Below are positions 1-64,000 of a stretch of DNA of 64,000 nucleotides, piece after piece (within the stretch, counting starts at the first letter, position 1; each line of letters begins with the position of its first letter). Both the position numbers and the translations under genes were made by a program. The notes under the pieces were generated by a model that was not told the DNA's origin, searched no databases, and was given only the letters and a program-made list of their open reading frames with translations. This DNA comes from Utricularia gibba (Eukaryota > Plantae > Magnoliophyta), in assembly GCA_002189035.1 (NCBI GenBank), contig NEEC01000019.1, forward strand, positions 124,001-188,000. The letters are read 5' to 3'.

Positions 1-1871
1 GAGGTCAACTTTAAGTATAATAATGTTTTTTATATTATATAAAAAATAAATAAGAGGTGATCTTTCAATCTTTATACTATCTATGATTCGGATTGTCAAA
101 TGAGGAATGGTATGAGATTCATGAGAGTTGAGGCCTCACGGGCAATGTGGCTTGGGCTTAGAATCGATTTGGAGAATTTTATGGAAGATGAAGAGAGACG
201 AGAGAGGAATTAAATGCAAAGGTTGATAAAGTCTAGCAGAGGCATTGCTATTGTTGCCATTGATCATTGTGTGAAAATATGGCCATTACACGTCCAAATC
301 ACTACCTTAGTTTGATTTTGTGTTTTATCAAGAGTGAAATTTCATGGAGTCGATGACGAATAAGAAGAGGAAAATGATGAATGGAAAAGAGTTTTTACAT
401 CTAAAGTCGTTTAAAATAGCCGCATGTAAGCTCAAGTTAATTTAACAAGAGGTAAAAAAAGTAGTCCAACTATCCCCATACTCCTAGGTTTCAACTTTAG
501 AATTTATTTTTTAATTAAAAAATAGCATCCCACAAAAATTGATTGTACCCACTAAAAATGAACTTGGTTCAAACCTATATGATACACATTCGAGTTGAGA
601 CCCAAGTTAGGGTTGGGTCAGCAAGTTGACCACACCATTTTCCACCTGCACCCACACAAAAGTGCACACAAAAATTAACGTAGGTTGGAAGTGTTCGAGA
701 AGATGCTCCAATAAAGAAGGCTTGTGGCTTGGGTGTGTAGTGCCCGAAAAAGACTATAGACATAGTGAGAACTCATGAAGAATGTTCTGCTGATAAAGGG
801 CTGGGCATATAGCGCCCGTAGAATGTTGTCTCAATATATGCTCGAGAGCTGAGCGCCCAAGAACAACCTCCTGCATGTTGAAGATCCAAGAATGAGATCT
901 AACATAGCAAGGATATGAAAAACAATTGCATGTATATTGAGATAGACTCTTGCATTGTACTCATTGAGCAAGCAGGATCACATATGCAAGAGCCCAAAAG
1001 CTCTTGAGAATCAAATAAATGAAAAATGCCATATTCTTGAAAGACTTAATTTATGGCTACCATCATTGTTTGTATTGAAACTTGAAAGATATCACTTTGC
1101 TATAAGAATTGAATGTAGGGTAAGAGTGTTGATCCTATTAATTTAAGTGAGAGATTAATGAGACTCAAGTCAATAGCCATATATTTTACAAACATCTGGG
1201 AAAGCTCATTCAATGGTCATATCGACCTTTGGTTGGTATGGAAAACACAAGCGTTTAACCTTTACATAATTAGGCTCATTCCTTGCTTCAAAAAACGTCA
1301 AATTAAAACAATGCTCTTTAATTTTTTCTTCTCCTTTCCTCTAATATATTGGTTTACAAGAGTTTGTGTAATATGTGCAGCATAGCATAAAAAATGCTAC
1401 CGAAGACACATCACAATAAGTGATGCATTTGTTGGTGAACTATACCCCAAGAGGTAGATGCTCTTAGTAAATAATGAATTTGTTGTTGATGATAAAAGTT
1501 TTTTTCACAAATATTGAAATTTTTTTGTGTTGGGTAGGTTTTAGTGTTTTTGTGAAAAGATAAAAATACATAATTTTGGTAATTCAGAAAGCCCAAAACC
1601 TAGGTGTTGCTTGCACTTGAGCTATAAGTTTCATTGAAATGCAAAGTGATCTTCAAGAATGCGAGCTTGGTTTGGACTCCAAAGATAGAAATCAAAAGGA
1701 AGAATCTCTGAGTTTCTTCTTGAATGCAGTTGCTATAATGAGGAGAAAGCATCGAAGTTGGCATTTAATTTCTTGTATAGCCTAGAGAGAAAATTGTGAG
1801 TAGTTTGGTGAGTCGTGGCTAATTAGATATTCCTCCAAAAATCAAATAACTTCCATTAGGATTTTTTGTTG

Positions 1872-1899
<28 letters not shown>
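1872..1899. repeat. (AT)n microsatellite
   Basis: Uninterrupted atatat run. Confidence 0.9.
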
Positions 1900-1902
<3 letters not shown>

Positions 1903-1999
1903 TAGTTTAACCATATTCTAGGTTTTATCTAGATTATGGTAATTATCTTAATTTATGTGTTTGATCTAATATTTTTAGCTAATTTTGTTTAAGTTTTAT

Positions 2000-4640
2000 T
2001 AGAGGTGAACTTGTAGCAGGAAGTATGAGAAAGCAGGCATCACAGGGCGACAAAATAAATCTTCCCATATTGACATTTTTCTTGATTTTCGAAAGATTGC
2101 AGATGTTTAATGATGAGCCTTGATGTGCAATACATGGAAACCTCTTACAGATGAAAACTTAGATAGAAATAGTTCAATTTAGTAGAGATTTGAAAGAACA
2201 CCAATGGCAAAAGTCGCCGTCCCCGTTGTTTTGCCCTTCTTCTAAGGGGCACCATTCAATATTTCTTGGCCCGCTATTGGCCAAACTACTAGGGGCGCAT
2301 TCAATTTTTAATTCTAGTTTCAATTTTTCAATTTGAATGGGAGTTTAGACTTTGTTTATCTTTCTAAAGAATTTTTCCTCTAGATTCTCTCTAGAATTTG
2401 CTTTTATTTTCCTACCTTTGCATGATCATTCGAAGCTAGAAACTCTTGTTTCCATATTGGGAGACTCCCAGATCTACATTTCGTTAGTTAATTTCCATTT
2501 TTTTCTTTGAATCGGATCGGGTTCCGTATGTCTCTATATGATTATATTATGGTGTTTTTGTAACAACCTCCTTATTCAATATTCATGATTAGCGTATCAT
2601 TGCCTACGAGTTTTGAAGATGAACAACATGGAAAGAACCAATTCATGCCCTTTTGCCTCAAGGGAGACAACGTTTTATCTGTTATTGTATTTTGCGTTCA
2701 ATGAATAAATACTGACCTCGTATCTGAAGTCAATGACACTTGGGCACATGCACGCATTTCAATCATGAGGGCATGATGACAGGATCTCTTATCTTCCCGT
2801 TCATCCAAGGGGAGGCAATATCGCATTATTCTTGTGCCTCTTTGTAAGAGAGTATAAGAGAGGATAGACAATCTTTTACTCTTATAGTCAAGTACTTGAG
2901 AAAATTAGAGAAAAATGGAGATATAATGAACAAAATGGGGCAAGATTTCAATCCCAGAAACATTTTCTTTATTTTATGTTCATCACTTAAGTTCATTTCT
3001 CTTGTTTATTTATAATTCCCCTACTCAAACTGCATCATTACGTTTCTACCATCTTTTTCTCTATATGCTCGTTTATAAATCATGACATTTATATTCAGTT
3101 TAACTATACCTTTCACTAGAAAAACAACTATTAGTGTTCAACATCGGTATTACGCATTTTGTGTTTTACGAGTTTTGAAAATCTTAAATTTTTTGTGGAA
3201 ACAACATGCATCAACACACAATCTCCAATATTGGTTAAAGCATGTAATAAAAGAGAATTTTGTACGTCGTTGTAAGAATGATAATTCTCGTATTAAAAAA
3301 TTTATAAACCTAATTCCCAATCAAAATCAAGCAAATAAGAGTATATAGTGGAACAAGGATCGAACATGAAGAGCAATGTTTGCTACATAATAGTTAATTC
3401 TATTTTATCACAACGGAGTATTGTTGTGTATCGTTTTCTCAGAAAACTTTAATTATCAAAACAAAAAACACAATTAAATGTAGTACGAGTGTAGATTTCA
3501 AGAAATTGAGTGAGGTTGTGCTAAATTTGATCATATTATGCTATTTTTGGTGTTAAGATAGGAGATTAAGTGAATTAGAATAGGGAAAATGGCTAAAATT
3601 AACACTAGTAAATTTATTTTCATTAAAAACATGTTCTGGGAAATTTTCTACGTTAATCAAAGAGCTTAGGTGAGTTTACTGTTCATCTAAGCCTAGGTAC
3701 GACTGGCTCATTTGGGCCGAGCCTTGTATTTGATCAATTTTCAAAGTTGTTTTAGTACAGGGGTGGATGAAAAAAATAAGTCAGAAAGATGGTGAGCTAA
3801 GCTTTCCTACAGCACGCAATAGGGGCAGGCACAATCAAGTAGGGAGAGAACGGAGATTTAAGATGCATCAAGGGGATTTTTCGATGAGTTTGAATGAGCT
3901 TTAAGGAAGAAGACGAAGGAGGGGCAATTCCAGCATGACAGTTAAAGTTACCTCCAATACCCAAAGCCTTGCAGAACAATGATCTATTTGTACAAATAAG
4001 ACGATTGAAGCAGTTCCAAAGTAACACTAAAACCATCTTCATCTCCTAGAACAATAGTAGAACACTAGTAACCTTCCTAGATAACCTTAGAACTAGCCTA
4101 CACGAGGAGAAGAAGATGACCAATGCATCGAACTTACTTGGAGATTTGAACAAATATTTTATTTTCTGTATTTAATTTCCACATTTTCATAATCTGCTAG
4201 TTTAATTTACATTTATTGCTTGAACGTGAACTTGTTTGAATGTTGTCATTAACTCAGCATGCTTCCTTCATTGTTTGCTTTACTATTTTCATACATTAAT
4301 CGGAACAGTGACCTGAAAGTGTTTAAGTTTCTTTTAAGCATAATCAACTTTTAGATTAAGTGAAATATTTAATTTTAAATTTTCAAAAATGCTGATCTAC
4401 TCATTTCGTTGGTTGTTTTTAGTGTAGAAGTCATCTTACAAATTTTTACTAATTTTTTTAGAGTAGAAACCTACTTCCAAAAAAAAAACTCTCTATTTAA
4501 TCCTGCTTGCAATTGAAAACCGTTTGTTTCCTATGGATTGACCCACACTTGACACTGTTGCATTATTTTCTTCGTGAATGTGATGTAGAATGCTTGTTTA
4601 GTTTTATAACTATCTTTTGATTGGGAAAATCGTTAGGTAT
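2000..4640. mobile_element. Decayed LTR-retrotransposon (probably Gypsy/Athila LTR-like) debris; boundaries approximate
   Basis: No long ORFs. The segment near 4500-4620 (tttcctatggattgacccacacttgacactgttgcattatt...ttttataactatcttttga) resembles the 3' end of the better-preserved LTRs at 30340-30430 and 61960-62050. No TSD found. Confidence 0.35.
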
Positions 4641-6419
4641 GGGACACCTTTAGAATTTTCAATCCGTTATTGAGTTTTTTAAACATGTTTTGCGCTAAGC
4701 TATTACATGTTGTTACTGCACTATAAGAAGGGTTTAAAATATTGAATCACAAACAAAACATAATTAATGGAACTTTATTTAAGAAAGCAATTCCTAGGAA
4801 GGAGAATCCGTTTTTTTTCTTTCTCCCATCGCTCGACTTTCATTGTTTTTTTCGAATAATCAGTCATAAGAATAAGGAATAGTCTACTTTCTCTTATACT
4901 CTTTTAAAAGGAGATATGAGAATAGGTTCATGTGGTTTTCATTTAGACGATTGTGAGAACAAGATTATTGCCATTGATTGTACTCAAAACCAAATTCTAT
5001 GCATGTGTCCAACTGTTGTCCTTGATCAATGACTACGTGCAAGATCACTTTTATGTCCATTGATGAAGTATTCCTAATCCTAGATCATTTATTATCTCTC
5101 TGGAACTAATAGGGCCGAAGATAGTGTTTTTCACCTTGTTTTACATCAAAATTCACGAAGAGTAGTCCACTGTTCATGGACCATGATTAAGATACATTAC
5201 ATAAAAACTGTAATATTACATGTGGAAATATACAAAATCTAGAAGAAATTTAATGAATAATTGAGAGTTATGCTCAAGACATTTAAATAACTCCATAAAT
5301 TCTTAGAAACTAAGAAACGTTTGTCATGAATGACCATTACAAACAAAAATAAAAATAAGAAAATAAAAGTATTCTTACTCCCTATAGAGGAAAGGAAGAA
5401 TAAATGTAGCTACAAGTGCTAGCGCAAAAAGTGGAAAAATCCCTTTCTAATAAGTTCGAAATCTGTTTTAATTTACACCCTAAAGTGCATTTAAGTCTCT
5501 ACCCCTCTTCTTTCATTCCTTATGCGCTTCTCATGCATTCAACTTTTTTATTCATGCAAGTAACATATCTAATTATCACAACAAATTCTGATATGTTATA
5601 AGGCATGAGTTATGGACAATATTAGTGTTCTGCCCATCAAGAATTCGTGTCACATAAAAGCTATAAAATGGCACTCTTTGTTGTCTGAAAGTTTCATACC
5701 ACATTCCAACGTTATTTTCTATGATTTTTAGGTGAAAAAATATATACATATTTTTTAATAATATGTATACATATAGTAGATAATATACATATAATATAAT
5801 AATATCATTTTTTAATAAAATATAATAATTATTAATATAACTATTTATTGGATAATTTAATTCTAAATTAACATATAAAAATAAGTAGTAAATATATAGA
5901 AAATGACATTTAATACTAGATAAATAACTTTTTGACTTTTAGTTTTTTTATCTTTCTTCAATTTTTGCTCTACATCTTTTTTCTTATCCAAAAACAGGAA
6001 GTATTCTAGTTTTACTTTGAATTTATTGTTTGGTAGTGATCATTAACAACTAAACTTCTTGTTTCTCAGCTGTAAGACTTTTGTTTTATGTTTTTTGATT
6101 AATTTTCAATTTCATTTATTAATTTTTTTTGTGTTTCTCATGTCTTCATGAGTTTGATGAGAAGCAAGATTCATATCTAATCACTTTCATCCATCCAGTC
6201 AAAAATGATATCACAAGTACCTAGATCCATAGGCTACAAAAATTCTTTTTTTTTTTTGTCTTTGCATCCAATTTGCATCGTTTTTCAATATTATTGTACG
6301 AGACACGAGACACATCCATGCAGCTTCAAGTGAGAGAATGATAGTTTCTTCCCTATCCGTTTCTCTTCTGACAATTCGAAGATGATAGGCACCAAGAAAG
6401 TTCAATGAAGAAGATAGGC

Positions 6420-6965
6420 TGTCGCGTTAACAACATCTATTCAGAAAATTTTTGGGTAATCCACTATGCAACCACATAGCTTGAGTTTTATTGTTCAAAG
6501 TACAATTTATCCTTTTAACAACATCATTTTGATAAGGCCTATTAGGAACAATCCTCTTAAACTTAGCTCCCTGATCAATGCAAAATTTCTTGAACTCCAT
6601 TTTCATCATATTCTTCAACATTATCAGATCAAAGATATTTGGGTTTCATTCTTCACTCATTCCCAACCTTCACCCTCCATCGTTTGAAGACTTCAAACAT
6701 GTCACAGTTGTGTTTGAGAAAGTATGACCATACCTACCTAATTGCGTTGTTGATAAAAGCGACAATTTTTCAAGCATCCCAAAGATGGAATCAGCGCCTC
6801 GCCCCATAGATTTTTGTGAATGAGTTCAAACTTGAATTTCTTTGGTTCTCTACGAGTCTTTGAGAAATTCAAATTGCGTTGATTTCCGATTACACACTTT
6901 GATAAGATTGCCATGCCCTTTCTATTCATGTGTTCGAGTCTATTGTGCGAAATGTTAAATTTCAT
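6420..6965 (-). pseudogene. Ty1/Copia GAG-pre-integrase and integrase remnant
   Basis: Minus-strand fragments RLEHMNRKGMAILSK, FELIHKNLWGEALIPSLG and EFKKFCIDQG...PYQNDVVKRINCTLNNKTQAMWLHSGLPKNF match decayed Copia motifs (RLGHMS, LVHTDVWGP..SLGG, PQQNGVAERMNRTL..AR.M...GLPK.FW). Frameshifted. Confidence 0.8.
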
Positions 6966-7406
6966 TTTTTAAAATATTTTATTGTGATTTTTTCGGTCTT
7001 AATTTGAGATATAGTTGTCAAATTACAAGTTAATTTAGTTATTTATGAATTTTTATTAGAATTTATGAACTTATTAGTCTTATGATTTTTCCTCTGAGTC
7101 TGGATGGAGAAGGAAAATAACTTAATTTCCATGTTCATTTCTGGTTTTTTATGTCCATTCCTAGACAAACAATTTAGTTTCTTGGAATTGATAAGGTTAT
7201 TTTCTACTTCTTTAGCACAAATCTCGATTATGTATTAGATTTTTTTTGGATTTCACATTTGTCTATATATATATATTTATTTATTTATTTATTTTTCTAT
7301 AATATCTCTTTATCATTATTACTAAATAGTTGATTATTGTCTATAAATTCTGATATAGACCAAGATGAAGAGCATCATCTAATCTTTTGGTTAAGAAGAT
7401 GATAAT

Positions 7407-8632
7407 TGATAATTGATTTTGTGTCACTTATATTTGTGCTTTTTAGGACTTATTTAGATGAGTTTTGCATTATTTTTATCCCACTTTCCGTATGTTTTTA
7501 GAATAATTTTATATCTTTTATACAATTTTGATCTTTTTAGAGGGAAAGTGTGTTTTGTGATTTTTCAGTATGAATTTGGAATAATTTGGAGGATTTTCGA
7601 GCTACTTTGATAGAGTCTAAGATTTGATCTATCCGGATGAAGACTCGGTCAAAGATTCTCGAATAAGATAAAATTCGCATCTTATCTTGGAAAACTTGGA
7701 TCTCATCCTAGAAGATTTGTATCAAATCTTAGAAGATTCGCATAAAAGATTTGATATAAGCTCATCAAGAAAGCCCGACAAATCCTCACCATTATATAAA
7801 GATCCAAACGCGAAGACCTAAGAGGATCGAAGAGAGGGACGACCAGAGAGTCAATTTAGGGTTTAGAGTCGAGTCTAGCATATTTGGATTCCTTTCCCTT
7901 CGTTTTTCATCAACTTTTGTTGTTTAGAATCAAGCATGCACGTGTGAGCACTTACAACTGAGGATCTACTCAGGGATGCGAGAACCAATCCTAATAATAA
8001 ACCACTTGTGAAGCCTTGCTTGCGCAAGTTCTGCGCGTGTGACTGTATTACTATGTTTTTCAACATTTAATTTGAGGTCTGATTCTGTTTTTCACAATGT
8101 TTTCTTTACCAACGTGATCTTTAGTACCATATAACCCTAAGGGAGTGTGGGAGAATTAAAGATTGGCTTCAAGCACCTAAGGAGAAGAGCCCAATCGGAT
8201 ATCGTTGGTAAGACACATTTTGTCTAATTTGTTTGCGAGGTGTGAGGTGTAGGGGTTAGATTTGGGTGTGGGGAAAATATGAGTTATCACAAAAGGTGAA
8301 ATGGCTCTGGTGACGTGGTTGATTCCATAATCCCATAAAACAAGTAACAGTACTATAACAGTCACCGAGTAGCACTATTTTAACATAACACTCCCAAAGT
8401 TTGTGCAAGTAGGTCAGTTTTCAAGGTTTGCACACACGCAAGGGCAAGTTTCAAGTAAGGTGGATCTTAAATCCAAGGTCACTTTTCTTATTGTCTTCAA
8501 AATCCAATCTTTCTTTTGTTTTTAGTTTTTTTCAATCTTTTTTTTAAAAGAAAATTCCAATAACAATTCCCTATGAATACGATCTTATTTTATTACTTCG
8601 ACGGTTTCTGTATACTTGCAGAATTACCATCA
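7407..8632 (+). mobile_element. Solo LTR, Gypsy/Athila-like (1226 bp)
   Basis: TGATAA...CATCA termini flanked by an identical 5-bp direct repeat ATAAT (7402-7406 and 8633-8637). No PBS follows. Confidence 0.8.
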
Positions 8633-9199
8633 ATAATTTGTTTTAAACAAAACATTTCACTAGTAAACAAGTAATGATCTCATGCTAGGTTATTTGTTAT
8701 TGAAAACAATTGAGTACACTTGAAGAATTCGATTTTGAGACCAATTAATTACAATTCTCTTGTCCTCTTAATCCTTTAAGGAAGAGTCATATGAGACTAA
8801 TCTCATTCAAACTTGTGAGAGTTGAGCTTAAAAGAGGTTAAAAAAAAATAAAATAAATTCTACCCTGAAAATATTTATTTATTCAAAATTTATTATTTAA
8901 TTATATTTTTCATTTTCATGTAATTCAAGTCCTTTTATAAAATCATGATGATTTATATTAGATTAAAACTGCACTTTTTAATGCAATATCAACTTCTTGT
9001 AATTAACATTTCACTATGTTTGTGTTTTACGTTCTTTGTATTAAAATGTTGAAGAAATGAAACACACACCAAAGCTTTGATAATTTGATCTTTCGAGTTT
9101 CATGATTTTTAGTTATACAAACCAGTTTCTCTAAATAGAATTCCTAACTCTATCACCTTGTCAATAATCATTACTACCTTCGAAATCCTCCAACATCCA

Positions 9200-9918
9200 T
9201 CCACAAAGGCTCTTCGATAACTTTTATTCTTGAGTTGACCAATTGAAATCAAATTCTCTTGTAGCCTTGGGATATGTTATCGCACCTTCTCCAAATGATT
9301 TGAACATCTCTTTTTCAGAAGTTGAATGGAATGATGCTTCTGAGTAAATAACTCATGACTCTAACGGACTCATCACAGACAATATGAAAGTATCTTTTGA
9401 ACTTTCTTCGCTTGCATTATTGGTGAAGGAATATTCTTTTTCTTTTTGACCTAGCAATCTCTTTTCATATGGCCGGGCCTATCTTTTCTCATTTCGGACA
9501 TTCACCCTTTTCTTGAGGTTTTGATTTTCGTGTATCTCTGCTGTCGGAATGCTCACGAGCACCGGCGCGATTTATTTCTTGACCTTGATGTCTAGTCTTT
9601 CCTTCAGTACTTATGGCAGCACCTGGACACTCCTCTTTATGTGCTTGTCCCAAGTTTCCAATAGTGACCAAAGCAATAGGATTGCTTGCATCTCATCATC
9701 GATCTTAAATTCCTTTAACAAATCACTGGCCACATTTAAAAGAGAAGTGTCTTCGTGAGCAAATGTATGGAATGACCACTTCAATGAACTCTGCAAGCTT
9801 TTTCTCCTTAAGAGCGTCTTCAAGATCACTCTCTCGGAGGATGTTCTCTATTTGAACCATCGAGTTTCCATAGTTTTTTTCCAAAGAACATACTCGTTTC
9901 AAGCTGGTTCTAATACCA
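9200..9918 (-). pseudogene. Ty1/Copia PBS, gag and protease remnant (probably the 5' part of the element whose integrase lies at 6420-6965)
   Basis: Degenerate tRNA-iMet PBS TGGTATTAGAAC at 9918-9907. Gag-like KIDDEMQAILLLWSLLETWD. Protease-region FILSVMSPLES*VIYSEASFH resembles LSVDSPVESWILDSGASFH. Confidence 0.7.
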
Positions 9919-10479
9919 TTTTTTAGGAAATAAAAGAAAAAACTCAATAGAACAACCATTTTTTGAAAACAAAATACTTAAGTATTAAGAAAAATCTTGA
10001 CTATCAAATATATATAGTCGGATATAGTGGTTGGAAGAGGATGATCACATATTTATAGCACATGGTCATTTGATTATAAAATAATGTTCTGGAAAAATTT
10101 TTAAATATATTTTAATTTATAAAAAAAACAAAATTAAATCACATACAACAAGCTATTTATTTTTATTTTAATTTGCACCAAAAGTATCCTCAAATTTATA
10201 CTAAATAAAATGTAAAAGTAAAAGTAGATACAGCCTTACTTTTGGTCTTTATTTTACTTCCGCACAATTTGTGTTAAAATTAATTTATCAAATCTATTTC
10301 ATTTATCATATCTTCTCAAAATTATCAGGCATCTATCCAAAACCTTAGTCAAGTCAATAAATATGTTCCCAATTTGATTTTTTGAACAAAGATAATGCAC
10401 TCTTATCTCATTGTCCTCAACTCATTCACAAATAAAATGATAATCAATTTCAATGAGTTTAGTACAATTGTGGAAGATT

Positions 10480-13400
10480 GGATTCAATGCAATGGCAATA
10501 ACACCCTTATTGTCACAAAAGAGTTGCGATATCCTAGTGGGAGATGTTAAGAAGTGAACTACTTTTCTTATTCAAACCACCTCAACCATTGTTGTAGTAA
10601 GAACCCGATACTTAATTTGATTAGTTGAACAAATCACTATCCTTTGCTTCTTACTCTTTCAAGCTATCAAACCTCATGCTCTTTTTTAGAATAATCATTG
10701 TATACTTGCTATACCTCAAGACAATCTAAGTTTGATGAATTTTAAGAACTAGAAAATACTTAAGTTTTCTGAGTTTACTGATTCTGTAAATATCCATCAG
10801 CCTTTGCTTAATCAATGGAGAATTCCCTATTATAACTATATCATCAACATTCAGTAGAAATAATTGTAATAGCACCATTTTTGCTGATATAGGAGCAAAG
10901 AGTACTCCGCATTAGATTGAAAAACCTACACTCAACAAGGTTGCTTGGAAAATATGAAACCATGTTTGGATGCCTACTTCAATCCATAGATCAATTTATT
11001 TAGTTTACAGACAAAATGTTGTAGATCATTTTCATGAAATCCAAGAGACTATTTCATGTAAACCTCTTCCTATAACTTGTCATGTAGGAAGTTGATAAAC
11101 GGAAATTTCCTAATATCGTTGCACTAAAAATAGAAATATGTATCAAATAAATTTATAGTCTCTAATCCTCATAAAATACAAATTAAGCACGAAATGCACA
11201 GTGGAATTCGGGGTCGATCACAAGGAGTTTGTGCCTGCTAAGTATTTTAATAGATGCATAATTTGGAATACAGTGGTCTTAGTCTAAGTTCGAACTAGCA
11301 GTGGTAAGTAAGTTCAATAAACAAAATCAGGTTTTAATGCAAAAGGTAACAAGTGCTGGCTCTAACTCAGAATAATACGAAGATGCCTTAAGGGTCTGCA
11401 ATTAGTGTGGTGCTAAAATGTCTAATTTAAATGACCATATTCCTACACTCACAACTTCAAATAACCTAAGTCTACCCAAGTCATTCATCATATTTTCGGT
11501 TAAGCTAGTCCACAATATCATCACCAACATTGCAATTAGGTCTACCTGCATGCAAAGTGTATAGAACTAGGTCTACCCGATTCTACTAGTTCTACCCCGG
11601 ACTAACACTTACTGTTCTCGTCTTGAATTGTTGGTCTACCTCTAAATCAAACATCTCAATTGTAAAGCTACTTGTCCCCCTCTTTAGGTCTACCCATAGA
11701 TTGATAGAAACAAAAGTTAAGAAACAATGATGAATTTTTATTAAGAATCCTAGATTCACACCATCATGCTTTATCTTAAGTCATCCCTAGGGTTCTAGCT
11801 ACTCATACTTTGAAAGTAAAACATGATAATATTAATATAAAGTAACAAAAATGTCAAGAACATAGTGAAAGAGTTGAGTGCAGAAATTGAAAACATCAAC
11901 AAATGAAAATAAAGCAATAAGAGTTCTGATTTCCATTTGCTACTATTCTCTGGCTGGAACAGTAGTGTTGGACTGGGTCTTGATCTTCTTCCTTCACACT
12001 GAAGGTTCTTCTCTAGAAAAATCGCCTTTCTTTCTTCTTCTCCTTCAGTATTCTTCGTGTTCGAGTTGGGGGAGAAACCCCCTCATGTGTGTTCTACAAA
12101 CTCTAGTCCTCCCCCCTCTTGCGATTCTCTCTCCTCTCACTTCCCAAGGTAGGTACAGTTTCTGGCAGCTTTGCTATTCCTGCCCCTGATTTGCAGATTG
12201 CCGTTGTGACAGTATACTCATTGCTCCCTGCTGCATGGTGACTTGCACGAAATCCTTGTTCTTTTCCATGATTTTCGGGTTGCTGCTAGACTTAAAATTG
12301 GGTTAGAACATGGGTGGGCTAAATCCTAACACACAAAAAAACAACATTTTCCTAAATTATATAAAAATACTTAAAATTATGAAATAAACAACTAAAGATA
12401 ATTAAAAACCTGTAATTTTTATATCATAAAAGTATGAAAATTTGTGTGCTATCAGAAGGCATTTTTAACATTAATTTGTGTAGGGGCCAAGCATGGTATA
12501 ATGTGAACATTTACTATTTTTTTAACACTAGACTGAATGTCTCATCATAATCTAATCCAAACAATTGCGTAAAACTACAAGCTACCATCACACTGAATGT
12601 CTCATCATGATTTCCACGTACTATTCAAATTCATGGCTTCCGTTTCTTCAATCATGGGCAGTATCCAATGTGGATCACAAGCCACATCTTCATGCGACGA
12701 TGGCTCAGCTACCCATCATGTCAAAATAGAGGAATCATCAATAGCAATTAACATTTAATTTGCCAACTTGAGAGGTGGTCATTGGTATCTCATGGACTGC
12801 CTCAAAGTATCTTCTAGTTCATGGAACTCTACGATTCATTATCATGATTAATGGTTTCCACAAGATCAAATTCATCAAGGTTGGTAACATGCAGAGCAAG
12901 GGAATCTGATAGTGTTCTAGAAGGAGAAGTTATCGGTGCAAAGTCAAAGGAACTAATAGAGATTTGAAAATTTGATGTATCTACAAAATTCTGGAAAGGG
13001 AACTTTTTTTCATTAAACATAAAATCACATGAAACTATGATACTTTATCTAACCATATCAAACCATAATTTTCTTATCGTAAAAATAGAAAAATTTGTAT
13101 ATCTACCAGTTGATACATAAATAAAAGATTGTAGTGAAAATTGGGGACTAAAAGTACATTTTGAGATTATCAAGTGATGAGGTCATGAATACCAAAGATG
13201 AAAACAATGAAGATGAAGAAAAGTTCACCAATTCTCCCATAATTTCACTTGAGTCAATCACTAGATAAAGAGCATAAAAGAATCAAGAATTTTTCAAAAG
13301 GTTATAAGCCAATCAGAAAACCATAAAGTTTATGGCATTAAGTTCAACCTACTCAAATTGAATCAAGTTAAATAATGTTGGGCCATAACTTCCTAATTCA

Positions 13401-14560
13401 CTTGTAGTGTTTTTACTCCGAGTAAGCCAATTTATCTACTTATATAAGAAGGGTTTCATTCTTGTTTAGAGATAATTATAGTTGCTATGTGCTTTGAGAG
13501 TAATACTCTAACTTATGTTCTAATTCACTTGTAAAACTTTAGACTTATCAAGTTTTATCATTTTCTTCCTAATTCCTTGTAAAACTTTAGACTTATCAAG
13601 TTTTGTTTATGGTGTTTAGTGTGGTTTACCATTCTCACTTTCTTCCTTGTTTTGTGAGTGTAATACCATTTTTATAGTTTAAGTTGCAAGGATATTCATT
13701 CCTTGAGGGCCAATTTCTTCTTTTCTTAAAGAATTGCTTCATCTAAAATCCAATATTTGATTTGCCAAACACTTGTTGTTTAGAAGATCGCATCATCAAG
13801 GACCTTGGAGGGTTTTTAAGTAGACATGACCAAGATTAGTGATAGAATGGTTAGTAGGTAACGAGTAACACTAGTGCCTATGCCAATGTAGAGAAATAAT
13901 TAGAAAAATTATCTAAATCTAAAGTGATATGTTTTGAAGCACCACTATCAAGAGCCTATATATAATCATTAGTAACTTCTTTCGAAGACTACTCAATACT
14001 TAGTAATGAAGTATGAGAAGAAGCATCTTCTATTGAGATATTCGTATTCAGTGTTGATGATCTTTATTTGACTTATAGTGATCATAGCAATTAACAATAT
14101 TGTGATTCAGATGGTCACAAATCTGACAAACTTCTGTCTTGAGTTCCTTGGAAAGAATTTGTAGCATAGCTTGGATGATTTCTCCTTCCATAATTGGAAA
14201 GACCATCATTCTTGTGATTATGGTGACCATAGCTACCAGAATATTTGGTGCATAACACTAGATTAGTGAGCACGGTCGGAAACTTATTAAAATTGCAATG
14301 TTGAATAGTTTCTTCACATTGCATGAAAGTAGCAAATATAATGTCAAAACTAGGCAATGAGTGCCAGCATAACAAAAGCATCAATGATAGATTGATAGAC
14401 TTCTTGCAACTCCTCAATAAAGTACATGTTATCTCCAGAAGAAGTAGAATTACCAGTTGTGGCCAACTAATGACAAATAGAGTGAATCTCATTGTAAAAG
14501 GCAAGAATGGATTGATTTACCTTGCTTAATATTAGTTTGAGAATACTTCAACTGTTATAT
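10480..14560 (-). mobile_element. Decayed Ty1/Copia element (gag zinc knuckle, integrase tail, RT), interrupted by later insertions
   Basis: Minus strand: CQICDHLNHNIVNC knuckle (~14080-14130), MFNEKKFPF integrase tail (~13020), EPSSHEDVACDPHW (~12680), QINVKNAFLHDKL*EEVYM (reconstituted across the 11093-12454 insertion), KLIYGLK*ASKTWF and LLNVDDIVIIGNS (decayed YVDD). Many stops. Confidence 0.75.
11093..12454 (-). mobile_element. Athila-family solo LTR (family alpha), reverse orientation, inserted in Copia RT
   Basis: Starts with tgataaacggaaatttcctaatatcgttg, the exact reverse complement of the 3' end of the LTR at 58944-60381. Ends tgtgctatca. Flanks GAAGT (11088-11092) and GAAGG (12455-12459) are a 4/5 TSD. 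Confidence 0.85.
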
Positions 14561-16365
14561 TTTGGATTTTTTCTACGCCATATATGAGTTCTTAAATTCA
14601 ACCCTAGCATTAACACCCACAATCCTTTCTCTTAGGGCTTTCTCATTTATATATGTATTTATATATAATTGGACTCATATATTATTAATAATATACATAA
14701 TGATTCTAACTCTCTAACCACTATTTCCAAAAAATCCATTACTAAAAAGTGTTGATGATCTTGTAAAGCATAATGAAGCAACATCACAAACCAATTCAAT
14801 GGAAAATATTAGACACATAATTCCTGATCAATTTTGGAATGCTTATCATGAGAGACTTCATAATATTTATGGTCTATTTGGTTTGTGGGATAAATAATAT
14901 GTATTTACTTTCATTTACCATCAATGGAGCTTAGGTATTTTTTTAATATTACTTTAATTCACCCTCAACGAAGCAATTTATATCTTGATAATCCAAATTA
15001 CCTTATCAAAACTAGACACAAGAAAATATTTCTTTTCCTAATTAATTAAAAGAAAATATGTTTGACTATACTCATTGATTAACAGAAAATAGAATTAATT
15101 AATAAATGTTAAAAGCAAGTAAATATATTTTATTCTAGAACACTATTTATTTTAAAGTATTTATAATAAACTTTTTCATTTTTCCAGAATGCTCTCAAAT
15201 CTATTTATATTTATATTAAATATTTTTAAAACACTTTTTAACTTTATGAGGAGAAGTTTACAAATTTTTTCTCTTTATAGAATATTTTATATAGTTATTC
15301 TTTTGCATATAAAATATTAGACACGCAATAGTTGTATATATATTTTAAAATTTCAATGAAACTATACGTCGTTTTCTTCCAATTTCAACTTGAAATTCTT
15401 GAAGTGTATCTCATTGGATCTTTATCAAGTGACAAGCTCTACTCCAATTTCTAGATATGTCATACGTTTTCCTTGGATAAAAGATTGCCACGCATTTTCT
15501 CCAAATTTAAAGTGGCCGCTTTGTACATTGTAGTATCATTCCCAAGTCTTCTTGCCTGTTTTTTTCCATTCCACTCGTCTACTATCTGATCTACCATTGG
15601 GCTGCACACATGTGAGAAGCTTTTGACATGGATTGACATCGCATATAAATTAGTTGAAAACAATTTCACCTAGTTATGTGGGATACCACTCACTTCTCCA
15701 ATACATTTATTTAACAATATATGGAGTTCTTGCTGGCTACAGCTTCTCCTCTGCAACCCAAAAGATTCTTTACTATTTCCCCAATGGATGAACTGCCAAA
15801 GAGGGAGCGCCTTCTGCGGGAGCCTGAAAAATTTCAGGGCAGGGCAACCCAAAGAAGAACTGGTGCGCAGCAGTCCGAAAATCTCTCCTACTGGTCTGGT
15901 CTTAGCATCAAATAATGCATGCTCTATGGTGAATGACGAGATAAAAGATGGGATGAGGGTAGGCCCGTGTAGCCGTTAACAGTTAACGTCACGGACGGGT
16001 CGGATTTGAGCTTTGTTTATTTAAAATGGGCCTGCCTCATCAAAAGTGGTAGTTTCAGCAAAACAGGCAGAACAAAACAGTGTACGGACTTCCCATTGTC
16101 TTTTATGTTGTCTCTCGAGTCTCAACCCCCCCTCCCCTTGTTTTCTCTCCATTCCACGTGCTGCTTTCTTCCTTGAAACCTTTCGACTTGGAGCCCATGG
16201 TTTTCTTCGCTCAACCCACCAAATCCTTATCCCTCGGAACATTATTGTATAAGACTTGCTCCTCTTCACTTCCGCGCGTAGATCTTCCACTCTCCGCTCG
16301 TTTTTTCTTCCATGGCGGCGGTTCGGAGTTGCGCGTGAGGTGTTTGTGGAACGACGATTGGGGAT

Positions 16366-17580
16366 ATGGGTTCTGTCGGGACGATGAGGAGATCATCGGG
16401 TGAGGCGCTTGTGGGATCCGATAGAGCGATTAAGAAAAAGAAGAGTAGGAAGAATAGGTTGCGGAAGAGCTTGGTGTACTCCGTGGATTGGAATCTGCAG
16501 AAGGTGTTCGATGCTTGTTTGCATGTTTTCAAAGGCCCTGGCACCGTCCCTTCCTCCCAGGACGTGAAGAAGCTCTGCAGAATTCTTGGTCAGTTTTCTC
16601 GGTTGTTTTTGCCTCAGAGATAACGCGTTCAAAACACGCATGTAGATCTTTAATGAAAGATGACAGAATTTTTCCCAATTGTTGACAGATAGAATGGACC
16701 CTGAAGACGTGGGTCTCAGCCGGAGTCTGGGCTTCTTCCAACCCAAGACAGAATCCGAAGGCACACCAAGAGTAACCTCAGCAACCATATACAAATGTCC
16801 CAACTTTGAGGTTCGCACCCCTTCTTGGAAACGCCTTCGATATCATGTCATCGAGATAGCATATAGGAGCTCCAAGTGCTGATCCTTTTCCCCTCCTTTT
16901 TCTGCAGATGTGTATTTTCCTACTTCCATCCAACGCGCTAATACCTCTTCATAACCACCCAGAAATGACTGTGTTTAGCAAGCTTCTCATAGGAAAAATG
17001 CACATAAAAGCCTACGACTGGGCTGATGATCAAGTGACTGATTCGGCTTTGCCGTTGTCGTCTAAAAGTAAGTCTACTGTTTCATTTGGTTGAAGTGAAA
17101 CCTGTGATATAACGCTTCTATACTGATAAATCACGTTTCTGGAACTTAACCAGGTAGACTAGCGCAGCTTAAAGCCGACAGAGTATTCAGTGCTCCCAGT
17201 GACGCATCTGTGTTATATCCCACGTCTGGAGGAAACATCCATGAATTTAGAGCATTATCGCCTTGTGCTTTTCTTGATATCATCGGACCCCCATACTCGA
17301 AAGCCGACAACCGGGACTGCTCCTTCTACAAAGAAACTGAAGATGAGATTCCATCCGGTAGGAGATTCATCTAGTTACTTTTCAGGATTCAACTACCTTG
17401 GTTTCTATGCTCAAGCTGAAGTTGTATTGTTTTGTAACAGGCAGGGAAGAATTTGCCTGCTACAGATACCTTGAAGAGATAGACCCCCCAAAGGAATCAG
17501 AGATGGATGGAATCGAGTACATGGGGCCTCAAATTGTTGTTTCTGCTCCTAACCACGTGCCCGCCTTCTCTTCCTTGTGA
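16366..17580 (+). CDS. PCO: Plant cysteine oxidase (2-aminoethanethiol dioxygenase-like, PCO_ADO family), 5 exons
   Basis: Exons 16366-16588, 16689-16810, 16908-17067, 17154-17357, 17441-17580, all GT-AG and phase-consistent. Motifs VFKGPGTVPS, PEDVGL, IPLHNHPEMTVFSKLL (metal-binding HxH), GGNIHEF, LDIIGPPYS...RDC.FY. Paralog number not assignable. Confidence 0.93.
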
Positions 17581-17753
17581 TTGTTCTGCTTGATTGGTCG
17601 AATTGGTTGGGTGAACCAGTGAGACATAAGTGGAAGCTGGCATGGATTCTTCCTGTATAGCAGCGCTTGAAACTTGTCAGAACAATCCAACGAGAACATT
17701 GTTTTCATACCCTTCATAATTCAAATGATTTTTTTCTCATCCATGCAATGCCT

Positions 17754-18852
17754 TCATGTGTGTTCCGAAGGCAGCACTCCAGCACAAGATGAAGTGCCGC
17801 AGAAACAGGGACGACCATTCGGGTTGAGCCGAACATCGCCATAACTGAAAGTGAGTTCGTCTTCATCAATGTCTCGTGATGCGAAGAAGCAGACACGAGG
17901 CAGCAATGCGCCAGAGCTTCTCACGATAGCAGTATTGAGATTCCCGCCATCGCATGAATGATTGATGAATCTCGCAACGTTCCCGATCATCGTTGCGTCG
18001 ATGTTGATCCTCAGAGACGTTTTCCCATCTGAAAGATGCTCCTTCACGACCAGGAGGGCTGGAGTTATGCGGCCAGCAGATGCAAGTTTGTCGTAGGTTT
18101 GAAGTCTTCTTCTTGCTTCCTCCGTTGATAAAAGCTCGCCTTCAGCGGTTAGGAGTAGAAAGAATGAGAAATGTAACCCCGCAACTTCATACATTCAATT
18201 TGATCAGAAATCGAAAGAAATGAGAACAAGAGAAATATTGACCTGCATACTCGCAGATGAAATGCCCTCTGGGAATCATCTCCGCCGCGTACAATCCCCA
18301 ACCCTTTTCTCTACTCCTCACAATCTTCAACCGGCGCGTGATTCCTTGCTGAGTCGCGCGATTCCCACAACCCAAATCGCAGTCGCAACTAGGGCCACAT
18401 TCCCTCGACGTCAAATCCCCAATTTTCTCCAAGCATGGGCAACAACCACCGCCGCATCCAGCGCATTTGCATCCAAATGCATCCGTGACCTGGAACAGAA
18501 ACGGTTCGTTCCTAAACGGCGACAACAAGGCGTCGTCACCGGAGCCCCAGGGTTGGCGGAACTCGGATATCCTATAAATTCTTTGGGTCGGTGTGTAGAT
18601 GAAATAGGAGTAGGGCAGCGAGTCGCCGGAGTTTTGATTGACAAACGGGACCGGAAGGGCTTCCATTCCTCTACTGGAATCCAGTGTTCTTCGAGAAGTA
18701 ACTGATTTGCAAAGCTGGTTCAGAGTCTTGCAGGCCAATGACATGGAGGCGAGCTCCGTATGGCTAAGGTAGGGGAGGATCATGGCGGCGCACTGCAATA
18801 GAGCCTCACCGCCGTGGCGGCTGGTTTCCCGGCTACGATTTTCACCCTCCAT
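17754..18852 (-). CDS. SUVR3: Histone-lysine N-methyltransferase SUVR3-like (pre-SET/SET/post-SET), 2 exons
   Basis: Exons 18852-18243 and 18139-17754 join as CEYAG|ELL. Motifs ECGPSC.C...CGNR.TQ.G, KGWGLYA, NIDAT.IGNVARFINHSCDGGNL, ELTFSYG, post-SET CFCG...C.G.LP. Confidence 0.92.
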
Positions 18853-19299
18853 ATCAGAATTTTTCTAAATGAACTTTTCACCTCCGTTTCCTTTTATTTT
18901 TATTTTTCTATTTTCACGTAAAAGAATATGAATACAAAAATAATGGCAAAATAATGAGGGTAAAAAAAACGCGATTCTTTTAAACGTAAAATCGCTAGTA
19001 AATCTCCGTCGTCCATTCTTACAGAGGAATACGCCAATGTCCTCAACAATTCACCTTTTGCATCGACACACACTCCAAAACCAGAGTCATAAATGGTGCA
19101 AAGTAGAACATGACTTTCAACCAACATAAGATTGCAGAGGAATTGTCCAGATGTTATTCCACAAAAAAGTCCAATCTGAATTTGGTCAGCATTGAAGCAA
19201 CTGCAACCAAAACCTGTGGTGTTGTGATATTATTCTTACCGGTTCAAACCCGGAAGAACGAAATGATGGATCTTCAACCCAATTGGGGAGTCAGCTTTC

Positions 19300-22139
19300 C
19301 TACACATCCAGCAGCAGCCTGCGAGGATCTTCAACCACATCTTTGATTCTTCTCAAGAAGAAGACAGCTTCTCTCCCATCAATCAGCCGATGATCATATG
19401 TTAGTGCAAGATTCATCATAGGCCGAGCAACTATGTTGCCCCCAACAACCATGGGACGGTTAACTATGGAGTGCATTCCCAAGATGGCAGACTGCGGTTC
19501 ATACATATAATATTAGCAACAGCATACCTCTCAGCAAACGTAATTAAAAAGACAGTTTCGTGAAGTGGAAAACCTGAGGTGGATTGATGATGGGAGTACT
19601 CAGGAGGCTTCCATAGACACCACCATTTGAGATGGTGAATGTTCCTCCAGCCATCTCATCGATGGATATAGTGCCATCGTTGGCCTTCTTAGCAAGAATA
19701 TTGATCGATTTCTCAACCTCGGCAAAATTCATATTCTCAGCATTGCGAAGAACAGGGACAACAAGACCCTGGAAAAGAACGATCATTATGGACACAGGTT
19801 ACAAAAACTGCCGTGTGCAAAATGTTTAAGATGGTGGGTGCAAGGGGCGGAGCTAATCTTGCCTTGGGAGTACCAACAGCAATGCTAATATCCACGTAGT
19901 CTCTGTAAATGATATCATCGCCATCAATAACAGCATTCACTATTGGCTGCATCTGTAAAGCGCTGATAGCAGCCTGGAAATGTAGAAGCAAGTATAGAAT
20001 AACTCAACAGCAATGAAAAATTGAAGGTAAATTTTAGCATACCTTCACAAACCCTGACATCAGTCCAAGCTTTACACCATGTTTTTCAAGAAACGCTTCT
20101 TTGTAGTCAGAACGAAGTTTCATTAAGTTAGTCCTGCGTCAACAAAAATGTTGCTACTTTTATGTAACTCAGAAAAGACTGAATGGGAACTGCGATCCAA
20201 TGGCAATGGCAGGCATGATGCACTCAATACAACTGAATAATACGTAACATGCTATACAGGAATCTTTGGCTCCACAAGCAAAACAGGTACTATACGAAAC
20301 TTACATGTCAACTTCATTAAACGTTGTCAGCAATGCAAATGTATTCTGAGAATCCTTCAGTCGTACTGCAACACGTTTCCTGAGCCTTGTCATGGGCACC
20401 TATTTCAATTGTAGAGCAAGAGGTTATGATACATCATCTTATTTCACCATAGCTAAACAAGAGAACATTCAGAGATCTTGCACATACACGTCTTTCCCTA
20501 TCTTTAGGAGGAAGCTGAGGTTCTACTGCTGTAGGCTTTGGTGGCGGGGCAGTACCCTTAGGCTTCTCCACAATAGGGGCGGCTTCAACCTTGGTAGGCT
20601 TCTCCTTTTTCTCTTCAGGAGGCGATGAAGGTCTTGGAACTTTTTCAGAAGGTTTCTCATCAGATGGCGCAACATGAGTTGCAGTTTCACCAGATTTCGA
20701 TATGATAGCAACCTTGGTACCAGGTTCCACTGTATCTCCCTCCTTGGCAAGCAACTGAGGACATGCATGAAGGGGTAAAAAAAGAAAGAAGAACAATCTG
20801 CTCCCAAAGCTAAGAAATACCAAGAAGTCATGTTCCCCGTGGGGCCTACCTCCAGGATAACACCCGCTTCAGGACTATTGACATCGATAGTAACCTGTGA
20901 TTGTAAGAAAATATCAGCCAATATTTGGAAATACATTTTAGTAGACTCTCTGTAATGCTCACTTATCGCCAATCAAATTTTAACTGGCATGGAGCAAGAA
21001 TTAGTGGAGTAAATCGATAGGTTTGAACAATTAACTAGTCTCCGTTTGGTACCTTATCCGTTTCAAGAATTAATGGAGTGAACCGACAGAAATGGAGTAA
21101 CATTGGTACCTTATCCGTTTCAACCTGGGCAATTGGCTCATCCACCTCAACTCTGTCTCCGGGCTCTGCTCCGTCAAACAGGAAGGGGTACAAAAAAAAA
21201 AGCAATCAAAAACTTCAGGTATGTCCCCTTTGGAAATTCACTAGTTGAAATAACATTCAAGGAAGATACTTTTCAAGAATGTTGCTAATGTTCCATCAGA
21301 TATAGATTCACCCATATACGGGACAACAGCTTCAAATGTATCAGCTTCTGTTTGAGAGTCAACAGGAAACGGGCAAATGTTAGTGTGAGATCATCAACAA
21401 AAAAATTATAAATGTACACCATTTCACATAATGTTGAAATACAGCAATATTTCTTCCCATAAAATGCACATCTAAAACTCAACCAATTTTCTCAAAAAAA
21501 GAAAACCGGTAAAAAGAATACCACTGCCAGAACTAAAATGCATTCTTGATATCCCAAATGCACCTCGATGGAGATTGATCCCATGAACCCTGAAAACGAC
21601 ACAAAACATGAACATATGTGAGGTGAAAACATATTAGGATCAAAATTTACTAGGAACCATTAGTTAGAAAGAGGAAGAAGAAGAAGAAGAAACACCTGTT
21701 GGGGGTTGAATTGGTGCTACGAACTGCATACAAATGGAGGAAAAATAACAAAAAAGATATTCAATCATGCAATCCGTTAAAAGAAGCAGGTAGCATAATA
21801 CGAAAGCAGGAAGTAATACCAGTGGTATAGGACTGACAGGATTGTAAGACCTAATCATAAAACAATAAGGGGCACAATGTCTTATCTCCATAAAAAAAAC
21901 CGACAAAATCCAACAGGTAGATGAAACTGGAACTACAATTACCCTTCCAGAAAATGAGCTTGAACGATCCACACACACAGCAGGCCTCAGCCTAAACGAT
22001 GATTTCCCATAGACCTAATAAAAAAATTACAGCTCAATCATCTCGTCACCCCTTGGTACAAAATCCGTAATAACAAAGCAAGAATTACCGCACAGGCCAA
22101 TGCACTGGAAGCGGTCTTCCGCCTCAATACCCCCAACAT
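19300..22139 (-). CDS. DLST: Dihydrolipoyllysine-residue succinyltransferase (E2) of mitochondrial 2-oxoglutarate dehydrogenase, multi-exon
   Basis: Exon 1 (22139-22089) [17 protein letters not shown] is transit-peptide-like. Lipoyl domain [13 protein letters not shown]...AQVETDK|VTIDV; Pro/Lys/Glu linker; [30 protein letters not shown]; [25 protein letters not shown]|SAILGMH; [14 protein letters not shown]...LLLDV*. Small N-terminal exons were only partly resolved by eye. Confidence 0.96.
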
Positions 22140-22430
22140 AATGGGTTTGATAGCTACAGCTGCAGGAAACGTCAATTAATACGATAAGCCACTGAAGAAC
22201 CGCGTTAAACAATGGGGAAAAAGTTAACTTCCACGCCCACAACAGGAAACAGATCTCAAAATGAAAAATTGATAAACAGATGATTCAGGGATAAAAGGAG
22301 ATACCTTGTCTGCTAGATGGCTTGAAGCTCCAGGAATAGATTAGGGCGCAACTTCTTCAACTCTTAGGATCGCTTTTTTGACTGCAGGGGTGGAAGCCAT
22401 TTGGAAAGGATACTCCAGGAAGGGGGAAAT

Positions 22431-22485
22431 TGGGCTTGAGATTTTCTTAAGAATGATTCTGTGCTTATATGTGGCCCGTTGGGCC
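22431..22485. promoter_or_regulatory. Site II (TGGGCY) cluster upstream of DLST
   Basis: TGGGCT at 22431-22436, GGCCC at 22473-22477 and TGGGCC at 22480-22485. Site II/TCP motifs are typical of promoters of plant nuclear genes for mitochondrial proteins. Confidence 0.5.
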
Positions 22486-22919
22486 TTTCTACAAAATATA
22501 TCATTTTTTGAAATGCAAAAGAAAAATATCAGACCATTTTTTAGAAAACCAAGTCCATGCAATCTCTGTAATTTCCAAAGTATTTGATTGGATATGATTA
22601 TTAGGTGAATCATATTCCGTGATTTGCTTCAGGAATTTAAAAAATAAAAATTATAAAATTTGTATAGGAATAAAACTCCGGCCTGAGCCAATTGCGTTGG
22701 CTTTATAATTGTGTAAATATAAAAATCACTACAATAATAAAAACATTATTCTTCTTTAATAGAAGTATAAAATCAATCAAGTCAAGAGAACCATTTTGAT
22801 CTTAATCCTAACAACTCACAGTTTCATAGATGAATTAGTCCAAATATATCTTAGCAATAACATCTAACTATTATTCTTGAGTACTTGAAACTAATTTTAG
22901 ATTTTTCCACAGTTACTTA

Positions 22920-23846
22920 GGCCATGTTTGGTTGGACAATTTAGGTAGGTTTTCGTGTGGGTTTATAGATAAACCCACGTTTGGTACATGGGTTTCAAAC
23001 GAGTAAAAATAAACTCGCATGTTGTTTATATATTTGGTAGGAACCTATCGAGCTGGGTTTAATTAAATCTAAAGAGGATGGTCGGTTTAGCTAAACAAGG
23101 GCACTCCTTCCAATTCTACCTTCATCCTCATATAAATATAAATGTAGGTCTACCAGAAACCAGACTCAAGCATTGCAAATGCAGATCTATCTACCAATAT
23201 TTTTGAAAGTTGGAATTCCTACATATCTGTAGTAGATTTATTCAGATCTATAGCATATTTGTCCAGATCTATTCAAATATGTTGAAGAAGAAGAAAAAGA
23301 AAAGGAAGAAGAAGAAAAAAAAAAAGAAAGAAGAAGAAGAAGATGATGAAGATAAAGATAAATATGAAAATACTAACACCATGTCTATTATTGTGGGTTT
23401 TCGTTTTTTATGCTAAATATGAGTTTTTGTTTTGAAGATGAGTACCGCGTCTATTATTATATGGTGCTTGCTGTTAAATGTGAGTTTTTGTTTTAAAGAC
23501 GAGCACCGCATCTATTATTATACAATGCTCATTATAAAATAAAATTTCAACTAAGTACTGTGATTTATACTATATGATGCTCGATTGAATTTATAAAATG
23601 ATATAAAAAACTAAAATATGTGATAATTTATTTTAATTAACTAAAAGATATATTGGTAATTTTGTGTATATATTTATCATATATCTAATTTTATACTCAT
23701 GTACTAAACGTGATTTTATCTTAAACTCAAATAAATTAAACTCATCAACCAAATATGAATAATCTTCTAAACTCATAAAATCCATTTACCTAAACCCAAA
23801 CAAACTAAACCCGAGTTTAAACGCTACCTAACAACCAAACATGGCT
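22920..23846. mobile_element. Non-autonomous PIF/Harbinger (Tourist-like) element, 927 bp
   Basis: TIRs GGCCATGTTTGGTTG and CAACCAAACATGGCT (14/15), with TTA on both flanks (22917-22919, 23847-23849). Interior has a GAA/A-rich tract and a two-copy ~60-bp tandem repeat (~23415-23530). Confidence 0.88.
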
Positions 23847-23944
23847 TTAAGGTTTTGTGATAATCAAACTATGTTGGTAATCATTGCTAAAAAAAAAATC
23901 CAACCTTAAATTACATGTAAAATAACATAATAAAATAATCACAC

Positions 23945-25134
23945 TAATAATACATATTTTTTATCAATTGAATACTAGGAAATGACTCATATTGTGCTAT
24001 AAAACTTAAACTTTACTACCTAGTTATATATTTTTGTGCATAAGACCATAATTGTGTTTCTTTAGTTTTAGTTGGGACTAAATCAACCTTACTTTTAATA
24101 ATTTTCTTTGAGCAATGCAACACATGTCGTCAATACAAATCCCAAGGAGTCGAATATGAACAATATAATGGTAGAGGATAAGGCAAAAGTCTAAAATGAA
24201 GAACGCAAAATCTAAGGAAATGAAAACGGAGGATTTTGGACAAAAAGGGGACAAGATGGAAAGAGAAAAAAAACTCTCCCATTAGAGACACACGACACAT
24301 CTTTTTGGAGAATTTTTTCTGAGGGAAGAAGGGGGAGGACGACGATCCAGAAAAACAAGTTTCCCTTTGAAGATTTTCTTTCGTTCTGAATGAATACTGT
24401 CCCTAATTGAGACTAGTTTTAGTTTTCCCTACGTGAACAATTTCCTATTTATGCTCTGTTATGCATCTTTTGTTGTTGTTTAACTTTGAGACCAGAATGT
24501 TGCTTTGAATATATTATGAAAATGTTTTCCTTTTCTTTATTATGAGTGGTTAAGTACTTAAAGGGGTGCCTTGGGGTGAAAAGGGGAGAAATGTGATAGT
24601 CAATCTTTACACCTAATCAATTATAAGTTACACTACTTCCTTAACAAACCAAGATAGATCCAGGAGGAGAAAGTAGTGAAACTCATCTTAACAACCTTAA
24701 TTAGAGGTAGACCAAAGATTAGGGGAAAAACAAGAGTTTTGGTAGACTTAGACTTTGTTTATTAGTTGTTTGATTGATTGTTTGTTTAAGCATGTTTAGT
24801 GATAGGCATAGATCCCCTGCGAGTCCCAAAGCATCACCCATTTTATTCCACGAACAATCGAGTTCAGAAGTTTGTTACTTTTCTTTACTATACTTTATCG
24901 CAACTCTGCCTTAATTATAGTTAAGACTAAATCTATCAACGTGATATTGATTGCATGCATTGACTTTCACATAACAAGCACATGGCTCCTTGTGTTCGAC
25001 TCTAATCCACCATGCTCATATTTTTCATATGATTTGATGTGAATTAAGTTTATAAATTTTATTTAATAGGAGAAATTTTCATTTTAATGATGTGCAATAT
25101 TTTTCGTTTATCAAATTGGCACTGTTGCTGGGGA
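23945..25134 (+). mobile_element. Degenerate Athila LTR (family alpha) with tRNA-Asp PBS; internal region truncated
   Basis: Ends ttttcgtttatca (25113), followed by aattggcactgttgctgggga, a decayed TGGCGCCGTTGCCGGGGA. The same downstream text follows the LTR at 58481. Left boundary approximate. Confidence 0.7.
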
Positions 25135-27099
25135 GCGGTGTTTTATTGTTTTGTGATTCGGTTGATGCATTTGCGTTTTTCTGGTGTAGGTGATCTTGTT
25201 TAAGTAAACTTGAATTTTTGTTTATCAGATGAATGATTTGTGGTTTGATTGGAATAATTGTAAGGATAAAAATGTTGTTTGTGGAAGTGCCAAGTCATCA
25301 TCTTATTTCTTTTTAAATAAAAATATAATCTTACTCATTTATTCTTTTACTATTTGTTATTATCAAGCTGTCTTAGTCTTAAGTTAAACTTAATTTTTCA
25401 TTGAAACAAAAACAAAATACATTAGACTTCATATGAAAAAGAAAAAACTTTTTGTATTCAGCCTTAAGTTACTATTCTCGTATTTATTATATGATTAGTT
25501 GTAAATTAGGCTTATAACTTTATTTGTCAAGAAAGATTTGCATTTATTAAACCACACTTGCAAATTTTCCACTTATTAGATGTTTTATTCAACTCTTTTA
25601 ATACTATCTTTAAACATTATCTATAACCTGAATCTTATATCAATTCTCCATTTTTACACCTCTTTTTGAGTTCAATTTCATGTATTGTCAAATTCACAAA
25701 TTATTGGATATTAATTTCTCTTCAAATTGATACAAAATAGAAAATATAAAAATATTTTTGGATGACATAAAATCTCTTATTAAGATTTCAAATGCTTAGT
25801 ACACAAAAAAATTAAATGAAAAAGGGAGGCATGAGATTTATGTATTGTAGATGTATAAGACAATTTTTAATATTAAATTAGGATAATCTAATATTTTGTT
25901 GAATGTAAAAAATACTTCCAAGATATTTCTTATCCTAAATTAAATTTAATAACTAAATTCTCTTTCTTATATAATAATTTCATTAAAACATTTTTTAATA
26001 TATAAAGTCTTTTGCGACCCATGAATATCTCTGTAAAAAAAGAGGCTTGTTGAGTCATAATATCATTAATATTGAATGAATATTTATTGTTTTTATTTTC
26101 AGAATTTTTATTATATATGTATTTATAAATATGTATTTTTAAAAGATATTGTGCATTCAATATTATTATATATAAGTATAACAAAATGAAATTAAAAAAA
26201 ATACATTTACGAAATATTTAAAAAATAATAATGACCATAAGTGACATTATTTTTAAAGTATAAAGAATAAGAAAACTTTTGAATATACCTTATAATTATA
26301 ACATCTAAATAAACAAATCATTTGGAGAAAAAATTATAAATGAATATTTGAAAAAAATTATAAATGAGTTATTGAATGAATAAATTTATGGATATTGCAA
26401 ATATAGTATAGACATATCAAGGACTCTCTGAAATATCATCATTTTTCTTTTTAATATGTACAAAAACTTTCTTATTTTCCACTTATAAAAACTGTTCCAA
26501 AAAAAATGTTTCTATTGAAGTGATCTTCTTGGAGCAAAGAGTATTTTCAAAATGAGTATTTGTTTCGTTTAGACCAGAATTCTATTTTATAAACTGTTCC
26601 ATGTGAGTGTTTTTTATTTATAATTATAATTATACACTTGTAAATTATTTTTAAATAAACAATATCACCGTATGATTGGAGCCACTAAATTTATTGCCTC
26701 ATTTTCTTTTGTTAGATTCACCTTACCACTCTAAAGGTGAAAATAAAGGATCTTCAAACTTGCTAGATCTATCTTTGATTTCTGAAAAATTTCTTTGCTC
26801 TTATCGTTTTCAAGTATTGGAAATCTCTAATAATTGGTGGAAGGTATGGTGATTTTATGTATAGATTTGCGTTTGCATATAAAAGTGGCATTTTAGTTAC
26901 CTTGCTACCTATTTCATGCTTTTGGTGTAATGAAGAAGGATATGTTAGAGAACTATGAATGTTTTATGCAAGTTTATAAATAAAATATATCAATAAGATA
27001 AAATATAGATTTGCAAGAAAAATTTGTAATACATGTTATATTTGCATGCATAAAATAAGATGAATTATTTTTCGTAATAATAATATAGATAAATTTAAA

Positions 27100-28000
27100 A
27101 TAAAATATTTTGTTACAATGATGCTTGACGAGAATCCAATGATGTGTTACAATGCATTAAGGATGAATAAATTTGTTTTTTTTTCAGCTCTATGCTTTAT
27201 TGCAGACTAGCAATGAACTTGAGCCATTTGGTAGCTTCATTGTACTTGAGTCAATTGCACATTTCTTGCAATACGTTGGTAAAGGTCATATCCAACATCA
27301 TCTTGGTGAAGAATACCAACATTCAAGTATGAAGTTGTAATAGTTTGTCATTTATTTTGAGCTTATTAACTGTTTCACTTTGGTTTTATGTTCTTTACTA
27401 GTTTCAATAATTCATTAGTCCTTTTATTCAGTATTGAAAGTATGTTTAAAGATGTCTAAGGATTTGATTCATTTATTCTGCTCTCATACAATCACCCTTC
27501 AGAGATTGCCACCGATAATTGCTATGCTAGCTATTTCTAGGTATGCATTATTAGGGATTTTGTTATTTTTTCTTGTGTGTTTATAGTACCTACGACATGA
27601 TTCTAACATTAATTTTAAGGATTGTGTTGATATTATCGATGGGATGTACATGAAGTGTAAGCTTTCACCAAAAAAACATATTCTATATATTGAAATGAAA
27701 GGCTATTCAACACAGAACATTATGATTGCAATCGATTTCAATTTGTGTTTCACATTTATTGCACCAGGTTGGGAAAGTACTTCACATGACTTGATTGATA
27801 ATGCAAACACGTTTGGTTATATGGTTTCATGTCTTAGAGTTAGATATAATCTCTCGGAATTTCAAAAAGTCAAAGGTACAATCATTCTAAAGAATTATTT
27901 AATTATAGACATTTATAGAAAAAATGATCTCATATCATCAATAACAAGTCTTAATATAAAGTTTCATCATCAAGTGTAATTCGTTGCAGCAACAATGATA
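27100..28000 (+). pseudogene. Degenerate PIF/Harbinger DDE transposase remnant
   Basis: DCVDIIDGMYM...KGYSTQNIMIAIDFNLCFTFIAPGWESTSHD matches Harbinger DC.GAIDGTH...KG..TQN....DF...FT....GWEGSAHD. Upstream CYNALRMNK.VFFQL fragment. A Harbinger-type right TIR (TACCAAACGAGACC) lies at ~28795-28808. Confidence 0.7.
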
Positions 28001-29295
28001 ATTCATAATTTTTTTCTAAGTTAATATCGGTGATGACGGATTTGATTTGAGTGAATTCATAATTTGTTCACGATTATATTTGTCAAGTTTATATTCTTTT
28101 CATATGTGTTTCAATAACAATTTAGGGTCTTATTTGATACGCATGTTAAGATCCCTTAACATGCGTTTTAAATTAAAACTCTATTTGATAAGAATTGTGT
28201 ATTTCCACAACCTTGTTTATCTAAACATGTAAGAAATAAATTTTGATGTGTTAAGCTAAACATAGGGGGAGGGGCCTACATTTACCCTAACAATTTCTTA
28301 TTATTCCTATTTTATCCCTCTCATCAAAACATGATACCTATTGTTATCAACCATATTCCATCACATATCTTTAGGTAATTGTTTGTATTCTTTGGTTTTT
28401 TTAGCTAATCGTCATCTCTTCAAGCAAATGAGACAATTACTATTATCATTGGAATACACGATTGTAACAGATGATATATCTATCATGGAATTGTTTCATC
28501 TTCTTTAAGTTTTACATAAGTTTATTTAATTTCTTATCAGAGAAGAACCTTGGAAACTTTGATGAACCAAATTGGAATAATAAGGCAAATAATTGTAAAA
28601 AATATTTAAATAATAATGAGTGTGTTTTGGACAATTTTCATGAAACTATTTATTTAATAATAATCTACCAAACATAAAATATTATAAACATTCATGTTTA
28701 TATATAATATTACCAAACGCATATTTAATCTTAACAATAGATATTTGTTTATCTAAACAATAATAATCTTAACAAACTGTAAATTAGACAATCGTACCAA
28801 ACGAGACCAAAAAAGTTGTCATATCCTACTGTGTGTTTAAATGACTTTGAGCTTAGTAACAATATCAACTTTAGAATGAAATGGGTTTTAGTCTAAGATT
28901 AATTACAAGTGTATGATTCTTCAATTTCAAATGTTTTTCACGATGCATTATGATTGGCATATACATAATGAATCTTCCATTTGTATGAAAATATTATTCA
29001 ATTAACATCTCACCTCGTACTTATAAGATTTAAATTAATGACAAATTTTGAGGTTATATTTCATCATTTCATTTTGATAGGTCCATTTGATATCCAAAAC
29101 TTGCTCAGCATCATTGTAATTTTGGAGAACGGTGAAGGTGAACCATATAAGTTTTGTCAAATGCAAGTGTTGGTAAGATAAGAGTGCATGAACAATTACA
29201 ATACTCATTTTAAAAAACATATAAAACGCCTATTTCATTTATATTTTTATGAAGATCATGAAGAAACTAAATTTGATACAAAAGCCCATATCCAT

Positions 29296-30484
29296 TGATA
29301 ACACTGTTTTAATTGTGTTTTATATATGTTTTTAAGTGTATTTTGTAGGGTTAAATGTTGCTTAAGGTGCTAAAATGTCTTCTTTTGCATATTTAGACTA
29401 TTGAGATATGTTTATTGTGAAAACAGGCTCAATTGGCAACAATTGAGCCGAAAACTCTAATATTTTGTCTAGTTTGTGTTTTAAGTATTACCAAGGTAAG
29501 AGCAAGTACTGTAGCAGCGCACTTTCCGTGTTGACAAGTCAGAAGAGACAGAAAAGCTGTGCAAAAGCCACTTTCCACCGAAAGTAACCGCCCTTCTAAA
29601 AAGATAAGATATGGAGCAGGGATCTTTCTTTTAGAAGCCTGAAGAAAAGACCAAATTGCCCTTAATTTTGAGCACCAAAAGGGAAAAATGAAGGGAGAGA
29701 ATGCACAAAGTCCAGAGAAAGCAAACAGGAGCGAGCAGGAGCAAAGAGAACTTCGTTTCTCTGGCGACCTTCAGATCTACAAGTTTACACCGTCTTTCCG
29801 CCCAAAAACTTGATTTCCAGCAGATCTATAGCCGAGAGCAACCTCTAGACACTTCATTTTCTATTTTCTGCACTTCTATTTCGTTGACAACTAGTTGCTG
29901 TTTCCTTCAACGTTTACATGTTTTCTGTTATATTTTTGCACCTTGTTGTGAACAATAAATCCTCTGTAGACCTTATTTCTACATTTAACCATGTTCTTGA
30001 TTAAGCTTTTCATGTTTACCTTTAAGTTTAACGTGATTTTACTGTTCCTGCTAACCATGCTCTGTTTCTGCAAACTATTACTCTGTTTTTAAGCGTTCCA
30101 AAGTTGGATTTAAGCTTATGGGCTTTATTAAGTGACACAAGAGTCAGACCCTGGTGTAAAACCCAGCCAAATTACTTTTATTTTATGTTTTCTGCACTTT
30201 CACGTTATTTTTAATCACTTTTCATCATTGCAACTTGTTTATTTCAGTTACTGTTATTTTAGATCTTACCCACGTTAGAACTAAACCCCAGAAAACCCCC
30301 TTATTTTCAGTAAATGTAATGAACTTCAAGAAATTACAACCATTCCCTATGAATTCGATCCTTGCTTGCCACACTACATTAATTCATATGATTTGTGTAG
30401 TAGAATAACTAAATTTATAAATTTCTTTTGATGCGTTGAATGTGCTAAACTACGACATTTAGCAACTCATTCCAACGTACATCA
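29296..30484 (+). mobile_element. Athila-family solo LTR (family beta), 1189 bp
   Basis: TGATAACACTG...CCAACGTACATCA with a perfect TSD TCCAT (29291-29295, 30485-30489). Collinear along its length with the PBS-bearing LTR at 60888-62107. Confidence 0.92.
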
Positions 30485-30736
30485 TCCATTTAAATAAATA
30501 AGTAAAATTTAAATTTAAATTTAAATTTAATTGTTAACACATGAACAAATAAATAAGAAAATAAAATTTATTTATTTATGTTTATTAAAAACAAAAGAAA
30601 CTTAAATACGTTTACTAAAAGATCATTTTATAGTGAATAATCCAATAAATATCTTTTGAAATAAAAAATGAAATAAACCTTCAATTGTTCATGGATTTGG
30701 CAACGGCGACCACCGGCAGCCGTGGGATGCGTAGAT

Positions 30737-33700
30737 ATGGCGGATACGAAGTTCAGTGTGATGGTAAGTCTCTTCAACTGGATGCAGAAGAGCAAGTCGG
30801 CGTCTGTAAGGCGTTCAAAGTTTCGCAAGTTTCTCGACACCTTCTGCCGTCCTAACAATGGTGGTGACTATTTCGCTGCTATACGTCTCATCCTTCCTGC
30901 AATCGATCGCGAGCGCATGTCGTACGGCCTACGGGAGCATGCCCTCGCCACTTGCCTAATTGATGCCCTTGGTATATCCCGAGACTCCGCGGACTCTCAG
31001 AGGCTCCTCAAATGGCGAAAGGGAGGCCCGAAGTCTGGCTCCTTTGCAGGGAACTTTTCTCTTGTTGCCTCCGAGGTATCGGAATTTTGTGTATTCGTTT
31101 ACCGTTACACAAGTGCTTGTTGGCCGCACAGCTCACTGGCCTACTAATGGGGTATTCTTTTTGGATCATTAAATTATTGCTATTCTTGCATCATGAGTAG
31201 GTGCTACAGCGGAGGCAGGCCATGACTTCAGCTGGCCTGACTATAAGACAATTAAATGACTTGCTTGATCGCCTGGCCTCTGCTGAGAACAGGTAAGAAG
31301 GGATTTTGTAGTAGAATCTTGGGGTCTATGACGGGATGTGAATCTTGTTTGGAATTCCATAAAAGAACCAAAAGATCAATAATTGGATTAAAATTTCCTT
31401 TTATGCATTGACGTGATATGATATGGAGTGTGATAATCTGTATACAGGTCAGAAAAAACTGCAGTTCTTTCTGAGCTCATAAGGAAGACAAATGCACAAG
31501 AAATGAAGTGGATCATTATGATAATTCTCAAAGGTGATATTCAAGGAAGATTGTGGTTGTTCTTTTTCTTCTTCCTCATTTACTTGCTTTCCTTTTTTTA
31601 ATCTTCCCCCTTTTCTCTTTTGTGTTGCAGATCTTAGACTAGGAATAAGTGAGAAGAGCGTCTTTCATGAGTTTCATCCAGATGCTGAGGACTTATTCAA
31701 TGTCACCTGTGATCTAAAATTAGTCTGTGAAAGGTTGCAAGATCGTAGTCAACGTCATAAGCGCCAGGTTTGCTTTAACATAAATAGATGTTTTGGTTTG
31801 TTGTTCCAAAACTAATGTCATAGGGGTTAAGGACTATTAAAATTATCTGGTCTTCATAAAGAAAAGGTTTCAAGGTGACAAAAGGTTTTAGGAAACTGAA
31901 GCCGAAAAATGTTGCTATACATCTTCAACATCATATATTTTATATCCAAAACAAGATGACAGCTGGGTACTGCTTTGATTCTACAGGAGATTGAGGTTGG
32001 CAAGCCTGTCCGGCCTCAACTAGCTTTGAGGGTCAGCAGTGTAGCTACTGCATTGAAAAAGGTGCTCAGATGGTTTAACTGTAGAGATCATCAGAAATCA
32101 AATATATGTTTTTTACTTTTTAATCTTGATTTTCAAATTAATGTGGCTTCGGGATGACTATTTTGATTGCTGTACAGCTTCATGGAAAGGAGGTTCTGGC
32201 TGAGTGCAAGTTTGATGGTGATCGGATCCAAATTCATAAAAAAGGGGCATTAATAAACTTCTTCTCAAGGTACGCTTCAATTAATGATAAAAGTAACCTA
32301 TACCCTCTTGTTGTTGAACCTATAATTTACGAGCATATGTTCCTTTAAAAGAAGAAAAATTTTAAAGAATATAGAAAATGGCTGATGCATAAAATGAACA
32401 TAGAATATAGTTGTCCTCAACACAGTGAAAGGATGAACTCTTGAATATTTTTGTGATCCCATTTGTACTCCATAATACAAGTGCAATTTTTATCTCCTCT
32501 ATGGAGAGGATTGGTAATTATTCATGTTCTATTTATAATGGGTTTTTTTCTTCATGAACAGGAATTTTCTTGATCATCCAGAATATGAGTCTGGCATGTC
32601 TGACGTCATAAGAGAGAATATTCTTGAAGACAGGTCAATTGTCTAGATTGTGTAGTAAATCCGTAGCTTCATGCGATTTCTCAAATTTTGATTCATTAAT
32701 TTTTCGATTTTAATTGGTTACATCTTTAGATGCAATTTTTTTGTTTTCTGATGAATGTTCCTGCTTCCATTCATGCCCCTTCCCACGTAAAGCTTTAATT
32801 ACATTCAGAAGTGAGCTCCTCATATTGATGGTGATTATAGTGGTCTAGTTCTCCAACTCATCATAAAGAATATATTGGACCCTCATAGAGCTCTTGTATA
32901 GGTGCATTCTTGATGGTGAAATGTTGGTCTGGGATAAATTGACAAATAGGTTTGCAGAGTTTGGTTCAAATCAAGAAATAGGTATTTGAACTTGAACTTG
33001 AACGCATTTTCAATGTTTTTGTATTTCGTATATTATGTTTTGCATTCACTAATTGACCCATCCATGCTTCTTTTTGTGTGTGTGTGTATGTGCATGAAGC
33101 CAAGGCTGCACAAGAGGGGCTCGATATTGATCGGCAGGTTTGTCCAAGTATACCATTATTTTGAATTTTCCTCACTAGTTGACATAGGATACCTGCGTTA
33201 TAAATACTCCTTTGTTGTAATGCAGTTATGCTGTATCCACTCTGTTGACCAGTAGGTAGACGGTATCACAGGTTTATGCTTTTTTCCATGTTTTCAGTTG
33301 TGAACTCAGAATGGGAGACATTCTTTCCAATTAATCCATTGAGATATTTCCATTTTTCCTTGACCTACTTTGTATGTCTAGATGTCGCATTTGATATCCT
33401 CTATGTTGGAGATACCAGTGTCATTCATGAAAGTTTGAAAGAGAGGCATTGTCTTCTTAAGAAGGTGGTCAGGCCTGTAGCAGGGCAACTGGAGATCTTG
33501 GTTCCTGATGGTGGCCTTAATCTGCATCGTTCTGCTGGTAATGGGAAGTGATGCGTTTCATTGTTTATTGAGCATTTTTTATTGTTTTTGGAAGAGTTTC
33601 TAGTAAAAGAACTCGTTTTGATTATTTTCTGATCATGCCATTGTACAGGAGAGCCCTGTTGTTCTATGCACGTTCATGATGCTGAAAGTGTGGAGAAATT

Positions 33701-36700
33701 TTTCAAAGAAACTGTGGATAACAGGTAATAAATGATGTGTCATTGCCATCAGCACTACCTTGTATCCTTGTGTCATGAGATTTATTTGTCATGTCATCTT
33801 TTTGGGTGAGGTTGCTGCATTTTGTAGTTATAGTTTTAGCACAGAAATCTGAATAATCACTCCTCACTGTCGATCTTCCGTTTAGAGAGGAAGGAATTGT
33901 GTTGAAAGATCTCAACTCCAAGTGGGAACCTGGGGATCGAAGTGGAAAGTGGCTGAAGTTAAAGCCTGATTATGTTCGAGCTTCATCTGACTTAGATGTT
34001 CTTATAATTGGTAAGTAATCCTTTAACCTTTTAATGTTTTCTTTTGTCCAATTTCCATTACTCCAACATCATGCAGGTGGCTATTTTGGTACTGGCCGCC
34101 ATGGGGGTGAGGTGAGACAGTCTTTTTTTGTTTTTTTTTTTGTTTAAATGCTCTTCATAGCCTATATAGTCATATTTAATTTTTTCACATGGTTGAAGAT
34201 AGCACAATTCCTTGTTGGCCTTGCAGACCGTCCTGCCTCTAACACATACCCCGACGGTTAGTGTTCCACATTTTATCTCAGAGTATGTGGGTTCATGATT
34301 CTTAAACGTGCTATTGTATTTTCATGCAACTCATTCTGAGTTCTGAATTTTCTATTTTTTAGATTTGTTTCGTTCTGTAGAGTTGGCACTGGACTTTCTG
34401 ATGATGAGCTTAAGGCTGTTGTTACGAAATTAGAACCCTATTTCAGGTAATTTTAGGATCTGTTAAAAATCACTGGCCAGTCTTGATGGTATTGAAAGCT
34501 TTTGAGCATAAAAGGCATAAGGCTAACCACTACAGGATGATGATTTCAGGAAAAATGATTATCCAAAACCACCTCCTAGTTTTTACCAAGTCACAAATAA
34601 CTCGAAGGAGAGACCAGATGTTTGGGTTGAAAGCCCTGAAAAGTAAGATATATGGATTTATTTTCCCAAATATTTTGTTATTCTTATAAACCAATTGTGT
34701 TTCTTACAGATCCATTATAGTCTCCATCACAAGTGATATTAGAACAATAAGATCTGAGGTAACATTCAGCACTTGAACTTATCTCCTCGTTTTTTTTTTT
34801 TCAATACTTCTTCATATTGGTCAAATCTTCAGTTATTTCTTACCTGCAACTATATTTCTCTATATTTTTCTTGGAAAGTGATGGTGAGCAAGATTGTTAT
34901 TACATTGATTTTTAATTGTCCAAGGTGTTTGCTGCTCCATATAGCTTACGGTTTCCAAGGATCGATCAAGTGAGGTATGACAAACCATGGTATGAGTGTC
35001 TTGATTTGCAAGGTGAGTAAGTCATTGGGCTTCGTGCCTTATGCTTGTTCAAGCAACATGGCTGCTTCTGATTTTACTTTAATTTTTGGTGAGTACTGCA
35101 CTGGTGGACTACTCAATTATGAATGGTTCTTTTATTGTTTCAGCTTTCATTGAATTGGTACATTCAGCAAGTGGTGCCACACGATCGTTAGGGGATCCCA
35201 TGACTCAGCAAGAAGATAGACCACAAAGACATGGAGTGAAGAGGAAAAATATCTCTGTTCCTCTTCACTTCATTCAAACGGATGTTTCTCATATCAAGGG
35301 TGAAACATCAATATTTACAGGCAAGAAGTTTTGTATCCTTCTTAATCATGCATTGCTGAGTAAGTTACTTTTGGATTTTTCTCATTATTCAGTTGTCAAA
35401 TCAATGTCCTTGACTTCCTATAGACTTTGTTAACATACCTTTGTCTACCTCTCTTGAATCTTTGCACAACATGGTGGTGGAGAATGGTGGCACTTTCTCT
35501 ATGAATCTCAATAATTCTGTTACGCATTGCATAGCATCAGAAAGCAAAGGTCTGTTTCGTTGCTCTTGGATATTGGCTCCAGATGATACTGTACACGAAT
35601 TTCTTTACTGGATGAGTTACAGTTGTTCCATATGCTAAGAGGAAATAACCGTTTGGTTGCTTTTCAGGAATTAAGTTTCAGGCAGCAAGGCGCCTTGGAG
35701 ATGTTATCAATGTCTCCTGGTTTTCTGAGTGCTGCTCCCAGAAAAAACTACTTCCTTTACAGCCAAAGTCAGGGAGCATATTCGAATCTTTTTTTCATTC
35801 CTCATTATTTTCAATACTTACCTCTATAATTGCTTCTTATGAAGGTATTTCCTACATCTGTCTGATGCATCAAGAAAAAAACTTGAGCATGATATTGATG
35901 AATTCTGTGATTCCTACTATTTGGATATTAATGCAGCAGAACTCACAGAGGTAAGGAAATAATTTTGGGAAGGGAATTACTACTGAATGCCATTGTATTT
36001 TTGTTCATGTCTAGGTTTTAATGCTTCTCTTCAGATCCTAAAGAATATCAGCAAGACTGGGGATTCTATAACTATAGATCACTACAAGAAGAAACTGTGT
36101 CCTAGGGATCAGTGGGTTTATTTTCATGGTTGCTGTATTTACTTCCACCTTCCAAGACAACATTTGTAAGCTAACTAGATTTTCTGTTGTGTGTGAACAA
36201 GGTTCATGTTTTGGAATATTAGAAAGTAAAGTTTTCTGTCAAATTTTCAGTAAAAATAAATGCTCAGAAATCGTATTAGGATTTGCAATAAGACGGATGA
36301 AGAATGAAGTTTGCATTCGTGGAGGCAAACACACAGAGATGCTTTCTCATGCTACACATCTTGTACCTGTTTTCGGCCAAGATACTGTTGTGGACTTCGA
36401 TACATTGTTGAATAGGTTAGAAGTTTCTTTTTTTTTTTTTTTTTTGCCATATACTGTCTGGTTGGTATCCCAGGCTGCTATAAATTCCTTTTACATAGTT
36501 TGAATTTATGGAATGTCGTATGAGCCTAGTTGCTTCACTGAGGTTAAAGCAATAATAGATACTGCGTGTGATGATGATTTTAAGACGGAGAGATAGAATT
36601 TTCCTTTCAAACTGAGATTTGTGATGTTTGTTCTACTCTGGGGTATTGACCGATGCATGATCTATTGCAAAAGAGATAATAAAGGATAAGGGATCTAATA

Positions 36701-38210
36701 TAAATGGTAGCAAGCAGCGAGTGTTCAAGAATGTTTTACTAAAGAAATATACTAATGAAAAACCTTGTAAAATACATACCTAGTGTTAAGGCGTGCGTGG
36801 AGCTGGTGATTTGTTCATTTTGTATCTCACTGCTCTTTCTGTATTGCAGTTTCTCTCTGGAAGATAGGGGCCTTTTAAATTTTAACAGAGTACAAGTCGT
36901 CCAGTCTCAGTGGCTGGAGGACTGTTTCCGGGAGGGTAAGTTGCTGCCAGAGAGCAATTACAGTTTGAAGCCTCAGCATTTCCGAGATTCTTTGGAAAAT
37001 GCTCAGTAAGCAATTTCATTCATAATCATCCTTATTTATTGACTGTTTGTTTAGTCTGCATTCCTCGAAGAATGTGTTCAAAAGTGTGGGTATAAATCAA
37101 AGGTGGCTGCTTTACTTGGGGTCCGTTGCTCGTACTGCCTCAACCAGTGGTCAAACCAGTGTTTACAGAAGCGTAAAAAACCTTTGGCTTTAAGCTTTTC
37201 AAATACCATACAGTTTTCAGCACCTCATTTTATTTTGGAATAGTGTGTCTCCTTTATTTAATTTTGAAACCCACAGTGTTCTTTCCTAAAGAAGATTCTA
37301 TGCGTTTCTTCATCTTCCATGAAGGTGTGATCAAGAAGCTGCAGGAGAACAATGTTATGAACCTGAAATCGGACCAAATGATGGATCTGGCTCCAAAAAA
37401 GTTGAAACGCGGTGTGTTGCATCCGGAAAGCAAAGAGTCGTCACAATGCCTGCTGCTCGAGGGAAAGTATCAACAAGGCCGGGGAAACATTTGAAGAAAC
37501 CAGTTGTTGACAGATCTCGTAGTTTGAGGCCACGTGTTAGAAACAAGGCAACTAAGATCCATGAACATGAATCAGATGATGGTGCCTCATTTTCAGACGG
37601 CAAGAAAGAATTTGAAACCACGAATGTATGCGGAGCTAGCAGAAGTGGCAAGATATTCATAGATGTTGGAGGATCAGTCTCTAGTCAGCCTAAAAGAAAA
37701 AGGGCACATTTTAGAAGCAAGCCCGCAAACATTGGTGGGAATGATTCAGACAGTGATGCTTTTCATGAGGATCAACCAAGAAACGAGGACTCTACAAATA
37801 CTGAACCTTTCCACAAGCCCTGTAACGGAAACCCCTCACCTCAGGAGAAAGGAGAAGCGAAACGTTGTGAACCAGGAAACCATGCGGAGACAAGGGATGA
37901 AGGGTCTAAAAGCCAAGGTGAACCCACCATGGACCCTGCTGAGGCGGCCGCAAGGAATGAGGGTTGTAGCACCACCCAGTCTGAAAACCAAACTGAGCAA
38001 ACCATGGACCCTGTTGAGGCTATGCTATTTAAAATGGTTCCAGCGCTTCGTGGAAGGGAAATCGAAAGTGCAAATCCCATCCCTGATGTTGCAAGTGAAA
38101 CCAAGAAGGTGCATGGGGAAACATCATCTTTAGATTCTGAAGTGATGCCTGCAAAGAAAAAAAGGGTGAGCTACAAGGATATTGCCGAACAGCTGCTCAA
38201 AGACGGGTGA
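30737..38210 (+). CDS. LIG4: DNA ligase IV (NHEJ), ~27 exons
   Basis: N-terminus KFSVMVSLFNWMQKSK...FRKFLDTFC; active-site ECKFDGDRIQIHK; CILDGEMLVWD; EGIVLKD...WEPGDRSGKWLKLKP; FCRVGTGLSD; LRFPRI..VRYDKPW; two BRCT-like repeats; C-terminal KKKRVSYKDIAEQLLKDG*. All introns could be spliced in phase by hand. Confidence 0.97.
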
Positions 38211-41200
38211 ACCTACTCCATGCGAAGTGGAAACACGAGCATCACCCGAATTTTGTTGAATGTGTGGAAGGACACAACATGCTGATCTGGTAAGTACAAA
38301 TTATGTAGAGTATACTGATTAAACTTTGTTGTAAGTTCATATTACAAGTTAGGTTTTGGAATTTCCCCAAGCGAGTTCTCCAATAATCTCCGAACCGACC
38401 TGATTGGTGTGTGTTCATCCTTTCTGTTGCTCTTGCTCACCCCTCTCGACCAGTGGGCTCAGATGGGGTGGATACCGAGTGTTGGCTGCTCGGTAGGATC
38501 AATGTTACTAGTACAATTCAGTAAACTTTTTAAACCCCCAAGCCTTTTTAAAGAGATTTATGAACAGTTATTTTACCAAATCCCACTCACAACATTCTCT
38601 TATTAGGTTAACAATTTTAGAAGCTGTTTTGACTTGGGACATGTCTTAGAGAAGCACTTGATAATTTGTTTTTCATAAACTGATTTGCATATGTTAAAAA
38701 AGTAAACACATGTATGAAATTTTCAATAAATGCATATGTAAGAGATTTAAATTATTCAATTTTAAATGAAGCTATTCTTACCAAACAATCATATTAAATG
38801 AAAGTATTGTAGATCATGTATCAACATCTAAATCCCTTAATATTTGGAGTGTATTTTCTACAAGTATCCTCACACTTTGGGCTGCATGATTGGATGGATG
38901 CATTACTGTGGTTGATGAAATTATAGCGTCTTCGCAGTTGGGCACATAAAAATTAATTAGTTCGCGATTCATTATGTTTCCTCTACTTTTCATGCATACT
39001 ATAAATGATTTCTTACTATTTATGAAAAAAATTACATAATCAAATGAGTAAGCTAAGATTTTTTTTCAATTATAAGATTGTGATTTTCATTTCTTACAAA
39101 TGAAATTCTAAGATATTATAAAAATAAAATTGACATGATGATTGATGACGAGAAGTTCATCAAATTACCAATGATGGTTAAGTTAATTATTCATTTAGAT
39201 GCACATATATTTTTTATTCATTTATTTTGTATTCACTGAAATAACTATAATTGAACGACTACATGAAAATGTTTCCATACACACAATTTCAAAATATACC
39301 AAAATTTTAAAAAATCCTGCTATACTCCAAATTTGTGTTCAGTAGCAATGTGTTGTTGTTTTGTAGAAGATTTGTCATTAACATACCTTTGATCCTATTA
39401 GTAGAATTGTCGTATTTTTTTATTGAGAATATTATTTTATACAATATCGTCTAACATATTTACAATCGAAAAAGAGATGTACTGACGTTTCTAAGGTAAC
39501 TTCATTGTAGACACTACGACCATAAGAAAACAAAATATTGTTTCTATACCTGAGCTTATCACACATTAACAGTCTATTTCTTCTTAATAAATCTCAAAGA
39601 TTTTCACTTTCATTGATAATATCTTACTCTCCATGGAAGGCTAATCGATTCTTCTCAATTTTCTTTGTTGATTAATATATTTAGTAATATATTTCATTAT
39701 TAACTAAATCCGCTTGTTTTCAAAGTTAATCTCAGCACAAAATTAATGTCATCCATCTTTTTTTAACACAAAAAATTGCATCCTCTGGTGAAGGGGGAGG
39801 TGAAAAGGTAAAATCCGTGAGTGGTGCTGTCAGGCAGTAAAAGTCGAATGTGAAGAAAAGAGCAACTGAAAGGAATCCCATTCATCGTCATGTCCCATTT
39901 TCCATTTGCTGTAAAAAAAAAAAAACTGTGATGAAAACGTACTACTTCTGGTCAGGCATGCGGTGAATTTGCCAGATTTTTTTACTGCGCCAACTCCAGC
40001 CTTTCCCTCAACTCAAAATTGTAAAAAAAAGTTGTTTTCTTAGTAAACAAGGGAAAAATCAAATGAAAAACAAGTGCGTAAAAGGTTATGGAAGTTGTTT
40101 GCCACAGTGGGCAATGGTTATTCCCCTGTTCCCAAAGTTAGATCCAATGAAGCTGGACTGGAGCTGATGCTGCTGCCACCTTTTTGACTGCAACTTCCCC
40201 TCTCCCTGTTGCCAATAAATAAATAAACCAAATTATAGAAGAAGGCCAAAACCCAAGTTCTCATTTGAATGAACGTTGAGAAAAAGGGATTCCTGACAAG
40301 TGCAATGACTTCTTAACGTGACTTTTGCATTGGAGTTGTGAGAGTCTTGTGGCAAAAATCAAGGCCCAGAAATGTTTACCAGTAGAACACCAAACAGAGC
40401 TCCCAAGTAGTGAGCAGCATGCCAACAAGCGAGCTGTTTCCGTATGAGGAGACACACACAGCTCCCCAAACGCACACAAAAACTCTATTCGATCATTCAC
40501 GCTTCGACAAATTCTGCAGGTTGTTTCCGTCCACTCTTGTCTGTATGTGCACAGGAGAGCCCATACGCCATGCGTTGCATTGCATGAAGAGAAAAAGCAA
40601 AAGGCCAACGGAGGAGGCAAACAAACAAACACATGGAAGGCACCGATCGACGTGACAGGGATGGATTCACGCTTCTTCTTCTTCTTTTCAACTTTTCTAC
40701 TCCTACAAAAGAAAAACAGCGTCTTTTCTTCCTATTATCAATCCACTCAAAACTAAAACCAAAAAAAAAAAAAAAAAAAAGAAGAAAACTGGGTTCACCG
40801 CCTGCACCCCATGATTCATTTGAAGGAACCCTAGTAGAAAACCTCGTCACATGTAATAGCAGTTTACCTACTTGGAGAACACCCATGTAATCCGGTGACT
40901 GGGTGAGATTGTGGCCGCTTTCATATCACCAAGATCGGGAAGGCATGTGATCCGGACCCGTCTGGGCAGTGGGCACTGTTGCTTTCGCCCTCTTCTTTCA
41001 TGCCTATACTGATACAGTACTCTACATACCTTCCAACTGCCAACACTCCACTCATGTCCATTGCTTTCCAGCCTGAAATTCATCCATACAGATACCCGGG
41101 TTCATTAAAAGTGCAGTCTTGACAAAATGAGTTTGGAATCATTTCTAAAATCATTTTGGTTACTAAATGATCTCTTCCAAAAAAATTAAAATCTATAATT

Positions 41201-43289
41201 ATTTCTCAATTTTAAAGATCAATTTATATTTTTTTCAAAAAAAAAACTTCTCAAAAAATACAATATAATTGATATTAATATGATAAGATATATTATAATT
41301 AAATAAAATATAATTTATATTAGATTTTAAATAATTTTAATTTCAAATACAGAAAAAGATATTGTTTTATTTATTTATTTTATTTGGAACTTTCATACCA
41401 CCTTCATATTTAACGATCAAAAGTGAATTGATATTTTATATCTCTATCTACTGAAAATCCAAACTCCCCCTGGAGACTTTCCTATGGAAAAACCATTAAA
41501 GCTTCACATGTTCACAATCTAAACAGGATTGAGTTTTAGGGATTTTCAGTCATAGGATTTAAAAAAAATCAATGTCTAAAATATAGAAATTTTGATATTT
41601 TAGAATCAATGCCAAACATAAAGGGCATGTCCTGTTTTAATAATGTTTTGAATTCATTCTGTGTAATTTAAAAATTCTAAACCTTTTTTATGTGATTAAA
41701 TTCAGAAATTATTAAATTTGTTTAACTTCTATTTTATTGATTAAATAAGAAATTAATTAGAAAAATTATAAGATTAATTTTTTATTTACTCTAAAAATGT
41801 ATTTATATCATAATTTTAAATTATATAGTAATTTAATATATTAAACTTTACAATATATATTTTATTTTATTAAATTATATACTATATTTTAATAGTATCA
41901 CACAAAATAATTTTACAATTTTAAACAGATTCTATTCTAAAGAAAACATTAAAATTACAGAACATATCCAAAATGAAGCTAAAACAAACCCTTTTAGAAA
42001 TTTCTAGGATTTTTTTCACTTTTTTTTTGCTTCTAGAAGAAATACGTCTTTTTTTTATTGGTATGATTATTATGGACAAAAAAAAGATATCGCAGATCCC
42101 GAAGCACGCCATAAATTGGAGGATTACGTTCACATTTGATAACGTTTAGTAGTATTCTTCCTCAAAAAGCAAAAAGAAAGACGCAGTGGGAGCTGGAAAA
42201 ATATAATTATTTTATTAATAAGAAAACGAAAATGTTACAAAAGCTGGGAAATGAGAGACAGGGGGGTGCCTTTTCAGACTGCTTTTGGAATATGTGCAAT
42301 ATTTTATTAATAAACTCAATTATTTCAACCTCCATTGGAATGTCGACAGTAAAAAAAAATGTATTTTTTTTAATAAAGAAAACACGATTCATCTTTTTTT
42401 TTTTTTTTTTTAGAAAAATGTTGTACAAATTTCGAGATAGAAACTGGGGTGAAGTTGGTGTGAAAAGCAGGAAGACACTGATTTACATGCAAAAGGTTAA
42501 AAAGAAAAGAGAGTGAGGGACAAAAAAGATGAATTAATTAATCAATAATTACAACTTTTTGTCTCTGATTTTAATATTTCTTTCTTTTTATCTGCTCATT
42601 GTAACCTTTTGGTCTACATTATGAGGGAGGGCTGATTGCTTTTTCGAATATCCTTCATGCCTCATGCACCACCCACCCTGTTTCTCTGTGTCTGGTCTGG
42701 ACTCCCCTTTCTTTCCAATCAACAATGTGCTCTCCAAATGCCTGTGAAAGCTTAATGTAACTTTGAACATGGTTTTAGAAATGGATCTAACACATTGTTC
42801 AGTGGAGTGATGAGTTTTGGATGGGACTGGATTCATTCGATAATTTCCTTCATATTATTGTAAGACTGTGTGATCATTTTGAAGGTTTGTCTCCTTATCC
42901 GCAATGTTGGACTTCCAGATGCATATTGTGTATGTTAGCTGCATTGTTTAAGGCTTCAACATCAAAGCTTACGATCGGTTTAAGGCGTGTTCAAGTTAGA
43001 AAAAAGAAAGAGAAAAAAAAATCGAGCTTTGGATGGTTGAGGTGAAAAGTGAGAAATAGTTGCAGGTTCAAGTTAAAGCTCCACTAGCCATCACCCAAAA
43101 GCGTTCACTGGTTATTTCCTTTTAAGGAGTTTCAAGGGGGGAACAAAGCGCTGCAACCATTATCCTTCATTCAGAAAGCGCTGCAGCAACCTTGGTTGTT
43201 ACGGAAGGGAGGGAGGAATTTCTGGGGCTTGGTGAAGGAGAAAAGGGCTTGATTTTTCCGGTGGTTGCGGCTGTGTAACGTAAGATCAA

Positions 43290-43320
43290 GGAGGAGGTTT
43301 GGGGGGAGGGGGTGGGGGGG
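43290..43320 (+). promoter_or_regulatory. Putative RNA G-quadruplex in the SMXL4/5 5' UTR
   Basis: GGAGGAGGTTTGGGGGGAGGGGGTGGGGGGG ends 15 nt before the ATG at 43336. More G-runs lie at ~43203-43240. Confidence 0.75.
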
Positions 43321-43335
43321 ATTTGGTTACAAGTT

Positions 43336-46300
43336 ATGCGTGCAGGAGCTTGTGCAGCGCAGCAGACGCTCTCGCCGGAGGCGGGTTCGGTTTTGAAACA
43401 CTCTTTGGCCCTCGCGCGGCGGCGCGGCCACGCGCAGGTGACGCCGCTGCATGTCGCCGCCACCTTATTGGGTTCAAAGACGGGTCTTTTGCAAAGGGCT
43501 TGTCTGAAATCTCAGCCTCATCAATCTTCGCATCCTCTTCAATGCAGGGCTCTTGATCTCTGTTTCAATGTTGCTCTCACCCGACTTCCGGCGATGGCGT
43601 CTCCCCTGCTACACGCTCAGCCCTCGTTGTCTAATGCCCTTGTCGCTGCCCTCAAAAGGGCACAGGCCCACCAGAGAAGAGGCTGCATAGAGCAGCAGCA
43701 CAACCAACAACAACAGCCTATAATCGCTATTAAAATTGAACTGGAGCAGCTGATTTTGTCTATTTTGGATGATCCAAGCGTTAGCAGGGTTATGAGGGAA
43801 GCTGGCTTTTCCAGCACACTTGTGAAGAACAGCTTAGAAGACACTAACTCACTTTCTTCTGTTTTCCAGTTTTACAATACTGTTGGTGGGATTTACTCCA
43901 CGCCAAGTTCTCCTCCGAATGAAACTCACAAGGAAATCATGAAGACTGGAAATTTCTGGCATTCCCAGTTACTCTCTGACCAAAACCGGTTCATTTTCTC
44001 AACTTTGAACAAGTTTGTTGCCAGCCCCATTTCTGGTTCCTACTTATTTAAGGAAGAAATAGAGGTGGTTTTAAATGCTCTGCTGAGGAAAAGGGGCAGA
44101 AAAGTGGTCATCGTTGGTGATTCCCTATCCATGGTTGATGGGCTCATTGCAGAATTCATGTGTAAAATGGAGAACGGAGATGTTCCCGAGGAATTGAAAT
44201 CTGCCCATCTGATCAAGTTTCATTTTTCATCACTGCCTCTCAGGCTCATGAAAAGGGAAGATGTAGAATCGAGTATTGCTGATCTTAAAATGAAAGTTGA
44301 TTCTTTTGCGTCCGACGGCGGTGTTCTTATCTACACGGGCGACTTAAAATGGACACTTGAGAGCTGTGAAGATGAACAGAGAGATGATTTTACTGTCAAA
44401 GAAGCCATTTTTTACAGCCCCGTTGATCATTTGGTTTCTGAGATTGCCAAGTTGATTTCTTCCTACAATTTTCATAGTCAAAGGATCTGGTTAATGGCTA
44501 CTGCCAGTTATCAAACTTATTTGAAATGCCAGATGAGGAAACCTCCTCTTGATCTTCAATGGAGTCTTCAACCAGTTTCTGTTCCTTCTAGTGGATTATC
44601 CCTCCACGCATCAAGGTACGTAACTTTTTTGTGGGTTCCGTGATTAGATTTAAGTGGGTTGCGGCCGATCAACTTCTTTATGAAAATGATGGTTTGAACA
44701 CGGGCTTTTGTCCTATCTTGACTCATTTGAGAAGCTTTTCCCATTTGTAATTTTTCATGCTTCATTTGCATTACTCTTCTTCAGAGGACAGGATTCAAGA
44801 GCAGTCAGCTTCCCCCAGAATCAATCTGAAGATTTGGAATGGAAATCCTTGTGTCTCAATGAGGAAGCTGACAGTCTAACTTGTTCCCAAGAGTGCAAGT
44901 TTAAATATGAAAAGGACGCCAGGCTTAGATCCTTTCCGTTGAATTCATCGAACACGATTACAGAAAACGGTTCGTCTCCGATGCCATTCTGGTTGAAGTC
45001 ACAGACATCCGAGAAGGTTATTACATATGCCCTCGATCCAAATGTACAAATTTCACAAAAATCTAGTGGGGAACAAGTTATTGTATCTGTTCTTACATGT
45101 ATTTTCAGGACTTGAGGAGAAGGGACAACAAATTGTGCAGCATTCTCCACCAAGGAAACACTATCTTTAGCTCTGATATGAATGGAGAACCATATCCGCG
45201 GGGGAATCGTGGTCATTATACTAGAATATTTTCAAGTTGTTCAAACAAGAAAACCATCTTTGCTGATTCTGAGACAAACCCGTGTGGTGTTTCATTGCTC
45301 AAGCCGTCTGAACTGGGGAGCGCTCTGCCTAGGTTCGAAAGACAGCAGCAGCGGTCTTGCCATGTAGAGTTCAGTTTCAGTTCTAAAAACCAATCTGTTG
45401 AACCCAACTTGGATTCTCTTATAGTGGCTGACGATAAGGAAGTAAAGATTTCTCTAGCTCTCGGAAACTCAGCGTATACGGATGATGTGATTCGTGACAA
45501 GGTTGAATTGGGTGCTGATCTGAGGCTGATCTTTCAAGAAAATGTCCCATGGCATTCTGAAAGCATTCCTTCGATTCTAGAGGTGTTGGCTGATCTTAAA
45601 ACAGGTGTTGAAAATCAGTTCATCTTGATTCAAGGGAATGATTCCATAGGAAAAAGAAGATTCGCCACTGGAATTGCGGAATCTTTCTTTGGATCGTCCG
45701 AGTGTCTCTTGCGGATGGTAATGCGGCATGGTGCAAATGCAGCAACTCTAGAAAAGGGTGTGCTGGAGAGAGCACTGAGGAGGCATCATGCAGGGATTGT
45801 TCTCATTGAAGATGTCGATTCTGCTGATCCAGAGTTCGATAAGTTTCTTGTCGATATCTTGGAGACAGGAATACTTAGAGAGCACACGAAAAACCAGAGA
45901 AGAGTCTTCATCTTAACTGTGGATGGAGAGGAACGCTGCAGTGAAGAAATGAACTCTGCCATTCAAATGAGACTAGTTCTGAAGGAAGTTCCATTGGATA
46001 ACGGTATCAGTGATCAGGTCCGTAAACGAAAAGGGGAATGGGGAACACACAATATGAGCAAGTCTCAAAGAAAATTGGAGCTCGAAATGATCTCACAGAA
46101 CAAGGGAGAAGGTACTGCAACCAAGAGAATGAGCACCAACACCCTTGACCTCAACATCAGCGCTGAGGACGACTCAGCTCCCATTCCCAAACATGGATCA
46201 CTCAAAATCATCCAAAAGATCAAGAACCACATCATGCTCGAGATGAACCGTGATAAAGAAAGCTGCGCTACCGAAATGTTTGCATCAAAAATCAGGAGGT

Positions 46301-46584
46301 CTTTTGATCAGGAGGTTAGAGGGGATAGAACCATAGCTAGTTTCAACATCGATGAGACAGTTTTAGATGAGATCTTCAAGGGGTGTGGTTTTTATCTCAA
46401 CAGTTTGTTTGATCAATGGCTGGAAGAAGTTTTCAGGCCGAGTTTTCGGACGATAGATACAGAGGGGAAAAGGTTTAGCATTAGGCTCTGTTTAGCGGGT
46501 AAAGGAGGAGGGGGGTTATGCTCAGATAATGGCTTCATGGGGACGAGTCTTCCTACGAGGATCCAAGTTTCTTGGATTGGCTAA
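43336..46584 (+). CDS. SMXL4/5: SMAX1-LIKE 4/5-class protein (ClpB-like), 3 exons, ~995 aa
   Basis: Exons 43336-44615, 44785-45016, 45109-46584. Motifs QQTLSPEAGSVLKHSLALARRRGHAQVTPLHVAATLL, LQCRAL.LCFNVAL.RLP, LSNALVAALKRAQAHQRRGCIEQQ, LEQLILSILDDPSVSRVMREAGFSS, EAR-like LDLN. No RGKT motif (GNDSIGKRR instead), as expected for the SMXL3/4/5 clade. Confidence 0.93.
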
Positions 46585-49500
46585 GAAATCTGCTGTACCA
46601 TACTGCTGGTTCTGGTTCTGGTTCTGGTTCTCCATTCCACTTCTATGTATTGTATGAACTGGCTCTGCAAACTTATAACATACACTGCCACCTACCAAAT
46701 GTAACCAATTCATGAAACAGGCCTCACACCACAAGCACAGGGATTGCCAAACCTCTGCAAGTGGCAAGAGTGTTGACGAGGTGGATATCATATGGATTCG
46801 ATACGATAATTTCATGACATCTTTGCAGAAGCTATACTAAATCTACTAAAAATTTCGCAAGTTTCATGCTTTTTGATTCAAAAGACGTTCCATCAATTCA
46901 TTCAGCTGAAATTTGGTTGGACTTCCGGTAAAACACTTTATTCTTTCACTAGGAAACATTCTTCTTTTGAAATCAGTAGAACAATTTCTGATGCAGTGAG
47001 GTACAGAAAATGAGCCAAGTAATCGTGTCAGAAAATTTTCTTCGCAGAATAGTATAGTTTTGCATGAAAATTTACAAAATGACTGTAATACATACAGGAC
47101 TGTGTATGTAACAGTATTGCACTCAAGGATATTCTTACCAAGTGTGATTTATTTATTTTTTATATTATATGAAATATTCAAAACAAACATAAAAATAATT
47201 TAATATTATTTCGATATGTTTTTTTATAGTATTTTTAAAACTTTAAAAAATTACAAATAAATTTTAATCTTTTCATATACTCGATTAAAATGAGTGAATG
47301 AGATCGAATAAAAAAATATTTATTTACCATATTGCAATCAAGGCAAAAATATAAATTTCTTGACACTCTATTACTATTTTAGAAAAAATACATTTAACAT
47401 CATAAAATTGACTAATTCTCTAATAAAAATACAGTATAAAAAATTATATATTTTTAAAAAGGGCTAATTTCATAAAAGCTATTAAATATAACACACGTTT
47501 TTAGTTTTGCAATCCAATTTTTTTTGTTTCACTAAAGCCATTAAATATTTAAAACCATTTCATTATTAATTATAGTAAAAAAAACCGATTTATTCAATTT
47601 GTCAAAACCGAGGGTTAGATCGGTTTAATCAATATAGAACTCAATTTATTATTTAAAAATAAACAATATTTTCCATTTTTTTTTCCACTCATTTCATTGC
47701 TTTTGCACAAGATTTTTTTCATTTAACTATGAAGAAGCGTGGCACTAAGAATGCCGAGGATTCAAAATGCAAGAGACAAGGGTCTTTAATGAAGGAAACG
47801 AGTATGTTATTAGCTAATGAAAGCGAAACTTTTATGTTCAAACTTCATGTTGATGGTAAAGTAGATCTTCAATCGAATTTTTACGTTAATGGAATTCAGC
47901 ATTTGGTGGGATTGTCTGATGTTTCTGAGTTTACATATAATATGCTTGCTAGGTTGGTTTCAGATTTGGGGATTTCTAGAAAAATTAGAGTTTTCATGAA
48001 ATGGGTAGACGTGAATGAAATTTTGTATAATTTGTTGGTTGATGATGATTACAAATATGTACAACAACGCCTACTTGAATTGGAACCAATTGAAATTTTT
48101 ATTGATATAGTAGATGAATGTGAAGCCGTTGATGAGGTTGGTAAATCTATGAATGGGAGATTATTAAATGATTTCTCAAATGATATCTCCAACTTGAGAG
48201 AAAATGCAGAAGTTGATGTTGTTTTTCACCAAATGTGGATAGATTTAGATGCAAATATTATTGCAAATGAAAATATATATGATGAGGTAAATGCTAATGT
48301 TAACTCAGAGTATAGTGATATAGAATTTTAGACTGATGAGATATATCAGTTTCAGAAGAATGAAGAGCTGATTTCTAACTACGGTAATCACAATATTGAG
48401 TTTGATGGACATGATGGGACCATTGCTGCAAAACTTGCACATGATAACTTGAACATGGAGGCAGATATGAATGCAGCTGAATCTGGAGATGATTTTGTGA
48501 GTATTAATGGATCAAGTGATGATGAAATTAGTAAGAATACACTTTATAATCCCAAGAGTGATGCTGATGATCCAAACTTAGTAAAGGGATTGGTATTTAA
48601 CAGTCTGAAGAAGCAAAATATGCAATTCAGATACATGGAATTCTACGTGGAAAAGACTTAATATTTAGAACTGATAAATCAAGAGTTATAGCTAAATGTA
48701 GAACATTAGGATGTGGATGGTACATTCATGTGTCCAAGACAAAGAATGATAAAGGTTGGATAGTTAAAAGTCATAATTCTGATCATCATGGATGTTCAAG
48801 AACTATAGAAAATTTGGGATTAAGAAATACTTATCTTGTGAAAAAATTCATTCATAAAATTATAGAAAATCAAAAAATTGGATTAAAAGAATTTAGGGCA
48901 CACATGGTCAAGATACTTCGAACAGATATTTTCAAGTCGAAGGCTTTTAGGACACGTAAGAAGGCAATGGAAATGTTGCATAAATTTGAAGCAGAGTAGT
49001 GGAACTTAATTCGAAGTTACTGTGCAGAGTTACGAAGAACAAATCCAGGTTCAACCATACATCTAAAAGTCTCTGATGATAAAAAACTAGAGGATCAAAA
49101 ATTCGTTATTTTGGCAGATTTGAGAGATAATTTCAAGGCAGGGTGTAGAAGAGTAGTTGAGTCGATGAGTGTTTTTTAAAAGGAGGTTTTAATGGTCAAT
49201 TACTCAGCTTTAGAGATAGATGCTAATTATGAAATATTTCCCATCGCATATTCAGTTGTTGAAATTGAAAATGTATACACATGGAAAGAATTTTTAAGAC
49301 TTTTGAAGGAGGATTTGGAAATTGTTGATGAGAAGGAATGAACATTTATTTTTGATAAGCAGAAGGGTTTGTTAGAAGCATTTGATGATCTACTGCTTGA
49401 TGTGTAAAATAGATTTTGTGTGTGTCATTTGCATAGTAACATGAAATTAGCTGGACATGGTGGTATCAAATTGAAAAATTTGTTATGGGCAACAGCTAAA

Positions 49501-50223
49501 GCCACGAAAAGAGAGGTTTTTCAAGCTCACATGGAAGAAATTAAAGCTACGGATTTAGAGGAATATAAGTGGTTGTTAAAGAGACCTACGCAACAATGGA
49601 GTAGAGCATTTTTCGTAACAAGCAATAAATATGATGCTCTACTTAATAATGCTTGTGAATGTTTCAACAGTGCAATACTTGAGATTAGAGAAAAACCCAT
49701 TATTGGTTTATTAGAAGGAATTAGAAATAATTTATTGGTAAGAGTTACTGCAAATTTGGATATTTCTAAAAAATGGACGGATGTAATTTGTCCAAGGATA
49801 AGGAAAAAGTTTGATAACATTATGGAGGAAGTAGGAGACATGATTGCCATAAAATCAGATAGAAATAATTACCAAGTAATGGGACCATATGAGCAACACA
49901 TGGTTGATATGGAACCCAAAATTTGTAGTTGTAGAAAATGGGAACTTAGGGCTCGTTTGGTATATAGGTATTTATTGGATATAGATTGGGTTAAAAAATA
50001 AACCTTCGTTTGGTTAACTAATTTTCACCTGTTTTTAAAATCTGAGTTTTGTTATTAAACTTGGGTTTTGGGTATTTTTGTAAACCCACCAAGAAGATGG
50101 GTTTTGTAAAAGTAAATAATAATAGTCTATTTTACCCTTCTACTTAATCAAAATTTTTACATGCGGATAAAATACTTCTCCTCTTTCATCTTCTTCAAAC
50201 AATTTGCTTGTGTTTTTAATAGG

Positions 50224-51151
50224 ATGGAGGCAGAGGGAGGTAGTAAAGGGAGGCGTAGGTGTTGGTCCATTCACGATGAGAAGATGCTAATCATCGCTTT
50301 GAAAGAAATCTCTTCTACCGGTTGGAAGTTGGAGAATGGCTTCAAGACAGGGTATTTGACTGAGTTAGAAAAAATTCTGAAACGACAGATTCCAAGTACA
50401 GATTTGAGGTCAAAGCCACATATAGAATCGAAAGTTCATGCTTGGAGAGCTATGTATGCAACACTGTCTACAATTCTATCAAGATCCGGTACTGGTTGGA
50501 ATGACTCTAGTCATCAAGTAGATGCTTCTGTTGAAATGTGGGATGAGTTAGAAAGGGTAATAATTCTGTCAATGTGTTTTTTGTACTTGTTTTTTTTTTT
50601 ATCTCAACATAGATTTTTTTGCATTGTAGACTATTGCAAATGCGAGCAAAGTGAGGGGTAAATCTTTTCCATTTTACTCAGATTGGTCAGATATTTTCGG
50701 AAAAGATCGAGCCACTGGAGAAAAGGGGATGGACTACCACACTGCTGCGGAAGTCATGGCAGCTTCATCAAACACATCTGATTTCAATGTGTTTATCGGT
50801 GAAGATCCAATATTACCGGATGAACCAATTTCTGGGTCAATTCGTAATGGAGATGGCTCTTCTACAGCATCAGAAGATCCAACACCACCATCTCGTAAAA
50901 GAAAATGTCGTTTAATTAGTCCAATGGAGAAGCTCATTGAAGTTATTAATGAAGGCTCCAAAGATCAAAAGGCACAATTTACCGAGGTATGTGCACGATT
51001 TGGAAAACGAATTGAATTTGAGAAAGATGAAAAGGAGGATGCAGTTCTTGGATTGATACTAGCAATGCCACTTCAAATGTCGTTGATGGAGCGTCATGAA
51101 GTAACAAAAGTAATTATGGAGGATCATAGGTCGTTGAAACCACGCCCGTAG
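50224..51151 (+). CDS. Harbinger Myb/SANT-like DNA-binding protein (2 exons; C-terminus probably clipped)
   Basis: Exons 50224-50556 and 50630-51151. RRCWSIHDEKMLI..L, GWKLENGFKTGYL..LE, PHIESKV..W, SGTGWND, KSFPFYSDWSDIFGKDRATG. Confidence 0.85.
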
Positions 51152-51617
51152 ACACATGCAGCAGTACCACAATGCCACACGGGCGTGGTTTATGCATAAA
51201 CCATGCCCATGTGGCATTCGATGAACTCATGAAGTACTTGGTTAACGACATCAATCACTTTGTTGTAAAAAGGCATTAATGAGGCTACTTTTGATCGACG
51301 CACGAAATAGAAAAACTAAAAATGTGAAAACCATTTAAATCATGAAGTATGGCACTAAAAGCTAACTTCCTCCTAGTGAATGCATTTGTTTTATCCGATA
51401 ACCAGAAAATAGGATTAGGAAGGGTTGAACATTAAAATAAAAAAATAAAAGCCTGAGTTAATAAACAGTTATACATCATCATCATCCTGAAATACATAAT
51501 GATCATAAATGAAGTCTGTTGCAAGCAAACTAGGAAGGAGCATTGATGTTACACTAGACATGAACGATAGGCTATTACACTAGACATGGAGATAAACCTA
51601 GAAATTAAGACATTACT

Positions 51618-52966
51618 TCACTGATGCCATTGATTGTACCAAGTCATTGCCAATGAATCTCGCCACTGCATCCAAGCATTACTCGAGTCCAATGTATCTA
51701 TGTAGTCATCATCTCCTTGTAATGTGTTGTCTACATAACTTTGTTGCAATAAACTTTCAAGAGGATCATCCGGATCAGTGATTCGAATAAAGTTGTGGAG
51801 AAGTGCACATGCCAAAATAATGAAACTGAGTATATCCATATTGTAAAAGCAACTATCTCGTAGAATCCCCCAACGTATTTTAAGTAAACCAAAAGTTCTC
51901 TCAATTATATTCCTCGCTTTGGAGTGTCTCAAGTTAAATAATTCTCTTGAATTTTGAGGTGCTAAGTTACCGTTGCCCCATTCTTTCAAGTGATATCGAA
52001 CTCCACGATAGGGTGTAAGAAATCCTTCACAATTCATATAACCATTATCACATAGATAATAATTTCCTGAAATAATTTGATAAACCAATTAAAAAATTAA
52101 ATGAAGCTATTATGATCTCAATGGGCTGAAATACTTCATATAATAACAATGAATAAGAATATACCTCGAGGAACATGAAATCCATTGTTCCTTGTTAGAG
52201 CATCTCGTAAAACTTTGCTATCTGCAGCTGATCCTTCCCATCCAGATAACACGTATACAAATCTCATGTGTATATCACACACTTCAAGTACATTTAAACA
52301 AGTGTATCCTTTTCTACAACGATATTGGCCTTGTTCATCAACACGCACTTTTGCCTGAATGTATGTTCCATCCAAAGCTCCAAGACATCCCTGCCATTAA
52401 GAAAAAAAATGAAGAACCACATATAATTCAAATAAAAACACCTGGATGCTCACCACAAAATATTTCCAAGGAGTTTCTTCAAAATTTGTTGTCACTAGTG
52501 TAGGTTTCATGAGTAGGATGGGGTGTAGCTTTATTATAGTCCTCAAAACCTCATGAAAGTATTTATGTATTGTGTGCTTCGATCTAATGAAATCATGAGA
52601 TTGAATGCGTACCTTCTTATGATGAGATAAAACTCCCAAAAAAATAGATACTTTCTCAAGTATAGACACATGCCTTGAATTCATTAAACCACCAGCATTT
52701 TCCAACAAACTACACAATCTACCGAAGGCATTTCTAGTCATTCGCAAATTATCCAAACAAGCAAAATCACTATAACCAATAAGATGCTGAAGATGCCAAG
52801 ACTGCATATTCATTCTACCAATCATGGAGTACTTTTGTTTTTTACTTTTCTGATTTTGTTTAGCTTGCTCTAGCAAAAGAGCAAGTAATAGGCACAACCA
52901 AATGAATTGTGAAAAAATGGCTTGTTGAAGAACAAGGAACATCATGAATTCTAAAAACTCATCCAT
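51618..52966 (-). CDS. Harbinger DDE transposase (DDE_Tnp_4-like), 3 coding exons, apparently uninterrupted
   Basis: GT-AG introns 52453-52391 and 52164-52067 splice in phase. Catalytic triad GALDGT, YLCDNGY, IIERTFGLLKIRWGIL; ACALLHNFI. Start placed at the ATG at 52966 (the open frame extends to 52984). Confidence 0.88.
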
Positions 52967-55900
52967 CCTACAACAAAAGCCCATTCAAATACAGAATATG
53001 GTTAGAAAATAAAAAAAACATTTCATGCTTGAATTACCCACATAACATTGAAATGAAATCACGAGCAAGAACTCATCAGGAGCGTTGGGACTTGAACCGT
53101 AAAGAACTCGAGCAGTTTTCTTGCTAGAAAATTCAACTTGAATAGCGTTTTAGGGGAACTTCAATGGCACTAGTCTGCGTAGAGGGAATAGCAATTTTCT
53201 CTCAAGGAACACAAGACTCAGATTTGGGGAAAAGTAATTATATCAATTAATAAGGGTATAATGGTAAAATCTCATTAAAACCAGAATTTTAACATATCCA
53301 ACCAAACACACCTTTTATTATCTCTTGTAAAATAAACTATCACGAAACTAATTAAACCCATCCATGATGGTTTTATTTTACCTAGTTTCTAAAAGCACCC
53401 TAATACTAAAACATCATACCAAATGAGCCCTTAGGGGAATCCCATGTAAGCTACTGTTGCTGTAATGTGGGCAAGGAAAGAAAAACCTGAAAACTATATT
53501 CATGAGTGTTATGTTGTTGAAACTTATATCCGTTGCTATACTCTTGCTGTGATGGGAATAACAAGTTCAATTTTTTGGTCAAAAGTTGATATTCCTTCCC
53601 CAATCCCACCCAAATATGAGAGAAGGTAGGTCGTCCTAAAAAATTGTGAAAAAGGCAACTAAATGAGTCACCACCTGCACACAAGAATACCAATAGATTT
53701 GTTGGCATGATTAGGATGAATAATTAGTATAGCATATGCAAACAATGAGGTCATAGTGCCAAGACTTGCAAATATACAGGCACAAAGCTAGCTGAAAGTG
53801 TTCAAAAAAGAGTTAAGCAGGTATTTATTAAATTCTATTGTTTCATAAAATTTTTTTTTTATCAATTTTACTCAATCATATTTGTAATAAACCTTTTGTG
53901 TGATTAGATCTCAGGTTGCAAAACAAAGTCTCAATTAATAGTTGATGATTCAAGTCATATCGCAAGGGAAATTATCCCAATTATCCCAAGTGCTATTACA
54001 CAAGAAATTCAGGTGATGGTAAATTTCGAATTTAACTAAATTTTCATTAAAATCTGAATATGTTTGTCATACTATGATTTTTTAGGCCAATAATTGTGTG
54101 AATAACTCTTCACAACAACCTCTTATCATTACTCAAAGTGGGTCTGAAGTTATTCCAAGTGGAACAGTGAAAACAAATCAGGTTGTTATTTAATCTATGT
54201 TGTTTATATGTGTATTTACATATATTTTATTATATATATTGATAATTAGGCAAAAACGACCATGCAAAATGCTGAGTACACGGGGAACAGGTGGAGGCAT
54301 AGTTCAAAATGAATGGAATAGAAAACATCATGAAAAGGTATAGTTGGGTGTTTACACAATGGAGAATTTAGAGGTAAAATATCGAAGTGAGATTTATATT
54401 TGATTGCTGTTAAATTTTATTGAAAGATTTAAAGTTTAATAGTAATTGAAAGAATATATCAAAGTTTAATGTACAAATGTGATCTACATGAAGTTTCTTT
54501 TTACTCCATTTTTTACTGGTTTCAAAGATTATCTAGAACTGAAACATTTGATTTTAAAATAAAGATGAAAATGCTCTATCGTCACCATTTTATATTAGAG
54601 TCGTCTTTAGTATATAATGTTGAAAGAATGAGTAGTATTGATGATAGTACTTTTTTGGTTGCATTTTTTGCAGACCAAGCTACAATTGCTATATAAGAAA
54701 AAGAAGGGAACCTCTTCAAGCACAACAATGTTTCAGGTTTGTGACAATTATTGATGTTAATGCTAATTCAAGCTTTTCCATAACCAATTATTTTTTTTGT
54801 AGATATCACAAACTATGACACCTATAAATGTACCTATCATTATCAAAAGAGGTCAAAATTTCATCACCCTTTCAAACTTGAAAAATTCAGTGAATGTTTT
54901 CCATGCCAAAGATGATGGTAATTAAACATATGATTAAGTAATATTACTTATGTTGTTTACTAACTTTTGTAACAATGGTAATTATATTGCCATATGTATG
55001 CTTTTTATTTGATTGCTCATACTCTTATTTCAAGGTATTTGAATGATATATTTTGCTGCATTAGGAAAATATTTAATATAATGCTTATTATAAAAAGTAA
55101 TTTTAGACATATCCAATGTTTTATGCTATTTTTTAAAATTTTGAGCTTATAATTCAAGTATCAGGTGGTAAAAATAAAAAAGAAAAACATGTTATTCTAT
55201 TTTTAAAAAGTTGACCTTTTTTGATTTTGTAAAAATTTAATCGATTTTGATATTTTAATGGCATTAGTGAAATGATTAATTGGTTTTAATGAAATAAAAT
55301 AACTTTGGTGTCACTAATGAAAATCAGACATATGTTCAAGGGCTTTAACGTAAATTTATTATTAAACTGATCTTATTTAAACTGATCTTATTGCCGGTCT
55401 AATGACATAAAAATCCGATTTTTATGGATTAGTTATAATTGAAACGGTTCATATATATTTAATGGTTTTAGTGAAACAAAAAAAATCCGATGGGAAAACT
55501 GAAAATGTGTGTTATGTTTAATTGCTTTAATGAAATTTTCCCTTTTTAAAAATACTCATTATCATTTATGAATTTAAACAAAAAAATATGGAATAAATTC
55601 CCTTAAATGGAGAAGTAGATTAGTGCGATGGTCTAGATTATCATTTATGAATGTTAACGAGGATTTAGATGATTGTGAAACATATGTTAAAGAATATCTA
55701 CCTACTTGATTTGTAGGGATTATAGAAGGTGATAGCATACTCATGTATGATGGATGTCAAAATATTAAGCTTTGATCGGTATGAACGTCACTATGTAGGA
55801 GATTTATATATCGTCTTGTGTTCACTACACCTGGAAGGCATCGAGTTGGAGTATGATGCCTTCATGTCGATTGACTATCATCATGCATGTGGGTCAATAA

Positions 55901-57087
55901 ATCTTTTAAATGATGATGCGCGTGAAATGCATGTGTCTGTTTTTGGTCGAGATGCTTCTAGGTCTTGTGTAAACACGTCATCAAAATCATATGCTTGTGA
56001 TCGATGATCACATCTCCTTGAAGTTTGATATCAACTGCACCCTTTGTCATATGGTGGTAGGTCATCCAACTTTGGTTTGAAGATAGAATGGATATATAGA
56101 AAGGATAAATGATATTGCATCCTAATGTTTTCCATCCTGTGAAGGATGGGCTTGTGCTACGTATGTGTTCATCAATGCAAAAATCTTAACATAGCTTCTA
56201 TCCCATAGGTTTATGAAAAAATGATGGCATGCCAATGAATTTGAATGTTATAAAAAGTAGCTTCTATGCGTGATAACATAAATATATGGGGAGTTGTCAA
56301 ATACTACATTCACATTCATTATTCTTGACATATGTTTCCATCAAGAACATGAATTATATAATTTTCTCAAGTCATATGTATGCAATGCGATAAAAGGCTT
56401 TTTCTTTGTTATGATGCTTGGTTGTATGAATTATTCACTCTATGATGATATGATATTCATTGTGCATATCTTTGACCATACTTTTTTTTTATTCACACCC
56501 CTTTTCAAATATGAACCATATACCGATACATATTTAATAATTTATGCATTAATTGTCAAAAAGACAACCTACATGCTTTATATTAAATATTTATTATCAT
56601 AATAGTGTACTTGGGAAATGATAATAAATGATATTACATAAAATATAGTTTTTTATAATAGATGAAGATGCAACATACTCAGTTCTTCCTTAATTATAAA
56701 ATAGCGTTCGATTTTCTCATCATTTTCAAAAAGGAAGTCATACGCCATTTGACATCATGATCAAATTTCTTCAATCGCATGATTCTAAGTGTTTTCTGTG
56801 TTGCATATGTTACCTTATATATTCAAGCAACATTCACATTTACTTATTTAAGAAAACAAATCCAATCATTACTATATTCTTTTAGGAAAGATGCATACAC
56901 AATGGGAAAAACACAACTATTTACATAAATTATAGCACACATGTTGGTGTATGTGTTCTAGAGACAATCAACTCATTGGCAAATCTGAACATGATCATTC
57001 ATGTCTATCATGAATAATTTTGAAAACATGATTTTATTAGTCTTAGTTTGGACTTGAGGACAAGTCTGGTGTTATTGTAGCATAGTG

Positions 57088-60000
57088 TGATAACCCATGA
57101 ATTTTCCTATTATTAGAGTAAGAAAATTATGCTTTTGAATCATGTTTTAAGTGTTTATCTTATAGTTTTTAGTATTTTTACAAAATTTTAGAACATAATG
57201 TGATTTTATGTGTTAATGGGATAATTCCTTTGATTTAGCCCATCCCATGTTATTCACATTTTGTCTAGTCCAGCAGCAAAGTTCTAAAATCAGGGAGGAG
57301 ACATGAATTTCGTGCATGTAGAGATTTGGAAGAATGGGCAGCATTAAAAGAGGAGACATAATGCACTGTTCAGCCGTCCACAGTCTGCAGGTTTAGGCCA
57401 AGAACAGTACAGATGTCAGGAACAGTAGATTGATTTTGAAAAATGGAAAAAAGATGTGAAGATATTTTTGGAGGAGGGAGAAGGAAGAGAAGATGGGCAG
57501 ACCCGAGAAGGGGGCTTCTTCCCCAACGCGAAAAACACCAACCAGAAGGGGGGAAGAAGGCCTCCATCTTCAAGAACAGCACTAGAGCCCAGTCTAGCGC
57601 TACTGTTCCGGGCTATGAACAGTAGCAACCAGGCGAAAAAATTAATCTTTACTTGCTTCCAGTTTTCTGAACATTTCTAGTTTTTGTACTAGACTAGCTT
57701 ACAATGTTTCTGTTATTTTTGCCAGCTTATATGAATGAAATCGTGTTTTATTTCCCAAGCATGAGTGGCTAAAGTCTTGGATGCGTTAAGGTGAAGTGGC
57801 GTGGTGTGTGTTTAGGGTTGATGATGAAATTTATGTGTATTCCTTGACTCTTGTTTCTAACAAACCATGGGTAGACCTAAGGAGGGAAACAAGTAGTTCA
57901 CAACTTAGATGCTTGGTTTAGAGGTAGACCAACAAACCAAGACGGGAGTAGTCGGTGTTAGTCCAGGGTAGAACCAGTAGAACCGGGTAGACCTAGTTCT
58001 ATATGCCTTGCATATAGATAGACCTAATTGCAATGTTGGTTATGATATTGAGGACTAGCTTAGCCAAAAATATGATGAATGACCTTGGTAGACTTAGGTT
58101 ATTTGAAGTTGTGAGTGTAGGAAGATAGTAAATTAAGTTAGGAATCTTAGCATAATACTACCCGTAGATCCTTAAGGCGTCCTCGTGTTATTCTAACTTA
58201 GAACTAGTACCTGTCACTTTAGCGTTGAAACCTGATATTGCTTAACTATCTTGTTTACTGAACTTGTTTACCACTGTTAGTCCGAGCTTAGACCAAGACT
58301 TACTGTTATCCGAAATTATGCATGTAGTAAAACACTTGGCAAGTACAAGCTCTTCGTGATCGACCTCGATATCCACTATAAAGTTTTCTAAATTTGTATT
58401 TTGTGTAGATTAGGGATTATAAATTTATTTGATAACAAAATTTCTATTATTGCAACGACATTAGGAATTCTCGTTTATCAAATTGACGCCGTTGCCGGGG
58501 AGCGGTGTTCAATTGTTTTGTGTTTTTAGTTGATGCATTGGTGTTCCTTTGGTGCAGGGAATTTCGATTTCAAGCTTGAGGTCGAGAGGGCTACTTGAGG
58601 GAACCGCAAAAAAAAAGAAAAAATCAAGGGAGGTGGTCAAGCTGAGGAAAATCCTTACCGTAATCACCCAAATCTGAAAATGGCCGAATAGGAGAAGACA
58701 TTGAACGAATTAGATGCTGCTGATCACACTTACAAGGGATTGTGTATCAATTTTTCAGATGATGCAACAAGTGAACTTAAACCTTCCATGATTAATTTTT
58801 TGCCAAAGTTCTATGGGAAGATTGGAGAAAATCCACACGAGCACTTGGATAATATTGCAGCAGTTTGCACATCATTTAAAAGTGCTGGAGTGATGGAAGA
58901 AGCAATTTGTTTGAGGGCATTTCAATTTACTTTGGAAGGAGGATGATAACACACATTTTTCCTAAAATTCATAACACAAAATAGCTATATTTTATCATGA
59001 TTTAGGTTAGATAAATGTGGTTTTTCATGCTTTAGTGGTGTTTATGTTGATCCTATGTGATTATGTTGAAAAGTGGACTAAATCAAGGATTTAGTCCACA
59101 ACTCTTATTACTAACGTTTCAGTAAGTTCAGCAAGGAGATGAGCCGAAAATCAGACTTGCAAACGTGTAAAACAAGCAAAAAAGGGGTGCAAAATCCGGA
59201 GAAGGACAAAGAGCACTATTCTGCTGCTACCGCAGTCTGCAAGTTCAGGCTGGGAACAGTGCTGGCAGTCGGGAATAGTGCTGGCGGTCGGGAATAGTAC
59301 TAGCGGACAGCAACAGTGCAATGGAGTGAAGGAAAGGGGAAATTTATTTTCGAAAAAGAGGAGAGCACGAAGAACACAGAGAGGGGGGGGGGGGGGCGCA
59401 AAGGGGGTCTTCTTCCCTAACGGGAGAAACACCAACCAGAAGGGGGAAGAATGGCCTCCATCAGCAAGAATAGCACCGGAGCCCAATCCAGCGCTACTGT
59501 TCCGGGCTGTGAACAATAGCTAATGGGCGGAAGAACAATCTTTATTTACTTTCTAGTTTTCTGAACATTTCGACTTTCTGCATTTTACTTGTTTACAATG
59601 TTCCCGCCATTTTGGCCAACTTATATGAATGAAATCGTGTTTTATTTCTAAAGCATGAGTGGCTAGAGTCTTAGGGATGCCTTAAGGAGAAGTGGGTGGT
59701 ATGTGCTTAGGTTGATGATGAAATTTAGTTGTCTTCCTTAACTCTTGTTTCTAACAAACCATAGGTAGACCTAAGGAGGGGAGCAAGTAGTTTCACAACT
59801 TAGATGCTTGGTTTAGAGGTAGACCAACAAACCAAGATAGGATCAGTCGGTGTTAGTCCAGGGTAGAACTAGTAGAACCGGGTAGACCTAGTTCTATATG
59901 CCTTGCATGTGGGTAGACCTAATTGTAATGTTGGTTATGATATTGGGGACTAGCTTAAGCCAAAAATATGATGAATGACCTGAGTAGACTTAGGTTATTT

Positions 60001-60887
60001 GAAGTTGTGAGTGTAGGAAGATAATAAATTAAGTTAGGAAGCTTAGCATAACACCACCCGCAGACCCTTAAGGCGTCCTAGTATTAGTCTGAGTCAAAAC
60101 CAGTACCTGTTACCTTAGCGAAGAAACCTGATATTGCTTACCTACCTTGTTTACTGAACTTGTTTACTACTGTTAGTCCGAGCTTAGACTAAGACCTACT
60201 ATTATCCAAAATTATGCATGTACTAAACCACTTAACAAGCACAAGCTCTTCGTGATCGACCCCGATATCCACTATACAAGTTTTCCAAATTTGTATTTTG
60301 TGTAGATTAGGGATTATAAATTTATTTGATACGGATTTTCTATTTTTATTTTCAACGATATTAGGAAATTTCCGTTTATCAGAGGAGCAAGAATGTGGTG
60401 TAATTCCTTGAAGCCAAAAAGCATATCAGATTGGGCTGGCATGAAGGAAGCATTCTTGAGCAAATATTTTCCTGCCTCTAAAGCTTAAGGAATTAGAAAA
60501 AAAATCAGTGACATTGAGCAAATGAATGTGGAATCACTTCATGAGTATTGGGAGAGGTTTAATCAATTGCTTGGATCTTGTCCTCACCATGGTTTTCAAT
60601 CTGCTTCCTTGGTCAAATATTTTTATGATGGATTAATGTACACTGATAGATCCATGGTTGATTCAGCAGCAGGGGGGTTCTTGAGAGAAAAGACACCAAC
60701 CGAAGCTCTTTCCTTGCTTGAGGAGTTGGCTGAGCATTCTAGGTATATTATCAGAAAGTAGGCCTCAAACAAGAGAGTATACGAAGTGGAGAGTAAACCT
60801 AGGGTTTCAGAGATTGAAGTCATGAAAAATATTGTTGCTATGTCAGAAATTATGAAGGAGCTATTCTTATTCCAGGCCAAGAACATG
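57088..60887 (+). mobile_element. Athila retroelement 1 (family alpha): LTR 57088-58480, tRNA-Asp PBS 58481-58501, gag from 58680, interrupted twice
   Basis: TGATAACC...GTTTATCA followed by aattgacgccgttgccgggga. Gag LKPSMINFLPKFYG...PHEHL...LRAFQFTLEGG resumes after the solo LTR as ARMWCNSLKPKSISDW...LHEYWERF. In-frame stops present. Confidence 0.88.
58944..60381 (+). mobile_element. Solo LTR (family alpha, 1438 bp) inside the gag of element 1
   Basis: TGATAAC...GTTTATCA with a perfect TSD GAGGA (58939-58943, 60382-60386). Collinear with the LTR at 57088-58480. Confidence 0.93.
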
Positions 60888-63800
60888 TGTTAACACTGTT
60901 TTTATAGTGTTTTTATATATGTTTTTAAGTGTGCTTTGTAGGGTTAAATGTTGCTTAGGGTGCTAAAATGTCTTCTTTTGCGTATGTGGACTGTTGAAAT
61001 ATGTTTATTGTGAAAATAGGCTCAATTGACAACAATTGAGCTGAAAACTTTAATATTTCGTCTAGTTTGTATTTTAAGTCTTACCAGGGTAAGAGCTAGT
61101 ACTGCAGCAGCGTACTTTCCACGTTGAAAAGTCAAAAGGGGATAGAAAAAAAGCTGTGTAAAAGCCACTTTTGCTGAAAGCAGCCGCCCTTCTGCAAGGA
61201 TAAGATTTGGAGTAGGATCTCTCTTCTAGAAGCCTGAGGAAAAGACAAGACTACTTTTACTTTTGAGCTGCAAAAGGGAAAAGGAAGAGTGAGAGAAAAG
61301 AGAGTACACTGTGCATGTAGAGTGCACAGAGGGACAAATAGGAGTGAGCGGGAGCGAGGAGAACTTCGTTTCTCCAACGAACGTCTCCGGCAACCTCCAA
61401 ATCTACGTGTTTACACCGTCTTTCCGCCCAAAAACTTGATTTCCAGCAGATCTACAATCGAGAGCAACCGCTATACACTTCATTTTTTTTATTTTTTGCA
61501 CTTCTATTTCGCTGACAAACTAACTACTGTTTCCTTTTGCGCCTTTATGCTTTCTGTTACGTTTTGATGCCTTATTGTGAACTCGAAAATGTCGGTAGAC
61601 CTTGCTTTAGCTTATAAACATGTTTACATTTAAGCTTTTCACGTTTGCTTTTAAGTTAAACACGCTTTTACTGTTCCTGCGAACCATGCTCTGTTTCTGC
61701 AAACTATTACTCTGTTTTTAAGCGTTTCATAGCTGGGTTTATGCCTATGGGCTCTCTTGAGTGACACAAGAGCCAGACCCTGATGTAAAACCCAGCCAAA
61801 TTTATTTTATGTTTTCTGCACCTTCACGTTAATTTCAGTCCCTTTTACCCCTGCAACTCGTTTATTCCAGTCACTGTTATTTTAGATCTTACCCGCGCTA
61901 GAATTAAACCCTAGAAAACCCCCCTGTTTCCAGTAAATGTGTTAAAGTTCAGGAAATTACAACCATTTCTTGTGGATTCGACCCTTGTTTGCCACACTAC
62001 ATTAATTCCTGTGATTTTTGTAGTAGAATAGCTAGGTTTATAAATTTCTTATGATGCGTTGACTGTACTAGACCGCAACATTTAGCAACTCATTCCAACG
62101 TTCATCAAAATGGCGCTATTGCCGGGGAATGGTGTCTATAAATTTCTCTGTTTTTAATGCATTTACGTTCCTTTGCAGGTGCACTTGAACCTCTTGATTT
62201 GGAGATCGAGAGGACCGAAAAATTACTGAGAAAGAAGCACAATCAAAGTCAGCAAGAGGCTAAGTTGAGAGCCATAGAGATGGCTGACACACCACCAAAT
62301 AACCAACAGCTTGTGAATATCTTGGAGAAGACCATTGGGGAGTATGAGTCACCAGACCATACCTACCGAGGGCATTGTATCACCTTTCCTACATCAGCAA
62401 TTAATTTGAAGTTGAGGCCAGGAACCCTTGCTCTGTTTCCCAAGTATTATGGGAACAAGAATGAGGATCCTCACATGCATATTGATGATTGTATTGCTGT
62501 TGGAGCTGTGCTGCGACCCAAGGACGTGACTGAGGATGATTTACTACTCAGAGTCTTCCAATTTACTCTTGAAGGACATGCCAAGACGTGGTTCAATACA
62601 CTTGAACCCCGAAGTATTAGAAGCTGGATGGAAATGAAGAAAGAATTTTTAAATCAGTTTTTTCCTACCTCTAGAGCAGATGAAATTCGAAGCAAAATTG
62701 AAAATATTTTTCAGGATTATGATGAGCCTTTACATGAATATTGGGACAGGTTTACAACTCCTCTTTCGAGCTGCACACATCATGGATTTGATAAGTTGAA
62801 GCAAGTGAAGTGTTTTTTGAAGGGTTTGACTGCTGCACAAAGAGACAAGTTGGATTTTTCTACACATGGTAATATGAGTACTCTTACCCCATCTGAAGGT
62901 TGGGAGAAAATTAAAGAAATGGTTGGACATTGCAGGCATTCTTAGTCTCGGTCTCGAGCCCAACACCAAGTGCATGAAATGGGGATATTGAGAGAGGATG
63001 AAGCAGCAAGAAATGACAAGGATATTGCTGAATTGAAGGATATGGTGAAAGGTTTATTTCTTGTTCATGCAAAATCTGTGCCTTGTGAAGTATGTGGAAT
63101 TCTGGGACATACTCCAGATCATTGCTCCATGAAAGGAAATCTGGAATAACCACTTGAAGGAGTGAATGCAATGGGGTATATGAATAATAGAGCTGATTAT
63201 TTCAGGCCCAAGAATGACCAGCGTTTCGAGCCTATGAGGAGTCATCCCAATTTTAGTTGGAGAAGCACCAACGTTGAAAATCCTCAACATCTGGGATTTA
63301 CTCAATCGCAGTAACAAACAGCACCACCAATTTCGTTTCAGCAAGGACAGAGTGTTCAACAGGGGAATAGATATCCAAATAAGCCATATCAGCCCCCACA
63401 TCAGAGAGTCGACCAGCCAAGCACTTCAGGTGTTAAACCACCTCCTTCAACTGAAGAAATGATGAAGATGATGCTGGAAAACATGGCCAGACGTGATGCT
63501 GAACAAGCAAAAAGGGATGTTGAATCTGAGAAGATGATGAAGAGTCTTGAGAGGCAAATTGGCCAACTTGCTACAGAGCTCACAGAACTGAAAGGAAATT
63601 CAGGGAAACTACCATCTCAGCCCAATGCCAATCCAAAAGCAAACATTTCTGCTATTGAACTTCATGGGGGAAAGCAACTACCTGACCGAAAGGCCCCTAC
63701 AAGTCATAGTAAAGTGGCTGAAGGTGTTAAAATTAATTCTGAGGATAAGGTGTAGCATGGAAAAGCAGCTGGGGAACCTGTTGTTGAGATCAAGAAAACG

Positions 63801-64000
63801 CCTCCTTTCCCTAGAAGATTACAAGCTAGAGCAAGGCAAGAAGAGAAGGACTCTATAATTATAGCCTTGGACTCTGCAATGATTACCATGAAGGCTGTAG
63901 ATTATTTGAAGCAAGTGCCGAAAGGGATGAAAGTATTGAAGGACTTGTGTAGTTCGAAGAGGAAGAACAAGGATGAAGAATTGATCAAAGTCAGTGCTCA
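60888..64000 (+). mobile_element. Athila retroelement 2 (family beta): 5' LTR 60888-62107, tRNA-Asp PBS, gag; continues beyond the window
   Basis: TGTTAACACTG...CGTTCATCA followed by aaatggcgctattgccgggga. Retrotransposon-gag ORF 62157-62945 (LRVFQFTLEGHAKTWF...FFP), knuckle CEVCGILGHTPDHC (~63083-63124), ERQIGQLA...GKLPSQP..NPK. Stops and frameshifts present. Confidence 0.9.

Follow-up and report, generated by a model that had tools for sequence, protein, structure and literature searches.

A second, identical 5' splice site at the lipoyl-lysine exon of a plant 2-oxoglutarate dehydrogenase E2 gene is probably a silent pseudo-site

In the window (the whole 64-kb stretch of DNA analyzed here), a mitochondrial E2 gene contains the exon end that encodes its lipoyl-lysine twice, each time together with a GT donor, so that two donors for one acceptor exist in the DNA. 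The question raised by this locus is whether the second donor is used. The initial annotation proposed that a local tandem duplication may have produced an alternative E2 with two ETDK motifs. We found that a second, identical and in-frame donor did arise by tandem duplication; however, the isoform itself was not supported by transcript contigs, related proteins or orthologous genes, and the second donor is probably a silent 5' pseudo-site derived from a small lineage-specific tandem duplication.

The E2 gene and its tandem repeat

Exon translations, protein alignment and spliced contigs identified the gene as a DLST orthologue, with the following layout:

19300..22379, minus strand: DLST orthologue, the plant mitochondrial 2-oxoglutarate dehydrogenase E2 gene
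22305-22379, minus strand: 5'UTR exon
22139-22137, minus strand: start codon
near 19300, minus strand: stop

In a Pfam scan, the exon translations matched Biotin_lipoyl and 2-oxoacid_dh. The lipoyl-lysine exon scored 22.2 bits with PF00364 (Biotin_lipoyl; cut-off 22.1) over an 18-residue piece, three exons matched PF00198 with E-values of 1e-7 to 1e-22, and the DHRxxDG catalytic motif of the 2-oxoacid_dh domain was present in the last exon. When one catalytic exon was used in a full HMMER scan, plant E2 proteins were recovered, and in word searches seeded with the proteins found in this way the top full-length matches were named dihydrolipoyllysine-residue succinyltransferase of the 2-oxoglutarate dehydrogenase complex. 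The closest relatives were annotated as E2o and not as PDH or BCKDH E2. Plant E2o proteins showed 89–97% alignment with the exons of the window, the nearest proteins were from Lamiales, and the lipoyl-lysine exon was 94–100% identical to Lamiales E2o proteins. No full-length E2o of the same genus was found in the public protein collection, where the best match was a Rehmannia glutinosa protein (P0259), with 80% identity over the variable linker exon and 93–100% over the other exons. The source plant probably belongs to the Lamiales or lies near them. A Lamiales homologue of the lipoyl domain matched the solved lipoyl domains 1GHJ, 1PMR and 9NJT, which confirms homology only.

The two donors are contained in a 21-mer, TTGAAACGGATAAGGTACCAA. 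Its two copies on the minus strand (21123-21103 and 21066-21046) match without a single mismatch, and their start-to-start spacing is 57 nt. No third match was present in the 64-kb window when 2 mismatches were allowed (0 expected, based on 100 shuffles). The elements of this region are listed below:

21110..21165, minus strand: lipoyl-lysine exon, 56 nt; contig pieces 21108-21163/21165 joined on both sides
21103..21123, minus strand: copy A of the 21-mer, GTACCAA preceded by the final 14 exon nt; used donor
21053..21109, minus strand: 57 nt between the donors, intron in all assemblies; zero contig depth in bin 21020-21091
21046..21066, minus strand: copy B of the 21-mer, probable silent pseudo-donor, GT at 21052-21051; no joint from 21053
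21064..21089, minus strand: diverged repeat arm 1, 26 nt, tail of unit 1; 85% identical to arm 2
20995..21020, minus strand: diverged repeat arm 2, 26 nt, tail of unit 2; followed by TTG, as is unit 1
20895..21109, minus strand: intron as spliced, 215 nt, GT..AG; joint skipping 215 nt in X1, X5, X6 and X12
20850..20894, minus strand: next exon (VTIDV...)

In copy A, the exon, whose end encodes V-ETDK, terminates at 21110, and the GT occupies 21109-21108. Both donors read AAG|GTACCAA and are identical from -14 to +7. Translation of 21163-21038 showed that the exon residues run on into 19 stop-free in-frame codons, and the VTIDV exon begins 215 nt past donor A and 158 nt past donor B. The initial annotation was therefore correct with regard to the repeated 21-mer and its two donors, the length and openness of the extension, and the shorter intron that would remain if the downstream donor were used. 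The 57 nt between the donors are intron-like in composition (AT 0.61, U 0.35). With such a composition, and given the duplication, the chance that the spacing is divisible by three and the 14 new codons are free of stops is ~0.14; the in-frame, stop-free extension is a modest coincidence.

A second repeat pair, which had been overlooked in the initial annotation, is in register with the 21-mers. It consists of two 26-nt arms that differ at 4 of 26 sites, and their 16-nt core occurs only in those two places in the window. The repeat consists of two units in tandem, one of 57 nt and one of 69 nt; both open with the 21-mer and close with the 26-mer. The middles of the units (13 nt vs 25 nt) differ by indels, and whereas the 21-mer is identical at 21 of 21 positions, the rest of the unit is only ~83–85% identical and contains indels. 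Because the second, diverged pair is in register, the event was a tandem duplication that took in more than the 21-mer, its unit being ~57 to 69 nt long with TTG at its bounds. The differences at 4 of 26 sites in the 26-mer pair also imply that the duplication is not brand new. A dispersed repeat or transposon was considered as a source of the arms and rejected, as they are found nowhere else in the window.

Under simple neutral decay, with a divergence of 15–20%, the probability that all 21 positions of the 21-mer would remain identical is ~0.01 to 0.1, a figure that varies with the share of copy A held by selection. This preservation is mildly unexpected, and it could reflect weak constraint, gene conversion or an origin as a patchwork (filler DNA). 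The 64-kb window contains five exact, non-simple direct repeats of at least 16 nt within 300 nt, one of them being the repeat in the E2 gene. Small local duplications are therefore frequent here, and some of them will fall on splice junctions. Two more exact local direct repeats were of 29 nt at a spacing of 48 (13528-13604) and of 17 nt at a spacing of 60 (12532-12608).

Orthologous loci and related proteins

We compared the junction with six orthologous loci from five Lamiales families (Rehmannia, Phtheirospermum, Sesamum, Erythranthe, Salvia and Penstemon). Each locus had one ETDK/donor junction, and a second one was found in none of the six. The best rematch of the 21-nt junction inside the intron of each orthologue was 10–13 of 21, which is chance level. 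Since all six orthologues have a single junction, the duplication is specific to the lineage of the window. The comparison of this intron among relatives, which had been suggested earlier, thus gave no sign of conservation (0/6 Lamiales orthologues with the duplication). We conclude that the duplication is real, aged and lineage-specific.

None of the first 339 related proteins fetched contained two close ETDK motifs, and no double ETDK was seen in the ~430 fetched in all, those beyond 339 being seen as fragments only. Metagenome contigs yielded 0 matches to the spliced junction and 0 to the 21-mer (one scan each), an outcome that is uninformative. The only fairly near Logan contig found via the linker exon (L003) had exons ~85% identical to those of the window and unalignable introns; it reaches no further than 15 nt upstream of the VTIDV exon, and the donor is therefore missed.

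The donors of all six orthologues are comparably weak, with AAG|GTACTC. It was also observed that the first ~45 nt of the intron following the ETDK exon are conserved in L001, L002, L004, L005 and L007, and partly in L006, spanning Orobanchaceae, Pedaliaceae, Phrymaceae and Plantaginaceae. This conserved start reads GTACTCAATTTTAATAGCAGATGA..., then TAGTTTA.C; its donor, GTACTC, is weak, and the rest of the intron is unalignable. Judged by this conservation, it may be an intronic splicing element. The window's own intron start is only a loose match to it.

Choice between two identical donors

Transcript data were available as Logan contigs. Parts of the stretch occur in twelve runs, of which four (X1, X5, X6 and X12), from four studies, were compared over 20300-22450. 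The four are not on record as RNA (three are RNA by guess, and one is without a kind given), but their contigs were spliced at every intron of the E2 gene and therefore represent mRNA. A joint from 21110 to 20894, skipping 215 nt (20892/20894 to 21108/21110), was present in all four runs. The contigs carrying it extend 13 to 42 nt past the shared 14 nt into exon sequence specific to copy A, with 0 mismatches, and for this reason the joint cannot represent the downstream donor.

No joint starting at 21053 was found in the contigs of the four runs from four studies, it being noted that contigs drop rare variants. In all four runs, contig depth was zero over 20948-21091 (bins 20948-21019 and 21020-21091). 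Small depths in the bins at the intron edges (2.17 and 1.54) correspond to two exon bases spilling over (78.1 x 2/72 = 2.17), and thus the contigs offer no sensitivity estimate. The junction comparison proposed in the initial annotation, 21053 versus 21110 to the acceptor at 20894, returned only the latter, and transcripts joined from both donors were not seen in the contigs of the four runs. Judged from contigs, transcripts use the most upstream site alone, and the dominant transcript is the canonical one in every data set.

The core of the donor is weak, as AAG|GTACCA fits the plant consensus only from -2 to +3. Because nothing distinguishes the donors between -14 and +7, their core is weak and the orthologue donors are similarly weak, context must decide which one is chosen. 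Donor A is preceded by 50 nt with U 0.18 and followed, in the 30 nt from +8, by sequence with U 0.43 and Y 0.73. For donor B, the upstream sequence has U 0.38, and the downstream sequence has a purine-rich start, with U 0.30 and Y 0.50. We infer from these compositions that the upstream donor may be preferred for its transition from a low-U exon to a U/pyrimidine-rich intron. A fold that could mask donor B was not indicated, as the predicted RNA structure was no better than shuffles (z = +0.67).

These observations can be combined in the following model. A small tandem duplication would have doubled the final 14 nt of the lipoyl-lysine exon together with the GT donor and the intron start, in a unit of ~57 to 69 nt bounded by TTG microhomology. 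The units would then have diverged through substitutions and indels, the 21-mer excepted. The spliceosome would keep the original upstream donor, located where a purine-rich exon low in U gives way to a U/pyrimidine-rich intron, and copy B, embedded in intron-like sequence, would be spliced out with the intron as a silent 5' pseudo-site. Both the neutrality of the copy and this order of events are what we infer.

An alternative is that a genuine alternative 5' splice site exists in the downstream donor. Its use would insert 19 residues directly behind the lipoyl-lysine of a minor or conditional E2 isoform with two ETDK motifs, and the altered lipoyl domain would modulate the 2-oxoglutarate dehydrogenase complex. 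Several features are consistent with such use: the donors share everything from -14 to +7, the extension is open and in frame and would escape NMD, the remaining intron of 158 nt is viable, the weak donor core makes a context-dependent choice conceivable, and the 21-mer is better kept than its surroundings. However, 0 contigs in four studies use donor B or cover the extension, the related proteins fetched include no double-ETDK protein, and conservation is without sign, since the duplication is absent from the six orthologues.

The structure of the lipoyl domain also bears on this alternative. The lipoyl-lysine is located at the tip of the lipoyl beta-hairpin, and its lipoylation depends on the exact position of the lysine there. 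As in known E2 lipoyl domains, the lipoyl-lysine is set in the conserved ..ETDK|VTIDV.. motif, which the exon pair in the window encodes; unlike in these domains, the hypothetical isoform, which was not observed in contigs, would carry an insertion directly after this lysine. We know of no natural E2 described with an insertion at this place. In the hypothetical isoform, VTIDV would no longer follow the first lysine, which would retain the native segment before it, whereas the second would keep VTIDV and be preceded by FTPLIL in place of PIAQV. Each lysine would thus retain one of its two native flanks, and reasoning from the sequence and the lipoyl-domain literature suggests that the domain would likely be misfolded or unmodified. 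Overall, a functional alternative donor is unlikely. A more specific version, in which donor B is used rarely or conditionally and a poorly lipoylated or non-lipoylated subunit in the multimeric core tunes 2-oxoglutarate dehydrogenase in this lineage, appears very unlikely, and splice-level control of TCA flux is pure speculation.

Copy B might instead have a role without being spliced, either as an extra landing site for U1 snRNP that assists the weak donor or as a back-up donor. The weakness of the donor core in the window and in all six orthologues, and the perfect preservation of the copy amid divergence, could be understood in this way; on the other hand, the orthologues splice the same weak donor without a copy, and the predicted RNA fold provides no help, so that we regard such a role as highly improbable. 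Finally, it is extremely improbable that the second copy is an assembly artefact absent from the genome: although the contigs skip the intron, so that independent data did not show the repeat again, a duplication made by assembly is normally a perfect copy, and the unequal (57 vs 69 nt) and diverged units, with substitutions and indels outside the 21-mer, argue against it.

Internal tandem duplications that carry a splice signal are known to give rise to alternative splice sites and new introns. The duplication in the E2 gene is like these cases in mechanism, as a short duplication moved a splice site to a new place, and it differs from them in that the new site is used there, whereas no use was detected here. 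With the silent pseudo-site as the preferred reading, the closest likeness is to intron 7 of human F7, where a 37-bp minisatellite spans the boundary of exon 7 and the intron (Borensztajn et al. 2006, PMC1557585). The identical downstream pseudo-donors of F7 are functional in principle and yet silent, the silence having been demonstrated with 50 constructs, and the most upstream site is chosen (PMC1557585). In both genes, the first unit holds the exon end and the authentic donor, a later unit repeats both within the intron, and the most upstream site is used while the copy is silent, as seen in transcript contigs for the plant gene. F7 differs in having several 37-bp units that form a polymorphic VNTR in a mammal, whereas the plant gene has two diverged units of 57 and 69 nt.

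A second precedent comes from Arabidopsis, in which cryptic 5' splice sites are generally dormant and RBP45d guides U1 snRNP via U-rich elements located just downstream of the chosen site (SOT5 / RBP45d / PRP39a, PMC9813592). As in SOT5, a potential donor near the authentic one is unused; in SOT5 this changes when either the authentic site or splicing factors are altered. The difference in context between donors A and B also agrees with this precedent, as U-rich sequence directly follows the donor in use. It should be noted, however, that the cryptic sites of SOT5 are unrelated sequences, whereas the one in the window is an exact copy of the authentic donor. The duplicate donor in the window fits both the F7 and the Arabidopsis U-rich-element precedents.

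As it stands, the duplicate donor is an ordinary feature and matters little. It does offer a clean natural plant example in which a weak 5' splice site has an exact duplicate that goes unused, and a test case for how the plant spliceosome chooses between identical donors, whether by position, by U-richness or on a first come, first served basis. If copy B were used, the product would be the first reported splice variant of a TCA-cycle E2 with a disrupted lipoyl-lysine hairpin; no finding points there.

Other observations at the locus

Several additional features of the gene were noted. A 5'UTR intron of 145 nt (22160-22304) lies upstream of the start codon, and its joint was seen in run X1. 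The intron between the VGTPK and GLVVP exons has an apparent GC donor (AAG|GCAAGA), and not GT, at 19861-19863 on the minus strand, as judged from protein alignment. The public plant E2o gene models P0013 and P0010, both cluster representatives, are evidently mispredicted, both having skipped exons or read-through tails and one of the two a glycine-rich N-terminal fusion, and they should be used with caution as references.

The RNA contigs also contained a second transcript, ~90% identical, at 20304-20385, 20756-20857 and 21160-21270. It showed 8 differences in 82 nt, together with odd joints with a few unmatched letters. This points to a paralogue or homeologue of the E2 gene that is expressed from another genomic locus.

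Only ~450 nt downstream of the E2 stop codon, a two-exon gene is located at 17754-18852 on the minus strand. By eye, it contains cysteine-rich motifs like those flanking SET domains (..GWGLYAAE.., ..RFINHSCDGGN.. and ..CFCGTSSC..), and it probably encodes a histone-lysine methyltransferase.
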